From: Patescibacteria group bacterium
GTDB lineage: Bacteria; Patescibacteriota; JACPGU01
Direction: 5' to 3'
Length of the DNA stretch: 64,000 bases
NCBI GenBank assembly: GCA_028718745.1
Contig: JAQULF010000002.1
Span: 11,628 to 75,627 of the forward strand
The notes under the pieces are model-generated. The model did no database searches and was not told the DNA's origin. It saw only the letters and a program-made list of their open reading frames with translations. Position numbers and translations under genes: made by a program. Of the stretch, positions 1 through 64,000 are shown piece by piece (positions within the stretch are counted from its first letter, which is position 1; each line of letters begins with the position of its first letter).

Positions 1-2140
1 CATAAAGCATTTCAATCTCATTGTATAGCTTGAAGAATGTCTTTCTTTTTTCTTCATCTCGAAAATATTCGATCAGATTTCCTGCCAATCTATCATCAAA
101 TGATCCGGTTAATAATTCAAAATAGATTTTCGCATCAACGGTTAATTTTTCAACAAATCTTTTTTTGAGCAGTTCTAGGTCTTTCACTATTGCATTGACC
201 TCATCGCTGTCAAAAGAAAGTGCTTTTTCCAATTTGTCAAAAATTCCTACAAAATCCAGGATGAAACCATTTGGCTTTACCATTTTCATTGCCTCATTTT
301 CATAAGGGCGATTTACTCTTGCGATTGTTTGGAGCAGCGTGTGGTCGCGCATTGGCTTATCTAGATACATACAATAAAGTATCGGTGCGTCATATCCGGT
401 TAAAAGTTTCTCAGTTACGATTAAAATCTTTGGGTTAGTCCCAAACTTTGCAAATTCACGACGAACTGTTTTTTCTTTTTCGTCATCATAAGTAAATTCT
501 TTAAGCAGTTCTGAATCGTTATTATTGCCCGTATAAACTACTTCACTCCACTCTTTTGGTAAATACTTATCCAATTCCTTTTTATAAAGTGCACATGCCT
601 CGCGGTCTACTGCAACCAAAAATGCTTTATAATTCATTGGTTCAATGTGTTCTTTAAAATGTTCCGCCACAAACTTGGCTACCTTTTCTATTCTGCCTTT
701 TCCTTTTAGAAAGTTCCTGGTATTAACTGCTTTCTCCAAAACAGCATTGAGTTCTTCAATATCAGTAATCCCGCTTTCTTCTGCTAGATTAAAAAATTCT
801 CTTTCCAAAGTTTCTTTTGGCACTAACATTTCATTTGGTGCTAATGAATAATAGAGAGGAAGTGTCGTGCCATCCTCGATGCTTTCTGAAATACTATATT
901 TATGTAAATATCCTTTCGCATCATTTACTCCAAAGGTTTTGAATGTTCCTTTCCCATATTGTGCTTTATCAATCGGCGTTCCAGTATAACCAATGAAGGT
1001 TGCATTTGGCAATGCTGCCATAACAAAAGTGCCAAGATCTCCGCCAGTAGTGCGATGTGCTTCATCAATTAAAACAAAAATGTTTTTGCGAGTATTGAGA
1101 TTTGCCGGCAAACCTCTGAATTTATGAATCATAGTAATTACGATACCGCGATAATCTGATTTTAATATCTCAACCAATTCCCCAATGCTCTTTGCTTTGC
1201 GAACATTTTGCAAACCAACCGCCTCAAGGTTTGTTTTCATCTGCCCTTCCAATTCATTGCGATCGAGCATCAAAACAACCGTTGGTTTTTCGGCTTCATC
1301 AGCCTTGAATAAAAGTTCCGCGGTTTTTATCATAGTGTAAGTTTTTCCAGACCCTTGAGTATGCCAAATCAGTCCTCTTGTCGCTTCTTCTTTCAATGCC
1401 CTTGCTAAAACTGCCTCTACGGCATTAGCTTGATGTTCTCGCAAAACAATTTTTGTTAATTCTTCGTCTTTTTCTATAAACATAATATATTTCTCAATCA
1501 TGTTGAGAATATGCTTGGTATCAAAAAATGTTTTAATTTTATTTTCTAGCTCAGCAATTTTGTCGCCTTTCCAAGCAAAGATCCCTCGTTTTGAAGTATT
1601 CCAAGTTACTCCATATTCCAATCGCATTCCCTCGGTAGCCAAAAATAATTGCTCTATCGATAATAATTCCGGGGATTCTCTGTGATAACGACGAATTTGA
1701 TCAAGTGCTTTATCTAATCCCTCGTTAGTTGTTAGATTTTTACATTCTATAAAAGCAATAGGAATCCCATTGATCATGAATACTATATCTTCACGATTAG
1801 TAAATCGGCTATTAGAATATGCGAACTCATCTGTGACTTCAAAAACATTATCGCTTGGGTCTTTATAATCAATCACCAATACATTTTTCTCGCGCTTTTC
1901 TTTTTCATCATAAACGGTTGACTGATTACGAAGGAAATTCAAAAAATCTTTGTTGCCCACAATGTTTGGTCTGAAGTTCGGCGTTTTATAACCCTCTGGC
2001 AATAAGCCATTGAAATAGTATGGATTATCTTTATCAATTCTTTTTTTATCACTCTCTTCTCGTGAAACATAACTCCACCCAATTTCTTGAGCGTATTTTA
2101 TAATTCTTTGTTGCACTGATTTAGATTCTGTTGGTTTCAT
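1..2140 (-). CDS. hsdR: Type I restriction enzyme R subunit (HsdR), partial; 713 N-terminal residues lie in the window and the C-terminus lies beyond the window start
   Basis: Reverse-strand ORF read by eye from an ATG at 2140-2138 (MKPTESKSVQQ...). It is open to position 1 and ends ...KLYNEIEMLY. It has a Walker A motif (HTQGSGKT) and a DEAH box (VLIDEAHR). Its ATG overlaps the upstream gene's stop as ATGA. It is absent from the ORF track because it runs off the window edge. Confidence 0.85.
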   Translation of the reverse strand, partial: MKPTESKSVQQRIIKYAQEIGWSYVSREESDKKRIDKDNPYYFNGLLPEGYKTPNFRPNIVGNKDFLNFLRNQSTVYDEKEKREKNVLVIDYKDPSDNVFEVTDEFAYSNSRFTNREDIVFMINGIPIAFIECKNLTTNEGLDKALDQIRRYHRESPELLSIEQLFLATEGMRLEYGVTWNTSKRGIFAWKGDKIAELENKIKTFFDTKHILNMIEKYIMFIEKDEELTKIVLREHQANAVEAVLARALKEEATRGLIWHTQGSGKTYTMIKTAELLFKADEAEKPTVVLMLDRNELEGQMKTNLEAVGLQNVRKAKSIGELVEILKSDYRGIVITMIHKFRGLPANLNTRKNIFVLIDEAHRTTGGDLGTFVMAALPNATFIGYTGTPIDKAQYGKGTFKTFGVNDAKGYLHKYSISESIEDGTTLPLYYSLAPNEMLVPKETLEREFFNLAEESGITDIEELNAVLEKAVNTRNFLKGKGRIEKVAKFVAEHFKEHIEPMNYKAFLVAVDREACALYKKELDKYLPKEWSEVVYTGNNNDSELLKEFTYDDEKEKTVRREFAKFGTNPKILIVTEKLLTGYDAPILYCMYLDKPMRDHTLLQTIARVNRPYENEAMKMVKPNGFILDFVGIFDKLEKALSFDSDEVNAIVKDLELLKKRFVEKLTVDAKIYFELLTGSFDDRLAGNLIEYFRDEEKRKTFFKLYNEIEMLY

Positions 2141-2871
2141 AATCGTCTTTCTAATAATTTTTTCTGATCTTCTCGTATAACTGGCAAGGAAGATTCATCT
2201 AATCCAAAAAATTTAAACAAATACATCGTTCCTTTTTCTGCAAATTCTAGGTATTTATCTTCTAGCTCATTAGTAGAATATATTTTGTTTATAACTGTAA
2301 TTTCATTTGTAGTAGCACTGTAATTTCCATAAAAAGGAACTCTTGATTGATCTATATTTTGAATTTTTCTGTTGTTTATATTATTCAATGATATATTTAG
2401 CTTTATTCTCCCTTCATACTTTTTGAGTTTAGAAATATTTGTAATAAATTTAAACATTTCGGTTAAGGTAAGTGTTGTCCCTGTAAAATTTAATATACTC
2501 ATCGGTTCAATTTTTCTAAGATAACTGTCTTGCTCAAACCAATCACTTTCTTTGAGCCAATCTTCACGCAACCCAAAAAGATGAATGAACTGCCCGGATT
2601 GAAAAAATGTCCAGCTTTCTATCAAATGATTGTAATCAGTAAAAGCATCAACCCTATCACTTTTAATACAAATCTCTTCGTTATCGTTATTTGTTTGTGG
2701 CAAATGTGGGTAACTCCAACCTCTTAGTCCTATCTTGTTTTGCTCAATAATATTTACAACATCTGCGGGATGATCAAAGAAGTTGCTTATCGGTTTAATT
2801 GGTTCTATTACTAATTTCCAATAACCCCTCGTTTTAATTTTTTTTATAACATCGTTTAGGTTTTTATTCAT
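2137..2871 (-). CDS. Hypothetical protein (gene Z) embedded between hsdS and hsdR; no recognisable motif
   Basis: 244-aa ORF. Its start overlaps the stop of the upstream AlbA_2-like gene by 8 nt, and its stop overlaps the hsdR start as ATGA. Position inside the R-M operon suggests a defence-associated role. Confidence 0.5.
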   Translation of the reverse strand: MNKNLNDVIKKIKTRGYWKLVIEPIKPISNFFDHPADVVNIIEQNKIGLRGWSYPHLPQTNNDNEEICIKSDRVDAFTDYNHLIESWTFFQSGQFIHLFGLREDWLKESDWFEQDSYLRKIEPMSILNFTGTTLTLTEMFKFITNISKLKKYEGRIKLNISLNNINNRKIQNIDQSRVPFYGNYSATTNEITVINKIYSTNELEDKYLEFAEKGTMYLFKFFGLDESSLPVIREDQKKLLERRL

Positions 2872-3523
2872 AATCAGACCTTTCTTCTTTAAGTTTTACT
2901 ACTAAGGAATCTAATTTTACATACCCTCTAATTTTCAAGTCTTGTTTGTATTTGTCGGCAGCAAGTTGAATAATTTCTTCTAATTCTTTGACCCCACATT
3001 TACGACTAGACCATTGAGCCTTATAGGTTCTTGAATATATTGTATCTTGTTTTAATAAAAAATCCTTTATTCCAGAGTCTTCTCTTGTTTTACCGTTAGC
3101 AATACACATTATTGGCATAATAGAAAATTCATCCACATTTATCAAAATGAATTTACGCATTTTCCATGGATCACCGCATTCAATTTCTCCCCATGTAATT
3201 TCAAACTCGGGAGTAATAGAGCAATATCTATGAATATCTTTTTCTATTTCTTCATAATTTTTATTAAACCAATCAAAAACTTTGTCATTGATACCAACTA
3301 TAGAATATTTTTCTTTGGTTGATTTCTTATTTACCTCTATGCCAATAATAATTGCACCACCCCCAAATGTGTTGCTCATAGCAATTACTGCTTTTATAGT
3401 TTCTTCTTTGATCTTTTTGCTTTCTTCTGCACACCACATAAATGGGGGTTTAAACTCTAAGTTTCTGCCCTCTTCTCTTCCAATTAAGTAGCCTGATAAT
3501 TCTTGTTCGTCTATTTTTCTCAT
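2864..3523 (-). CDS. AlbA_2 / Schlafen-like (PF04326-type 'divergent AAA / putative DNA-binding') domain protein (gene Y) embedded in the hsd operon
   Basis: 219 aa. The N-terminal stretch 'EGRNLEFKPP...IKAVIAMSNTFGGGAIIIGIEVN' matches the hallmark E..xEFK plus aiaaFaNt.GG.iiiGv pattern of AlbA_2 domains. It shares 4 nt with the hsdS stop. Confidence 0.6.
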   Translation of the reverse strand: MRKIDEQELSGYLIGREEGRNLEFKPPFMWCAEESKKIKEETIKAVIAMSNTFGGGAIIIGIEVNKKSTKEKYSIVGINDKVFDWFNKNYEEIEKDIHRYCSITPEFEITWGEIECGDPWKMRKFILINVDEFSIMPIMCIANGKTREDSGIKDFLLKQDTIYSRTYKAQWSSRKCGVKELEEIIQLAADKYKQDLKIRGYVKLDSLVVKLKEERSDYE

Positions 3524-4773
3524 CTTATTCTCCTCTCCCCACTCATCAACTCATGAAGTAGGGTTTTGAAAAGGCTTTGACGATTTAATAATTTTTGTTG
3601 GGTTGATTCAATTTTTTGATCAATAGCTTGCAGCGCTGCAGAAATAATATTTTGCTCTTCAATTTTGGGAAGTGGTATTTCAAACATTTGGAGCTTGGAT
3701 TTTGACAAATTCGGGATTGTTGTATTATTTGCTCTACCAAGATAAACATCCGTATTATTTAGAGCATAATCCAACCAATATAATAAGAATAAACTGGAAA
3801 TTTTTTGACCTACTCTTACTCTATGTAAATGATTTTGATAATAACAATCTTGCATCTCATCCCTCCACATCGCCGTTCTTCCTACATCGCCACCCTCACA
3901 AATTAAAAGGTCACCATAATTTAGATGATATTTTTCTTCTTCTTTCTTAGAAAAGTTCATTTCATCTAATTCAGATAAATCAATTTTATTCCAAAAAACA
4001 TTTGCTGTTCGTAAAAATGGTTTTTGATTTTCTCCTATCCTATTCTTCTTTGAAACTTGTTTACCTTGCTGAATTTCTGAAAGCCTTCCCAATTCTACTA
4101 CCTCCCAACCCTCTGGAATCTCGCCAATTTCGGTCATTTTTGTTGGTTCATTTTTTGTGCCGTGGATAAAAAAATGATTCATCATGCTTCGCTTCAAATC
4201 TTTCAATTTTTCAATCAATTTCTCCTGCCCCTCAATCGCCCCTTGCACAGTTGAGAGAGCATGGACAATAGATTTTTGTTCGGAGAGAGAGGGAACTAAA
4301 ACTTCTATATTTTCAAAATTGTTTTTATTTAATATTGGTAAGGTTACTTTTGCAGCTTTACTTTCTAATACAGGTTTTTGATATTTCAAAAGATAATAAA
4401 CAAAGTTAGGGTCATTATTTTCATTACACTGAACAGCATTTATTTGTTGATTAAAAGCACTCACATCGTCTGTGGTCATACCAATTTTACCAACATTCCC
4501 AATACAACCAACTAGAATAGAATTTGCCGGCACTTTTCTTGCAACACCCAGTCCTTCATCAGTTAAAAGCTTGTGAGATGTAAAAATATATTTTGATTCG
4601 GTTAGATCTGCTGGAGAAATTAATTTATATTCTCCGCCATAGAATAATGGTTGGCTAGTGCTTGGAGTTGAGCCAGTAGAAACAAGACCAAGATCTTTGA
4701 TTTTTTTAATTTCCCATTCTTGATTTTTTATTTCTTGTGTTGGCATATTACGACTTCTTTGATAATAACTCAT
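3520..4773 (-). CDS. hsdS: Type I restriction-modification specificity subunit HsdS (two target-recognition domains)
   Basis: 417 aa with duplicated TRD-like halves and conserved C-terminal coiled region (...LHELMSGERRIR). Lies between hsdM and hsdR in an operon context. Confidence 0.8.
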   Translation of the reverse strand: MSYYQRSRNMPTQEIKNQEWEIKKIKDLGLVSTGSTPSTSQPLFYGGEYKLISPADLTESKYIFTSHKLLTDEGLGVARKVPANSILVGCIGNVGKIGMTTDDVSAFNQQINAVQCNENNDPNFVYYLLKYQKPVLESKAAKVTLPILNKNNFENIEVLVPSLSEQKSIVHALSTVQGAIEGQEKLIEKLKDLKRSMMNHFFIHGTKNEPTKMTEIGEIPEGWEVVELGRLSEIQQGKQVSKKNRIGENQKPFLRTANVFWNKIDLSELDEMNFSKKEEEKYHLNYGDLLICEGGDVGRTAMWRDEMQDCYYQNHLHRVRVGQKISSLFLLYWLDYALNNTDVYLGRANNTTIPNLSKSKLQMFEIPLPKIEEQNIISAALQAIDQKIESTQQKLLNRQSLFKTLLHELMSGERRIR

Positions 4774-5332
4774 TTGCCCTATTATTCATCTCGTCTATAT
4801 ATTTTTTTATTCGCTCCATTTGATCTTCATCAAATGAACACTCATTGCTTTCAAAAACCAGAAAGCTTGCTATTTCTAACCCTGGATTTATTATTTCTAC
4901 AATATATCCCTTACTAATAGACCATCCTTTTCTCGGGGTATAATGGACAAACGCATTTCTTAATCTATTATTAAGATGATCCTTCATTGTTTCGATATGA
5001 TATGGTTTGGCGATAAAAGGCTTGCTGTTTACAAAACTATTCATTTTATCCTTATCCTGAATGTAGTCTATCGCCTCACTGAAATTTAATAACTTATTCT
5101 TTTTGTTATTGATATCAACTAAACCATCCGAACCACAAATTATCGGAGTTCTCCAAACACCTGACCCATCGGTTTTTGCTAAAGCAAGAAGCATCAGATT
5201 ATGCAAGGCATGATGAAATGAAATAATAAGCCATTTGAAATTCATATCATTATTGTCTGATTCTATCAGGCAATCTCTCGCCATTCTTAAAGAATCTATT
5301 ATGTTTTCCTTTTCATCAATTCTTAACCACAT
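4748..5332 (-). CDS. Hypothetical protein (gene X) inserted between hsdM and hsdS
   Basis: 194-aa ORF. Its 3' end overlaps the hsdS start by 26 nt and it lies 30 nt downstream of the hsdM stop. No motif recognised. Confidence 0.45.
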   Translation of the reverse strand: MWLRIDEKENIIDSLRMARDCLIESDNNDMNFKWLIISFHHALHNLMLLALAKTDGSGVWRTPIICGSDGLVDINNKKNKLLNFSEAIDYIQDKDKMNSFVNSKPFIAKPYHIETMKDHLNNRLRNAFVHYTPRKGWSISKGYIVEIINPGLEIASFLVFESNECSFDEDQMERIKKYIDEMNNRANELLSKKS

Positions 5333-5362
5333 TATGTTTTCAATTTAATTTTATGGTGATTT

Positions 5363-6913
5363 TTAAAAACCTAATTCCTTTAAAACTTTTTTGAGATTTT
5401 TGTCTGCTTCTTCCGCTTTTACTTCAACATCTTTGAGCTCTATGAGAATATCCTCAACTGAAACATATTCCTCTACTCCGCCAAGGTGAATATAGCGACT
5501 TGGAGAGATATTATAATCATCTTTTTCAACATCTTTTTTTCCTATAAAAATACTAAAATTCTCAATCTCTTTTTTATTATTGTAAGTATCTACAATTTTT
5601 TTAACCTGCTCATCATTAATATAATTTTTCGGGTCGCCTTTAATAAATTCATGACTGGCATTAATAAGGAATATTCTTTCTTTTAATTCTTTTGGTTTAT
5701 TTTTATTTAGGAAAATAATTATTCCCGGTGCGGTTGTGTTATAAAAAAGATTTTCTGGCAAATATAAAACTCCTTCAATATAATCATGCTCAATAAACCA
5801 CTTGCGAACATCTTTCTCTTTATTTGTATTGGCATTGCCACTGCCACGAGAAGCAGCACCGGTATCTAAAACAATTGCAGCACGACCATTATCCTTTAAG
5901 CTTGAGAAAATGTGTTGTGCCCAACCCCAGTCGGCTTTACCGCCCGGATTACCGGCAGGGAAACGATTGTAAGTATCATTATTATAGATTTCTTCATTGA
6001 AACCAGGTTGATTCCACATCGGATTGGCAACGATGCGGTCAAACTTTTTTATTCCGTGTCCGCTTGCATCTTTAAATTTCGGATTGTTAAAAGTATCTCC
6101 CAATTCAATATCGCCCTCCATATCATGAATAATCATATTCATTTTCGCCATTGCCCAGCTTGGTGTCATACTTTCTTGACCATAAAGACGAAGTGGTGCA
6201 AAAACTTTATTACCCATTTTCTCTTTAAGAACTAATTCATTTTTTATGAGAAGTCCCGCAGAACCGCAAGTCGGATCATATACTTCCATTCCTGGTTCAG
6301 CATTCATAATATAAGCCATAATCATACCAACTTCGCGAGGCGTGTAGAATTCTCCCGCACTCTGTCCCGATCCTTCAGCAAATTTACGAATTAGATACTC
6401 ATAGCTTCGCCCAATAATGTCTGGCTCAACATCATTCAGTCCTAATCTTTTTTGACTAATTGCCTCAATAAGATTTGAAAGTCGGTCATCATCAATTTCT
6501 CGCTGCCCTCTAGTTGTAGCATTATAATCAATCGTATCAATTACACCGTCAAGTAGAGGGTTGTGCGAAGCAATCTCGCGGATTGTTTTGGTTAAATTTT
6601 CACCAATATTGGAAGAAAAAGAACGAATTACACTCCACGTATCTTCGTTTTCTGGATCTTTGGGCACGAGAGGAATAAAAAATCGAACCCTATCTCTTTG
6701 CACACCAATTCTTTTAAATGCTTCTGTCCGAGAACCAACTGACTTGGCTATTTTATTTACTTCATCATCAAAAACATCACAAAGTCGTTTCACAAAAATA
6801 AGCGGCAGAATATAATCCTTAAATTTCCCCGCATCTTTTGCGCCGCGTATCGCACAAGCAGCATCCCAGATCCATTGTTCAAGTGATTTGTTGTTTTGAA
6901 TTTCTTTTGGCAT
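5363..6913 (-). CDS. hsdM: Type I restriction-modification N6-adenine DNA methyltransferase HsdM
   Basis: 516 aa. Has an N-terminal HsdM_N region, SAM motif I 'VYDPTCGSAGLL' and catalytic 'IVANPMWNQ' (NPPW-type). Confidence 0.9.
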   Translation of the reverse strand: MPKEIQNNKSLEQWIWDAACAIRGAKDAGKFKDYILPLIFVKRLCDVFDDEVNKIAKSVGSRTEAFKRIGVQRDRVRFFIPLVPKDPENEDTWSVIRSFSSNIGENLTKTIREIASHNPLLDGVIDTIDYNATTRGQREIDDDRLSNLIEAISQKRLGLNDVEPDIIGRSYEYLIRKFAEGSGQSAGEFYTPREVGMIMAYIMNAEPGMEVYDPTCGSAGLLIKNELVLKEKMGNKVFAPLRLYGQESMTPSWAMAKMNMIIHDMEGDIELGDTFNNPKFKDASGHGIKKFDRIVANPMWNQPGFNEEIYNNDTYNRFPAGNPGGKADWGWAQHIFSSLKDNGRAAIVLDTGAASRGSGNANTNKEKDVRKWFIEHDYIEGVLYLPENLFYNTTAPGIIIFLNKNKPKELKERIFLINASHEFIKGDPKNYINDEQVKKIVDTYNNKKEIENFSIFIGKKDVEKDDYNISPSRYIHLGGVEEYVSVEDILIELKDVEVKAEEADKNLKKVLKELGF

Positions 6914-7027
6914 AAACTAATTTATTTTTCTTATTCTACCACAAAAAACACTAAAATTCAATCATAAAAAGGGGTCTTAACCCCCTCTTTTTGACTGACA
7001 CCAATATATTTTAGTTATCACCTTCAA

Positions 7028-7465
7028 TTATTGTGTGTCCTTAAGTGATAGTGGCATATTCTCTATAATTTTATCAGTAGAGGGTCTGTATAAAATGGCT
7101 TTTTTTGCTTTTGTATAGATTAACGCCTTGTCGCCGTCTTGAGCATTAGCAAAGAATGGTTGACCGGCTAATTCGGTATGATCAGTAACCGTAGCTACCG
7201 AAGGAGTTTCATCAGGTAGATCCATAAGCCTGCCAACCAATATGGTCAGATTATCTTGCTCTGCTTTAGCTGCTGCTTCAGGATCTTGCATATCGTTATA
7301 AACCTCATTTTGGAATTGTTTTAATAGCGATTGCGATTGTTGCGCTTTCTCTCTATTTTCTTTCACGATAGGCATATAAACCAAAGCGAATACTACAGAT
7401 AGAGTAACAAGCAACGCACAGACTGCTCCCCCAAGGATTAGGATAGTTTTTAGTTTTTTATTCAT
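7028..7465 (-). CDS. Membrane-anchored hypothetical protein (N-terminal TM helix)
   Basis: 145-aa ORF. Hydrophobic N-terminus ILILGGAVCALLVTLSVVFALVYMP. Confidence 0.45.
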   Translation of the reverse strand: MNKKLKTILILGGAVCALLVTLSVVFALVYMPIVKENREKAQQSQSLLKQFQNEVYNDMQDPEAAAKAEQDNLTILVGRLMDLPDETPSVATVTDHTELAGQPFFANAQDGDKALIYTKAKKAILYRPSTDKIIENMPLSLKDTQ

Positions 7466-7499
7466 AGTTTTTAATTACTTACATTTTTCATTTTTGTTT

Positions 7500-7736
7500 T
7501 TAGTGGATGTTCGCCATTATGAGCCCACCCACAAATCCTATTATTGCCAATCCTACTATGACTCCGATGATTACTAATATCACTCCGCAACATCCATTCA
7601 TTGATTGCAGGAACATCCCTTCTTTTGCCACCACTTCAATTTTTTTCTCAGTCGTTTTATTAAGATCTGTATGACAGTGTTTGCATATAACTGCCTCATC
7701 TTTAACTTCTTCGGCACAATGAGGACACTTCTTCAT
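7500..7736 (-). CDS. Small zinc-ribbon membrane protein
   Basis: 78 aa. Has CPHC...CKHC (C4 zinc ribbon) followed by a C-terminal TM helix. A strong RBS (aaaggagg) lies upstream on the minus strand. Confidence 0.5.
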   Translation of the reverse strand: MKKCPHCAEEVKDEAVICKHCHTDLNKTTEKKIEVVAKEGMFLQSMNGCCGVILVIIGVIVGLAIIGFVGGLIMANIH

Positions 7737-8036
7737 AAAACCTCCTTTCTAAATTGGTTACTTAAATTTATTAAACAAAAAGCCCACTACTAGGAAGATC
7801 TTGCGACCTCTATGGCAGTTTCCCGCCACAACGTTACACACGCCCTAATAATGGGTTTTTTGTGTGTAACGGTTTATAACCATACCTTAAATTTCTTTAA
7901 GGGTTAGGCTAACTAAATTGTTGACCATATTATACCTAAAATTTATACGTAAGGCAAATTAAAAATATCTCCGCTACCTGTAGAGCCAAACCGTTTTGTG
8001 GTAGCTTTAGTGACAATAAATTATTATGTTTCCCTG

Positions 8037-8651
8037 CTATTTATAAGAGTGCTTCTTCTTTCCGGAGAGTTTAGTTTTGGCTGTTCTGGCATGTCTAACA
8101 TCCTTTTGGATTTTAGTAAGTAGTTGATTTAATTTCTTGTTATGTTCTACCATCGAATCATCATGTGGCACATTAAGGTTTTGATTGATTGAAATCACTT
8201 CGCCCAATTCTGTTTTTTCTTTTTCGAGGATCCACGTCAGCTCTCTTACGCTTGGTTCTACTTCCACTTCAACAATCATTGGTGTTTTGTCGCTGGTTTC
8301 CGAGCCGTCCGGATTCTTTTGTTTCACCGTTTTATAAATTACCTTTTTTACTTTTCTGGGATGTTTGCGCGCTTCCAATATCCTTAGCGTTTCCAACTTG
8401 CCTTCTTTTAATTCAATGTTTACCTTCTTAGCTTCCTTTTCGATCAATCTCTTTTTGTCCTCTTCAATCTTAGTGCGTATCTCGTGTCTATCTCGTTCCC
8501 ATTTATTTGTATGCTCTCTCGTATTTTTCGTGTCAGCTGTCGTCTTTTCCCATCCCTTAACATCTTTGAGCCACTGGTAAGGACTCTTTTCACTTTGATC
8601 CTCAAGATATTCTAATTTTAATTGATACCAATTTATTGTAGATTTCCCCAT
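8037..8651 (-). CDS. Hypothetical highly charged (K/E-rich) protein
   Basis: 204-aa ORF rich in charged coiled-coil-like sequence. Flavour is phage or mobile element, with no specific motif. Confidence 0.4.
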   Translation of the reverse strand: MGKSTINWYQLKLEYLEDQSEKSPYQWLKDVKGWEKTTADTKNTREHTNKWERDRHEIRTKIEEDKKRLIEKEAKKVNIELKEGKLETLRILEARKHPRKVKKVIYKTVKQKNPDGSETSDKTPMIVEVEVEPSVRELTWILEKEKTELGEVISINQNLNVPHDDSMVEHNKKLNQLLTKIQKDVRHARTAKTKLSGKKKHSYK

Positions 8652-8705
8652 ATTAGATCCTCACTGTTTATTTTATTTTTTATATTTTTAAAATTATAAA
8701 AACGA

Positions 8706-9206
8706 TTATTTTAATAAATTTGACATATCCATTTTCTTTATTAAATTTTCTTTATTTTTATTTATAGTTTCTTTAGATAAATAATTTGAGGTTTGAACAG
8801 TATCTTTTTGTTCATTATTCTGAACATTAAGTTCATTTGGCTGAACAATCTGTTCACTATCCCGAACTCTTTGTTCAATTTCCCGAACTTTTTTATGATG
8901 CTGTTTAGCGTTTTTCCACAAGTATTTTTCAAAATTTATAACCTTTATTTCCCTCCTTGCTTTTTGGATATAGCCTTTTTTAACCAAGCTATTTACTACT
9001 CCGCAAAGCTTGCTTTTTTTCCAACCGATTTCGCCTCCGATTTCCTCGTAAGACATTTTCACTAACCCATAATTCTTATGACTTATACCCCAGTCTGTCA
9101 TCATCAACAGAAAATACTTTAATCGCATCTCTGAGTCAGAAAGATGTCGGTCTAATTCAATATCTTCTCTATGCATAGCTAAAAATCCTGCTTTTTTCAT
9201 CGTCAT
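8706..9206 (-). CDS. Putative winged-helix DNA-binding protein
   Basis: 166 aa. wHTH-like segment 'SYEEIGGEIGWKKSKLCGVVNSLVKKGYIQK'. Typical of replication or regulatory proteins of small mobile elements. Confidence 0.4.
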   Translation of the reverse strand: MTMKKAGFLAMHREDIELDRHLSDSEMRLKYFLLMMTDWGISHKNYGLVKMSYEEIGGEIGWKKSKLCGVVNSLVKKGYIQKARREIKVINFEKYLWKNAKQHHKKVREIEQRVRDSEQIVQPNELNVQNNEQKDTVQTSNYLSKETINKNKENLIKKMDMSNLLK

Positions 9207-9252
9207 TTAATATTTATATAATCTGAATTTCTTTGAAACCTAATCTATTTTT

Positions 9253-9492
9253 TTATCTTTCGTAAATTTGTGTTTTGATTTCCTTTAGATAACTAAAAAA
9301 AGCTATCGGCTCAACACTCAACTTGTGTGACCAATAGTCCTTGATCAGATTATCCAATGCTTCATCTTTTCGTATGCAAAATATAGCTCTTGGCGAGGTT
9401 GTTTTTTCTATTTCTTCAATTCGATAATTATAACAACACAATACCGCGCATAATGCTAAATCCGATGTCTTAAACAATTCGTAGTGTTTCAT
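9253..9492 (-). CDS. Small hypothetical protein, DUF5659-like
   Basis: 79 aa. 'FKTSDLALCAVLCCYNYRIEEIEK...RAIFCI' resembles the short phage-associated DUF5659 family. Assignment is from memory, not a search. Confidence 0.35.
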   Translation of the reverse strand: MKHYELFKTSDLALCAVLCCYNYRIEEIEKTTSPRAIFCIRKDEALDNLIKDYWSHKLSVEPIAFFSYLKEIKTQIYER

Positions 9493-9519
9493 TGTAATTT
9501 ATAATTTTTATTAATTTTT

Positions 9520-9705
9520 TTAGCCGGACAAACATTTTTCCGTGAAAACTGATTTCAATTCAGCTGCTTTGTGTTTTGTTGTTTTGATATTTTTATTGCT
9601 ATTTTTTTCTTCGCTCTGCAAAAAATTAACAAGTATTTCAGATAATTGATCTGAAATCTTTCCTTTTTGCTCCTTAGTTAATTTTATATTTTTCTTGTTT
9701 GCCAT
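9520..9705 (-). CDS. Small hypothetical basic protein
   Basis: 61-aa ORF, co-directional with its neighbours. Confidence 0.25.
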   Translation of the reverse strand: MANKKNIKLTKEQKGKISDQLSEILVNFLQSEEKNSNKNIKTTKHKAAELKSVFTEKCLSG

Positions 9706-9790
9706 AGAAATAAAAATATTGTAGACTTCCTATTCTACAATATTCCTTTTTTCTATCGGCGGTTATACTTCTAAGAGACGCTTAAGTGTT

Positions 9791-10414
9791 TTATTTTTTA
9801 CTTCTTCTATATCTTGTTCCCACATGTTGTTCGCTCATAACAGCAATTTTATTTTCGAGTAAATAATTTGATATTTGACCGAATGTCATTTTTTCTTCCT
9901 CTCGCATCTTTATTATTATTGGATCTGTTTCTATGTGTAAACGATATTTTTCCTTTTGTTTGTTTTTGCCCTTAATTTTTTCCAACAGCTTATTATATTC
10001 CTCGCCTACACCCTCTATATCTCTTGCTTTACCGCCAAGAAAGGTGCGTATTCCATGTTCTATCTCAGCTTTTCCCTTAGAGAAATCCACATTCAAAAAA
10101 ACTTGCGCTCTGCTTGGCTTGAGATTATCAAAAATTTCCATATTACCAAAAAATAAATAATGTTCTAATAGCTCTCGAAAATTCCAAGGCAATCCACATT
10201 GCGAAACAATATCTTTTAAGTCTCTAATGTAGTTGTGATAATTTGGTCCAAGCGAGTTAATAAATTCGTTATAATTTTTGAATTCCTCGGTTTTCCATTT
10301 TATCTTGAAGTCTAAAGAAATTTTTTTGAATTTATTGCCTAAAACCAAGATCTTCATATCTTGCTCTGCCGCATTATGCTTTCTAAGTTGTTTTTTGGAA
10401 GATTTTTTTATCAT
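9791..10414 (-). CDS. Hypothetical protein with a possible C-terminal HTH
   Basis: 207 aa. C-terminal 'MTFGQISNYLLENKIAVMSEQ' resembles a resolvase or Psq-type HTH. No catalytic motif seen. Confidence 0.4.
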   Translation of the reverse strand: MIKKSSKKQLRKHNAAEQDMKILVLGNKFKKISLDFKIKWKTEEFKNYNEFINSLGPNYHNYIRDLKDIVSQCGLPWNFRELLEHYLFFGNMEIFDNLKPSRAQVFLNVDFSKGKAEIEHGIRTFLGGKARDIEGVGEEYNKLLEKIKGKNKQKEKYRLHIETDPIIIKMREEEKMTFGQISNYLLENKIAVMSEQHVGTRYRRSKK

Positions 10415-10448
10415 ATCATAGATTATAATATGGCTCTATTATAACACA

Positions 10449-10478
10449 GAAAAACAGGCTCGAAAGCCTGCTTTTCTT
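10449..10478. terminator. Bidirectional intrinsic terminator hairpin
   Basis: The stem-loop caggctcgaaagcctg is flanked by T-runs on both strands (aaaaacaggctcgaaagcctgcttttcttct). It lies just 3' of the minus-strand tRNA-His. Confidence 0.55.
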
Positions 10479-10482
10479 CTGA

Positions 10483-10555
10483 AGGTGACTAAAGGGAGTC
10501 GAACCCTTGACCTCGGCACCACAAGCCGATGTTTTACCGCTAAACTATAGTCACC
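10483..10555 (-). tRNA. tRNA-His (anticodon GUG)
   Basis: Reverse complement folds as a cloverleaf with acceptor GGUGACU/AGUCACC, anticodon arm UCGGC-UUGUGGU-GCCGA, and T-arm AAGGG-UUCGACU-CCCUU. No encoded G-1 or CCA. Confidence 0.8.
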
Positions 10556-10645
10556 ACGCAATTTTTATTTCAAATTTTCTTATTTTATTTTATATATTCA
10601 TTATACCCAATCAATAAAATATGGTAAATGACGCGATGTTAGTAT

Positions 10646-11971
10646 TTATGCACATGGAACCGCGTAAAAATAATCAGCTTCTAATAATAAAAGGTATCTG
10701 CCCCATGGATCTTTGATGAAAAGTAGAGGATTTTTACTTACATATTCTTGCAACGTTGGCTTTGTTAGATTTTCTTCTTTACTAACCTGCTCATCAAACC
10801 ACTGATTGAAACGGTTACCATAAATATATTTGAAAATTGGATCATTTGTATTTCGGAGATCGTATATAGCAATCTGAGAACTTTTTATCTCGCCTATCTT
10901 TGCAGTTTCGCTATCTGTAATATTCGGGAGATAGGTAGTATCTCCCAACTGAATACAGCCATTATTATAAGAAGTGTAGGTATCAAATATGGGAATGCTG
11001 ATGTCAGTTTGATTCTTTGAGAATTTCAAACCAATATAATCTGCTAGCTTGGAACTTGCCGGGAACCCCAGAGAACTATTTTTAGTATTTAAAAAATAAT
11101 GATAGCCAATACCTGTAGAATCAACCACAATTACGCCATCTCTTGTAGTAAGGTATTTATCTCTGGTTTCTCTTGCTGTTGTCTGCTCTGGAGTCTCGTT
11201 TTTAGGAGTCTCTCCCGGCAGTGAATAGCTTATATAAACAGTATCATCGGCATAAAATTTTAAATTCTCATAATCGCTTTTGAGTCTGTTTTTCTCATCA
11301 AAGTTAGTTTGCAAAATAGTTGATTGAGATAGTCCACCGTTCGGGTTTCGTGTTGCAGCGGGATCGGAAGTGATAGCAATGTTACCAACAAAAAATGCCA
11401 TGTTGGTTTCTTTATCTAAAACAAACTGATCGTTGATGGGTATTTCATCTATTGCTTCCCTATCCAGAAAGTCTTTTTTTGTAACTTTGTTACTATTTAG
11501 TCTTGCAACCCGATCATCATCATTGCCCCATTTATTTTTATTCCAATCAAACACGTAGTCTTTGAAATCTTTGGTGGCAAAAACATAAGGAACGGGTGCA
11601 CTCTTATAGTCGGCATCCGGACGAACCGCAATAATTCTCGTATATCCCGCATATTTCCCGACAGTAAATTTCCCCGCCTCATAATAATTAATGGTTTCTT
11701 CGCTAACCCCCATCTGCGCATCTTCTTTGGTAAGGTTGAAAAGCCCTAGCTTCTGATCAAGTTTTTTCATTGTGCCTGTAAAAACCTGCCTAACTTCAAT
11801 CTGCGGATTGATATTCCCACCAGTTACATCTGTAATTTCAGTTTTTTGCGCAAGGTTTTTATTTGCATTCTTTGAACGAACTGTCGCAAAATAAGAACCA
11901 ACTACAAGAATGGAAACAATCAAAACTGTCCCAATAATCATAGAGATGTATTTTTTGCCTCTTGTAATCAT
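10646..11971 (-). CDS. Secreted or membrane-anchored hypothetical protein
   Basis: The track ORF 10646..12058 has an implausible 29-residue N-terminal extension that runs into a tRNA fragment. The likely start is the internal Met (MITRGKKYISMIIGTVLIVSILVV), which has a signal-anchor. Confidence 0.5.
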   Translation of the reverse strand: MITRGKKYISMIIGTVLIVSILVVGSYFATVRSKNANKNLAQKTEITDVTGGNINPQIEVRQVFTGTMKKLDQKLGLFNLTKEDAQMGVSEETINYYEAGKFTVGKYAGYTRIIAVRPDADYKSAPVPYVFATKDFKDYVFDWNKNKWGNDDDRVARLNSNKVTKKDFLDREAIDEIPINDQFVLDKETNMAFFVGNIAITSDPAATRNPNGGLSQSTILQTNFDEKNRLKSDYENLKFYADDTVYISYSLPGETPKNETPEQTTARETRDKYLTTRDGVIVVDSTGIGYHYFLNTKNSSLGFPASSKLADYIGLKFSKNQTDISIPIFDTYTSYNNGCIQLGDTTYLPNITDSETAKIGEIKSSQIAIYDLRNTNDPIFKYIYGNRFNQWFDEQVSKEENLTKPTLQEYVSKNPLLFIKDPWGRYLLLLEADYFYAVPCA

Positions 11972-12085
11972 CTTTTTAAATTCACTACTATAAAACCAAC
12001 ATATAACTAAACGTTTAGCAGAAAAACATCGCAGTTCGTTAGCCTGATCTCTTTCCAAACCTGTAATACCTCTGGTGGAAAGTCT

Positions 12086-12156
12086 TTGCTCAGGTGGAAT
12101 CGAACCCTCGATACCAGTACCACAAACTGGAGTTTTACCACTAAACTATGGTCACC
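12086..12156 (-). pseudogene. tRNA-His(GUG)-like fragment: 5' two-thirds is intact, but the T-arm and 3' acceptor strand are non-complementary
   Basis: Reverse complement GGUGACCAUAGUUUAGUGGUAAAACUC-CAGUU-UGUGGUA-CUGG... has good D and anticodon arms. The T-stem GAGGG/CCACC and the 3' strand UGAGCAA cannot pair with GGUGACC. Confidence 0.5.
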
Positions 12157-12159
12157 ACG

Positions 12160-12233
12160 CGTCCTCGGCAGGAGTTGAACCCGCAACCTCTTGGTTCGAA
12201 GCCAAGTGCTCTATCCAGTTGAGCTACGAGGAC
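12160..12233 (-). tRNA. tRNA-Arg (anticodon UCG)
   Basis: Reverse complement GUCCUCGUAGCUCAACUGGAUAGAGCACUUGG-CUUCGAA-CCAAG...GGGUUCAACUCC...CGAGGACG. Acceptor and T-arm are canonical. Confidence 0.85.
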
Positions 12234-12237
12234 ATAA

Positions 12238-12308
12238 AGCCTCCTGTCAGAATCGAACTGACGCTTATGGTTTACGATACCACCGTTCTACCACTGAACT
12301 AAGGAGGC
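12238..12308 (-). tRNA. tRNA-Thr (anticodon CGU)
   Basis: Reverse complement GCCUCCUUAGUUCAGUGGUAGAACGGUGGU-AUCGUAA-ACCAU...CAGUUCGAUUCUGACAGGAGGCU. Confidence 0.8.
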
Positions 12309-12382
12309 AAGCAGCAGTGGCTCACAAACTTACCATAACAATATAACACGCCTAAAAATTAAAAGACAACAAAACAACCAAA

Positions 12383-12452
12383 GCGAGTGAGGAGAATCGA
12401 ACTCCCGCCTCAACCTTGGGAAGGTCGCGTTCTGCCATTGAACTACACTCGC
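12383..12452 (-). tRNA. tRNA-Gly (anticodon CCC)
   Basis: Reverse complement GCGAGUGUAGUUCAAUGGCAGAACGCGACC-UUCCCAA-GGUUG...GGGAGUUCGAUUCUCCUCACUCGC. Confidence 0.8.
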
Positions 12453-12465
12453 GCAAATTGTTAAA

Positions 12466-12537
12466 AGCGGGCGAACGGAATCGAACCGTCATCCTCAGCT
12501 TGGAAGGCTAATGTACTAACCATTGTACGACGCCCGC
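12466..12537 (-). tRNA. tRNA-Gly (anticodon UCC)
   Basis: Reverse complement GCGGGCGUCGUACAAUGGUUAGUACAUUAGC-CUUCCAA-GCUGA...GACGGUUCGAUUCCGUUCGCCCGC. Confidence 0.8.
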
Positions 12538-12683
12538 TCGTCACAGTTCGCTTCATGCTCTCCATAAAAATTCGATTACGAATTTTTCTTCCAAGCATTC
12601 CGCAACTGCTCCTCTTACGAAAAAATCCTATTATATATTTTTGGTATAGATTTTTTCGTTTTTTCTTAAGTCTGACTAAACTA

Positions 12684-12702
12684 AATCGGGGGTGTGGGAT
12701 TC
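12684..12702. repeat. 19-nt exact direct repeat of the tRNA-Pro 3' end (att-core-like), lying 130 nt downstream of the tRNA
   Basis: aatcgggggtgtgggattc occurs at 12684-12702 and again at 12832-12850, which is the 3' acceptor and T-stem of tRNA-Pro plus two trailer nucleotides. Confidence 0.7.
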
Positions 12703-12793
12703 CTCCTCGCTCCGACTCGGAGCCGGGGCGCTACACACAGAATGCTCCTAAAGTCGCATTCTACTCGCGCCCTTCGAATCCCCATCCCATATG

Positions 12794-12830
12794 ATCAGAA
12801 ATATGGGCTAATTATAGCCATATTTCTGAT
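12794..12830. other. Near-perfect 16-bp inverted repeat hairpin immediately 3' of tRNA-Pro
   Basis: atcagaaatatgggcta-attat-agccatatttctgat. Confidence 0.5.
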
Positions 12831-12833
12831 TAA

Positions 12834-12908
12834 TCGGGGGTGTGGGATTCGAACCCACGACCTCTCGGTCCCAAACCGAGTGCGCTAGCCAGGCTACGCT
12901 AACCCCCG
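12834..12908 (-). tRNA. tRNA-Pro (anticodon UGG)
   Basis: Reverse complement CGGGGGUUAGCGUAGCCUGGCUAGCGCACUCGG-UUUGGGA-CCGAG...GUGGGUUCGAAUCCCACACCCCCGA. Confidence 0.85.
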
Positions 12909-12933
12909 AAGATATTTTTATAAAAGTTCCTTC

Positions 12934-13010
12934 TAAACCCACGACCTCCCCGTACGGGGTGCGCTATAGCCAGCGGAGTCTACCCCGTCGGATAGCGGGA
13001 CTAACCCCCG
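12934..13010 (-). pseudogene. Degenerate tRNA-Pro paralogue or fragment
   Basis: Shares exact blocks with tRNA-Pro: CGGGGGUUAG at the 5' end, CUGGCUA / AGCGCAC in the D region, and AGGUCGUGGGUU. It has a 26-nt insertion after the acceptor 5' strand, a 2-nt 'anticodon loop' (CCCCG-UA-CGGGG), and no 3' T-loop or acceptor. Confidence 0.5.
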
Positions 13011-13068
13011 TGCCTATGACACAAAAAAATTATAACACAAAGAGAATCTTTTTTCAACTAAAAAAGCT

Positions 13069-14691
13069 CTATCTTTCCTCAAACTTCTTGGGTGTCACCC
13101 AAAATCCTAAACGAAATCGTCCTCCTAGGATCATCCTGGTTTGAGCATCTAGCGCTGGTATAGAACCAAAGATTATACCGGTCACAGGAGTAACTATCCA
13201 CTGAAACGCCATTTCTAAAAGTTTCCATGCAGTATATCTTTTTGGTCTTTGCGGAAGCAACATAAAACCAATGAAGGCGGAAATAAAAATACCAATCCAG
13301 GTTATAGTTAAAATATCTCGAGCCATTATGGGAAGATTATAGGCTAAAATACTCCCCCGAAAATCAGCATTCAAGAGCAGAGGCATCCATCCGCCAAAAG
13401 CTATCAAAAGAGATGCGGTTGACCACTCTATTGTTCCGAAAAATAATCTTCGAATTAAAACCAATTTTGGCCACCAAGGAATTTCTTTATGTTTTAAAGA
13501 TTCAATTACTAAATAAGGAAAATTCTCCATTCCCCATGCCCATCTCCTTTTTTGAAAATACTGAAATTTCAATGTCTCCCAAAAAGAATTTCCCGCTACC
13601 GCATCCATATATACCGGTGTGAACAAAGGAACAGCCCTATGATCGCCATGATATTTGAAAAACACGCGATAAAATTGTCGAGAGTCTTCACTAACAATAG
13701 TCGCATCTTGAAAATCTATATCTATCAAAGTTTTGAGGCTTGATGCTTGAGAAGAAAAATTTATCAGTCTATATGGCCGACAGCTCTCTATCATTTGCCA
13801 AAAAGATGAACCCAAAGCAACCGTACGAGTTACAAATGGTGTTTCCCAGATATTATTATTAAATAATGGTATGGGCTGATAAGATCGTTTTGTTCTTTTG
13901 ATGTTAATTAGATATTTATAAATTAAACACCCCACATATTCTTTGCTTACCCTAGTATCTCCATCAAATACGGACACAACCACATCATCGTATTCAATTC
14001 CCTTTTTATCTATATATTTTTTCAACTCTTTGCCTGCCCAGTGCGTAGTTGCGCTTTTACCTTTTAGTTCTCCGATAATTCCATCGGGGTGAACCGTATA
14101 AAACATATCATAAAAATCTTTTCCGAATTCTTTTTTTAATTTTTCAAATCGCTCAAATTTATCGTTTCCCGCTTCTCTTTCTTCAAGAGGAATGACAACT
14201 ATGGTTTTACCTGTTGGAAAGTTTGCGTCTATCAATGATTTTACCGAACTTCTTATAATTCTGTATTCATCTCTATAGTTAGGCAGCATTACTACATGAT
14301 AAATATCTTGCCAACTTTTTTTATAATCATCCAGCATTTCTTTTAGATCAATTAATTCCTGCAATTCCTCCCGTGTTCTTCTGCGCATAAATATATTCGT
14401 TCTTAAAAGTTCCTCTGTCTTTTCAATTATATAACTATCGAGATTGTCTAATTTCTTACATCTTTCAAACCAATTGATTCGATTATCCCTTTTCATGTGA
14501 AAATGGGATGATACCAAAAAAACTCCCATTAAAAAAGCCTTACTTAAGAAATAAACATCAAAAATAATCATAAAATAAGCTAACCAGCGGGGACCCCAAA
14601 TACTAAAAACAAATGGGGAAAGCAAAATAGCCCAAGCAGTAGCGCCGGGCAATATCTCTAAAAATCTTTTCAATCTAGCCTCTTTTATCAT
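13069..14691 (-). CDS. Membrane-embedded family 2 processive glycosyltransferase (cellulose/chitin/hyaluronan-synthase-like)
   Basis: 540 aa. N- and C-terminal TM helices, a cytoplasmic GT2 domain with DGD-type 'SVFDGDTRV', and the processive signature 'QKRRWAWG' (Q(Q/R)xRW). Confidence 0.75.
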   Translation of the reverse strand: MIKEARLKRFLEILPGATAWAILLSPFVFSIWGPRWLAYFMIIFDVYFLSKAFLMGVFLVSSHFHMKRDNRINWFERCKKLDNLDSYIIEKTEELLRTNIFMRRRTREELQELIDLKEMLDDYKKSWQDIYHVVMLPNYRDEYRIIRSSVKSLIDANFPTGKTIVVIPLEEREAGNDKFERFEKLKKEFGKDFYDMFYTVHPDGIIGELKGKSATTHWAGKELKKYIDKKGIEYDDVVVSVFDGDTRVSKEYVGCLIYKYLINIKRTKRSYQPIPLFNNNIWETPFVTRTVALGSSFWQMIESCRPYRLINFSSQASSLKTLIDIDFQDATIVSEDSRQFYRVFFKYHGDHRAVPLFTPVYMDAVAGNSFWETLKFQYFQKRRWAWGMENFPYLVIESLKHKEIPWWPKLVLIRRLFFGTIEWSTASLLIAFGGWMPLLLNADFRGSILAYNLPIMARDILTITWIGIFISAFIGFMLLPQRPKRYTAWKLLEMAFQWIVTPVTGIIFGSIPALDAQTRMILGGRFRLGFWVTPKKFEER

Positions 14692-15104
14692 AAATTAAAA
14701 CTAAAAATATAGAAGGCAGTAATAGCTAAAATTAAGAAATTCAAAAATATGGTTCCGCCAATAAGTAGAAAAGCGGCAAAAGAGTTCTTTCTATAAACCA
14801 AGAAAGCTAGAATAAGATTAATTAATGACATGAAGGAATCCAGGAAAAGAAATGAATAAAACCTGGGAATATAGGGAATGTTAAGAAGAAAATTCAAATA
14901 AGATTCTGTAACAAACCCGGATCCGATCAATCTGTTGAGCCATAAGAACCAAGTGGTGACATTTAATACGATTACTAAAAAAACCAAAGAGAGAACATAT
15001 CGGTTTCGCCAAAATATCTTTATTTTCAGATATTTATAAAAGGAGTTTCTGAAAAACCCCAAAGCAAAAAAATGTGAAAGTCTTTTTTTTATTTCTTCAA
15101 CCAT
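14688..15104 (-). CDS. Small multipass membrane protein
   Basis: 138-aa hydrophobic ORF with a 4-nt overlap with the upstream GT2 gene. Confidence 0.45.
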   Translation of the reverse strand: MVEEIKKRLSHFFALGFFRNSFYKYLKIKIFWRNRYVLSLVFLVIVLNVTTWFLWLNRLIGSGFVTESYLNFLLNIPYIPRFYSFLFLDSFMSLINLILAFLVYRKNSFAAFLLIGGTIFLNFLILAITAFYIFSFNL

Positions 15105-15107
15105 ATA

Positions 15108-15125
15108 AACGGACCCGGCCGGATT
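15108..15125. repeat. 18-nt exact direct repeat of the tRNA-Asp 3' end, lying about 60 nt downstream of the tRNA
   Basis: aacggacccggccggatt occurs at 15108-15125 and at 15186-15203, which is the 3' acceptor and T-stem of tRNA-Asp plus two trailer nucleotides. Confidence 0.7.
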
Positions 15126-15187
15126 TTTACCCCGTCGAATGACTGGGGCGAACCGGTAACGGATTTTTAATCAAACTAAGTGTCTAA

Positions 15188-15261
15188 CGGACCCGGCCGG
15201 ATTCGAACCGGTGATCTTCTCCGTGACAGGGAGACGTGATAGGCCTCTTCACTACGGGTCC
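15188..15261 (-). tRNA. tRNA-Asp (anticodon GUC)
   Basis: Reverse complement GGACCCGUAGUGAAGAGGCCUAUCACGUCUCC-CUGUCAC-GGAGA...ACCGGUUCGAAUCCGGCCGGGUCCG. Confidence 0.85.
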
Positions 15262-15314
15262 AGAAATTCTTTTTGTAAGTTATATTATATCCTAAAAAGA
15301 GCCACTTTTCAAGC

Positions 15315-16253
15315 TTAATGCAGAAAAGATACAATTCTTATTTGTTTCCTTTGCTCTTTCATAAAGTCGTCATATGAACCCTTAAAATAACCCCTTCTTT
15401 CATAAACATTAAAGATATAATAACCATTGGCAGTTTTTATTGGTTCATTAATCTGACTCGACTGCAAATTGTAAAAAACACTCTGGATCTCGTCAGGAAG
15501 ATCTTCTTTGAAGTAAATATCTTTGCCAAAATTCTGAACAACACCGTCGTTCTTATTTCCATAAAGAGCATAATTTTGGTCAAAACTAGACTTACCATCC
15601 CGTATTTCATTATAAATATCGTTCGATCTTTGGAGCGCTTTCTCCCAATCTTCTTTTTTATTTGGATCTTCTACCGTTATTAATATCGCTTTCATTTTCA
15701 AATTATATAAAAAATTATTCTTTACTTTCTCCGTCAAAAGATTCTGATAAATTTTATCTTTTATATCGTTTGCGTCTATCCCCGCAGAATATTTTAATAT
15801 ATTTACAATCTCCTTATCATTGCCGGTACTTTTTACAATATTTTCATACTCTTTCTTTACATCTGCATCGGTTATCTCTTCTTTCTCGCTCTTCAATAAG
15901 TTCTCCATGATGATCTCATTTATCGACTCATTTTTGGTTTTATCCTTCAAAACATCATAGTTTTTTTTACCTTCGGATCCGGAAGCAAAATTAACTTTAT
16001 AAGCAATTTCATAAATTTTTTTATTCTCCGCTATTTTATCATCGAGAGATAAAAAAGTTACAATTCTATTACCCACAATAAGAGCTGGGTAAGGAATTAT
16101 TTTCTTTGTTAGAAAAAAATAATAATTATTTGGATTAGAATAGTAAACAAAAAAACCATTTATAACGACAAAAAGAATTATCCCGAGCAAGGCCCAAAGG
16201 AGTTTCTTTTTGGATTTTTTTACCTTGAATATTTTTATAATCTCTTTTCTCAT
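15315..16253 (-). CDS. Membrane-anchored hypothetical protein (possible SurA/PrsA-N-like chaperone domain)
   Basis: 312 aa with an N-terminal TM helix. The periplasmic portion has weak SurA_N-like character. Low confidence. Confidence 0.4.
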   Translation of the reverse strand: MRKEIIKIFKVKKSKKKLLWALLGIILFVVINGFFVYYSNPNNYYFFLTKKIIPYPALIVGNRIVTFLSLDDKIAENKKIYEIAYKVNFASGSEGKKNYDVLKDKTKNESINEIIMENLLKSEKEEITDADVKKEYENIVKSTGNDKEIVNILKYSAGIDANDIKDKIYQNLLTEKVKNNFLYNLKMKAILITVEDPNKKEDWEKALQRSNDIYNEIRDGKSSFDQNYALYGNKNDGVVQNFGKDIYFKEDLPDEIQSVFYNLQSSQINEPIKTANGYYIFNVYERRGYFKGSYDDFMKEQRKQIRIVSFLH

Positions 16254-17038
16254 TTCAGGTCACCTTTCCAATAAGAATACAGAGTTATTAATACTAAAAT
16301 TAGAATGAAGGTTATTATATTTTTTAACAAATATTTCAGCTTTGGTTTCTCGGATAAATAAGCCTCGACTATAGCCCAATATACATAATATGTGGAAACT
16401 AAAAAAAGGCTCTTTATAAAAAATGATTTAATCGGGATAAAAAAGGAAAAAAGCGATGCTTCTGAAAATAATATCGCCGGAATTACTAGCAACAGAAAAA
16501 GGATATTTTTATTTATTTTAAAAAGCTTCAGTTTATAATAAAGCAGAATTATCAAAAATAAATTGATAAGAATGATCAACAGCCAATAAGGAAAGTATAA
16601 ACTATAGAAAAAGTTGTAAGCCGAGAAGAAGAACAAGAAAACAGTAAAAAATAAAGCTATATTCTTAAGCGGATTCGGCTTTTTGTTTTCTATTTCCAAA
16701 AATAAGGATAGATTTAAAACTATTGTTAGAAATAATGCTATTTGACTAGCTTGAAAAGAAAGAGAGAAATAGCAGAACAGTATAAAACTTAGATTTAACA
16801 AAAATGGTAATATCAGTCTAAAAATTTCTTCTTTTAACAGCGTTTTTCTAAGGAACAAATAAAAACTATAAAATAAAAAAATAAATAATTCTGCGACAAC
16901 TAGATATCCAAGATAATCTTTGCTAAAGTCAAAGGAGAATAAACTTTTTTCAAGCAGCGTGTAAATAATGCCCTCTCCTAAAACGAGGAGGAGGATTGAG
17001 AAAAAGATATTAGATCTTTTTGCGAAAAAATTACCCAT
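16250..17038 (-). CDS. Polytopic membrane protein, hypothetical
   Basis: 262 aa, extremely hydrophobic with about 8 TM segments. Confidence 0.45.
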   Translation of the reverse strand: MGNFFAKRSNIFFSILLLVLGEGIIYTLLEKSLFSFDFSKDYLGYLVVAELFIFLFYSFYLFLRKTLLKEEIFRLILPFLLNLSFILFCYFSLSFQASQIALFLTIVLNLSLFLEIENKKPNPLKNIALFFTVFLFFFSAYNFFYSLYFPYWLLIILINLFLIILLYYKLKLFKINKNILFLLLVIPAILFSEASLFSFFIPIKSFFIKSLFLVSTYYVYWAIVEAYLSEKPKLKYLLKNIITFILILVLITLYSYWKGDLK

Positions 17039-17041
17039 TTT

Positions 17042-18400
17042 TTAATTTTTTACTTTAAAATCATTCCCCAATATTATCTCAATGTCATAACCTTTGTCTT
17101 TTTCATCCAATGTTATAACCGGTACGCTGCCAAGATGCTTTGCCAAAAAATCAATCGTATATTTATTCCTGCCATTTGAATAATCATAGATAAAGGTCTT
17201 TTCGTACGGCTTATTATCCGTGGGACTTTTAACATCGTTTTTATTAACCATAGCATCATAGCCAAATGATTTTAAATCTTCAACAGTCTGTCCGGCCCAA
17301 TACGAATTTTTTGTACTATTGGTAACTAATATCTTTGGATGTTCGGCAGCTAACAGTGGGTCTTTGAAATACTGACTGACAAAATCATGAATTTCGCCTA
17401 ATGTGCTGTCTTGGGGAACCAAGACATACATCTCGTCATATTTGTCAGCATAAAGAAATCCGTCAGCGCTATCATCCAGTACTTTGGTTTTTATTTTGTC
17501 AGGTTTTATATCTTTAGCGATAGAAAAGAGTTCCTCCATTTCTCCTACCTGCATATCCGTTCGTAAATTATCGGAAAGTATATTCATTATTTGAGCAATC
17601 TTGCTTGGATTAAAACTTTTTACCGCCTTTTCTTTGGCAGCTACAATAACTTCTTGTTGCCGGCGAGATCTATCAAAGTCGCTGGATGTTTCACGAGATC
17701 TTGCATATTTTAACGCTGTTTCCCCATCCAGATGATGCAACCCCGTCTCTATATAAAACGGATCATAACCAATGGCATATTTATCAGGAAAATAAGGATC
17801 GTAGATTTCTTTGGTAACATTTATGTCTACGCCTCCTAAAGTATCAATAATTTTTTTGAATCCATCAAAATTAATCACTGCCGCATAATGTATAGGTACT
17901 CCCAAAAAATCTCCGACTGTTTTTTTGACTAATGCCATATTGCCATCTATAGCGCTTTTTTTCTCTCCTCCCGAGGCAGAAACATCCTTGGGATCTTGCA
18001 GGCTAAAAATTGAATTAATTTTATGTGAACCATAGCCCGGTACTTTAATGTATAAATCTCTTGGAACCGAAATCATGGCCACTTCGTCATTCTTTGGATC
18101 AATACTAACCACCGATATAGTATCCGTAAGATTGCCACCGGGATAATTGTCCCCTCCTATACCCATCAGAAGTATGTTGATTCTCCTGTCTCCCTGCGAC
18201 AATTTGCTAATATCGGTATCACCTCCGGAAAGATAAGGAGAGGCGCTTTCCGAACGAGCTGTTACGATTTTTTTGGTCATAGTATAGGCTCGAGCACCAA
18301 AGAAAATAACTGTTCCAATCAGAAAAATAACCAGAATGGTAAAAATGGCCCGACTATAATCTATTTTTTTAATTTTTATAATTTCCACTTCTTCTTGCAT
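17042..18400 (-). CDS. LytR-CpsA-Psr (LCP) family cell-envelope phosphotransferase
   Basis: 452 aa with an N-terminal TM helix. LCP core 'RINILLMGIGGDN...LTDTISVVSIDP...ISVPRDLYIKVPGYG...INSIFS' plus a LytR_C-like C-terminus. Confidence 0.8.
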   Translation of the reverse strand: MQEEVEIIKIKKIDYSRAIFTILVIFLIGTVIFFGARAYTMTKKIVTARSESASPYLSGGDTDISKLSQGDRRINILLMGIGGDNYPGGNLTDTISVVSIDPKNDEVAMISVPRDLYIKVPGYGSHKINSIFSLQDPKDVSASGGEKKSAIDGNMALVKKTVGDFLGVPIHYAAVINFDGFKKIIDTLGGVDINVTKEIYDPYFPDKYAIGYDPFYIETGLHHLDGETALKYARSRETSSDFDRSRRQQEVIVAAKEKAVKSFNPSKIAQIMNILSDNLRTDMQVGEMEELFSIAKDIKPDKIKTKVLDDSADGFLYADKYDEMYVLVPQDSTLGEIHDFVSQYFKDPLLAAEHPKILVTNSTKNSYWAGQTVEDLKSFGYDAMVNKNDVKSPTDNKPYEKTFIYDYSNGRNKYTIDFLAKHLGSVPVITLDEKDKGYDIEIILGNDFKVKN

Positions 18401-18576
18401 TTTATTTAAATTTATTTTTAGTTAAAATGAAGAAACATCACAGAATATGATGTTTTTCATAAACGATACAACGCCTTAATATTATATCATAGAAAATCAA
18501 TTTCCACAAAGTGCTTTTATAATGGAAGCCTTTCTGGTAATATTATATTTGGTTATTAAATATCACAAAAGACCTC

Positions 18577-19323
18577 ATGAATCTAACAGAAAAAACTTCC
18601 GAAGAATCAGATGGTTTGAACGAAAAAAAAGGAGCATTTTTAAAAAGAATTTTAACAGATCTTAAGAACTCTTTTTATTTTATTTGGGATATCGGCAAAA
18701 CTCTGATTTTTGTAATCGCCATAGCTTTTTTAATAAGATTCTATTTGGTTCAGCCTTTTTATGTAGAGGGCCAATCAATGGAGCCTGGTTTTAATAATGG
18801 CGAATATCTTTTAATTGATGAATTAACCTATCATTTCAGAAGTCCCGAGAGAGGTGAAGTGATTGTATTTCGACCACCTATCAGTACTTATCAAAATTAT
18901 ATAAAAAGAATTATAGCTCTTCCGGGAGAAGAAATTGATTTTCAAAACAATAGTAATGGAGATTTTATAATAAAAAATCAGAAACATATAACCGGCGAAA
19001 CACTTGAAGAACCATATCTTAACCCAAATACGCCGACACGATCAGAAAAAGATGTAAAATTAGAAGATCAAAATTATTTTGTTATGGGAGACAATCGCAC
19101 GCAAAGTTCCGATTCCAGAATATTCGGACCCGTGTTCAAAAAAAATATTACCGGTCGCGTTTGGTTTTATATCAAAATGGAGCCCTGGAAAAGTATTCAT
19201 TTAGGAGGTTTGAAGTTAACCATTCCGAAAATAAAATCTATGGGGAGAATCGCCAAGCCCCAATATAAAATCGATAATTTATCTTTCTCTATCCCGCAAG
19301 ATGATACTGATCGGCACGCCTAA
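18577..19323 (+). CDS. lepB: Signal peptidase I
   Basis: 248 aa. S26 motifs 'GQSMEPGF', 'YIKRIIALPGEEI', 'GDNRTQSSDSR'. Confidence 0.85.
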   Translation: MNLTEKTSEESDGLNEKKGAFLKRILTDLKNSFYFIWDIGKTLIFVIAIAFLIRFYLVQPFYVEGQSMEPGFNNGEYLLIDELTYHFRSPERGEVIVFRPPISTYQNYIKRIIALPGEEIDFQNNSNGDFIIKNQKHITGETLEEPYLNPNTPTRSEKDVKLEDQNYFVMGDNRTQSSDSRIFGPVFKKNITGRVWFYIKMEPWKSIHLGGLKLTIPKIKSMGRIAKPQYKIDNLSFSIPQDDTDRHA

Positions 19324-20631
19324 AAGATTCAATCTCAATCTTAGTTGGCCTTCGATATATTCGATATATTTCGGTTTAAAATATTTTTTGTTGTTTACAA
19401 ATATCACTATCTCAACCGGATTTTTGCCAGTTTGGACCGCATAAAAAACTTTCAAATCTATAAAGCCCATATCCAATATGATTTTTCTAATCATATTGTT
19501 GAGCAAAGAGGTTTTAATAGCAATACTTGATATGTTTTCCAGTCTTTTAATTTCTTCCAGCATCCTTTCGATGCCCTTTTCTTGGATAGCGGAAATAAAA
19601 ACAAAAGGAAACTTTTTGAAAATACTATAATCAATAGTTATCAACTCTTGATATTTTTTTTCTGTCATATCGGGCGACTTCAGATCCCATTTGTTTACTA
19701 CAACCAAAATACTTTTTCCTTTTTTCCAAGCGTAATTGATCAATTTTATATCATAGCTCGAAACTAATGAAGAAACATCTAGAAGATAGAGAACGATGTC
19801 CGCTCTATTTATAGATTCTATAGACTTATGAGAAGATTCCTTGTCTAACTTTTCATAAATTTTTGTTTTGCGTCTCAATCCAGCTGTATCGATAAAAAGA
19901 TAGTCTTTTTTCCCTATCTTGATTTTTTCGTCAATTGAGTCGCGCGTTGTTCCGGCAATCGTAGTAACAATGCTTCGTTCAGATCCATAAAGGGTGTTAA
20001 AAAGAGACGATTTACCTACATTGGGTTTTCCAATAATTGCAATTTTTGTAGTTTTTTCAGTAGTTGATTTTATACTCTTGTTTTTCCTAAATTTTAGCTT
20101 TTTTTGAATCAGCTCAATTAATTCTCCGATATCTAAATTAGCAATCGCTGATATAGCTACAACATCCGAAAAACCCAAAGCATAAAAATCATAGATATTA
20201 TTTTTTTCGGATTCTTTTTCAACTTTATTCACAACCAGGATCACTGGCTTCTTGGATTTTCGCAAAAGTTCTGCTATTCTTTTTTCTTCATCCCCTATAA
20301 CAACTTTGCCATCAACTACAAAAATTATAAGATCAAGGCGATCCAAATTCTTTAGGATACTTGATTGAACATTTTTTTCAATAACCTCCGCCGTATTAAA
20401 ATCAAATCCGCCGAAGTCAATTAACTCCGAAATGTTTCCATCCAGATCAAGCTCACCCGAAACATAATCTCGAGTGGTGCCGGCTATGGAAGAAGTAATC
20501 GATCTGCTCTTTTTTATTAATCGATTAAACAATGTTGATTTACCAACATTTGTTCGACCGATAATGCCAATCCTCTTCATATTTGTAATAATTCGTACCA
20601 AATTTGTAACGATTTGTAATCCATTATTCAA
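19279..20631 (-). CDS. der: Ribosome-biogenesis GTPase Der (EngA), tandem GTPase domains
   Basis: 450 aa with two P-loops (GRTNVGKSTLFN and GKPNVGKSSLFN) and a KH-like C-terminus. Its 3' end overlaps lepB convergently by 45 nt. Confidence 0.9.
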   Translation of the reverse strand: MNNGLQIVTNLVRIITNMKRIGIIGRTNVGKSTLFNRLIKKSRSITSSIAGTTRDYVSGELDLDGNISELIDFGGFDFNTAEVIEKNVQSSILKNLDRLDLIIFVVDGKVVIGDEEKRIAELLRKSKKPVILVVNKVEKESEKNNIYDFYALGFSDVVAISAIANLDIGELIELIQKKLKFRKNKSIKSTTEKTTKIAIIGKPNVGKSSLFNTLYGSERSIVTTIAGTTRDSIDEKIKIGKKDYLFIDTAGLRRKTKIYEKLDKESSHKSIESINRADIVLYLLDVSSLVSSYDIKLINYAWKKGKSILVVVNKWDLKSPDMTEKKYQELITIDYSIFKKFPFVFISAIQEKGIERMLEEIKRLENISSIAIKTSLLNNMIRKIILDMGFIDLKVFYAVQTGKNPVEIVIFVNNKKYFKPKYIEYIEGQLRLRLNLLGVPISIILRDRER

Positions 20632-22621
20632 TTCTAGTGAGTTCTTTTTTCTTTTGCTGTTTTTTGAATGCGACCACTCGATCGCTTTCTTCTATCTTTA
20701 TTTTTGCTCCTTCAGTCTCTGTTTTAAAAACAACATTCAGTCCAAACTCTTTGCCTTTTTCAGCCTCATTTATTGTTTTGTCGCCTTCTTTCAAATTCAC
20801 CGCTTTTCCCTCTGCTATGAAATCCTCATTTCGATAAATTCTAATGATAGCGTCTTTTTCAAATTTACCTACATTTACTCTGACTCCCAATATCTTGTCG
20901 CGAGCCGAATCTTTAAAGATTTTTAGAACTTGACCTTTACCAATTTCAATTTCTTCCTCTTCCGGTTCGAGAAGCCCGGATAAGGTCAATACTACTTTGT
21001 CAATTAATTCATAAATAATATCAAATGTTTCAACTGCAACTTTAGTATTTTCCAATAATCTTTTGGCGTTTGAACTGATTTCAACTCGGAATCCAAGTAT
21101 AATGGCATCGGTTGCCTGCGCCATTTTTATATCAGAATCATTGATATCTCCCACTCCATCATTAATTATTTTTAAACTCACTTCTTCAAATTTCATATTC
21201 TCTAATGAATCCCGAATAGCCTTAAGCGAACCCATAAAATCTGACTTGATAATTAAATTCAATTCCCGTAAATTTCCGGAACGAACAGCCTCGGCAGCGT
21301 TAGTAAGAGAAAAAACATTTTGTTGAATTTTTTTAAATGAAGATTCTTTTCTATACTTCTCAATTTTGGCTTTCGCTTCGACATTTGATTCGCACACTTC
21401 CATCAAGTCTCCGAATTTTGGAACGGCAGATAAACCTGAAATTCGAACCGGATCAGACGGATAAGCTTCCTTAATTCTTTTCTTCTTGTAATCATTCATT
21501 GATTTTATTTTGCCCCAGACTCCTCGGCCTATCGTAACGGCATCTCCGATTTTCAGAATTCCATCTCGAACTAAAATTGTTGCTACAGGACCTCTTCCTG
21601 GATCGAGCTTTGCTTCAATTACAAATCCATTTGCCGGAACATCCGTATAACTTTCCAATTTTTTCATATCCGCTACTAACAATATCAAATCCAAAAGCTC
21701 ATCGACTCCTTGTCCTGTTTTTGCAGAAACGCTCCCCATTACAGTAGACCCTCCCCATTCTTCGGGAACAAGTCCGATATCAGCTAGTTCTCTTTTGGTT
21801 TTTTCTATATTGGCATCCGGTTTATCAATTTTGTTTATTGCCACAACTATTGGCACGCCGGCTTCTTTGGCAAAATTTACCGATTCTTTTGTCTGCGGTT
21901 TTACACCATCATCAGCCGCCACAACCAAAACCGCAACATCCGTAATGCGAACACCATGTTCGCGCATAGCCGAAAAAGCTGCGTGGCCAGGCGTATCGAT
22001 AAATGTTATCTTTCTTTTTTTTCTTTCGATCTGATAGGCGCCGATTCGCTGTGTTATTCCGCCTGATTCCCCCTCAATTACATTGGTTTTGCGAATATAA
22101 TCCAATAATTTTGTCTTGCCATGATCCACATGTCCAATAATTGTAATAACCGGTGGACGAATTTTTTTCTTTTTGCCGATTGTTCTATTTTCCACTTTAG
22201 AATTCTTACTAACCACTTTTTCTTCTCTTTTTATTTTGAATCCCAAATATTCTCCTACTATTTCCGCTGTCTCAAAATCGATATTTTCATTGAGCGAAGC
22301 CATGACTCCATTTTTGATCAATTCAGTCATAACGCGAGTTATCGGCAATTCTAGCTTTTCAGAAAATTCTTTTACCGAAATAACATCGGGAATTAAAATC
22401 GATTTTTCTTCAAGGATAGTTTCTTTTATTTCCTCTTCCGGCTTTATAACACTTTCCGTATTTAAGGTCATGCCTTTTTGTACCAACTCAATAAACTCTT
22501 TGGCTTTCTTATCGCTCATCGTATTGGATTTCTGGGCAATAGAAAAATCAAGCTCTTTTGCTTTATCGCGAACTTCTTTTATAGAGACACCCAATTTTTT
22601 TGCTATGTCAGATATCTTCAT
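20624..22621 (-). CDS. infB: Translation initiation factor IF-2
   Basis: 665 aa. G-domain 'GHVDHGKTKLLD', 'DTPGHAAF', 'NKIDK', plus C-terminal beta-barrel domains. Confidence 0.95.
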   Translation of the reverse strand: MKISDIAKKLGVSIKEVRDKAKELDFSIAQKSNTMSDKKAKEFIELVQKGMTLNTESVIKPEEEIKETILEEKSILIPDVISVKEFSEKLELPITRVMTELIKNGVMASLNENIDFETAEIVGEYLGFKIKREEKVVSKNSKVENRTIGKKKKIRPPVITIIGHVDHGKTKLLDYIRKTNVIEGESGGITQRIGAYQIERKKRKITFIDTPGHAAFSAMREHGVRITDVAVLVVAADDGVKPQTKESVNFAKEAGVPIVVAINKIDKPDANIEKTKRELADIGLVPEEWGGSTVMGSVSAKTGQGVDELLDLILLVADMKKLESYTDVPANGFVIEAKLDPGRGPVATILVRDGILKIGDAVTIGRGVWGKIKSMNDYKKKRIKEAYPSDPVRISGLSAVPKFGDLMEVCESNVEAKAKIEKYRKESSFKKIQQNVFSLTNAAEAVRSGNLRELNLIIKSDFMGSLKAIRDSLENMKFEEVSLKIINDGVGDINDSDIKMAQATDAIILGFRVEISSNAKRLLENTKVAVETFDIIYELIDKVVLTLSGLLEPEEEEIEIGKGQVLKIFKDSARDKILGVRVNVGKFEKDAIIRIYRNEDFIAEGKAVNLKEGDKTINEAEKGKEFGLNVVFKTETEGAKIKIEESDRVVAFKKQQKKKELTRIE

Positions 22622-22722
22622 AGACCATCATTATACCATAAAATTTGCATTTTACAAAGAATGTGCTATAAATGTAGTTAAAGGTCGAGTATATTTAAAA
22701 AATAAAAATAAAACCTAGGACT

Positions 22723-22965
22723 ATGCATATGTGCAAAAAATGTTTTTTATCGTTAATAGGACTTCTCTTTTCTGCTAAGGTTATATTCATTGTTGTTTAT
22801 TGGATTGTCGCAGGCAAAATGGTTGTTACAATGAATAATTGGATGGCTCCTACATGGCTTTTCTATATGGGAATAATCGTAGATGCGATATTGGCTCTTT
22901 GGGCATTTAAGCTTGTGATGATTTGTGATTGTGAGTGCAAGACTACAAAGAAAAAGAAGAGATAG
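22723..22965 (+). CDS. Small membrane protein, hypothetical
   Basis: 80 aa with two TM helices and a K-rich tail. Confidence 0.35.
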   Translation: MHMCKKCFLSLIGLLFSAKVIFIVVYWIVAGKMVVTMNNWMAPTWLFYMGIIVDAILALWAFKLVMICDCECKTTKKKKR

Positions 22966-22974
22966 ATTATCAAA

Positions 22975-23010
22975 AAATCATCCCCGATTAATCGGGGATG
23001 ATTTTTTATT
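22975..23010. terminator. Bidirectional intrinsic terminator
   Basis: Perfect 17-bp inverted repeat aaaaatcatccccgatt/aatcggggatgattttt flanked by A/T runs. Sits between a plus-strand gene end and the gyrA (minus) stop. Confidence 0.75.
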
Positions 23011-23017
23011 TAAAACT

Positions 23018-26000
23018 TTATCCTATCCTCTTTCTCTTAAATCCTTCAATTTTTAACGGACCTTTTTTGAATGTTGAGGCGGAAAAGAAATCGATGCCAC
23101 CAGATTTCTTGGGCTTAACTTTCTTTAGAGTTTTTACTTTTTTCACAACAGCTTTTTTAATTGGTTTTTTAGGCTTAACTTTTTTAACAATTTTTTTGAC
23201 TGTTTTTTTCAGCTTAACCTTTTTGATCAGTTTAATCTTTTTGACAACCTTCTTTATGGGTTTTGGCGGTTTAATTTTTTTAACAGATTTTTCTTTTTTT
23301 ATCGCTCCAGTCTTTTCTATTTTCTTAATCTTTTCCTGCTTGGGCGCAAAATTTTGCGCCCCTACGGTTTTGTTTTTCTTTTCCTTTTTCTCATGATACT
23401 TTTCTTCCTGACTCATTCCAATAATCTCGAGTCCTTCATCAACTTTTTCCAATTCACTAATCTCTTCAACCTCAACATCTTCTCGCTTTATTGCTTTCTG
23501 GCTTTCTTGCTTTATTGTTTTTTTGTCCTCCGCCTTCTTCTCCCCGCCTGCATCGCTATGCGAAGCATTGCGGGCAGGTCCCGCATCACTCTTACTCGCT
23601 TCGTCATCTTCTTCGTTGGAAATTATACTCATTGAGGCGATCTTATCACCTTCATGCATCTTCATTATCTTAACGCCTTGAGTGGAACGACCGATTGTCC
23701 GAATATCTTTCAATGGTGTTCGAATTACTTGACCTTCTTTTGAAATACAGATTAAATCCATGTCGCGAGAATCATCTACCACCATAGTTCCAATAAGTTT
23801 TCCCGTCTTTTCAGTAACATTGGCAGTTTTAACTCCTGATCCCCCACGATTTTGAGCAGTATATTCTTCTATCGGCGTTTTCTTACCAAGACCATTTTCT
23901 GATAAAACCAATAATTTTAATCCTTTTTCTCCTTCGGTAATAACATCTGATCCAACAACGAAATCATCGCCTCTCATTTTCATACCTCTTACTCCTCGGC
24001 TCGCTCTACCCATTGGTCTGGCATCTTTTTCATTGAAGCGAATCGATTGACCTTGAGAACTTACCATCATCACATCGTCCTTCCCTGAAGTTAATTTAAC
24101 CCAGTCTAGTTCATCGCCGCTATCTAATTTAATCGCGATAATTCCGCTCTTCCTAACATTTTTATAATCAGCAATTTTAGTTTTCTTAATCGTTCCTTTT
24201 TTAGTAATCATAAACATATATCCTTCTTGTTCCGGATTTTTCAAAGTAATCATCGAGGTTACTTTTTCGTCACTACCAACTTGAATGATATTTACCACCG
24301 CCTGTCCTTTGGCAATACGAGATGAAATCGGAATTTCAAAAGTTCTCGTTTGGAACACTCTGCCTTTGTTTGTAAAGAATAGAAGGTAATCATGATTCAT
24401 TGTGGTTGTGATATGTGCAATAGAATCTTCCTCTTTCATTGTCGCGCCAATCACACCTTTACCTCCGCGAGACTGTGTGCGGTAAGTATTTATCGGCATT
24501 CTCTTTATGTAACCGCCTTCGGATAATGTGACAATTACTTCTTCATTCGGCACCAAGTCTTCATCGCGGAATTGTCCGATGGCCTTCTTTACAATTTTGG
24601 TTCTTCTGTCATTACCGTGTTTTTCTTTTACTTCCAACATTTCATCTTTAATAATTTTCATTATCCTTTTCTCATCAGCAAGTACCGCTTCAAGCTCCTT
24701 TATTAAAGCTTTAACCTCTTTATACTCATCCTCAATTTTTTGGCGCTCAAGAGCTGCGAGAGCAGATAAGCGCATATCCAAAATTGCTTGCGATTGAATA
24801 TCGGAAAGCTTGAATTTTTTCATCAAGTTTTCTTTAGCTTCCTCTTTATTTTTGGATTTACGAATTGTTGATATAACTTCGTCGAGGTGATCTAGCGCTA
24901 TTTTTAAACCTTCCAAGATATGCATTCGATCTTTTGCTTTTTTCAATTCAAATTGAGTTCTGCGAATTACCACTTCTTTTCTATGCGCGATATAATATTC
25001 CAAAACTTCTTTAAGATTCAAAACTCGTGGTTGAAGACCATCGACTAACGCCAACATATTTACAGAGAATGTATCCTGAAGCGATGTCATTTTATACAAT
25101 GAATTCAAAATCTTTTGCGGATACGCATCTTTCTTTAATTCAATAACTACGCGCACGCCATCTCGGTCCGATTCATCGCGAAGATCGGAAATTCCTAAGA
25201 TCTTTTTTTCCTTGTGAAGCATTGCAATTTTTTCTACAAGTGTTGCTTTATTCACTTGATATGGAAGTTCTGAAATTATGATTTTGAAATCTCCGCCTTT
25301 CTTGCCTTCTTCGATTTTTGCTTCTCCTCGCATCACTACTCTTCCTTTTCCGGTCGTGTAGGCTTGTTTGATTTCTTCCGCATTGTAAATAGAACCTCCG
25401 GTTGGAAAATCGGGACCCGGAATAAATTGCATCAGATCTTCCGCCGTCGCGTTTTTGTTATCGATAAGATGAATCGTCGCATCCACTAACTCGCCAAGAT
25501 TATGTGGCGGAATTTTTGTTGCCATACCTACGGCAATACCTTCTACTCCGTTAAGGAGCAAGCTTGGAACTTTTGATGGCAAGACCTGCGGCTCTTGTTG
25601 TGAACCATCATAGTTTGGTATAAAATTGACTGTTTCTTTTTCTAAATCAAAAAGCATTTCCTCTGCGATTTTTGTTAATTTTGCTTCTGTATAACGCATG
25701 GCAGCGGCACTATCTCCGTCCATCGAGCCGAAGTTACCCTGACCATTTACAAAAGGATATCGCATTGAGAAATCTTGCGCCATTCTCACCATTGATTCAT
25801 AAATGGCCGTATCTCCATGAGGGTGATATTTACCCATAACATCACCGACGATACGAGCAGATTTGCTAAATTTTGCATTGGCTTTCAAACCGGTATTCCA
25901 CATAGAAAATAAAATTCTACGGTGAATCGGTTTCATTCCATCTCTCACATCAGGAAGTGCGCGCTGAACAATAACGCTCATCGCATAGTCAAGAAATGAT

Positions 26001-26143
26001 TCCTGCATTTCCGTCACAATCTCGCGAGGCTTCAAATATCCATAGCGAAGATCATCAACTGCAGGCTCCACAGCTTTTGCGGTTTTTTCATTCTCTAAAT
26101 TTTCCTTGTCCGCCGATGAGGCGGAATCTTTTTCATCTGGCAT
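23018..26143 (-). CDS. gyrA: DNA gyrase subunit A with unusual C-terminal acidic segment followed by a lysine-rich tail
   Basis: 1041 aa. Has the active-site Tyr region '...[11 protein letters not shown]', the QRDR and the beta-pinwheel CTD. An acidic stretch is followed by roughly 140 residues of KKxK-rich repeats ([27 protein letters not shown]...). Confidence 0.9.
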
Positions 26144-26155
26144 ATTTCTAAAAAT

Positions 26156-26341
26156 TTATTTTGCTAAATTATTTTGTATAGGAAAATCCCGCTTCGACCA
26201 ATCATATCTCACATCATATTCAAAAAAGTATGTGGCAATAAGAAGGGCGATTAAAAAAATAAAAATTAATGGAAATAGAATCTTCATAAAAGCATAAACT
26301 GCCGATCGCACATTTTTAATTTTATCTTTTTCTTCTGGCAT
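26156..26341 (-). CDS. Small membrane protein, hypothetical
   Basis: 61 aa with a single TM. Sits between gyrB and gyrA. Confidence 0.3.
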   Translation of the reverse strand: MPEEKDKIKNVRSAVYAFMKILFPLIFIFLIALLIATYFFEYDVRYDWSKRDFPIQNNLAK

Positions 26342-26353
26342 ATGTCTAAAAAA

Positions 26354-26962
26354 TTATTTCACAAGTTTTATATTAGTAAAAAAGGAATAACATTGACCAA
26401 CGCCACCCCTAGGAGCAGACTCTAACTTTGTCACAGTAATCTCAACGGGATTTTCTTTGTTACTGGCGATTATTTTTTCTAAATCACTAACCGGAATAAT
26501 GTTTTGTTCGGTACATCCAATGCCGATACTGTTTTCTTCCAAAAAAGCGTTGCCCACATTCTCTTTCAAGAAATCGTAAACAAGATCACTGCTGCTTTTT
26601 GTGAGAACAAAATATATATAATCTGAGCTTGCTATATCGCAACCATAACTACCAATCGCACATTCCCTGTGTTTTATATCTACATAGCCATCGAAAGTAA
26701 AGTCTCCCCATAAGTCTTTTATTCCATATTTATTTTTTTCAAAAAAAACATTCCCTTGCTTAATGGAGTTAGAATTAACCAACGGTTGTTTAGCTTCTTC
26801 TGTGTTGTTTGTATCATTATATTTATTTTGTAAAGCTGAGACTTCTGTAATTACCTTAGCTTTCCCGCCATTTAAAATACCTTTTTGCCACAAATAAACT
26901 CCGCCGCCAGAAACTCCAGCAACAACTATGATTAGCAAAATTGTTAGAATTATTTTTTTCAT
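26354..26962 (-). CDS. Membrane-anchored hypothetical protein
   Basis: 202 aa with an N-terminal TM helix and Cys-containing exported domain. Lies immediately downstream of gyrB. Confidence 0.4.
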   Translation of the reverse strand: MKKIILTILLIIVVAGVSGGGVYLWQKGILNGGKAKVITEVSALQNKYNDTNNTEEAKQPLVNSNSIKQGNVFFEKNKYGIKDLWGDFTFDGYVDIKHRECAIGSYGCDIASSDYIYFVLTKSSSDLVYDFLKENVGNAFLEENSIGIGCTEQNIIPVSDLEKIIASNKENPVEITVTKLESAPRGGVGQCYSFFTNIKLVK

Positions 26963-26965
26963 TTT

Positions 26966-29077
26966 TTATATATCTAGATTTTTAACACTCTTCGCATGCG
27001 CTTGGATGAACCGTTTGCGAGGGGGTACTTCGTCCCCCATCAAAGTTGAGAAAACTTCGTCTGCTTTGGCTGCATCATCAACTGATACACGAAGAAGAAT
27101 TCTGTTTTTTGGTTCCATGGTGGTTTCCCATAATTGTTCTGGGTTCATTTCACCCAAACCTTTGTAGCGCTGAATATTAATCTTTGGACCCTTTTTCTTA
27201 TCTTCAACAACTTCTTCGCCTTCTTCTGATTCCGAAACTTCAACAACCTCTTCGGGCTGAAGATCTTCAGCCCCTACGGACTCATCTTCTTTCTTCCCTT
27301 TTTTATCCTTTGCTTCAGCCTCCGCCTTTTCTAACATTTCAGCAACAATTTGTTCTTTCTCATCATCAGCATAGGCATATTTGGATTCTTTTCCTTTTGT
27401 GATTTTGTAAAGTGGTGGTTGAGCGATATAAACATGTCCGTCATTTACCAATGATGTCATATGGCGGAAGAAAAATGTCAAAAGTAATGAACGAATGTGC
27501 GCTCCATCAACATCGGCATCTGTCATGATAATAATTCGATCATAGCGAAGACGGGAATCATCGTATGTATCTCCTATTCCAACTCCTAAAGCAACGATCA
27601 AGGCGCGAATTTCAGTAGAAGCTAGCATGCGATCAAGTCTTGCGCGTTCTACATTTAAGATTTTTCCACGAAGCGGAAGTATGGCTTGAAAATTTCTGTC
27701 TCTTCCTTGTTTTGCCGAACCGCCAGCCGAGTCTCCCTCTACTATATATAGTTCGCATTCTTCCGCTTTCTTTGATGAACAGTCAGCCAGTTTTCCCGGA
27801 AGCGTCATACCTTCCAGAGCGCCCTTTCGTATAACAGTATCGCGAGCTGCTTTTGCAGCAAGTCTTGCCCGAGCCGCCAAGACATTTTTCTCAATCATTT
27901 TCTTTGCTTCAGCAGGATTTTCTTCTAAATATATCGTAAGCCCTTCGGCAACAACGCTATCAACTGCCGTGCGAGCCTCCGGATTTCCCAATTTTGCTTT
28001 GGTCTGACCTTCAAATTGTGGCGAAGGAAGTTTGATTGATAGAATAGCTGTCAATCCTTCTCTCACATCATCACCGGAAAGGTTGTCATCATTATCTTTT
28101 AGCAATCCCGCTTTCCTAGCGTAATCGTTGAGAGCACGAGTTAGCGCAGTTCGAAAACCGGTCAGATGCATACCGCCATCCGGAGTGTAGATGTTATTCG
28201 CAAACGAGAGAACATTCTCATTAAAAGCATCCGTATATTGAATAGCTACTTCTATGGTCATAGCATCCACAGCTTTGATGACATAAAATGGTGGATAATT
28301 TAGCTGATCCTTATTCTTATTGATATGTAAAACATAAGAGGAAACACCGCCTTCGAAATAGTAAGTTTCTTTTTTCTTGGGGTATTTAACTTTGCCTTTT
28401 TTACCAAATTCATCCTCATTTTCAGATTCAACCTCTTCTCTTAAATCTACGACCGTAATATTTAACCCTCTATTTAAGTAGGCAGTTTGACGACAATGTT
28501 CAGAGATTGTTTTAAAAGAGAATTTGGTCGTTTCAAATATAGAAGTGTCGGGCTGAAAAATAATTTTGGTTCCGGTGCCGGTAGCCTTACCTTCTTCTTT
28601 TAATTTCCCAGTCGCATGACCGACTTTGTATTCTTGACTATAAAGTTTACCATCTACTTTTACTTCTGCTCGAAGGTAAGTTGACAATGCGTTTACCACA
28701 GAAACACCCACACCATGAAGACCTCCGGAAACTTTATACCCTTCGCCACCAAATTTCCCTCCGGCGTGAAGAACGGTTAATACAGTTTCCAAAGCTGATT
28801 TGCCAGTTACTTTGTGTTTCCCAATTGGAATACCGCGACCATTGTCAGTAACCGCAACCCTATCATTCGGTAAAACTTCAACCAAAACTTCGGTGGCGAA
28901 TCCCGCCATCGCTTCATCCACTGCATTGTCCAAAACTTCCCACACCATGTGATGAAGGCCGGCAATACCGGTAGAACCGATATACATTCCAGGACGCAAT
29001 CGAACCGGCTCCAAGCCTTCCAAAACTTGGATTGATTCAGCGGTATATTTTTTAGAAGCTTCCTTAGCGCTAGCCAT
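26966..29077 (-). CDS. gyrB: DNA gyrase subunit B
   Basis: 703 aa. GHKL ATPase 'VLEVLDNAVDEAMAG', Toprim 'ELYIVEGDSAGGSAKQGRDR', and an acidic insertion near the C-terminus. Confidence 0.95.
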   Translation of the reverse strand: MASAKEASKKYTAESIQVLEGLEPVRLRPGMYIGSTGIAGLHHMVWEVLDNAVDEAMAGFATEVLVEVLPNDRVAVTDNGRGIPIGKHKVTGKSALETVLTVLHAGGKFGGEGYKVSGGLHGVGVSVVNALSTYLRAEVKVDGKLYSQEYKVGHATGKLKEEGKATGTGTKIIFQPDTSIFETTKFSFKTISEHCRQTAYLNRGLNITVVDLREEVESENEDEFGKKGKVKYPKKKETYYFEGGVSSYVLHINKNKDQLNYPPFYVIKAVDAMTIEVAIQYTDAFNENVLSFANNIYTPDGGMHLTGFRTALTRALNDYARKAGLLKDNDDNLSGDDVREGLTAILSIKLPSPQFEGQTKAKLGNPEARTAVDSVVAEGLTIYLEENPAEAKKMIEKNVLAARARLAAKAARDTVIRKGALEGMTLPGKLADCSSKKAEECELYIVEGDSAGGSAKQGRDRNFQAILPLRGKILNVERARLDRMLASTEIRALIVALGVGIGDTYDDSRLRYDRIIIMTDADVDGAHIRSLLLTFFFRHMTSLVNDGHVYIAQPPLYKITKGKESKYAYADDEKEQIVAEMLEKAEAEAKDKKGKKEDESVGAEDLQPEEVVEVSESEEGEEVVEDKKKGPKINIQRYKGLGEMNPEQLWETTMEPKNRILLRVSVDDAAKADEVFSTLMGDEVPPRKRFIQAHAKSVKNLDI

Positions 29078-29227
29078 AATTTAAAATATTCTATTATTTC
29101 TAATAATTTACCAAAGAAAAATAACGAGGTTTATAAAACCTATTACTTATCTAGTATACTCCAAAACACCTTCCAAAGCAATAAAAAAATAGCCTCTCTA
29201 ATAAGCTAATAAGCTACAAGCTACAAG

Positions 29228-30235
29228 CTAATTTTCAACAATAACCGGCATCCCCACTTCCGCCCAATCATATAAAAGTTTGGAATTTTCTAGAGAAACC
29301 CTGATACACCCATGGGAAACCTTGGTTCCCAGATGACCTTCCCCCTCATAAATCCTTCCGCCATTTTTTGCCGGCCAATAAGGAAGAGAATGAATGCCAA
29401 TAGCTCCTCCAGGCGTAATTGCCATCCAATTATCCATATAAAGCTCATACTCCGGACTGTATTGAACCGGAAATTGATTTTGAATGGCAAAAGTTCCTGT
29501 CGGTGTATCCATCCCCGGTCTGCCGGTAGAAGTCAAGAAGTCATATTTAACCAAACCATTTTCATAAACATAAAGATGCTGTTCTTCTAATTTTATCTTG
29601 ATATATTTTACCGGCCCGCCACTCAAAGAAAGATTGAGCTTTTCGTCCGGTTTATTGGGATCCCTTACTTCTATATCCCAATAAATGCCCTTGTCTTCCA
29701 GCCATTTTAGATTTTCCATAATAGGAGAAAAGAATTCTCTATAAATTCCGCTTTTATTTGGAGCGGTGAGACTAAAGATAAAATTAACTGTCTCTCCCGG
29801 CTTAACTATTTTCTTATCCATCATAATTCTATTTCCCGAAAGCCAACCCCGATTGCCAGCACTGTAAAAAACCGTATCTCTATCTATAGGGCGACTGGTA
29901 CCAAGATAAACAGGATTATCTCCGGCACTCTCCCAAGCTCGATTGCCGGTATTTCTAATTTTCAAAGCCAATGTGGTTTTTCCTCCTACTTTCAATTTGG
30001 GATCCTGGCTTTTGTCTACCACATCATATGTATAAACCGGTTCTGCGGAAATAAAAATAGGCGCGCTCTTGTCTGCTTCTTGGGTTTTGACCGCACTAAC
30101 AGCCTTGGCCGTATCTTGATTCTTCACAGCCCCAATACTATTGCTTTGCAGAAGAAAAACACCGCTTATAGCAATGATAAAAAAGGCATATGCGATAACT
30201 ACCAAATTACTTTTTTTTATTTGAATATTCGCCAT
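29228..30235 (-). CDS. L,D-transpeptidase (YkuD family)
   Basis: 335 aa with an N-terminal TM helix. Catalytic motif 'GTKVSHGCIRVSLENSKLLYDW'. Confidence 0.8.
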   Translation of the reverse strand: MANIQIKKSNLVVIAYAFFIIAISGVFLLQSNSIGAVKNQDTAKAVSAVKTQEADKSAPIFISAEPVYTYDVVDKSQDPKLKVGGKTTLALKIRNTGNRAWESAGDNPVYLGTSRPIDRDTVFYSAGNRGWLSGNRIMMDKKIVKPGETVNFIFSLTAPNKSGIYREFFSPIMENLKWLEDKGIYWDIEVRDPNKPDEKLNLSLSGGPVKYIKIKLEEQHLYVYENGLVKYDFLTSTGRPGMDTPTGTFAIQNQFPVQYSPEYELYMDNWMAITPGGAIGIHSLPYWPAKNGGRIYEGEGHLGTKVSHGCIRVSLENSKLLYDWAEVGMPVIVEN

Positions 30236-30245
30236 CTTAATTATT

Positions 30246-31931
30246 TTAACTGCCTTGATAATTTTTCAAAAACTGGAGGTGAGATTTTTTTATTAGCTTC
30301 AAATCTTTTTTCTTGCTACCCACATCTTCTAGCATTGAAGCGACATAAACTCCTGTCAGATGATGAGGTAAGATCACATAATCCGCACCTGTCTTATATA
30401 AATAAATCGCATCGCTAGCATGGTCTGCCATAGCAATTATTTTTGCTCTTTTATTTTGAGCTCTAACTTTTTTAATTAAAAATGCGTTGCTCTTTTTGCC
30501 GGGAAAAGTTGTTACAATCATTTTGGCTTTACCGATATTTAATTTTTCTAAAAGCAATGGGTCATAAGCGTCTCCATAAACGCAATATTTGCCACGACAG
30601 TTAAGATCATAAACTACATCCGGATCTATATCTACTACTATAATCTTTTTGCTGATTTTTTCCAACGATTTAAATATCTGTTTGCCCAAACGATGATAAC
30701 CAAAAAGAATAATATGATCTTTTAACAGCGGGATTTTTTTCTTTTTTTCTTTAACCTGATTCATTTCAAATAAAGAAAGTGGTTTTTGAATTAAATTATA
30801 GATATGTCCCAAAAAATTTATGAAATATGTGGAAGTTAGTATCGTTATTATCGTTATCAAAATAATCATTGAAACAATGCCTTTGTCCAAATGACCGATT
30901 GAAAGTCCCAGCGCCGCAATGATTAAGGAAAATTCACTTACTTGGGAAAGTGAAACAGCGGTATAAAAACTGGTTCTTTTCGTAAAACCGAAAGCCCCCA
31001 TGGAAATTAAAATTATCAAGGTTTTGATGATAATAACAAATAAAACTAGAGCCACCAGAGGAAAGATGAACCCGGAGATTCCGCTCCAATCAATCTGCAT
31101 TCCTAGCGTTATAAAAAATAAGATCAAAAAGAAATCTCTCAAAGGAGAAAGTCTTAATGTAATTTCATCGCTGTAAGGGAGACTGGCTAGTGTTAGCCCG
31201 GCTATAAAAGCGCCCATTTCTATAGAAAATCCCAGCATGAATGCCCCCCCTGCTACCGCAAAACACCAAGCTATCGATGCCAGAAAAAGTAACTCTGGAG
31301 AGTGGGCTAAATAATTAAAAACTTTTTTGATCAATAGAATGCTTATTAAATAAGCAATTAAAAAGAGCAAGACGGCTTTGATTAAAATGCTGGCAAAAAG
31401 TATCCATGACAATACTTCTCCGCTTTTGACTCCGCCTAAAAACACCAAGACAAAAAGAGCTGCTATATCTTGTAAAACCAAAATTCCTACTACCATTTTT
31501 CCGTAAAGACTGGTGATAGCCTTTTTCTCGCTCAAAAGATTAACCACTATAACAGTACTGCTAAAAGAGAGTACTATTCCTATATATATACTAACAATAT
31601 CACTGAAACCCAGCAGTCTTGAAAGAACATATCCTCCCAAGGCCGTTAACACTATCTGAATAATTCCCAGGAAAATTGTTTTTTTGCCAAGTTCGGCCAG
31701 TTTTTCCGTATTTAACTCCATTCCCACTATAAATAAAAGAAAGGCTATGCCAATAGTAGAAAAAAGAGAAACCATCTCTCGGCCTTCAATGAATCCAAAA
31801 ATAGAAGGCCCCAAAATAAAGCCTGTAATTATATAGGCTATTACAAGAGGTTGTTTCAACAATCTGGCAACTATGCCAAAAACAGCGGCAATAAATATCT
31901 CAAATCCTAATTCTACAAAAATTCTTTCCAT
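30246..31931 (-). CDS. Cation:proton antiporter (CPA2/Kef-type) with C-terminal RCK/TrkA-N domain
   Basis: 561 aa. Multipass Na_H exchanger region plus Rossmann 'IILFGYHRLGKQIFKSL...VVDIDPD'. Confidence 0.8.
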   Translation of the reverse strand: MERIFVELGFEIFIAAVFGIVARLLKQPLVIAYIITGFILGPSIFGFIEGREMVSLFSTIGIAFLLFIVGMELNTEKLAELGKKTIFLGIIQIVLTALGGYVLSRLLGFSDIVSIYIGIVLSFSSTVIVVNLLSEKKAITSLYGKMVVGILVLQDIAALFVLVFLGGVKSGEVLSWILFASILIKAVLLFLIAYLISILLIKKVFNYLAHSPELLFLASIAWCFAVAGGAFMLGFSIEMGAFIAGLTLASLPYSDEITLRLSPLRDFFLILFFITLGMQIDWSGISGFIFPLVALVLFVIIIKTLIILISMGAFGFTKRTSFYTAVSLSQVSEFSLIIAALGLSIGHLDKGIVSMIILITIITILTSTYFINFLGHIYNLIQKPLSLFEMNQVKEKKKKIPLLKDHIILFGYHRLGKQIFKSLEKISKKIIVVDIDPDVVYDLNCRGKYCVYGDAYDPLLLEKLNIGKAKMIVTTFPGKKSNAFLIKKVRAQNKRAKIIAMADHASDAIYLYKTGADYVILPHHLTGVYVASMLEDVGSKKKDLKLIKKSHLQFLKNYQGS

Positions 31932-32046
31932 AAAAACTTTTTATTTTTATCTAAGTATTTTAGCCTATCCAAATAATATCACACCCCATTAATCCTGTAA
32001 AATAAAAAAGGTTTTGACTTTGTTGAAAATATAGTAAAATGGGTTC

Positions 32047-32481
32047 ATGGAAAAGGAAACCCTCAAAAAAATCAAAAAGAAGCTGGAAGCCGAAAAAACC
32101 AGGATCGAAGAAGAACTCGGTAATATAGCCAAGAAAAAAGGTAAAAAGTTTACCCCTGTTTATCCTGAATATGGAAGCAGAGACGAGGAGAATGCCGCTG
32201 AAGTGGAAGAATATGAAATCCATCTGGCTCTCGATAAAAATCTGGAGAAACTTTTGGGGAATGTTATAAAATCTTTGGCTAAGATAGAGCAAGGAACCTA
32301 TGGAAAATGCGAGAATTGCGGTCTTGAAATATCTAAAGAGAGATTGGAGGCTTTTCCTTCGGCTAATTTCTGTATAACCTGCCAATCAAAAAAAGATAAT
32401 CTGATAACCAAGTTCTTTTCACGCCTTCGACCGCATAAAAATGTCCGCCAACCAAAAGACAAAAAAACAAGAAGGCAATAA
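32047..32481 (+). CDS. TraR/DksA family C4 zinc-finger protein
   Basis: 144 aa. Coiled-coil N-terminus and 'CENCGLEISKERLEAFPSANFCITC'. Confidence 0.75.
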   Translation: MEKETLKKIKKKLEAEKTRIEEELGNIAKKKGKKFTPVYPEYGSRDEENAAEVEEYEIHLALDKNLEKLLGNVIKSLAKIEQGTYGKCENCGLEISKERLEAFPSANFCITCQSKKDNLITKFFSRLRPHKNVRQPKDKKTRRQ

Positions 32482-32570
32482 AGCAAGAAAGCAAGAAAAA
32501 AGTCAGGAGAGATCCTGGCTTTTGTTTTCGAGAAAAATATGATAAGATAAAAAATGATTTTGTACATACC

Positions 32571-32641
32571 TGCGGGATCGTCTAGCGGTAGGACACCGCC
32601 CTTTGAAGGCGGGTACCTTGGTTCGAATCCAAGTCCCGCAG
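32571..32641 (+). tRNA. tRNA-Gln (anticodon UUG)
   Basis: UGCGGGAUCGUCUAGCGGUAGGACACCGCC-CUUUGAA-GGCGG...CUUGGUUCGAAUCCAAGUCCCGCAG. Has a U1:A72 pair and the 3-bp D-stem typical of bacterial tRNA-Gln. Confidence 0.85.
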
Positions 32642-32673
32642 GCATGTACAAAATTTTATTATAGATAATATAA

Positions 32674-33213
32674 ATGAAACTTCTCCTCCATACTTGTTGC
32701 GCGCCGTGTTCGGCTTTTGTTTTAGAACTTCTAAAAAAATATGAGGTTTCTGTTTTTTATTATAATCCCAATATAGATACGAAAGAAGAATATGAGAGAA
32801 GAAAAAGTGAATGCCAAAGATATTGTGAAAAGAACAAAATTCCTTTCATCGAGATGGAATATGCGCCCCAAGAGTGGGAGTTATATATAGAAGGACTTGA
32901 GAGTGAACCCGAAGGAGGCAGTCGATGCGCAAAGTGTTTTGAATTAAGATTGGCCAAAACCGCTGAATTTGCAAAAAAGAATGATTTTAACTTTTTTGCC
33001 ACTACCCTATCCATTAGTCCGCATAAAAATTCCGGAGTAATTAATGAGATTGGAACTAAAACAGCAGCTAAGATAGATCTAACATTTCTCGAATCAGATT
33101 GGAAAAAAGAAGATGGCTACAAAAAGTCCTGCGAGATAAGTAAGAAAGAAGGATTTTATCGGCAAAACTACTGCGGATGCCAATATTCCAAGTCGCATCT
33201 TTCTAAAACTTAA
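32674..33213 (+). CDS. queH: Epoxyqueuosine reductase QueH (DUF208)
   Basis: 179 aa. N-terminal 'LLLHTCCAPCS' plus a C-terminal Cys cluster. Confidence 0.75.
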   Translation: MKLLLHTCCAPCSAFVLELLKKYEVSVFYYNPNIDTKEEYERRKSECQRYCEKNKIPFIEMEYAPQEWELYIEGLESEPEGGSRCAKCFELRLAKTAEFAKKNDFNFFATTLSISPHKNSGVINEIGTKTAAKIDLTFLESDWKKEDGYKKSCEISKKEGFYRQNYCGCQYSKSHLSKT

Positions 33214-33278
33214 TAGCCTTGAAAAGAAACTGTCAAAGTAGTAAAATATAGTTTATCAGTAATAAAAACAATAAAAAT

Positions 33279-34019
33279 ATGAAAAATCTCAAAACCTTTT
33301 TACCGGTCATTATTTTCTTGGTCGTAATTATAGTGGTAGGCGTTGTAGTATTTTTTATTAGCGATGGCAAAACCTCTTCATTGGCTTCCGGGAATCAAAA
33401 TGGACAAAGCGCGACAGACCAATCATCAAAAGAAAATAGCGACCCAATAGAAAATATCGATCAGAAATGGTCAAAGGGAAATTCTAAAGCAAAAGTTCAG
33501 ATTACTGAATTTAGCGACTTCCAGTGCCCTTATTGTCAAAAAGGAGCTGATACCATAGCAACTGTTTTTGAGAAATATAAAGATCAGATCAATGTTACTT
33601 TTTCTAATTTTCCTTTAACCAGTATCCACCCTTTTGCGCTTCGCGCAGCCGAAGCAGCTGAAGCAGCCGGATATCAAGGAAAATTTTGGGAGATGCACGA
33701 TCTATTATTTGCAAATCAAAAAAATCTTACCGATAGCGACCTAGAGTCCTATGCTAAAAAACTTGGTTTGGATATGACAAAGTTTGATAGTTATTTTAAC
33801 AATAAAAACATTGAGTCAAAAATTACTAAACAAGAAGCAGACGCTACAGTAACTGAATATGATGAGTTGGCTCTAGATGCTTCAAAAAAAGTAATTGTGA
33901 AGGGTAAGGCAAAAATAGAAGGGACTCCAGCATTCTTAATAAATGGAAAACTGATTGTAGGAGCCTATCCTCCCGAAGACTTTGAGATATTCATCAAATA
34001 CTTTCTAGCGCAAAAATAG
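33279..34019 (+). CDS. DsbA-family thiol:disulfide oxidoreductase (membrane-anchored)
   Basis: 246 aa with an N-terminal TM helix. Thioredoxin fold with 'FSDFQCPYCQKG'. Confidence 0.8.
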   Translation: MKNLKTFLPVIIFLVVIIVVGVVVFFISDGKTSSLASGNQNGQSATDQSSKENSDPIENIDQKWSKGNSKAKVQITEFSDFQCPYCQKGADTIATVFEKYKDQINVTFSNFPLTSIHPFALRAAEAAEAAGYQGKFWEMHDLLFANQKNLTDSDLESYAKKLGLDMTKFDSYFNNKNIESKITKQEADATVTEYDELALDASKKVIVKGKAKIEGTPAFLINGKLIVGAYPPEDFEIFIKYFLAQK

Positions 34020-34026
34020 ATTTTCA

Positions 34027-34060
34027 AAAAAGCCTCCAAATAAAGGGGGCTTTTTTGAAA
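34027..34060 (+). terminator. Intrinsic terminator after the dsbA-like gene
   Basis: aaaaaagcc-tccaaataaaggg-ggctttttt. Confidence 0.5.
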
Positions 34061-34077
34061 CTGTAATAAGCCAAAAA

Positions 34078-34107
34078 TTGACTTTTTGTCTATAAGTGTT
34101 ATATAAT
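34078..34107 (+). promoter_or_regulatory. Sigma70-like promoter of rnpB
   Basis: -35 TTGACT (34078-34083), a 18-nt spacer, and -10 TATAAT (34102-34107). The RNase P RNA 5' G is about 4 nt downstream. Confidence 0.5.
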
Positions 34108-34111
34108 ATAT

Positions 34112-34540
34112 GCGGGTATAAGTAATTCGGACAATCGCTTCAACTTAATTGTTGGGGAGGAAAGTCCGGGCACCTCAAGAGCATGGTGATGGCTAACGGC
34201 CACCTGATATAAATACTGGAAGTATTTCCCCCGGGAAAAATCTTTTCAGCATGAAATCAAGGGAATAGTGCCACAGAAACTACCGCTTCCGCAAGGGAGA
34301 ATGAAAAGTTGGGAGCAAAATCCCATTTACTTTGATGGTGACATCAAAGACGGCAAACCCCACCCGGTGCAAGAAAGGGAAAGTTTTTTATAGTTAATAG
34401 CGCTCTTGCTAGACTATAAAAGATCCTTTCGCTAAAGTTCAATAGCAATGTTGAAACGAGATAGATGATTGTCTGTTGGATGCAAATCCAACAACAGAAC
34501 CCGGCTTATAGAATTGCTTATACCCCGCCTTCGGGCGAAA
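34112..34540 (+). ncRNA. rnpB: RNase P RNA (bacterial type A)
   Basis: Universally conserved P4 strand 'GGAAAGTCCGGGC' at about 34150. P1 pairs gcgggtataag (5') with cttatacccgc (3'). Internal 'ACAGAACCCGGCTTA' resembles the conserved 3' region. Ends in a GC hairpin with a UUCG loop. Confidence 0.85.
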
Positions 34541-34583
34541 AGTAGCAAGTAGTTGGCAGCATGTATTATGGAAAACTTCATGC

Positions 34584-34625
34584 TTACTACATACTACTTA
34601 CTACATACTACTTACTACATACTAC
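34584..34625. repeat. Perfect 3 x 14-nt tandem repeat (ttactacatactac) at the 5' end of the priming glycosyltransferase gene
   Basis: Units at 34584-34597, 34598-34611 and 34612-34625. The unit length is not divisible by 3. It lies upstream of the likely true start codon (Met at 34633). Confidence 0.8.
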
Positions 34626-34632
34626 TTCCCAA

Positions 34633-36081
34633 ATGAAGCGTTCCGAACTCTTTTTCACAACTATATTAATCCCCCTCGACTTATTATCAGCTGTCTTAGG
34701 TTTTATGGCGGCTTATTATATTCGAAAACATATCGATCCATTTGGAATAATCTATATACCTCCGCTAAGAGAATATCTACAATATCTTTACTACTTCTTG
34801 CCTGCCTGGCTTTTAGTTTTTTCTTTTTTCGGTTTATATAATGTCAAAACTAATCGCAAATTTGCTCCAATCTTTTACAGAATTATAATCGCGACACCAA
34901 CGGCTCTGATGCTTTTTGTTACTACAATGTTTTTTATTAAAGATTCTTTCTTCTCTCGTTTGATCATACTTTATTCTCTTGGTCTAATAATTTTTGCGAC
35001 TACATTTTTCCGATTAATAATCTTTTTGATTCGTCGCTTCCTTTTCCGTTTTGGAATCGGCATCAAAAGAGTTTTAATTATTGGAACAAATAAAACTTCA
35101 AAAGAAATTATCAAAGATATCGAGAGGCATCCAGGCAGAGGTTTGCGAATTATTGGAATTGTAAAAGTTAATGGCAACATGGAAGCTTTCGATCAAATTC
35201 GTTCAGAAATTGTTGGTTTTATTAATGAACTCGGAAGCATCGTTACAAAATTAAAGCCGGATGAAATTATTCAAACAGAGCCTTTTGGACCACAAGAAAA
35301 TTTGAATATCATTCATCTATGTGAAGATAAAAAAATTACCTTCCGCTATGTACCCTCAATGTTTGCGCTTTATTCAAAAAACAATGACGCGGATACGCTC
35401 GGCAAGATTCCGGTTTTTGAAATTAAGCGCAGCAATCTGGATGGCTGGGGAAGAATTATAAAAAGAGCTATGGATATTACCGGAGCTTTGGTTGGGATAA
35501 CCCTTTCTTTACCGATACAATCTGTCGTCGCTTTAATAATGAAAATCACTGATCCTGGTCCAGTCTTTTTTCTTCAGGAAAGAGTCGGGAGAGATGGTTA
35601 TTTTAATCTGATAAAATTTCGAACTATGAAGTTAACTTTTTGTACCGGCGCAAGATATGGCGGAGAAGCAGCGGCAAAACTTCGCGCTGAATTGGTTCGA
35701 ACAAAAAATGAAGTTAGTGGCCCTATGTTTAAAATCAAAGATGATCCCAGAGTTTCAAAAATTGGAAAGTTTCTACGCAAAACTTCACTGGATGAAGTTC
35801 CTCAATTTTACAATATTTTGAAAGGAGATATGAGCTTGGTTGGCCCTCGCCCACCTTTGCAATCGGAAGTCTCTAAATATACGAGGGAAGAAATGAAAAG
35901 AATTGTCGGTGTTAAACCGGGTTTAACCGGACTTTGGCAAGTTTCTGGCCGATCCGATGTTCAATTTGAAGAGTGGGTAGAGCTGGATAAATACTACATT
36001 GAAAATTGGTCTTTATTTCTAGATATAATTATAATTCTCAAAACTATTTGGGTGGTAACATTCGGAAAAGGTGCCTATTAA
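34633..36081 (+). CDS. Undecaprenyl-phosphate sugar-1-phosphate transferase (bacterial sugar transferase, WbaP/PssY-like priming enzyme)
   Basis: The track ORF starts at 34561 but its first 24 residues are encoded by the tandem repeat, so the likely start is MKRSELFF at 34633. Has 4-5 TM helices, a Rossmann-like linker and a C-terminal 'KFLRKTSLDEVPQFYNILKGDMSLVGPRP'. Confidence 0.85.
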   Translation: MKRSELFFTTILIPLDLLSAVLGFMAAYYIRKHIDPFGIIYIPPLREYLQYLYYFLPAWLLVFSFFGLYNVKTNRKFAPIFYRIIIATPTALMLFVTTMFFIKDSFFSRLIILYSLGLIIFATTFFRLIIFLIRRFLFRFGIGIKRVLIIGTNKTSKEIIKDIERHPGRGLRIIGIVKVNGNMEAFDQIRSEIVGFINELGSIVTKLKPDEIIQTEPFGPQENLNIIHLCEDKKITFRYVPSMFALYSKNNDADTLGKIPVFEIKRSNLDGWGRIIKRAMDITGALVGITLSLPIQSVVALIMKITDPGPVFFLQERVGRDGYFNLIKFRTMKLTFCTGARYGGEAAAKLRAELVRTKNEVSGPMFKIKDDPRVSKIGKFLRKTSLDEVPQFYNILKGDMSLVGPRPPLQSEVSKYTREEMKRIVGVKPGLTGLWQVSGRSDVQFEEWVELDKYYIENWSLFLDIIIILKTIWVVTFGKGAY

Positions 36082-36122
36082 TTTTATTTGGCAAAAGAGC
36101 TCTTTTTTGCTATAATTGAGCT

Positions 36123-37319
36123 ATGACTGAAGAAACCAAAAAACAACCAAAAGCTTGCCCCGCTAAACCATTTGGTGAAGCGCGGGTCGCGATTGTCTGC
36201 GATTGGCTCACCAATTGGGGCGGAGCTGAAAGATGCGACATGCTGCTTCATGAGATGTGGCCGGAAGCACCGATCTATTCGTTGATTTACAATGAAAAGA
36301 AAATGCCGGAATTCAAAAATGCAGATATCCGAACCTCATATCTTAACCGCGCTCCTTTGGCTAAAAAGAAATGGCAATTTTATCTTCACTATATGCCCTG
36401 CGCGATTGAGCAGTTTGATCTAACGGAATATGACATTGTTATAACAACCAGCCATTCATGTGCAAAAGGCGTTATAACAAAACCTTCTACTTTAAATATC
36501 TGCTATCTCTATAGCCCGACCAGATATATGTTGGATTTTTATTATCAATATCTGCGCAACATAAAATTTACACCAATTAAGTTCTTTGATAAGATTTTGA
36601 AAAATATCGTTCGCGCAAAAATTCATGACTTACGGCAATGGGATTTTATTGCCGCACGCCGACCCGACTATATTATTTCTATCTCACAATATATTCGTCG
36701 CAGAGCTCAAAAGTATTATCGAATCGATTCCGATGTTATTTACCCTCCGGTAAACTGCAAACATTATCTGCCGGCAAATGAATCAGAGATTGGCGACTAT
36801 TATCTTATTGTTGGCAGACAAATCGATTATAAAAGACACGACATAGTAATTGAAGCATTCAATCAACTGGGGCTGCCACTAGTTATTATCGGCGAAGGAC
36901 CGGAATTGAAAAAGCTAAAGAAAATTGCTAAAAGCGATAAAATAAAATTTATGGGGAGAATCTCTGACGCAGAGATAACTGAATATTTCGCGAAATGCAT
37001 CGCTATGATCCATCCTCAAGAGGAAGATTTTGGCATTACACCACTCGAGGCCCAATCAGCTGGCCGGCCCGTCATCGCCTATCGCGCTGGAGGGGCTATG
37101 GAAACCGTAGTAGAAAATGAAACGGGAGTTTTCTTTGACGAGCAGACGCCCGAAGCAGTAATGGAAATAATAAAAAACTTTGATCATAAAAAATTTAATT
37201 CGCATAAAATTCGTGAACATGCGTTAAAATTTGACACCGAAGTTTTTAAGCGAAATATAAAAAAATATGTGGAAGATAAATATCAAGAACATTTAGAAAG
37301 GAATAAAAAATGGAATTAA
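36123..37319 (+). CDS. Glycosyltransferase family 4 (GT-B, 'group 1')
   Basis: 398 aa. C-terminal 'EDFGITPLEAQSAGRPVIAYRAGGAMETV' has the E-x7-E motif. Confidence 0.8.
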   Translation: MTEETKKQPKACPAKPFGEARVAIVCDWLTNWGGAERCDMLLHEMWPEAPIYSLIYNEKKMPEFKNADIRTSYLNRAPLAKKKWQFYLHYMPCAIEQFDLTEYDIVITTSHSCAKGVITKPSTLNICYLYSPTRYMLDFYYQYLRNIKFTPIKFFDKILKNIVRAKIHDLRQWDFIAARRPDYIISISQYIRRRAQKYYRIDSDVIYPPVNCKHYLPANESEIGDYYLIVGRQIDYKRHDIVIEAFNQLGLPLVIIGEGPELKKLKKIAKSDKIKFMGRISDAEITEYFAKCIAMIHPQEEDFGITPLEAQSAGRPVIAYRAGGAMETVVENETGVFFDEQTPEAVMEIIKNFDHKKFNSHKIREHALKFDTEVFKRNIKKYVEDKYQEHLERNKKWN

Positions 37320-38548
37320 AAGAAATTTTTCAAATTATAAAAAGAAAAATTTGGCTGATCATTTTGGTTGTTGTAATTGTAGTAGGTTCGACAACATACC
37401 TTTCGTTAAAACAAAAAATAAAGTATGAAACTTCCTCTATTCTTACCATTCAGGCTAATCACGAAAGAACGGATCAATATCAATACAATGGCTATTATGC
37501 AATTCAAGCTTGCGATTTTTTTATCAATACTATTACAGGATGGATTGGCAATCCTAGTCTCGTTTCAAAAATTTATGAGGGCTCGGGAAGTGGCAGTATC
37601 TACTCTCAAAAGATTCCACCTCAAAACTTAGTCTTGGTAGCTACCGGAGAAACAAAAGAACAATCAGATTCTATACTGGATGGAATGATAAAGCTGATTA
37701 AAGACAAAAATGCTCAATTAAATATAATTGATGGATCTATGTCAGGATTTGAAATTATAAGTTCAGATTTCACTACTATCCCAACCAAAACAAATGTGCC
37801 ATTTAACATAATAGTTTCTTTGATAGTGAGTCTATTTCTTTCATTATTCCTGGTTTTCTTTCTGGAATATCTTTCGCCAACCATAAATAATCTTCAGAGA
37901 ATAAAAAATATATTTAAAAAACAACCCATCTCATTAAGAGGGTTAAAATTAAAAAAATTGGTCAGGCCTACAAGTGTAGAATCAGAAAAATTTAGATTCT
38001 TGAGAGCTAATATAACTTCTTTGGATCAAAATGAGAAAACATCTATCGTAGTAGCCGGCATTAATGAAAAAAATATCACCCCCCTAATTTCGGCAAATTT
38101 AGCTTTGTCATTCGCGCGATCCGGTAAGAGAACTATTTTGGTAGATGCAAATTTTTCTAACCCAAATATCCACGAATATTTTAACCGTGGAAATGAAGCG
38201 GGTTTTTCCGAATTTCTCTTTGATGAAAAAAACATTGATAAATACTTACAGAAAACAGACGAAACCAATCTTAGGATAATGTCTTCGGGCATTAAACTTT
38301 CATATGCTTCAGACACAATAGAACGCTCCGATTTGAAAGAAGTCCTTCGGGAAATTGAAAAAGAATGCGATGTTGTAATAATTAATGTGCCTGCATTGAA
38401 TGCTTCCTCCGAAGCGTTTCCGCTTTTTTCTATCATCAAAAAAATCTTATTGGTAGTAAAACTAGGCAAGACAAACATATTGGCCGTGAATTATATTAAC
38501 GACTTTGTCGATAGAAAAGAAGTCGAGAAATATATCGTCGTGATTTAA
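37310..38548 (+). CDS. Wzz-like chain-length determinant fused to a BY-kinase-like domain with degenerate Walker A
   Basis: 412 aa. The N-terminal and central TM helices flank a periplasmic segment. The C-terminal ParA/MinD-like domain reads 'VVAGINEKNITP' where a Walker A box would sit. Confidence 0.55.
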   Translation: MELKEIFQIIKRKIWLIILVVVIVVGSTTYLSLKQKIKYETSSILTIQANHERTDQYQYNGYYAIQACDFFINTITGWIGNPSLVSKIYEGSGSGSIYSQKIPPQNLVLVATGETKEQSDSILDGMIKLIKDKNAQLNIIDGSMSGFEIISSDFTTIPTKTNVPFNIIVSLIVSLFLSLFLVFFLEYLSPTINNLQRIKNIFKKQPISLRGLKLKKLVRPTSVESEKFRFLRANITSLDQNEKTSIVVAGINEKNITPLISANLALSFARSGKRTILVDANFSNPNIHEYFNRGNEAGFSEFLFDEKNIDKYLQKTDETNLRIMSSGIKLSYASDTIERSDLKEVLREIEKECDVVIINVPALNASSEAFPLFSIIKKILLVVKLGKTNILAVNYINDFVDRKEVEKYIVVI

Positions 38549-38561
38549 GCGAAATAAATCG

Positions 38562-39704
38562 ATGAATAAAGAAAATAAAATTTTGCGCATTGGCATTGAC
38601 GGCCGTGTTCTCCAAGACCCAAAACCGTCTGGAATTCCGCAATATGCCGCTAATGTCATAAAAGAAATTTTAAAATTAGATCAAAAAAACAGGTATGTAT
38701 TGTTTTATAATTCTTTCAGAAAGATAGAGCAAAATCTTCCGAAGTTTGAAGGAAATCTCGAGGTAAGAGTTTATCATTGGCCGAATAAATTCTTAGAATG
38801 GTTTTGGAAGATAATTCCTTACCCAAAAATAGATAAAGTTTTGAGAGTGGATGCATTCTTTTCGCCGCATTTTATAAACATTCCCCTGTCAAAAGAAGTA
38901 AAAAAAGCAGTCACTATTCACGACTTGTCTTTTATAAAAGATAAAAGATATTTTTCGTGGAGAAAAAATCTTTGGCATTGGCAAATGAATCCCAAAGTTG
39001 CCTGCAAAAACTTTGACAAAATAATAGCTGTTTCTGAAGCGACTAAGAAAGATATTTCCAATCTTTATAAAATAAATAAAAATAAAGTCGAGGTGGTTTA
39101 TAATGGCGAAAGAAAAATGATAGATTTTTTTGAAGAAGAAAAGAGCACTGCTATTTTGAACAAATTTAAGATAGCTAAAAAAAGATATCTTCTTTTTTTA
39201 GCTACACTAGAGCCGCGAAAAAATGTGGAGGGAATTATCGACGCATATGCTATGATAAATAATCAAATACCAGATCTCAAGCTTGTCATCGCCGGTAAAA
39301 AAGGCTGGCTTTTTAAAAATATTTTTAAGAAAGTAAAAAAATATAACCTAGAGCAAAAAATCATTTTTACTGATTTTGTAAATGAAGAAGAAAAATATAT
39401 CCTTTTTAAAAACGCCCACAGTTTTTTATTTCCCTCTTTTTGTGAAGGATTTGGCATTCCGATTCTAGAAGCAAAGAATCACTCTGTCCCCATAATTACT
39501 TCTTCCACTTCATCGATGCCGGAAATAATAAAGGATGCGGCTATTCTAGTAAACCCTCATAACATAAATGACTTGGCGCAAGCAATTCTAAAAATATCGA
39601 AAAGCGGCTTATTAAGATCGATTCTAAAAGATAAGGCTAGCCAAATTCCACAAAATAGCTGGCGGGACTGCGCCATCAAAACCCTCGACATTCTTCTATC
39701 CTAA
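38562..39704 (+). CDS. Glycosyltransferase family 4
   Basis: 380 aa. 'FLFPSFCEGFGIPILEAKNHSVPIITS'. Confidence 0.8.
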   Translation: MNKENKILRIGIDGRVLQDPKPSGIPQYAANVIKEILKLDQKNRYVLFYNSFRKIEQNLPKFEGNLEVRVYHWPNKFLEWFWKIIPYPKIDKVLRVDAFFSPHFINIPLSKEVKKAVTIHDLSFIKDKRYFSWRKNLWHWQMNPKVACKNFDKIIAVSEATKKDISNLYKINKNKVEVVYNGERKMIDFFEEEKSTAILNKFKIAKKRYLLFLATLEPRKNVEGIIDAYAMINNQIPDLKLVIAGKKGWLFKNIFKKVKKYNLEQKIIFTDFVNEEEKYILFKNAHSFLFPSFCEGFGIPILEAKNHSVPIITSSTSSMPEIIKDAAILVNPHNINDLAQAILKISKSGLLRSILKDKASQIPQNSWRDCAIKTLDILLS

Positions 39705-39715
39705 AAAACCTTTTT

Positions 39716-41695
39716 TTGTTCTATAATAAGAAGGATATGGAAGAAAAAGACTTTGATCAATTTCACTATCATCCCCAAATCAACAAGAACATTGATGGTA
39801 TTGTTTTGGTACCCAAAAAAAATAAAGCAAATACTCAAGCGATAAAGATAAAAGAAGCAGCGAAGGTGGCTTTTCAAAAAGTAAAGCCGACAAACAAAAC
39901 ATTGAGTATCGGCATTAGCTTATCTTTGATTTTTCTTTTTTCTATTCTACCGATTCGAATCTTAGAATCAGGGTCAAACATGAACGCAAAAGCAAAGGAA
40001 GGCTTCGATAAATTGGGAGATGTGTATCAGTCAATTCAAAACAATGACTACAAAAAAGCAAAATCCGATCTCTTAATAATCAGTAAAAACATAAAAGAAA
40101 TAAATGATGAATTAGACGATGTGGGACAAAAAAACATCGTTTTGCCCAGGTTCTCAATAATTAATGATAGCAGTATAAATGATGAACGATTCTTTGAGAT
40201 CGTTCTGTCTCTTTCCAAAATTGGCAATGACTTGATCGATGATTTAAACTTTGCTGAAAATATAAAAGTCTCTGCCCCGGATAACAATGAGAACGGCGCT
40301 CAACTATTTTTATATTTGAATAAAATAAATCGCGATCTAAAAAGCACAGGAAATGATTTTAATGCTCTCAAATTAAATGTTAGCAAAATTGATGATGAAA
40401 AGTTGAACGATAAAGAAAAGGGATATCTCGCATTAATCAAACAGAATATGGTTGGGCTAGAAAATTACTATGACTCGGCCATCACTCTAACTAACAATGC
40501 CGCCTCTCTTGTGGGTAAAGATTATGATAGAAAATACTTGATACTTTTTCAAAACAATACAGAGATCAGGGCTACTGGTGGGTTCATAGGGACTTATGGA
40601 GTTTTAACGATTAGAGACGGAGGAATAAAAAATATTTTCGTAGACAGCGTCTATAATCCCGACGGTCAAATCAGCAAAAAGATAGAGCCGCCGGAACCAC
40701 TGAAAAGAATTACGAAAAACTGGACAATGAGAGATGCAAATTGGTATCCAGATTTTCCGACATCCGCAAAAAACATTTCTAATTTCTACGAGATGGAGGG
40801 GGGGTTTACACCCGATGGAATAATTGCCTTTGACACCAAAACATTTACAGATCTGTTGGAAATAACCGGACCAATAAAGTTAGCAAGATACGATGTCGAG
40901 ATCAACAAAGACAATTTCGTATCAATCACTCAATTCAAAACGAGCATCGACTATGATTTGTCCCAAAATAATCCAAAAAAATTCTTGAGCGACTTTGCTC
41001 CCCTACTGCTAGAAAAACTATCCAGTTTGAATAAGGAGAATCAACAAAAAGTCATGGCCGTCTTGACTAATAATATTCTGGAAAAACATATTCAGTTTTA
41101 TTCCGCGGTTGAAGATATTCAAAATGCATTCGTTAATCTGGATATCGCCGGAAAAATAAAAGATAGTAATGGTAAAGATTACTTCGCCTACATAGATTCA
41201 AATATAGGAGGGTTCAAAACAAATGATAAGATAAAGGAATCTTTAACACATACCATAGAAATAGATAGGGATGGATTTCCGATACACGAAGTTCAAATAA
41301 CCAGAAAACACGAGGGTAGTTATGAGTGGCCCAGTGGGACAAATTATGCATATATGAGATTTTATCTTCCAAAAGGATCTTCGGTTTTAGCAGTAGAAGA
41401 TTTCAATAAAAACAGCAATATAAATACTGAAGTTAAAGATCCGGATATTTATGAAGAGAATGACAAAACGGTTATTGGTATGTGGCAAATTATAAATCCC
41501 GGGGAAGAAGTAATTTTAAAAATAAAATATAAATCATCAGCAAAAATAAGTTCTTCTTCATATAATCTTTTAATTCAAAAACAAGCCGGGATTATATCCC
41601 AAGAAACAACTATAAATCTTAATTATAAAAATAAAAATTACCAAGAAAATTTTAATTTAGTTCAAGACAAGGAGGTGGTAGTTAATCTTGAATAG
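39716..41695 (+). CDS. Large exported or membrane-anchored hypothetical protein (possibly DUF4012-like)
   Basis: 659 aa with a single TM helix near residue 65. Co-located with a polysaccharide locus. Family assignment is tentative. Confidence 0.4.
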   Translation: MFYNKKDMEEKDFDQFHYHPQINKNIDGIVLVPKKNKANTQAIKIKEAAKVAFQKVKPTNKTLSIGISLSLIFLFSILPIRILESGSNMNAKAKEGFDKLGDVYQSIQNNDYKKAKSDLLIISKNIKEINDELDDVGQKNIVLPRFSIINDSSINDERFFEIVLSLSKIGNDLIDDLNFAENIKVSAPDNNENGAQLFLYLNKINRDLKSTGNDFNALKLNVSKIDDEKLNDKEKGYLALIKQNMVGLENYYDSAITLTNNAASLVGKDYDRKYLILFQNNTEIRATGGFIGTYGVLTIRDGGIKNIFVDSVYNPDGQISKKIEPPEPLKRITKNWTMRDANWYPDFPTSAKNISNFYEMEGGFTPDGIIAFDTKTFTDLLEITGPIKLARYDVEINKDNFVSITQFKTSIDYDLSQNNPKKFLSDFAPLLLEKLSSLNKENQQKVMAVLTNNILEKHIQFYSAVEDIQNAFVNLDIAGKIKDSNGKDYFAYIDSNIGGFKTNDKIKESLTHTIEIDRDGFPIHEVQITRKHEGSYEWPSGTNYAYMRFYLPKGSSVLAVEDFNKNSNINTEVKDPDIYEENDKTVIGMWQIINPGEEVILKIKYKSSAKISSSSYNLLIQKQAGIISQETTINLNYKNKNYQENFNLVQDKEVVVNLE

Positions 41696-41819
41696 ATTAT
41701 TTTGGCTAAATATCTGAATTTATATCATGGCAAATCATTCTTTATTGCGTCTTTATAACTTGATGGAACCAGGTATTTTATGTTAAAATAAGTGTACTAA
41801 ATGAAATTTAAAGTCAATT

Positions 41820-43310
41820 ATGCCAATAGATATAAATTCTCGGCTAAGGAAAGTGGTTAAAAAAGTTTTTGTCGCTATTAATATCTCAATTAATAATTTT
41901 AGTAATATTTTAACCAAAAATCTATTAGCAAGCGTCCTTATTGGATTCATAAGTAGTTTTTTTGTTCTATTCGAAATCCTTAATTATTATCATTTCAATT
42001 TTCCTGTTTTAGATTTAGGAATGTACAATCGGCATATGTGGGGTTTAATAAGGTTTGATTTTGGCGCTAACCCACTAAAAGGATTCAATCTGCTTGGAGA
42101 TCACGCGCACTTTATCTTACTGTTTTTTGCCCCACTTTATTTTTTATTCCCCAGCCCCATTACCTTATTGGTTTTACAGGCATTATCAATCGGTTTGAGT
42201 GGCTGGCCTATTTACTTGATAGCTAATAAGTTTTTTAAGAATAAGTCGCTGGCTGCGATTTTTTTGTTGCCATATTATTGTTTTTTTGGATTTTGGGCAG
42301 CCATGGTTTTTCCATTTCATGTATCGGTCCTTGCCATTTTGCCACTTAGTTGGGCCTTATATTTTCTTTTAACAAAAAAATACCGTAAACTCGTTTATGC
42401 ATTAATAGTTTTAATCTTGATCAAGGAAGATATGCCCTTAGTTGTTTTCATGTTTGCGTTGTATTTAATAATTATAGACAGAAAAACAAAATTGGGCTTA
42501 ATATTGGCAGTGGTTAGTATTCCATATTTTCTTTTTGTTGTGAAGTTTTGGCTACCGTTTGTGAGCAAAATTCGTTATTATTACACAGACACCAGCCTGG
42601 GGATGGATTTTAAAGACATCATCATAATTATTTTTACAAAGCCCATTGCCTTCATTAAGGCTATGCTCATGCCATCAATGAAAATAAAAACTATTTTTTG
42701 TATGCTCTTATCATTTGGAGGATTCTCGCTTATTGGGTTGGAAATACTAATTTTATTATGTCCATTGTGGCTGGGCCGTTTTTTAAGCACCCAAGAATGG
42801 CGCTGGTCAATAATTCAACATTATTCCGCTAATCAAGGTCCTATACTTGCCGTTGCTGCTCTAGTTGGTGTACATCGTTTATCGTTTTTCTTAAAAAACA
42901 AAAAGGTAAAAACTTATTTTAATATTCTTTTTATAATCATTTGTCTAATTGGCAATGGTATATTTTATTATCATTTTAAACCCAAAGAATATTTGAAAAT
43001 CTTTAATAAAAACTTTTATACATTCGACAGCCACGAGAAAGAGCTGTTTAATATAATTAAGCAAATACCTTCTGAATCATCGGCTGGGGTACAATCAAGC
43101 TTTCCTCAATTGACCAGCCGACAAGAAGTTTATTTGTTGCCAATCGATTTTAGTAAAGTTAAACCGGATTTTTTATTATTTGACACACATAAAGATTTTT
43201 GGCCAATGAAAACAAAAGAAGATGTGATAAATCAAATTAAAATAGCAACCGATAATGGCTATTTGATAAAAAAACAAATTGACGATATATATTTATTACA
43301 AAAAGAATAA
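41820..43310 (+). CDS. Multipass membrane protein, DUF2079-like (predicted GT-C-type glycosyltransferase)
   Basis: 496 aa with about 12 TM helices. The N-terminal periplasmic loop 'LDLGMYNRHMWG...LLGDHAHFILLFFAPLY' resembles the DUF2079 signature. Lies adjacent to gtrA and gtrB homologues. Confidence 0.45.
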   Translation: MPIDINSRLRKVVKKVFVAINISINNFSNILTKNLLASVLIGFISSFFVLFEILNYYHFNFPVLDLGMYNRHMWGLIRFDFGANPLKGFNLLGDHAHFILLFFAPLYFLFPSPITLLVLQALSIGLSGWPIYLIANKFFKNKSLAAIFLLPYYCFFGFWAAMVFPFHVSVLAILPLSWALYFLLTKKYRKLVYALIVLILIKEDMPLVVFMFALYLIIIDRKTKLGLILAVVSIPYFLFVVKFWLPFVSKIRYYYTDTSLGMDFKDIIIIIFTKPIAFIKAMLMPSMKIKTIFCMLLSFGGFSLIGLEILILLCPLWLGRFLSTQEWRWSIIQHYSANQGPILAVAALVGVHRLSFFLKNKKVKTYFNILFIIICLIGNGIFYYHFKPKEYLKIFNKNFYTFDSHEKELFNIIKQIPSESSAGVQSSFPQLTSRQEVYLLPIDFSKVKPDFLLFDTHKDFWPMKTKEDVINQIKIATDNGYLIKKQIDDIYLLQKE

Positions 43311-43311
43311 A

Positions 43312-43764
43312 ATGAATAACACACACAAACAAAAAACAGTTTTTCAAGTTATGAAATTTGCTCTCGTTGGAGCCATTAATACAATAATTGATCTTGGGGT
43401 TCTTAATCTTTTGATGTTTGTAAGCGGAATCTCCAGTGGTATTTTTTATTTAATTTTCAAAGCTACTTCTTTCACTTTAGCGGTTGCTAACAGTTATTTT
43501 ATGAATAAGTATTGGACTTTTAGATCAGAGGGAAAGATAAAGGGCAAAGAATTTTCCAAGTTTTTCTTGATAAGCATAGTCGGTTTTATTATCAATGTAG
43601 GTTCGGCATCAATCGTTGTTAATCTCATTCCCAATTTTTTGGGGGTTGCCCCGCAAATATGGGGGAACATCGGCGCTTTGGCCGGAACATTTCTAGGATT
43701 GGCATGGAATTTTTTGGGATACAAGTTTGTGGTATTTGAAAAAGTAAATTCTCAACAACTATAA
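43312..43764 (+). CDS. GtrA-family membrane protein (polyisoprenyl-phosphate-sugar flippase-like)
   Basis: The track ORF begins at 43279 and overlaps the previous gene, so the likely start is MNNTHKQ. Has 4 TM helices, 'FALVGAINTIIDLGVLNLL' and a C-terminal 'AWNFLGYKFVVF'. Confidence 0.8.
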   Translation: MNNTHKQKTVFQVMKFALVGAINTIIDLGVLNLLMFVSGISSGIFYLIFKATSFTLAVANSYFMNKYWTFRSEGKIKGKEFSKFFLISIVGFIINVGSASIVVNLIPNFLGVAPQIWGNIGALAGTFLGLAWNFLGYKFVVFEKVNSQQL

Positions 43765-43782
43765 TAAATTTAAAAATTTAAC

Positions 43783-44574
43783 ATGGAAGCAGAAAACAGA
43801 AATCAACCGCATAACGACAAAAATAAGAGTGATAAAATTCGTCTCTCCGTCATCATTCCCGCCTATAATGAAGAAGAGAGAATAAAAGAAACCTTGCAGT
43901 CAATTGACGCATATTTAACAAAACAACCATATAATTATGAAATTATAATTATTGCTAATAATTGTACCGATAACACAGTTAAAGTAATTTCGGAATATCA
44001 AAAGATAATAAATCATCTAAAGTTATTCGATATCAAAATAGCTAAACCCGGAGGAGCAAAAGGCTGGGCCGTGAAAAGAGGAATGGAAGAAGCAAAAGGA
44101 GAATATAAACTTTTTATGGATGCAGACAATGCTACCAGGGTTGAGGAAATAGAAAATTTTTGGCCCTTTTTCAATAAAGGATGTAATGTGGTTATCGGCT
44201 CTAGACATATAAGGGGTTCTCACATTATAATTCCACAGCCATGGTACCGCCAAATTCTAGGAAGATCCGCCAACCTGCTTATACGAATGGTTTTACTTCC
44301 AAAAATTAAAGATACTCAATGCGGCTTCAAAGCCTTTAGCAGCAAAGCCGCTGATAAGATATTCGAAAAAATGACTATAGGCGGGTGGGGTTTTGATATG
44401 GAGGTCTTGGCTTTAGCCCGTTTTTGCGGTTTTAAAATTGCGGAGGTCCCAGTGAGGTGGTATGAAGCAGGAAAATCCCGTCTTCAACCGGCAAAAGTAG
44501 CTAAGGATACATTATGGGAATTGTTCAAAATAAAAAAGAATTTCTTAACAGGTCTTTATAAAACAAAAAAATAG
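43783..44574 (+). CDS. GT2 polyprenyl-phosphate glycosyltransferase (GtrB/DPM1-like)
   Basis: 263 aa. 'LSVIIPAYNEEERI', 'DADN'. Soluble GT-A with no TM. Confidence 0.8.
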   Translation: MEAENRNQPHNDKNKSDKIRLSVIIPAYNEEERIKETLQSIDAYLTKQPYNYEIIIIANNCTDNTVKVISEYQKIINHLKLFDIKIAKPGGAKGWAVKRGMEEAKGEYKLFMDADNATRVEEIENFWPFFNKGCNVVIGSRHIRGSHIIIPQPWYRQILGRSANLLIRMVLLPKIKDTQCGFKAFSSKAADKIFEKMTIGGWGFDMEVLALARFCGFKIAEVPVRWYEAGKSRLQPAKVAKDTLWELFKIKKNFLTGLYKTKK

Positions 44575-44822
44575 GATTGCTAATTTGCAATCTGAAATGA
44601 GGCGTATGCGATCAACCAGCTCTTTCTTTCTCAAGTTTTTCTTACTCCAGCGATCTCTTGTTGGCCTTTTTGGGAATGCCAATGATTGCTCATATTTTTA
44701 ATACTGTTATTTTTACTGCCATTAATCCACTTGACTTTTTAGCTTGCTTTTATAATTATTAGAATAGCAAAAAAGAAAAAATAAGTAAACATAGGTAAAT
44801 ATCCTTAAAGCAAAACATTATC

Positions 44823-44851
44823 ATTGACAAATGGGTAAATCTATGATACAA
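44823..44851 (+). promoter_or_regulatory. Strong sigma70-type promoter with extended -10
   Basis: TTGACA, 17-nt spacer, TGaTACAAT. Lies 12 nt upstream of an RBS-less ATG at 44863. Confidence 0.6.
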
Positions 44852-44862
44852 TGTCCTAATTT

Positions 44863-45279
44863 ATGAAAAACCAAAATAAACAAAATTCAAAAGGAAAAAA
44901 GATTAAATACTTCCGAGTAAGGGAATGCAAAGGGAATATGTCAGATTTGATCTTTCGCAGAATATTTAACCTCCTATCATCCGGCGAGTTCGATATTGTG
45001 CTAACTAACAAGACTCATGGCGAAGCCGGCTATGTCGATTATGAAAACTACTCCATATATTTGAACCCAAAAGTATTCCCTGCCGAAGAAACCTTAATCC
45101 ATGAAGCCCTACATATCATAAAGCCGAATCTGGACGAAAAATCTATTATAGAAATGAGTTCACTAATGTTTGAGAGACTAAACGATAACAAAAGAGATAA
45201 ATTAATGGCCTATATCAAGGCTTTAGCTACTAAATATACAGGAGTTAATAAGAAGACTTTGAGCTGTTATTACAACTAA
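44863..45279 (+). CDS. Small putative zinc metallopeptidase-like protein (HExxH)
   Basis: 138 aa. 'ETLIHEALHIIKP' is the only motif. Isolated gene with its own promoter and terminator. Confidence 0.45.
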   Translation: MKNQNKQNSKGKKIKYFRVRECKGNMSDLIFRRIFNLLSSGEFDIVLTNKTHGEAGYVDYENYSIYLNPKVFPAEETLIHEALHIIKPNLDEKSIIEMSSLMFERLNDNKRDKLMAYIKALATKYTGVNKKTLSCYYN

Positions 45280-45300
45280 AATTAATAATCAAAAATATTT

Positions 45301-45326
45301 ACCCCGCCTTGAGCGGGCTTTTTTGT
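45301..45326 (+). terminator. Intrinsic terminator
   Basis: ccccgcc-ttga-gcgggc followed by TTTTTTG. Confidence 0.7.
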
Positions 45327-45334
45327 GCAAATTT

Positions 45335-45404
45335 AAAAGGCGCCAGACTTAAGAAGTCAAAGCACTAACTTGTTTAAAAAGATAAGCAGTGCTTAGGCGC
45401 CTTT
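45335..45404. other. Compound 70-nt hairpin (three nested inverted repeats closed by aaaaggcgcc/ggcgcctttt)
   Basis: The outer 10-bp stem encloses gactt/aagtc and aagcact/agtgctt stems, with T-runs on both sides. Confidence 0.45.
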
Positions 45405-45938
45405 TGAAGGAGTGGCGCCCATACTCTATTTTAAAAAAAATTAAAGCATGATCGCCATGAGAGGGAAGAAGATTTACCGACCCTTTCTATTTTTGTTTTG
45501 CCCCAAGAAACTCTTCTTAAGGCTTGATGACTGACAGCTTGTTACCGTCAGTTATTTTTTTGCTTGCCCTTCGTAGCTTTATGCGAAGAAGGGATTTTTG
45601 TTTTTGTTTTTGAATTTTACTTCAAGGTACACATTTCTTTTCCTAAAGAGATCAGGAAAAGAATGAAAATTTTTGTTAGGATCAGTACATCCCGTCAAGA
45701 TTCCCGGCTTGATGGGAGCAAAGTATTCACAAGACCATACCCTTATGCTCATTTTGCTCCTATCAAATTCTGTTAATATGCGAATTTTCCAACCTTTTCT
45801 TTTTTGTGCATACAATTCTACTATAAAAAAAGTGGTTTGTCAATGTTTTTTTCTTCATTTTTGAACCCTATTTTAGCCAAAAAAATGGATAATGATGCCT
45901 AATTAGCAAAAAAGAAGGCCGAATAGGCCTTCTGAATA

Positions 45939-46637
45939 TTATTTATCCACAGCCCCATTTCTCTTCTGGTAACGCTTCTTAGACCTAGATTCTAATAGAA
46001 TAATAGAAAAAGTGATAAAAAACAGAATGGTAAAAGCAATAAATAAAACAAATAAAATAACTCTTATAATAAGATGAATTTTATCAATAATCGAATCAAA
46101 GAGATTCTTGCCCAAATCGGTATCAGCAATAAAAAGCATTATTAAGATGAGCAAGGCGCACCAGAATAGAAATCGATAAATCTTTTTTCTGTTTATAAAA
46201 AAAGGATGATAAAATCTCCAGAATCTTATCTTTAGAGATTGAAACTTTTTTTCATCGATAATGCCAAATAGGATATCTTCGATTGCTTTTTTATAATTAT
46301 CAACTATTTCTCTGGCTTCATAAGGATCATCCGATTCAAAGCCTGCTTTATTCTTGAAGAGCAGTGCTCTTTCTCTGCTTTTCAAAAAAGTTTCCGGAGT
46401 TGACACTTCTTTTAAGGCCAGCAATATTTTTTCCTCAATGCTTTTTGCTTTATAGCCCCTTGCTTCTACCGTTCTTATAAAAACATTCTCGGCTTCTATT
46501 ACCGCCAGCTTCATACCATCTGAATTATCTTTCTTAATATATTTATCAACTTCTTCCCATTCGGATTTTATTAATTTTGTTTTATCTATCATATGATCTT
46601 CTTTAACTTTCTGAATGTTTTTTATCCAAATTAGCAA
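45939..46637 (-). CDS. Membrane-anchored hypothetical protein (C-terminal TM helices)
   Basis: 232 aa, in an operon downstream of dnaB with a 35-nt overlap. Confidence 0.4.
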   Translation of the reverse strand: MLIWIKNIQKVKEDHMIDKTKLIKSEWEEVDKYIKKDNSDGMKLAVIEAENVFIRTVEARGYKAKSIEEKILLALKEVSTPETFLKSRERALLFKNKAGFESDDPYEAREIVDNYKKAIEDILFGIIDEKKFQSLKIRFWRFYHPFFINRKKIYRFLFWCALLILIMLFIADTDLGKNLFDSIIDKIHLIIRVILFVLFIAFTILFFITFSIILLESRSKKRYQKRNGAVDK

Positions 46638-47961
46638 AACGCATTTGCTCGCTTACAAAATAAAGCGAAAGATCCCCCGTCGGACCGTTTCTGTGCTTGC
46701 GAACCAATATTTCAGCAATATTTGGTTTATCAGTATCTTTATTATAACAATACTCCCGATAAACAAACATCACCACATCGGCATCTTGTTCTATTGAACC
46801 AGATTCTCGAAGATCTGACAAAAGGGGTCTTTTGTCCGGTCGAGCTTCCACAGCGCGAGAAAGTTGCGAAAGGGCTAGAACTGGAACATCCAATTCGCGC
46901 GCCAAACCCTTCAAGGACCTGGATATTTCCGATACCTCTTGAACACGATTTTCGATATTACCTCCCCCTCCCATTAGTTGCAAGTAATCAACGATTATGA
47001 GCCCTAGTCCGCTTTCTGATTTTAGTCTTCTGGCTTTGGCTCTCATCTCCATTATGCTAATATTTGCCGAATCATCTATAAATATAGGAGCCCTATTCAA
47101 AATATCCATAGCTTCGCCTATTTTGGGAAAGTCGTCTTCAGCTAGTTCTCCAGTTCGTAACTTCCAGGCATTAACGCGAGCAGCAGAAGAAATTAATCTA
47201 TCAACTAATTGATCTTTGCTCATTTCTAAAGAAAAGATAGCAACGGGAATATTAACATTGACAGCCGCATTTAAAGCAACATTCAAAGCCAAGCTGGTCT
47301 TTCCCATCGATGGACGCGCCGCTAGAATTACTAAATCACTTTTCTGCAATCCTCCTAAAATAAAATCTAAATCATCAAAACCGGTAGCTACTCCCCGTAA
47401 TTCACCTTTATTCTTATGTAGATAGTCTATACGCTCAAAAGTTTCCGCCAGCATATTTTTCAAAGGGATAAAACCTTGTTTCATAGTTTTCTGCGCAACT
47501 TTGAAAAGCAACTGTTCAGCTGAATCCAGAGTGATGTCAATTTTCTCATCTTCCTGATAACCCATAGCAGAAATTTCATGGGCAGTGGTAATGAGATCCC
47601 GTAATATCTTTTTTTCTTTAACTATATTGGCGTACTGAACTATATGTGAAGCGGTTGGAACACTGTTTACTATTCTGGATAAATAGGTTGCGCCCCCGAC
47701 GCTATCTAAAACTCCTCTTCTCTCCAATATCTCTGTGATGGTAACCAAATCGATAGGACTCTTCTCGGCAAACAAAGTCAGAACCGCATCATAAATTTCT
47801 TTATTCGCCGGACTGTAAAAATCTTCCGGATTAGTAACATCCATTATTTTGTAAAGCCCTTCAGTATTAATAAAAACAGAACCCAGCAAAGCTTCTTCAG
47901 CTTCCAGATTGTGAGGTAAAACTTTATCCATACTTTTTTGAACTTCTTTTCTTTTTGCCAT
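46603..47961 (-). CDS. dnaB: Replicative DNA helicase DnaB
   Basis: 452 aa. N-terminal DnaB_N, Walker A 'ARPSMGKTSLAL', 'IIVDYLQLM', and a C-terminal arginine finger region. Confidence 0.95.
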   Translation of the reverse strand: MAKRKEVQKSMDKVLPHNLEAEEALLGSVFINTEGLYKIMDVTNPEDFYSPANKEIYDAVLTLFAEKSPIDLVTITEILERRGVLDSVGGATYLSRIVNSVPTASHIVQYANIVKEKKILRDLITTAHEISAMGYQEDEKIDITLDSAEQLLFKVAQKTMKQGFIPLKNMLAETFERIDYLHKNKGELRGVATGFDDLDFILGGLQKSDLVILAARPSMGKTSLALNVALNAAVNVNIPVAIFSLEMSKDQLVDRLISSAARVNAWKLRTGELAEDDFPKIGEAMDILNRAPIFIDDSANISIMEMRAKARRLKSESGLGLIIVDYLQLMGGGGNIENRVQEVSEISRSLKGLARELDVPVLALSQLSRAVEARPDKRPLLSDLRESGSIEQDADVVMFVYREYCYNKDTDKPNIAEILVRKHRNGPTGDLSLYFVSEQMRFANLDKKHSES

Positions 47962-47965
47962 ATTT

Positions 47966-49480
47966 TTATTCTACTAATTCTCCCCCAAAAACTTTTAATG
48001 CATCCGATATGGTATCGGTTTTTATCTTTTCTTTCTCACCTTTTTGAATAATAATTCTTTTTTCTTTTCCAAAAAATTCTTCAAACAAATTATTTATGAA
48101 AGCAAGGTTTTGTTTTTCATTCAAGCGATCAAAATAAAAACTGTTATAGATGTTAACCCTGACTGTCTCATTAAAATTTTCGTATTCACAGCCTTGCAAT
48201 GCCATATATAAAATCATTTTTTCATTCTTCATTTTTTCCAGAAATAAATTCCAACCATCTTTACCGCCAGTTTCTTTTATTTCTTCTTCTTTGCTTTTTT
48301 CAATCCTCTCCTCGCTTTCTTGCTTACTGTTTGTTTTTAGAACATTCTTTATCTCATTGACTATTTTTCCGGCAATGTTAGGGTTTTCTTTTTTTGTTGG
48401 AAAATCAATCTTGCCCGAAAAAGAAATGAATTTTATCATTTCTAATTCAAAAACTAATTGGGGTAAAAAAGAAAATTTGCTGTTTTTTACAACACTGTTC
48501 AAAACATCGGCGAGTCGAACAATTTGCTCCAAAGAAAAACCATTGGCAATTTCGGCTGCTTTTTCTGAATTAGAAAAATCACTTTGGATTTTATTATCAA
48601 TTTTCAGTATTAATAATTTTCTTAAAAAAATTATCAGATTTTTTAAAAAGCTTTCCATATCTTTACCATCATTTATTAAACCATCTGTGAAAGATATGAT
48701 TTTGCCGATATTCTCGCTTTGGATTAGTTTTAAGATTTCTAATAGCTGTTCTTCCTTTGAATAGCCTAATATATCTTCCAGAGTCTCTGAACTTATTGCA
48801 CCACCCGAAAAAGAATTGAGCTGATCGAGCGAAGAAAGCGCATCTCGCAAAGATCCCTCCGAAAGCGAAATAATTTTTTTCAAATCAGCTTCATCTATTT
48901 TTATGTTTTCTTTTTTGGTAATCTCTTTTATGCTATTAAACATTTTTTCAGATTCTATTTTGTGGAAATCAAATCTTTGGCAGCGAGAAAGTATCGTAGC
49001 GGGAATCTTGTGAATCTCCGTAGTCGCCAGGATGAATATCGCATGAGCCGGTGGCTCTTCCAAGGTTTTTAAAAGCGCGTTAAAAGCATCGGAGGTTAAC
49101 ATGTGCACTTCATCAATGATGTATATTTTGTATTTTCCAACATTGGGAGAAAACTTTATCTTTTCTCGCAGATCGCGAATATCATCAATGCCGCGATTGC
49201 TGGCAGCGTCTATTTCAATTAAATCTAAAAAACTACCTTGAGTCATTTCCTTACAAATTCGACACGCTCCACATGGTTCGCCATTTTTCTTGTCTTGACA
49301 ATTAATTGCCTTAGCAAATATTCTGGCAATTGAAGTTTTTCCCGTACCGCGCATACCGGCAAAGACATAGGCATGACCTATTTGGTCAGATTCTATTGCT
49401 CCACGCAAAGTCTGGACAATATGCTCCTGGCCGATTATCTCGTTAAATGTCTGCGGTCTGTATTTTCGGTATAAACTCAT
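47966..49480 (-). CDS. dnaX: DNA polymerase III subunit gamma/tau
   Basis: 504 aa. 'GMRGTGKTSIARIFAKAINC', Zn module 'CGACRIC', 'IDEVHML', SRC motif. Confidence 0.9.
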   Translation of the reverse strand: MSLYRKYRPQTFNEIIGQEHIVQTLRGAIESDQIGHAYVFAGMRGTGKTSIARIFAKAINCQDKKNGEPCGACRICKEMTQGSFLDLIEIDAASNRGIDDIRDLREKIKFSPNVGKYKIYIIDEVHMLTSDAFNALLKTLEEPPAHAIFILATTEIHKIPATILSRCQRFDFHKIESEKMFNSIKEITKKENIKIDEADLKKIISLSEGSLRDALSSLDQLNSFSGGAISSETLEDILGYSKEEQLLEILKLIQSENIGKIISFTDGLINDGKDMESFLKNLIIFLRKLLILKIDNKIQSDFSNSEKAAEIANGFSLEQIVRLADVLNSVVKNSKFSFLPQLVFELEMIKFISFSGKIDFPTKKENPNIAGKIVNEIKNVLKTNSKQESEERIEKSKEEEIKETGGKDGWNLFLEKMKNEKMILYMALQGCEYENFNETVRVNIYNSFYFDRLNEKQNLAFINNLFEEFFGKEKRIIIQKGEKEKIKTDTISDALKVFGGELVE

Positions 49481-49488
49481 GATGGTAA

Positions 49489-50760
49489 TTACTTATTCGT
49501 TATAATAAATACCGGCGAATCAGATATACCTACAACAACCGAGCCGTTTTCTTTTTTAGAAGTAATATCTGCTCCGACAAAATCAAGAATTTTAACATCA
49601 ATGGAACTATCAACCAGGGTTAGATTATCTAATCCGTTTATTTTCCAGACAACTCGGATTTTATAACCGCCTTTTATAAAATAAAAATCATAGAACCCAT
49701 TTTCCCCATTTATATTGGCGTTTTCAAATTGACTGCCTTCCAAAATGTTGATCAAATTTTTATATGCAAGGAAAGATTTCTTTTTTGTATAATCTTTATT
49801 TATTAAACCAAAATTATTTTCTCTGTCATTTTTGTTATCACCATCATTTCGCAAATCATACCAGAAAAGTTTTTTAACATTTGGAAATTGATAACTTATC
49901 AAATAAATGCGCGCGAGATATTTTGCCTGAATATCTTCACTTACCCCCTCTATGTTACCGGTCGGCCAGCCAAATTCGGTAAGCCAAATCGGTTTGCCGC
50001 CAAACTTTTCTGATAATTGCTGCGCATCTTTCATATTCTTTAAAAATTTTTCTTCCGGTGGAGAACGAAAATCAAAACTATATGGATGAACAGCTAAAAC
50101 ATCAAAGAAATTACCTGCCTCCAAATTATTTAGCTCTTCCAAATAACCAACATCTACTCCCGATGTACCGGCTAACACAACTTGCGCGCCTGGATCTTTT
50201 TGTTTAATTATCTCATGGGCGCTTTTTAGGAGCTCAAGATATTTGCCGGCATCCGGTTCCGGTTTGAAAAATACTGGCACATTTGGTTCGTTCCAGATTT
50301 GCCAATAGTGCACCTGGCCCTTATAACGATCCACAACTCTACCTACGAAATTCTGCCAATCAGCGATATTCGGCATATATTTGTCTGCATCAGTTCGGTT
50401 AGGATCACTTGTCGCCCAAGGAGCACTGTAGTCTAAAACTCCCAAAATACTTATGTTTAAAGACGAGAACTGACTTATAGCTTCATCATAGTCCTTCCAT
50501 TGAAAATCGCCCTTTGCGGGTTCAATGTCACGCCAGATAAATTCTTCCCTACTCCAACCAATCCCCAAGTCTTTCATTATATTAACAGGCTTGGACAGCT
50601 CTGATTGTTCATATCGATTTAGAACAAAGGCATTTACTCCAAACCTGGAATCTATCCCTTGGGTACGAGCACCAAAAGGAATTAAAAAAACTAAAAAAGA
50701 CGACAGCAATACACAAAAGACTAGAACTATCTTTCTTAGTTTCTTCATAATAACCTCCAC
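49489..50760 (-). CDS. Secreted glycoside hydrolase, clan GH-A (GH5-like)
   Basis: 423 aa with a signal peptide. Acid/base 'QIWNEPN' and nucleophile 'IWLTEFGWP'. Confidence 0.65.
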   Translation of the reverse strand: MEVIMKKLRKIVLVFCVLLSSFLVFLIPFGARTQGIDSRFGVNAFVLNRYEQSELSKPVNIMKDLGIGWSREEFIWRDIEPAKGDFQWKDYDEAISQFSSLNISILGVLDYSAPWATSDPNRTDADKYMPNIADWQNFVGRVVDRYKGQVHYWQIWNEPNVPVFFKPEPDAGKYLELLKSAHEIIKQKDPGAQVVLAGTSGVDVGYLEELNNLEAGNFFDVLAVHPYSFDFRSPPEEKFLKNMKDAQQLSEKFGGKPIWLTEFGWPTGNIEGVSEDIQAKYLARIYLISYQFPNVKKLFWYDLRNDGDNKNDRENNFGLINKDYTKKKSFLAYKNLINILEGSQFENANINGENGFYDFYFIKGGYKIRVVWKINGLDNLTLVDSSIDVKILDFVGADITSKKENGSVVVGISDSPVFIITNK

Positions 50761-50820
50761 CTAAAATATAATATCCTCCGCTAGAATTGTCTCACAAAAA
50801 GGGGGTAAAGGCAATGGAAA

Positions 50821-50892
50821 TACCGCTAAGGGGAATTGAACCCCTGTTGCCAGATTGAGAATCTGGTGTCCTAACCACTAGACGATAGCGGC
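50821..50892 (-). tRNA. tRNA-Glu (anticodon CUC)
   Basis: Reverse complement GCCGCUAUCGUCUAGUGGUUAGGACACCAGA-UUCUCAA-UCUGG...GGGGUUCAAUUCCCCUUAGCGGUA. Confidence 0.8.
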
Positions 50893-50898
50893 AAACAA

Positions 50899-51435
50899 CT
50901 AACCTAAATAAGGATTATCGGTCTGATTAATCTTTTTTAACCTTCCTTTGAGATCTAATTTTTGCAAATAGACAAAGACAGATGCAGATACTAACATGTC
51001 CCAGTCCTTGTTTCGCAAGATTCTGTTTCGAATCTCTGTGCCGGAATAAAATTTTCTTCTAAGCAATGGGTGGAAATCAACCATATAGCCAGCATCTTCA
51101 AAAAGTAATTTTGTAAAAGGACTCGCCGTTACAACAATGTCAAACCTGCCGGTCTTTTTTGCAACATAATCAGGCCACAAAGAATTAGTATTAATATCTG
51201 GAATAGATACAATTTTATACTGTTTTTTGGTCAACCCTATTTGTCGGAAAACTTTTTCCAGCATCTCTATTCTTTCTTTCTCGGTTAAAGGGTTTCTGGC
51301 AGTATAATCTTCCTGTGAACTCCCTATGGCAATTATCAAATAGCCGTACCGCTTTAACAGATAGCGAACAGCATAAAGATGTCCGAGGTGATACGGCTGA
51401 AAGCGACCAATAAAAAGAGCTTTTTTGTTTGCCAT
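50899..51435 (-). CDS. Nicotinamide/nicotinate-nucleotide adenylyltransferase (archaeal-type NMNAT)
   Basis: 178 aa. 'ALFIGRFQPYHLGHL' (HxGH) plus 'SxxxR'-type C-terminal motif. Confidence 0.8.
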   Translation of the reverse strand: MANKKALFIGRFQPYHLGHLYAVRYLLKRYGYLIIAIGSSQEDYTARNPLTEKERIEMLEKVFRQIGLTKKQYKIVSIPDINTNSLWPDYVAKKTGRFDIVVTASPFTKLLFEDAGYMVDFHPLLRRKFYSGTEIRNRILRNKDWDMLVSASVFVYLQKLDLKGRLKKINQTDNPYLG

Positions 51436-51448
51436 TTTTGTTTTTTGT

Positions 51449-52171
51449 TTATTTTAACATATTTTGCAAAATAATCCCAGTCGCCAGAATACAAGCTGTT
51501 TCACTTCTTAATATATTGTTTCCCAGGTTAAAAAATAGGAAATCTTCTTTTTTTATAAACTCAATTTCGGAATCGCTAAAATCCCCTTCCGGACCGACAA
51601 GTATATTAACATCTTTGCTCTTAGACTTGGTATCTAAAATATTTTTACCAGCCCCTATGGCAGCCACTAAATTAAGCTTGCCTCTCACTTCCTTAATCAT
51701 TTCCCTAAAACTAATCGGTTCCAAGATTTCCGGCAAATCCAATCGGCCGGACTGTTCGGCTGCTTCTTTAATAATTTTTTTATATCTCACAAGTTTTGCT
51801 GGCCTTATTTCGCGAATTATGGAGTGATCGAAAATAACCGGTTGAAAAAAACTAATGCCTAGTTCAGTACATTTTTCTAAAATAATTTCAAAATGATCGC
51901 CTTTGAGTGGTGAACAAAAAAGACCGACTTGAAAACCTCTTTTTATCGTTTTATTTTTAGCCAATACCTTGCCTTGAATTAAATTTTTTTCTATATTAGA
52001 AATCTCAACTAAAAATTCAGAATCCAACCCATCAAAAACATTTATTTGCGAACCAATATTCAATCGAAAAACATTTTTTATCTGATTTATAAGACCAGCA
52101 TCATTGCTTTCAAAAAGATTACTCTGAATATTGTTTGGATTAATTAAAAAACGATGATGATTTTTTTTCAT
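51449..52171 (-). CDS. rsmE: 16S rRNA m3U1498 methyltransferase RsmE
   Basis: 240 aa. PUA-like N-terminus and a SPOUT domain 'ILVGPEGDFSDSEIEF...NLGNNILRSETA'. Confidence 0.8.
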   Translation of the reverse strand: MKKNHHRFLINPNNIQSNLFESNDAGLINQIKNVFRLNIGSQINVFDGLDSEFLVEISNIEKNLIQGKVLAKNKTIKRGFQVGLFCSPLKGDHFEIILEKCTELGISFFQPVIFDHSIIREIRPAKLVRYKKIIKEAAEQSGRLDLPEILEPISFREMIKEVRGKLNLVAAIGAGKNILDTKSKSKDVNILVGPEGDFSDSEIEFIKKEDFLFFNLGNNILRSETACILATGIILQNMLK

Positions 52172-52244
52172 AAAATTATTCTAACTTAAAAAGGCCTTCT
52201 TTCAAAGCCCTTTCTAAGTTCCTCCTTCTATAATTTTCAAACAA

Positions 52245-52454
52245 TTAAACCTTCTTTACCATTGGAAGACCGGTTCGAGCATTCTCGATAGTCTTCATTC
52301 CTGCTGGCAATGCATCCAAAGCGAACTTTGGGTTCATTTTGTCCTTGCCTGAAAACCAGAAAATTCTCTGTTTTCGGCCGCCCTTTAGGATAACCTCCTT
52401 TGAGTGAAGGAAATAATCCTTTCCGCTCTTTTTGCTTTTTACGGTATAAGCCAT
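52245..52454 (-). CDS. Small basic hypothetical protein
   Basis: 69-aa ORF with a good context. No motif. Confidence 0.35.
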   Translation of the reverse strand: MAYTVKSKKSGKDYFLHSKEVILKGGRKQRIFWFSGKDKMNPKFALDALPAGMKTIENARTGLPMVKKV

Positions 52455-52586
52455 GTTACACCTCCTTGATCCCTTGGAAACTTTTCCACAGGGGTTTATT
52501 TATATTTAACCTCATTATACCTGTTGCCAACCTGATAGTCAAAATTTCCCAGGTTCAAAAAAAATCGTCATTTCGACAAACAAAAA

Positions 52587-52625
52587 AGCCTCTGAAAAAT
52601 GGCTTTGAGGGGCTTTTTTAGAAAA
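52587..52625. terminator. Bidirectional terminator-like hairpin
   Basis: aaaaaagcc...ggcttttt closing a 20-nt loop. Located between the LTD gene and the downstream small gene. Confidence 0.45.
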
Positions 52626-52631
52626 AACAAA

Positions 52632-53744
52632 TTAATAGCTATAAGCGTCTACCAATTTACCGCTAGCATCATATAAATATCCTGCCTCTCCCAATTTGTT
52701 CCAAACTGGTGTGGTGCTGTTGAAAAGGAATCTGCCTGAATTAGTAGTTACCCTTACTGTAGACCCGGGCGTTAATATATAGGAAGGAAAGGTGAAAGAA
52801 TTGCCATCACTATCAGAAATCGTCCAACCAGTAATGTCTTTATCGACATCACCCGTATTCTTTAATTCTATATATTCGTTGTATCCTGAAGCAGATGGGT
52901 CATTACTATATAATATATAGCTAATAATAACTTTGGACGGATAAATTATTAAGGGTTGAGGGTCTGTTTGATTCTGATTTGCTGATTGCTGATTTCCGTT
53001 TGTATTATTATCGGAATTAGAAGGGCTTGCCGAATTAGAATTATTGTTTGAATTGTTATTAGAATTGTTTTGGTTAGTTGAATTATTGTTTGTGCTCGTT
53101 TCTGTAACTAATTTAATGGTAATTTCTTGTTCTGTAGTCTTATCACCATTATCTGCCACTATCTTTATCTTATCTTCCCCCAAACTTAATTGGATTTTGG
53201 TTTCAAATTCACCTTCATCATTTACTGCAACCTTGTCACCATTTACAAGAATGTTTACTCCCGGATCCGTTTTACCTTTAACTGTTATTTCCTGATCTTT
53301 TTTTCCGGCAGCAACTTTGATCTCACTATTTTGGGTAGGCTCGGTTATCTCCAAAGAAGGGGGCTTGATTACATATTCAATCTGAATAGAAACTGGGTTA
53401 GACTTATTTGAATTTGGATCAAAAAAATCTATTTTATTGATTCCTTCACTTAATTCAGCAGAATAAGCAATACAACCTTTATTATCAACATCAACAAAAA
53501 TAGGATCATTGCCATTTAAAACAACTTTTATTTTAGAGTTAGGCTGGGCGCCACAGCCATTGATAACTTGAGTTTTATCATAAACAACGCCTGGTATATT
53601 CCCAACTGCAAAAGTCTTTTGATTCGGCGCTAAAACTTTGTAACCAAAGAAAATAATCAGCAATAGCAAAAGTAACAACAGCAATTTCCTACTTGTATGT
53701 TTCTGTTTATCTTCTGTAACTAAATTATCTAATTCGTCTGGCAT
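52632..53744 (-). CDS. Membrane-anchored surface protein with Ig-like region, N/S-rich linker and C-terminal lamin-tail domain (LTD)
   Basis: 370 aa. LTD signature 'YNEYIELKNTGDVDKDITGWTISDSDGNSFTFP'. Low-complexity linker NNNSTNQNNSNNNSNNNSNSASPSNSDNN. Confidence 0.65.
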   Translation of the reverse strand: MPDELDNLVTEDKQKHTSRKLLLLLLLLLIIFFGYKVLAPNQKTFAVGNIPGVVYDKTQVINGCGAQPNSKIKVVLNGNDPIFVDVDNKGCIAYSAELSEGINKIDFFDPNSNKSNPVSIQIEYVIKPPSLEITEPTQNSEIKVAAGKKDQEITVKGKTDPGVNILVNGDKVAVNDEGEFETKIQLSLGEDKIKIVADNGDKTTEQEITIKLVTETSTNNNSTNQNNSNNNSNNNSNSASPSNSDNNTNGNQQSANQNQTDPQPLIIYPSKVIISYILYSNDPSASGYNEYIELKNTGDVDKDITGWTISDSDGNSFTFPSYILTPGSTVRVTTNSGRFLFNSTTPVWNKLGEAGYLYDASGKLVDAYSY

Positions 53745-53772
53745 ATTTTTATTATATACTTTTTATATATAA

Positions 53773-54186
53773 CTACAATTTGAAGTCTTCAGGATTAAAT
53801 AGTTCTGCAAATTTTTGGATATTTATATGCAGATTCATATCCTTAAGTTCTTTTTTGGAAAAAAACTTAATATCTGTGCATTCATCCGATTTCGTGAAAT
53901 CCAGTGAATCTATTTCAACTTTATAGGCAATAAATAAGCGATGGTCCTTTTCTCTTTTTTGTTTCCAGACATAAATAGGTCTTTCGGTGATTTTAGTAAC
54001 ATTCACCCCCATTTCTTCTACAAATTCTCTTTTGAGACTATCAAATATCTCCTGATCAAATTCCAACCCACCGCCTGGCAATTCCCATCTACCATCCTTT
54101 TCTTGGACTAACAAAATCTTACCATCTCTAACAACTAAGCCTTTCGTAGAAACCCGATAAAAACATCTTGGTATGACATTATCCAT
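53773..54186 (-). CDS. NUDIX hydrolase
   Basis: 137 aa. Nudix box 'GGGLEFDQEIFDSLKREFVEEMGV'. Confidence 0.85.
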   Translation of the reverse strand: MDNVIPRCFYRVSTKGLVVRDGKILLVQEKDGRWELPGGGLEFDQEIFDSLKREFVEEMGVNVTKITERPIYVWKQKREKDHRLFIAYKVEIDSLDFTKSDECTDIKFFSKKELKDMNLHINIQKFAELFNPEDFKL

Positions 54187-54256
54187 TTTTTTATTTAATA
54201 ATAATTCTATTGTTCGAAATTAGCCTCTAATCATATTTTCCTAAGCTTTTTATATA

Positions 54257-54880
54257 CTAATTAAAAATCGCTTCTTCACCATCTCCAATAAAAGTGTATT
54301 TATTATCTTCTACTAAAATTCCCTGTCCATCTTTTAATATTCGGATTGGATATTGTAAAGTTTTTATTTTTTCTCTTACTTTTGATTCCTGCTCATCTTT
54401 ATAATGAACTTTTAATACAAAAGGAACATAATTTAAGGCGGTAAGATCAGTAACATCAAAACGCGGCTTGCCAGTTTCATCCCAATTGGAAACTTCTATT
54501 GTTGGACACATAATATAAGAGCCCGCGCTTGTACCAATATAAATCTTGCCTTCTTCCAATAATTCTTTTAGTATTTCCGCAAAACCGGTTTCTCTAATCG
54601 CTCTAATAAGATAAAAAGTATTACCCCCTTCCATATGAATAATATTTTTATCTTTAAAAAAGTTTTTTATTTCTTCTTTTGTTCTGCCTTCTATATCTAT
54701 CTCGTCAAAATTATAACCATTTTCTTTAATAACATATTTTAATTTTCGACTAAAATCTCCTCTATCACCCTTTGAGGCAGTGGTAATATAACCAATTTTC
54801 ATTTGGTCTTTTGGAATACCGGTTAAATCATAACCATATTTCAACAAAAAACTTAAATCTGATGCGAGAATTAATTTCAT
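54257..54880 (-). CDS. Peptidase S51 (dipeptidase E-like, class I glutamine-amidotransferase fold)
   Basis: 207 aa. 'IHMEGGNTFYL', 'IGTSAGSYIM'. Confidence 0.7.
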   Translation of the reverse strand: MKLILASDLSFLLKYGYDLTGIPKDQMKIGYITTASKGDRGDFSRKLKYVIKENGYNFDEIDIEGRTKEEIKNFFKDKNIIHMEGGNTFYLIRAIRETGFAEILKELLEEGKIYIGTSAGSYIMCPTIEVSNWDETGKPRFDVTDLTALNYVPFVLKVHYKDEQESKVREKIKTLQYPIRILKDGQGILVEDNKYTFIGDGEEAIFN

Positions 54881-54925
54881 AAATTATTTAAGCTGATTTT
54901 AATATTTGCTAAAAAATAACAACTG

Positions 54926-55010
54926 GGAGACTTGGACTCGAACCAAGGTTAACGGCTTCCCCGCTATTCAGCGGGGCAGGCGCCGGCCGCTGTACTATTT
55001 ACCCCGCCAC
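54926..55010 (-). pseudogene. tRNA-Gln-like pseudo-tRNA (intact 3' half; disrupted 5' half with a 25-nt insertion in the anticodon loop)
   Basis: The 3' 30 nt are identical to the adjacent tRNA-Gln(CUG) (GAAGCCGUUAACCUUGGUUCGAGUCCAAGU) and ACAGCGGCC is conserved. The 5' acceptor (GUGGCGG) cannot pair with the 3' strand UCUCCCA. GGCGCCUGCCCCGCUGAAUAGCGGG is inserted where the anticodon should be. Confidence 0.5.
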
Positions 55011-55016
55011 ATTTGG

Positions 55017-55087
55017 CTGAGGGACTTGGACTCGAACCAAGGTTAACGGCTTCAGAGGCCGCTGTCCTACCGCTAGACGATCCCTCA
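55017..55087 (-). tRNA. tRNA-Gln (anticodon CUG)
   Basis: Reverse complement UGAGGGAUCGUCUAGCGGUAGGACAGCGGC-CUCUGAA-GCCGU...CUUGGUUCGAGUCCAAGUCCCUCAG. Has a U1:A72 pair. Confidence 0.85.
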
Positions 55088-55126
55088 ATCAAATGTGGCA
55101 GGGCCGCTAGACGACCCTGTAAAGAA

Positions 55127-55354
55127 CTATTCAACTGCGTTGTTTTCTTTCTCTTTAGCTTTCCAAAACCATGAATAATAAACCAAAAGAATACAAATTA
55201 AAAAATTAACCAAAACCGCTGCCATTATTGAACCGAATCCAAATTCTAAACCCATAAATTTTACTGGTGTCATGTTTTCTGCAAGCAACCAGATGTTCCA
55301 TCCCATTTCGGTTAGCGTAGCTCCTACTAAAACTTTTGCGATGTCTTTAAGCAT
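55127..55354 (-). CDS. Small two-TM membrane protein
   Basis: 75-aa hydrophobic ORF, immediately downstream of gltX. Confidence 0.35.
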   Translation of the reverse strand: MLKDIAKVLVGATLTEMGWNIWLLAENMTPVKFMGLEFGFGSIMAAVLVNFLICILLVYYSWFWKAKEKENNAVE

Positions 55355-55363
55355 ATTTATAAT

Positions 55364-56809
55364 TTATTTATAATCTGGTGTGATTTTTACTAAAGCAATT
55401 TTTAATCTTCCTAAAGATTCTTGCGGACCAAAAACCCAAAGCAATTCCGCAGGAGAAGGACTCGCCATTTCTCCGGAAAGCGCAACACGCACCGGCCAAA
55501 AAACATCTCCATTTTTCAAACCGTTAATCGTTACAATCTGCGACAAAAATAAATTTAATTCTTCGACGCTTTCCCATTTTTCAGAATCCAGCATCTCAAG
55601 ACTCTCAATCGCTTTTTGTAATCCCGTAATCGTATCTCGCCAATCGCTTTTAACAAATCTGATCATATCTTTGTCTGGATCAACTGTATAGAAAAAACAA
55701 TGGGAAAGCGAGTCAAAATCAGCGAGCAATACCATTCTCTCTTTAACTACCCTAATAATCTTTTGTAAAAACAAATTATCAAATTTGGAAAAATCAATTT
55801 GAGTAAATGATTTTATTTTTTCTAACAACTCACCCTCTTCTATTTGATGAATATAGTGGGCGTTAAAATGATTCAATTTTTCGATATCAAAAAATGCTGG
55901 GGCCTTATTAACCTTAGAAACATCAAATTCTTTTTCTAGTTCCACCAAAGAAAAAAATTCTTGTTCTGTGCCGGGATTCCAACCAAGCAGCGCGACGAAA
56001 TTAATAATCGCTTCTGGCAAATATCCTTGTTCTTTGAATGCGTCCACTGAAACCGAGCCCTCTCGTTTACTTAGTTTCTTTTTATCCTTTCCAATTATTA
56101 CAGGTAAGTGCGCAAAGACTGGCGGCTGCCAACCAAAACATTGATAGAGGTAAAGATGCTTTGGGACAGAAGAAAGCCACTCGTCACCGCGTATAACATG
56201 GGTTATTCCTTTTTCTTCGTCATCAACAATTGATGCTAGATGATAGGTAGGAAAACCATCTGCCTTTATCAGTACTTGATCATCTATTAACGAATAATCA
56301 AACTCAATTTCTCCGCGAATCATGTCATTAAATGAAACTTTTCCGCTCTCAGGCATTTTGAGGCGAATAACATGAGATTCTCCTTTTGCAACTCGCGCCA
56401 ATGTTTCGTCTAACGGCAACTTTCTACAACAGCGATCATATCCGGTTGGTTGATGGCTCAATTCCTGTGTTTTTCTTAGATCTTCCAATCTCTTTTCAGA
56501 ACAAAAACAGGGATAAGCAAAACCTTTGGCTATCAGTTCATCTGCATATTTTTTATATAATAAAATTCGCGATGATTGATACATCGGTTCCCCGCTCCAA
56601 TCCATCCCCAGCCATCTTACTAGATCCAACATTCTTAGTTCTGAACCCCCAACTAAACGAGCTCTATCTGTGTCGTCAATCCGTATTTGAAATTCTCCGC
56701 TATTTTTCTTTGCAAATAAATATGCAAACAAAGCTGTGCGAGCTCCGCCAATATGAAACTCACCGGTTGGACTGGGCGCAAAACGAGTTTTAACTTTATT
56801 GTTTGCCAT
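55364..56809 (-). CDS. gltX: Glutamyl-tRNA synthetase (bacterial type)
   Basis: 481 aa. HIGH 'SPTGEFHIGGART', KMSKS 'KLSKR', and a C-terminal anticodon-binding domain. Confidence 0.9.
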   Translation of the reverse strand: MANNKVKTRFAPSPTGEFHIGGARTALFAYLFAKKNSGEFQIRIDDTDRARLVGGSELRMLDLVRWLGMDWSGEPMYQSSRILLYKKYADELIAKGFAYPCFCSEKRLEDLRKTQELSHQPTGYDRCCRKLPLDETLARVAKGESHVIRLKMPESGKVSFNDMIRGEIEFDYSLIDDQVLIKADGFPTYHLASIVDDEEKGITHVIRGDEWLSSVPKHLYLYQCFGWQPPVFAHLPVIIGKDKKKLSKREGSVSVDAFKEQGYLPEAIINFVALLGWNPGTEQEFFSLVELEKEFDVSKVNKAPAFFDIEKLNHFNAHYIHQIEEGELLEKIKSFTQIDFSKFDNLFLQKIIRVVKERMVLLADFDSLSHCFFYTVDPDKDMIRFVKSDWRDTITGLQKAIESLEMLDSEKWESVEELNLFLSQIVTINGLKNGDVFWPVRVALSGEMASPSPAELLWVFGPQESLGRLKIALVKITPDYK

Positions 56810-56832
56810 AGATAAATTCTAACACTTTTCTG

Positions 56833-57216
56833 TTAATTATTAAAGTCTTCTATATGATTTATTGTATACCTGCCATTAAGATCATCAAAAATAACTTCTA
56901 CAACATCAATTCTTAAATTATGCTCATCGCCAATTTTGTAATAATTCAAAAAACAATCCATCGCCATATTAATTCTTTCCAGCTTTCGATAATCAACCGC
57001 TTCTTGCGGTTCGCCGAAATAATTGTTTTTGCGGGTTTTTACCTCGACAAAAATTAAGTCATTATTTTTCTTTGCGATAATATCAATCTCGCCAAACTTG
57101 CATCTATAATTTCTCTTGATAATTTTGTAACCGCGATTTACCAGATATCCGCAAGTAATGTTTTCGCCTCTATCGCCAAAGATGCGTTTTTCTGTTTTTT
57201 TATTTTTGTTTTCCAT
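56833..57216 (-). CDS. yraN: YraN-family (UPF0102) endonuclease-like protein
   Basis: 127 aa. 'GDRGENITCGYLVNRGYKII...GEIDIIAKKNNDLIFVEVKTR'. Confidence 0.8.
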   Translation of the reverse strand: MENKNKKTEKRIFGDRGENITCGYLVNRGYKIIKRNYRCKFGEIDIIAKKNNDLIFVEVKTRKNNYFGEPQEAVDYRKLERINMAMDCFLNYYKIGDEHNLRIDVVEVIFDDLNGRYTINHIEDFNN

Positions 57217-57230
57217 CTCAAATTTAAAAT

Positions 57231-57932
57231 TTAATTTTTAAAATTTAAAATCTCTCTAATCGGTTTAAACGACTTCCTATGTTCCGGACAAATTCCATGC
57301 AACTTAATCGCCTCCTGATGTTTTTTCGTCCCATATCCTTTGTGTTTCTCAAATCCATAATGACTGAATTTTCGTGAAAGTTCAATCATATATCTATCTC
57401 GGGAAACCTTGGCAATGATGGAAGCTGCGGCGATAGTTAAAATTTTGCGATCACCTTTGATAACTTTTTCTTTGGCCAATCCTAATTTTTTTATATTGAG
57501 TCCATCACTTAAAATAAAATCGGGCTTTATTTTCAATCCTCGAATGGCTCTTTTTAAGACCAGATTATTAGCTTCTGCCATGCCTAACTTGTCAATTTCA
57601 CGAGAACTAACCCAGCCTAAAGCAAAATCAATTTCCGAATCATTAGTCAAAATATCAAAAAACTTTTCTCTCTTAATCCCATCTAATTTTTTGGAATCTC
57701 TTACGCCCAGTTTTTTTAATTTTTTGAATTTGTAATCATTTCTTTCTATAATAACAGCGCACGCTGTGATCGGGCCGGCCCAAGGACCGCGACCAACTTC
57801 GTCCACCCCGCAAATAAAAGAAAAACCCTTATTGCGAAGGGTTTCCTCTCGTCGAACAAAATTAATCTTTTTAAGTTTTCTTTCTTTTTTAAAAATTTTA
57901 TTACTCGCTTTTTTCTTCATTGGTAGTTTCAA
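57231..57932 (-). CDS. rnhB: Ribonuclease HII
   Basis: 233 aa. 'GVDEVGRGPWAGPI', 'DSKKL'. Confidence 0.9.
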   Translation of the reverse strand: MKLPMKKKASNKIFKKERKLKKINFVRREETLRNKGFSFICGVDEVGRGPWAGPITACAVIIERNDYKFKKLKKLGVRDSKKLDGIKREKFFDILTNDSEIDFALGWVSSREIDKLGMAEANNLVLKRAIRGLKIKPDFILSDGLNIKKLGLAKEKVIKGDRKILTIAAASIIAKVSRDRYMIELSRKFSHYGFEKHKGYGTKKHQEAIKLHGICPEHRKSFKPIREILNFKN

Positions 57933-58569
57933 CTACTTCGGGTTCTTGTCCGCCTTGGGCGGATTCTTCGATAGGAGCTTCTTGTTCCGCAATCTCTTCT
58001 ACTTTCTGCTCTGCTACTTCATCGCTGATATCTTTTTTCTCTTCAACAATATTTTCTTCCTTGATTTCTTCTGTTTTTTCTTCAATCTTATTTTCAGACG
58101 AATCGCCGTTCGTCTCTACAGATTCTTCAACCGGAGCTGGAGCCAGATCTTCCGTAGTTTCTGCGGTTTCAATTTCCTCATCTTCTTTCAAGCCAATCTC
58201 GCCTAACATTTTTCTTTGCTTTTCTTTAATTTTTGCGGCTTTGCCGGTAAGACCTCGCAAGAAGAAAATCTTTTTCCGTCTAACCTTTGAACTTCGTAAA
58301 ACTTTTATTGATTCGATATTTGGACTGTTTAACAAAAATTTCTTTTCAACTCCTACACCTGAAGCAATCTTGCGAACTGTGATTGAAGCTGTCACACTAT
58401 TTCCACCTTCTCGAGCAATAACCATGCCTTCAAAAATCTGAACGCGAGTCTTGGCGCCTTCTCGAATTTTTTGAGAAACTTTAACAACATCCCCGGTTTT
58501 TACATCGGGAATGGATTTCTTTAACGATCTTTTGTTGACTAAATCAAGAATTGAATTCATTTTATACAA
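57901..58569 (-). CDS. rplS: 50S ribosomal protein L19 with ~100-residue acidic C-terminal extension
   Basis: 222 aa. The L19 core covers residues about 1-115 (VKVSQKIREGAKTRVQIFEGMVIAR...VRRKKIFFLRGLTGKAAKI) and is followed by an E/D-rich tail. Overlaps the rnhB start by 32 nt. Confidence 0.85.
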   Translation of the reverse strand: MYKMNSILDLVNKRSLKKSIPDVKTGDVVKVSQKIREGAKTRVQIFEGMVIAREGGNSVTASITVRKIASGVGVEKKFLLNSPNIESIKVLRSSKVRRKKIFFLRGLTGKAAKIKEKQRKMLGEIGLKEDEEIETAETTEDLAPAPVEESVETNGDSSENKIEEKTEEIKEENIVEEKKDISDEVAEQKVEEIAEQEAPIEESAQGGQEPEVVETTNEEKSE

Positions 58570-58642
58570 AATTAATAATTAGGACATTTAGCCCTCGCAT
58601 TTATAGATTTTAACACAGACCGGAGGAAATTACAATGTTTTC

Positions 58643-61600
58643 TCAATCTGTTACTTCAACCCCCACCTCATACCCCAAAATCATGATTAATTCTCTTTTC
58701 AGATCATCGCAAAAATTGATTTTGAATGATGTTAGAATTTTTCTTTGATTCCCTTCTATATCAGTTAGGCTAATTACCAAAGGATTTTTGCCTTCATATT
58801 TATATAATACTCTTTTGATGCGATTAAATTTATCGATATTAACATCGGAACCGAATGAAATGGTAATTTTTTCAGCGGGTAAAACATTATTGAGCGGCTC
58901 TGTAGGGGCGGGGTCTTCCCGCCCTGTATTCGCGGGCGCGGAACCCGCGCTCCTACTAGAATCGGAAGAATTATTATTGCCCGCGCCATTCTGATTTTTA
59001 TTCCATCCGCCATTCCATTTCTTCCCTTCTGTAGTATGCGGTTGTTTCTCGTATTCGCTAATTAACTGCGGATTAAATTCTTCATATTTATTAACCAAAA
59101 TTTTTATAGCCGCGTCTTTGGTTGAAACCTTTCCGCCAACCACAACTATTTTTCCCTCAACCCAAAAGTTGGAATTTTCCGCCAAGACTTTTGGGAAAAC
59201 CAAAAGTTCGGTTTGATTAAGAAAATCTTCAAACGAAACAAAAAGCATCGGCTCTTTATTGCGAGTTGTGATTTTTTGAATTTTGGAAATAACACCCAGC
59301 ATTTTCACATCCTTCCCTTCATCTGCTTCAGCCAGACTTCCAATTGCTCGAAAAGTAGTACCGATAAAATTTTTGTATTGAGAAAGCGGATGCGATGAAA
59401 TATAAATGCCTAGCAATTCTTTTTCCCAATCCAGTTTTTCTTTTTCGGTCGCCGGAACAGTATCAATTAAATTAATTTTATTAATTTCATTCATTTCCAC
59501 CGCATTGCCAAAGATATCAATTTGCATTGATTCTTTTTCGCGACGGATATTTTGAGCGAAAGAAAGGATATTATCAATTGAAACTAGCATTTTTTTTCTT
59601 TCACCAAATTGATCGAGCGCTCCACATTTAACTAATGATTCTAAAGACTTTTTATTTATTTCATTGGAAGCGGTCCTTTTTATAAAATCTTCCAGCGAAG
59701 CGAAACGACCGCCTCCGCCTCCTTCGGCGGATTTTCTCGCGTTTTCAATTACCTCGATCGGACCTTCACCAACATTCTTAATCGCCGAAAGAGCATAACG
59801 AATCTTTTTTTCATTTGGCACAATGGCAAAATTCATAAAACTCTCGTTAACATCCGGAGCGGCAACTTCAATTCCCATTGTCCGGCATTCGTCGATTTCT
59901 TTAGCAATGCGATCGAGATCACCTTTATCCGAAGTCATGACCGCTGCCATAAAAGCTTCGGGAAAATGAGCTTTGAGATAAGCTGTTTGATAAGCGATCA
60001 TTGCATAGCAAGCGGCATGAGATTTATTAAAACAATATTGAGAGAAAGCCTCCCAAGTTTTCCAAACATTTTCTGCAATTTCTTTTTTGATTGAATTTTT
60101 CACGCAGCCACCGATAAATTCATCTTTCATTTTTGCCAGCAAGGCTGCATTCTTTTTTCCAATCGCTTTTCTCAATGTGTCGGCCTGACCGCCGGTAAGA
60201 CCCGCCATGTCTTTTGATAGCCGGATAACTTGCTCCTGGTAAATCGTTACTCCGTAAGTATCTTTGAGCGCCGCTTCCATGCTGGGATGTTCATAAACAA
60301 TTTTTTCTTTTCCATGTTTACGGTTTATAAAGGATTCAATAAACTGCATTGGGCCGGGACGATACATGGCTACCATAGCAATAATGTCTTCAAATACGGT
60401 TGGCTTCAAATCCTTGATATGTTTTTTCATCCCGTCCGATTCCAGCTGAAATACTCCGGTAGTTTCAGCTTTCTGCAACAATTTGAAAACTCCCGCATCG
60501 TCCATTGGTAGATTATTTATATCAATTTCTTTTTCATAGACTCTGCGAATAATGCGAAGCGCATTTCCGATAATAGTTAAGTTTGCCAGTCCAAGAAAAT
60601 CCATTTTTAGAAGCCCTACATCCTCCAGATAGTTCATTGAGTATTGGGTTACGGCCGAAATGTCCCCTTTGGTAGCTTTTTGAATTGGTACATAGTCAGT
60701 CACGGGATCTTTGGATATGACTACTCCGGCCGCGTGCATAGAAGCATGTCTGGCAACGCCTTCAAGCTTTGAAGTTAAATCCAACATTTCTTTCATTTTA
60801 GAATCGGAATTATATAGGTCTTTCAATTCTTTTACGGATTTTAAGGATTCTCCCAGATCCATCCCGAAAGGAATCATTTTGGCGATTTTATCTACTTCTG
60901 TGTAAGTAACTCCCAGAACTCTGCCGACATCTCGAACGGCCATACGAGCCGCCATAGTACCAAAGGTAATTATTTGAGCCACATGATCAGCGCCGTATTT
61001 TTGAGTTACATACTCGATAACCTTGCCTCTCTTTTCATCAGCAAAATCCATATCAATATCCGGAGCGGAAATTCTGTCGGGGTTAAGAAATCTCTCAAAT
61101 AAAAGATCATAATCCAGAGGATTGAGATCGGTAATTTTTAAAACATATGAGACAATGGCGCCAGCAGCCGAACCTCTTCCCGGGCCAACCAATACTCCGT
61201 TATTTTTCGCCCAATTAATAAAATCAGCAGTTACTAAAAAATATCCGGCGTAGCCTGATTTTTTGATAACGGTTAGCTCATAATCTAATCGATCTACTTT
61301 TTGTTTATCTATCTTTTCTTCAACTTTCTTGCGCAATGATTCGTCGTCTAAGTTTCTCCAGTCAATTTTTTTCTCGGAAAATCTCTCGAGCATTCCAATA
61401 TAGCATTCTCTTTCCAAAAAGCTTTCCAGCGTATAATTTTCGGGAATTGGAAAATTTGGTAAAAATAATTTTCCCATTTTTATTTCCAAATTGCACATAT
61501 TCGCAATTTTTCGGGTATTTTCAATGGCTTCCGGAATGTATGAAAAATGTTCCCTCATTATTTCTTCGGATGGCAAAGATAAATCAGCATCGATTTCCAT

Positions 61601-62332
61601 TCTATTGGGATCGTCCATGGTCTTTCCGGTTTGCAGACAAAGCAAAACTTCTTGAGCTTTGCGATCGTCGGGATTTATGTAATGAGAATCTTTGGTCGCG
61701 ATTAAAGGTATGCCGGTTTTTTTTGAAATCTCAATTAATCCCTCATTTACTTTTTGCTGATCCGGCAGCGTTGGGTGGTGCTGCAATTCAAGATAGAAAT
61801 GATCTTGCCCAAAAATATCATTATATTCCTTAGCGATCTTTTCGGCCTGACCAAGATTTTCGGACAGCACTGCTTTGGGCACCTCCCCATGCATACAAGC
61901 GCTGCTGGCAATTAATCCTTCCGAATATCTTTTTAATAATTGCCTATCCACTCTTGGTTTATAATAGAATCCGTCCATGTGAGCGATAGAAACCAGCTTG
62001 ATAAGATTTTTGTATCCTTGTTCATTCTTTGCCAATAAAATCAGGTGATAATTTTCACTGTCAATCCCGGGGGTTTTATCCAGGTGAGATCTGGCCGCAA
62101 CATAAACCTCGCATCCAATGATTGGCTTAATTCCCTGCTTGCGTGCCGCTTTATAAAATTCAATCACACCATACATCGTACCATGATCAGTGATAGCGAT
62201 AGCATCCATTCCATATTCCTTGGCTTTATCCAAAACATCCGGAATTTTACTCAAACCGTCAAGTAGGCTATAATGAGTATGGAGATGGAGGTGGACGAAA
62301 GTAGATTTTTTTATCTCTTTTTCTTCTGACAT
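58643..62332 (-). CDS. dnaE: DNA polymerase III alpha subunit
   Basis: 1229 aa. PHP domain 'FVHLHLHTHYSLLDG', palm/fingers 'GRGSAAGAIVSY', OB-fold. The C-terminal region contains a GC-rich low-complexity insert (58890-58990). Confidence 0.95.
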   Translation of the reverse strand: MSEEKEIKKSTFVHLHLHTHYSLLDGLSKIPDVLDKAKEYGMDAIAITDHGTMYGVIEFYKAARKQGIKPIIGCEVYVAARSHLDKTPGIDSENYHLILLAKNEQGYKNLIKLVSIAHMDGFYYKPRVDRQLLKRYSEGLIASSACMHGEVPKAVLSENLGQAEKIAKEYNDIFGQDHFYLELQHHPTLPDQQKVNEGLIEISKKTGIPLIATKDSHYINPDDRKAQEVLLCLQTGKTMDDPNRMEIDADLSLPSEEIMREHFSYIPEAIENTRKIANMCNLEIKMGKLFLPNFPIPENYTLESFLERECYIGMLERFSEKKIDWRNLDDESLRKKVEEKIDKQKVDRLDYELTVIKKSGYAGYFLVTADFINWAKNNGVLVGPGRGSAAGAIVSYVLKITDLNPLDYDLLFERFLNPDRISAPDIDMDFADEKRGKVIEYVTQKYGADHVAQIITFGTMAARMAVRDVGRVLGVTYTEVDKIAKMIPFGMDLGESLKSVKELKDLYNSDSKMKEMLDLTSKLEGVARHASMHAAGVVISKDPVTDYVPIQKATKGDISAVTQYSMNYLEDVGLLKMDFLGLANLTIIGNALRIIRRVYEKEIDINNLPMDDAGVFKLLQKAETTGVFQLESDGMKKHIKDLKPTVFEDIIAMVAMYRPGPMQFIESFINRKHGKEKIVYEHPSMEAALKDTYGVTIYQEQVIRLSKDMAGLTGGQADTLRKAIGKKNAALLAKMKDEFIGGCVKNSIKKEIAENVWKTWEAFSQYCFNKSHAACYAMIAYQTAYLKAHFPEAFMAAVMTSDKGDLDRIAKEIDECRTMGIEVAAPDVNESFMNFAIVPNEKKIRYALSAIKNVGEGPIEVIENARKSAEGGGGGRFASLEDFIKRTASNEINKKSLESLVKCGALDQFGERKKMLVSIDNILSFAQNIRREKESMQIDIFGNAVEMNEINKINLIDTVPATEKEKLDWEKELLGIYISSHPLSQYKNFIGTTFRAIGSLAEADEGKDVKMLGVISKIQKITTRNKEPMLFVSFEDFLNQTELLVFPKVLAENSNFWVEGKIVVVGGKVSTKDAAIKILVNKYEEFNPQLISEYEKQPHTTEGKKWNGGWNKNQNGAGNNNSSDSSRSAGSAPANTGREDPAPTEPLNNVLPAEKITISFGSDVNIDKFNRIKRVLYKYEGKNPLVISLTDIEGNQRKILTSFKINFCDDLKRELIMILGYEVGVEVTD

Positions 62333-62456
62333 AAAATTTTACAATATTAAAAACATTTAAAATTTCTAATAAAAATCTTAATGTCTAATGATTTAAGATT
62401 TGAAAATTCGACATTTTATTAGACATTATAATTTAGAGCTTAGAAATTATCGCTCT

Positions 62457-63680
62457 ATGATTTACTCATTCATATTAGGAAAAAACACAGCTTTGTCTGT
62501 TGCTGAAATATTCTCGGTTTTAAAGAGAGGTCTTTTTGTTTTTGTTGTTTTAAGTATATCCCCAAAAGCACTAATCATCAAGCTGGATAAAAGAATTGAA
62601 AAAGCTCAAGATTTTTTGGATAAGCTTGGCGGAACCATAAAAATCGCCGAGGTTTTCACACAATCTACTGAACAAGACACTATAGGGCCAATCTTGGGCT
62701 ATATAGAAAGTAGAGTTCAAGATTCAAAATTCGTCTTTGGAGTATCTCTTTATGGTTTAAAAAATAATAATTTTGGATTTGATATAAAGAAGGAATTAAA
62801 AAAGGTTGGTATTAATTCCCGATTTGTCCGAGGAAAAGAGGACTCGCTTTCTGCCCCAGAAATAAAAAATAATAAGATTTTGGAAAAAGGAGCTGATTTT
62901 GTTTTAATTCGAAATGAAAACGAAATTCTCATAGGAAAAACTGTGGCCATCCAAGATTACGAATCCTATTCTTATCGCGATTATGGCCGCCCTCGTCGAA
63001 ATGCCAAAAGTGGCATGCTCCCCCCAAAAGTCGCCCAAATAATGTTGAATTTGATTCCCCTAAAAGCTAACGAAGCTAAAAGCCATAAGCTAATTTACGA
63101 TCCTTTTTGTGGCAATGGCACTATTTTGCAAGAAGTACTACTTATGGGACACAAGGTAATTGGTTCTGATATTTCAGAAGGAAGAGTTTATGATACCCGA
63201 AAAAACCTTAAATGGTTAAAAAATAAATATAATCTGGACATTGAACCGGAAAAAATGGTTTTTCAAGCTGACGCCCTGAACCTGACCAAAAAAGATTTAA
63301 CGATCGAACCCGATGCTATTGTTTCCGAAGTCTATCTGGGTCCACCCCTGACAGAAAGAGCGACTGAAAAAGAGATATTAAATATAATTACTGAATTAGA
63401 AGGAGAATACAAACAATTCTTACAAAACACTTACAACTTACTACCTACTACTTACTACATGGTTCTCGCTTTGCCCTTCTATAATCTAAAGAGTAAGGCC
63501 CATCGCTTAAATATATTTGACGATATCCAAAAAATCGGCTATAATGTCATAGATCCTTTTGATAGTTCAAAAGTTGATTTAAGCCTGCTCCCGGAATTTG
63601 ATGCTAAAAGAAAAACAATTTTGTACTCCAGACCGGATCAGATTGTAGGAAGAGAAATAGTAATTTTAGCAAGAAATTAA
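62457..63680 (+). CDS. Class I SAM-dependent methyltransferase, putative RNA guanine-N2 MTase (Trm11/TrmN6-like)
   Basis: The track ORF starts at 62400 inside an intergenic palindrome, so the likely start is MIYSFILGKN at 62457. Motif I 'LIYDPFCGNGTIL' and 'VIGSDIS'. N-terminal THUMP-like region. Confidence 0.55.
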   Translation: MIYSFILGKNTALSVAEIFSVLKRGLFVFVVLSISPKALIIKLDKRIEKAQDFLDKLGGTIKIAEVFTQSTEQDTIGPILGYIESRVQDSKFVFGVSLYGLKNNNFGFDIKKELKKVGINSRFVRGKEDSLSAPEIKNNKILEKGADFVLIRNENEILIGKTVAIQDYESYSYRDYGRPRRNAKSGMLPPKVAQIMLNLIPLKANEAKSHKLIYDPFCGNGTILQEVLLMGHKVIGSDISEGRVYDTRKNLKWLKNKYNLDIEPEKMVFQADALNLTKKDLTIEPDAIVSEVYLGPPLTERATEKEILNIITELEGEYKQFLQNTYNLLPTTYYMVLALPFYNLKSKAHRLNIFDDIQKIGYNVIDPFDSSKVDLSLLPEFDAKRKTILYSRPDQIVGREIVILARN

Positions 63681-63802
63681 CAAACGAAAAAATTTATACC
63701 AAAATATATAATAGAATTTTTTCGTAGAGGAGAAACATTGCGAAAGCTGGAGCGAACCAATTCCTTATTGGTACGCGTAAGCTGAAGAAATGTTTGGACG
63801 AC

Positions 63803-64000
63803 ATGGCTCATAAGAAAGCTCTAGGTAGCGCTAAAAAAAATCGAGATAGTGCCGGTAGACGCCTTGGCGTTAAGGTTTATGGTGAGCAAAATGTTGGCAA
63901 GGGAGAAATAATTATCAGACAAAGAGGTACAAAACACAGAGCCGGAGCCAATGTGGCTTATGGCAAAGATTATACTATTTATTCAAAAATTGACGGCATA
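63803..64000 (+). CDS. rpmA: 50S ribosomal protein L27 (partial, runs off window end)
   Basis: [65 protein letters not shown] matches the L27 N-terminus (MAHKKGGG..RNGRDS..RLGVK..G...G.IIVRQRGTK..G.NVG.G.D.TLFA). Confidence 0.9.

Follow-up and report, generated by a model that had tools for sequence, protein, structure and literature searches.

What kind of event leaves a direct repeat of a tRNA 3' end beside an intact tRNA gene, with the two copies lying only 129 nt apart? The question is raised by a tRNA-Pro locus in a stretch of 64,000 nt from a Patescibacteria group bacterium, hereafter called the window, which has a G+C content of ~35%. The initial annotation described the locus as att-site-like scars of tyrosine-integrase-mediated insertion. 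The scar of tRNA-Pro is a real feature, and it is the scar of a mobile element—the machinery of which is probably other than an integrase. The locus is probably, as judged by our analysis, the ORF-less remnant of a T-loop-targeting homing cassette living inside tRNA genes. Such a cassette is most likely a small selfish DNA built around a GIY-YIG nuclease gene, which invades tRNA genes in candidate-phyla-radiation bacteria.

The tRNA-Pro scar and its parts

Every feature of the scar locus is carried by the minus strand. The 19-mer AATCGGGGGTGTGGGATTC is repeated exactly, as the initial annotation had it: Two occurrences are found in the window (12684–12702 and 12832–12850), no additional match appears at up to three mismatches, and none is expected from shuffles. 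On the minus strand, the 19-mer reads GAATCCCACACCCCCGATT and consists of the 3' part of the T loop, the 3' strand of the T stem, the 3' strand of the acceptor stem, the discriminator A, and 2 trailer nt. The first copy (12832–12850) is the 3' end of the functional tRNA-Pro together with these 2 trailer nt. The second copy (12684–12702) features the same parts in vestigial form, ending in TT, and is the tail of a structured element here called D. The spacing of ~130 nt given before agrees with the 129 nt between the copies.

Upstream of the tRNA-derived parts, a promoter-like site TTGAAA-17-TATAAT (13029–13057) lies just 5' of the relic described below. It has 11 of 12 consensus matches and a TG extension, the assignment being a consensus match only, and a TTGAAAAA..TATAAT block also precedes the plain tRNA-Pro of the empty-site relative L003. 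The site is probably the promoter of the tRNA operon. It is followed by a degenerate tRNA-Pro, the 5' relic (12938–13010), which carries the acceptor 5' strand, the D arm, the variable region, and the T-stem 5' strand GTGGG, and lacks the T loop and the 3' strand. The description of this relic by the initial annotation, with shared blocks, a 26-nt insertion, and no 3' end, stands. The blocks shared with tRNA-Pro are CGGGGGTTAG, GCTGGCTA..AGCGCA, and AGGTCGTGGG. The relic lacks the anticodon loop, the T loop, and the 3' strand and is called as a tRNA neither by ARAGORN nor by Rfam. Its fold in isolation shows no exceptional stability (z = +0.19). Its 20-mer CACCCCGTACGGGGAGGTCG gave only five chance matches in the genome collection, all of them in high-G+C genomes.

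The relic contains two hairpins. The 26-nt hairpin insertion TCCCGCTATCCGACGGGGTAGACTCC (12975–13000) sits in the D arm; in the alignment, it is present in the window and, with stem changes, in the relative L006, and is absent in the relative L001. A similar hairpin is also found in the relic of locus L073. The insertion resembles an ordinary intergenic terminator-like hairpin of the same genome (window 45298–45317) and may, hence, be generic. That it forms a special family was rejected, since its pattern also matches this ordinary hairpin. The mini-hairpin CCCCGTACGGGG (12948–12959), which had gone unmentioned before, stands in place of the 17-nt anticodon stem-loop of the relic. It is identical in the window, L001, L002, and L006, and comparable anticodon-arm replacements occur in relics beside other GIY-YIG ORFs (L137 and L139).

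The 29 nt between relic and tRNA (12909–12937, TTTAGAAGGAACTTTTATAAAAATATCTT) correspond to the 3' end of a GIY-YIG (UPF0213) ORF, as judged by alignment with L001 and L006. The intact tRNA-Pro(UGG) follows at 12834–12908; it was called by ARAGORN, scores 65.5 bits with Rfam, has the cloverleaf as its MFE structure, and does not encode CCA. Immediately 3' of it lies hairpin C (12794–12830), which is A+T-rich. Described as a 16-bp hairpin between the repeat copies, it turned out to have perfect arms of 13 nt (12794–12806 and 12818–12830) and to fold into 16 pairs with one bulge (z = −7.1). In L001, the sequence of hairpin C differs and the stem is the same, i.e. it is compensated, and a simple scan scores the hairpin as terminator-like on both strands. 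Next, up to the second 19-mer, comes the core of D (12703–12788), a three-way junction as judged by alignment, folding, and the covariance model R1. These ~85 nt directly 5' of the second 19-mer had likewise not been remarked upon; they are G+C-rich and strongly structured (z = −4.3).

Occupied sites, empty sites, and the GIY-YIG gene

Contigs of relatives were taken from the graded relatives of the 540-aa gene upstream of the relic, the product of which has an identical counterpart in a Patescibacteria MAG. The alignment with relatives that the initial annotation had called for was run on these contigs. The flanking genes—LytR, rotamase, tRNA-Asp, and a glycosyltransferase-like gene—are collinear in L001, L003, L004, and L006, and the identity of the neighbouring glycosyltransferase-like gene amounts to 84% in L001, 86% in L006, 81% in L003, and 78% in L004. 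The collinear locus is polymorphic for the presence of the cassette: The window, L001, and L006 have an occupied site; L003 and L004 have an empty one, featuring a plain tRNA-Pro with tRNA-Gly within 4–8 nt. With the relatives polymorphic and the 19-mer being no generic genome-wide repeat, the observations do not go against a mobile insertion at the tRNA gene.

The occupied relatives L001 and L006 carry orthologous relics, followed by an intact 83-aa GIY-YIG ORF (PF01541) and then tRNA-Pro; at the orthologous position, L002 has an intact ORF, too. In close relatives, the intact cassette reads on one strand: operon promoter, 5' tRNA-Pro fragment, 83-aa GIY-YIG ORF, complete tRNA-Pro, long hairpin, and D. 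The stop codon of the ORF lies inside the tRNA, and the vestigial T arm of D ends in the tRNA 3' end, which is the second 19-mer. In the relatives, the end of the ORF, CGG GGA TTA GCG TAG, reads into the tRNA, and the TAG corresponds to window positions 12894–12896. A three-way alignment reveals that the window lacks ~250 nt of the ORF found in L001 and L006, with the last ~29 nt aligning at 12909–12937. Since only these last ~29 nt are kept and the ORF is not intact, the window holds a remnant and no working member of the cassette. Relic and ORF in the relatives together with the loss of the ORF in the window identify an occupied site from which the nuclease gene was deleted; without this gene, nothing is active there now, and the window copy is a dead remnant. 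The earlier suggestion of a "miniature or largely deleted element" fits this copy well. The divergence of tRNA-Pro was also compared with that of the neighbouring tRNAs; this is only suggestive of the functional tRNA-Pro having been imported.

The 83-aa ORF of L001 encodes a GIY-YIG protein (PF01541), which matches PDB entries 1ywl (UPF0213, E = 7e-11) and 1zg2 and has weak matches to the I-TevI catalytic domain and to SLX1. Its sequence places it in the stand-alone Slx1-like branch of the GIY-YIG superfamily, the members of which are without auxiliary domains (PMC1564403). The structures 1ywl and 1zg2 were deposited as hypothetical UPF0213 proteins; no role assigned to UPF0213 or prokaryotic Slx1-like proteins, and no UPF0213 protein shown to be a homing endonuclease, was found in the literature searched.

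GIY-YIG ORFs beside tRNA genes also occur elsewhere, as judged by a small sample of contexts picked by similarity to one protein, that of L001. In six of seven further loci (L017, L073, L134, L136, L137, L139, and L141), the ORF abuts a tRNA, with tRNA fragments on one or both sides. The exception is L139, in which the ORF begins 13 nt after the tRNA; the 3' relic that then follows still fits this locus into the pattern. The order relic–ORF–tRNA is found in L017 and L073. L134 features a tRNA-Pro(GGG) relic, the ORF, a functional tRNA-Pro(GGG), and a full-length relic with two hairpin substitutions. L136, located in a Mucilaginibacter genome and, hence, outside Patescibacteria, features a tRNA-Ser relic, the ORF, and tRNA-Ser; L137 a tRNA-Glu relic, the ORF, tRNA-Glu, and a 3' relic; L139 two 5' relics, tRNA-Gly, the ORF, and a 3' relic; and L141 tRNA-Ile, the ORF, and a 3' relic. 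In a further locus, L133, the ORF lies between direct repeats, and no tRNA was called. A 470-aa ORF following a truncated tRNA-His was considered as a recombinase and rejected: Pfam, PHROG, and PDB gave no match, and, with a membrane anchor at its N terminus, the product resembles cargo.

Most relics are broken or interrupted at the T loop. Short GC hairpins replace the D loop, the anticodon arm, or the T loop, and five relics end in the T-stem 5' strand or the T loop, namely after GTGGG in the window, GTGGGTTC in L134, GGGTTCGAAT in L136, CGATCGG in L137, and GAGGGTTC in L139. The T loop is interrupted by a hairpin insertion in the relic of L017 (36 nt) and in the 3' relic of L134, and it is filled by the core in D. 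Exceptions are the relic of L073, with its break in the anticodon loop, and two 3' relics (L137 and L139) that retain the whole T loop.

The D motif

D is most likely, as judged by its sequence, a conserved structured element of ~100 nt that forms a three-way junction and constitutes the downstream end of the cassette. Metagenome contigs were scanned for the 17-mer GGAGCGAGGAGGAATCC shared by the window and L001, which yielded at least 120 loci. Approximately 30 of the matches listed carry the whole of D; the rest are chance matches, mostly on high-G+C contigs. At least 26 distinct copies among the matches listed from these contigs align well; their consensus is GGGATTCGAAGGGCGCGAGTAGAAAGCGAG..GAGCTTTCTGTGTGTAGCGCCC.GGCTCCGAGTCGGAGCGAGGAGGAATCCC, after which the tail varies. 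No variation can appear in the 3' 17 nt of D, as these served as the search pattern.

Three helices build up the fold. P1 is formed by GGGATTC (12776–12782) with GAATCCC (12696–12702), the latter lying inside the tail; P2 by GGGCGC/GCGCCC, topped by an inner hairpin AGAATGC/GCATTCT; and P3 by CTCCGA/TCGGAG. In the 26-copy alignment, 84% of the cells are standard pairs, compared with 34–48% when the partners are slid, and five of the seven pairs of the inner hairpin are changed on both sides. Where wobble pairs were seen, they are G-U on the minus (tRNA) strand. The MFE structure of D in the window is the proposed three-way junction, and the D of L001 is conserved with respect to it, with compensatory changes and an insertion in one hairpin loop. 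A short form without the inner hairpin occurs in L014, L030, L060, and L085. Where P1 would extend into the tail, only 44% of the cells are paired, so the tail is mostly single-stranded. With the covariance model R1, D of the window scores 121.7 bits and is the sole copy in the 64 kb.

D does not correspond to a known family in the collections searched. In Rfam 15, no family covers D, the relic, or the hairpin (6-kb search, E ≤ 10), and, in a search with D only, the best matches reached 16.2 and 14.5 bits, the gathering scores being 62.5 and 45. The 3' half of D as a CRISPR repeat was rejected, with CRISPR-DR9 at 14.5 bits against a gathering score of 45 (E ~1) being not significant. ARAGORN and the Rfam tRNA model do not call D as a tRNA, and D was absent from GenBank phages and PLSDB plasmids and, as judged by two patterns, from IMG/VR contigs. 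Sequence features and the lack of an Rfam match also dismissed tmRNA, permuted or split tRNA, group I intron, hammerhead and other known ribozymes, SRP, 6S, and Y RNA as identities of D or of relic plus D. A coding sequence was dismissed as well, as the length differences are no multiples of three and the pairing covaries.

Among the matches listed that extend far enough upstream, at least 19 copies of D are located behind a tRNA, all 19 on the strand of that tRNA and 10–121 nt downstream of it. The tRNAs preceding D in the matches listed cover eight amino-acid identities—Pro, Tyr, Lys, Gln, Ser, Asp, Glu, and Ala—and several copies lie within tRNA operons, with the next tRNA 35–120 nt downstream. 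A strong predicted hairpin (~9–23 bp) directly follows the tRNA in 14 of 19 D loci among the matches listed. Most tails in these matches copy the T-stem 3' strand, the acceptor 3' strand, and the discriminator of the upstream tRNA; the identity stops 0–5 nt past the discriminator, and a few tails have one or two mismatches. The bases just 5' of P1, in turn, are often similar to the T-stem 5' strand. In L104, the similarity extends to the anticodon-stem 3' strand and the variable region; in L043, it is to the acceptor 5' strand. Owing to this likeness of tail and P1 flank to a tRNA, D is best described as a vestigial T arm, the loop of which is a conserved core of ~60–90 nt. Tail or element are degraded in L040, L070, and L034, and L085 carries two tandem copies. 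That the tail was copied from mature tRNA, as a CCA in the tail might indicate, was rejected since the CCA pattern is inconsistent across loci. So far, D occurs only in Patescibacteria-like contigs among the matches listed; the only host placed, L059 on a contig with 57% G+C, has a PurT closest to Kaiserbacteria and other Patescibacteria.

The link between D and the GIY-YIG ORF is loose. The ORF lies directly upstream of a D-associated tRNA in L001, L017, and L073 and as a remnant in the window, and most D loci are without a nearby GIY-YIG ORF: Among the matches listed, it is present in four of ~17 with enough upstream sequence, the window remnant included. Conversely, L134–L138 carry the ORF without D, and a covariance-model search of L133–L138 found no D.

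The position of the promoter-like site just upstream of the relic would put relic, ORF, tRNA, and D on one transcript. D is probably made as RNA within this tRNA operon transcript, given that its pairing covaries and its wobble pairs are G-U on the minus (tRNA) strand. As candidate roles, D might give the vestigial piece an inert fold amenable to processing, or it might serve the nuclease as a cis element. A far more specific role, which we regard as very unlikely, would be that D guides the domain-only GIY-YIG nuclease or acts as its RNA cofactor, with the scaffold binding the 83-aa protein and the single-stranded 12–19-nt tail, identical to the 3' end of the cognate tRNA, steering the cut to the corresponding tRNA gene. 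If true, this would constitute an RNA-programmed homing system built on the GIY-YIG fold and would account for the use of a scaffold that hardly varies at eight tRNA targets as well as for site recognition by a nuclease that has no DNA-binding domain. Like omega RNA and reRNA of IscB/TnpB and like the short, tRNA-matching homing crRNA of type V-K CRISPR-associated transposons, D is a scaffold followed by 12–19 nt at the 3' end that match the target, here the tRNA 3' end. Unlike in those systems, there is no RNA-guided nuclease gene near D—no Cas, TnpB, or IscB domain was found among the ten neighbouring ORFs scanned—and the occupied allele contains the target sequence, too.

A probable homing cassette and its alternatives

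If the locus derives from a homing cassette, the small GIY-YIG protein would, by analogy to SegB of phage T4, cut the T-loop-coding DNA of a cassette-free tRNA gene, and the break would be repaired by copying the cassette from the occupied allele. The tRNA fragments would serve as homology arms, and the complete tRNA copy would keep the host viable. Most of the vestigial fragments would have ceased to be targets, as their T loops are missing or interrupted. An indirect sign of the proposed cleavage site in the T loop is given by the breaks or insertions at this position in the window, L017, L134, L136, L137, L139, and D; under the SegB-like model, cuts would be expected in or near GGTTCGAATCC of empty-site tRNA-Pro DNA. 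Several points count against homing: The window has no nuclease gene, the functional tRNA keeps an intact T loop, the link between ORF and D is loose, and proteins of the UPF0213 type are without a DNA-binding domain (PMC1564403). Within each genome, relic and tail match the functional copy, which could be due to gene conversion rather than to an origin from one split resident gene.

Three other explanations were weighed. T-loop-class tyrosine integrases leave a repeat from the T loop to the tRNA 3' end, and the scars could accordingly stem from an element that entered tRNA-Pro by recombination in its T loop, brought in a new 3' end, and displaced the previous one. Later loss of nearly all of this element would have left attL and attR ~130 nt apart, with D as a conserved attP arm. 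The exact 19-mer (12684–12702/12832–12850) is such a direct repeat of a tRNA 3' segment, repeats of this kind span exactly the T loop to the 3' end plus 0–5 nt, and the site is empty in the close relatives L003 and L004. Moreover, the tail carries CCA and the tRNA-proximal copy does not in L072, L104, and L014, which fits two origins, and in L136 a tyrosine integrase is encoded downstream of the tRNA-Ser that accompanies the GIY-YIG ORF. However, the CCA pattern is reversed in L081 and L107, and no integrase was found at the window locus—neither between the repeats, where there is no ORF, nor in the ten ORFs scanned, which reach out ~7.5 kb in one direction and 5.5 kb in the opposite one—or at any D locus examined; the occupied relatives L001 and L006 carry the GIY-YIG ORF instead. 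The downstream repeat, rather than marking a single att site, is part of a conserved motif behind eight tRNA species among the matches listed. One integrase att site would not yield such a motif, and D is highly similar behind all eight, whereas the arm and core sites of integrases diverge with the target. Covarying pairs and G-U wobbles on one strand point to RNA, and the tandem D of L085, the upstream relic, and the ORF remnant are left over. What stands of the initial annotation is, hence, the mobile-insertion scar at a tRNA gene with a polymorphic site; its att part is unsupported, and an integrase origin is quite unlikely. For a miniature inverted-repeat transposable element, the arms of P1 (7 bp) might represent the terminal repeats, and the repeated tRNA end might represent a long target duplication, but the 64-kb window holds one copy only.

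D could alternatively be a free-standing, functional small RNA gene of Patescibacteria, for instance a tRNA-end mimic, which would be nonmobile, made by tRNA-processing enzymes, kept beside the tRNA, and subject to concerted evolution with it, with the GIY-YIG remnant being unrelated. The strong conservation of sequence and structure with covariation agrees with this, as do the constant location of D on the tRNA strand in tRNA operons (among the matches listed), the single copy in the 64-kb window, and the few tail mismatches of L107, L122, and L131, which are C-to-T and would keep G-U with the acceptor 5' strand. A resident gene of this type is nonetheless unlikely: D is absent at the orthologous locus of L003 and L004, different tRNAs precede it in different genomes, truncated or tail-less copies (L034, L040, and L070) and a tandem duplicate (L085) exist, and D repeatedly co-occurs with GIY-YIG ORFs and 5' relics. 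Least probable of all is an ordinary tandem duplication and decay of tRNA-Pro genes, into which unrelated GC hairpins were inserted without any mobile machinery. The three pieces are indeed tandem sequences derived from tRNA-Pro, GC hairpins like the 26-nt insertion occur at intergenic terminator-like positions elsewhere in the genome, and the relic alone lacks unusual stability, but this leaves unaccounted for the GIY-YIG ORF at exactly the same place in the relatives. It is further at odds with the identical CCCCGTACGGGG replacement in three lineages, the D core common to 25 unrelated loci among the matches listed, and the clustering of break points at the T loop.

Known systems and significance

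The homing cassette would be of a kind already known: Free-standing homing-endonuclease cassettes have been described, and the present locus would be a variant thereof. In fungal mitochondria, free-standing homing-endonuclease ORFs carry a replacement end of the host gene, and the displaced end is left as a fragment. The tRNA cassette likewise inserts a partial copy of its target, leaves one intact gene, and has the displaced fragment as a direct repeat. The fungal ORFs have protein-coding targets and are often fused to them in frame; in contrast, the target of the cassette is a tRNA gene, hairpins stand in for the loops of its fragments, and a conserved structured element marks one boundary. 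Duplication of host-gene fragments is also mentioned in published titles and abstracts. With T-loop-class att sites, the cassette shares a direct repeat from the T loop to the 3' end that flanks the insert, with an intact tRNA on one side; unlike them, the locus has no integrase, is bounded within 129 nt, presents the same sequence at eight tRNA species, and displays RNA-like covariation.

The T4 protein SegB is several-fold larger than the product of the 83-aa ORF. It is a free-standing GIY-YIG homing endonuclease, homologous to other GIY-YIG homing endonucleases; it is encoded in the T4 tRNA gene cluster, and related phages lack it (PMC2330249). Its recognition site contains the T-loop motif GGTTCRANTCC, so that many tRNA genes are cut, and segB is inherited together with the neighbouring tRNA genes (PMC2330249). 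As with SegB, the GIY-YIG gene of the cassette sits among tRNA genes. Unlike SegB, its predicted nuclease is an 83-aa catalytic domain alone (UPF0213) on a bacterial chromosome, and the ORF lies inside a partly duplicated tRNA gene, with its stop codon in the tRNA and accompanied by hairpin-substituted relics and D. We could not find, in the literature searched, a description of either pattern, i.e. of stand-alone GIY-YIG genes in partly duplicated tRNA genes, with their relic cassettes, or of the D motif.

For annotation, loci of this type yield tRNA-like fragments and repeats that mimic att sites, and their recognition avoids false calls of genomic islands. The position of UPF0213 genes at tRNA genes, inside partly duplicated tRNAs, suggests a testable function for this family, namely tRNA-gene homing. 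Patescibacteria are known for insertions in their rRNA genes; D suggests that, as it seems, their tRNA operons harbour insertions as well.

Broken tRNA-His and its surroundings in the window

The operon of the window that holds the tRNA-Pro locus contains a second broken tRNA, namely a copy of tRNA-His at 12085–12155 on the minus strand, which was called by Rfam alone (36.9 bits). Sixty-one nucleotides of this copy are identical to the tRNA-His of L003, a relative with an empty site, and it is truncated immediately 3' of the T-loop bases TTCGATTCC. The broken copy is followed by a membrane-anchored ORF of 470 aa (10646–12058, minus strand) and then by a complete, different tRNA-His (10484–10554, minus strand). 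The ORF has 184 relatives among 1.8 billion representatives and no match in Pfam, PHROG, or PDB. In L003 and L004, the empty-site relatives, tRNA-Arg(TCT) comes after tRNA-His; no tRNA-Arg(TCT) was called anywhere within the window.

Motif D is a conserved, predicted three-way junction of approximately 100 nt, mostly located behind tRNAs, with a 3' tail that in most of these loci copies the tRNA 3' end. In the window, this tail is separated from tRNA-Gly(TCC) by approximately 145 nt (12538–12683, minus strand), which the empty-site relatives lack. The segment features two additional inverted repeats: 12617–12627/12649–12659 and 12555–12574/12579–12598.

The GC skew of the window turns from negative to positive near 32 kb and changes sign again near 46 kb. 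These switches could stem from an inverted segment or represent a landmark of replication. The sole plus-strand tRNA is tRNA-Gln at 32570–32643.

Sequences upstream of D and a nested tRNA in metagenome contigs

In L017, a whole tRNA-Thr(TGT) is enclosed at 9820–9990 by a long stem, TCCCGCACCTTTTGCC ... GGCAAAAGGTGCGGGA. The surrounding tRNA-like sequence has this stem where its anticodon arm would be: this is a tRNA within a tRNA relic. The hairpin, D, and the tRNA-Tyr tail of L017 recur in L082 (1–240) and L095, with tRNA-Tyr missing upstream of the hairpin and D. The sequence preceding the hairpin terminates in ...GTTCGAGCTTGGTTGTAAATCCGCACA in both contigs. In L095, the location is on the minus strand, approximately 1300 nt ahead of D. 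L090, L094, and L114 have similar ends, GTTCGA[AG]C ... C[AC]CCGC, before D.

In L030, L040, and L122, the first 13–17 nt of the D-associated tRNA are duplicated 100–135 nt upstream of that tRNA, and a structured, G+C-rich segment comes after the copy. L030 and L040 have CTCCTTCG-hairpin-CT[TA]CGGCGG[GA]GCGA[GA] in common. These upstream stretches may represent 5' relics that lack an ORF; alternatively, they may form a second conserved motif.

Defence genes and a serine recombinase at tRNA loci

Defence genes adjoin these tRNA loci in the window and in L001, a close relative with an occupied site. The window carries a gene for the HsdM methylase of a type I restriction-modification system (5363–6913, minus strand). 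In L001, the remaining tRNA operon behind D is replaced by two genes (6454–9441), one encoding an MmeI-like methylase/endonuclease and the other DpnI-like.

L003 (6320–7940) and the occupied-site relative L006 (3912–5640) each have a gene for a large serine recombinase, which in L006 features the domains Resolvase, Recombinase, and Zn_ribbon_recom. In both relatives, the gene is bounded by inverted repeats of approximately 110–120 bp and inserted directly behind the 3' end of a tRNA. This unit is a separate mobile element that likewise uses tRNA ends in these genomes.
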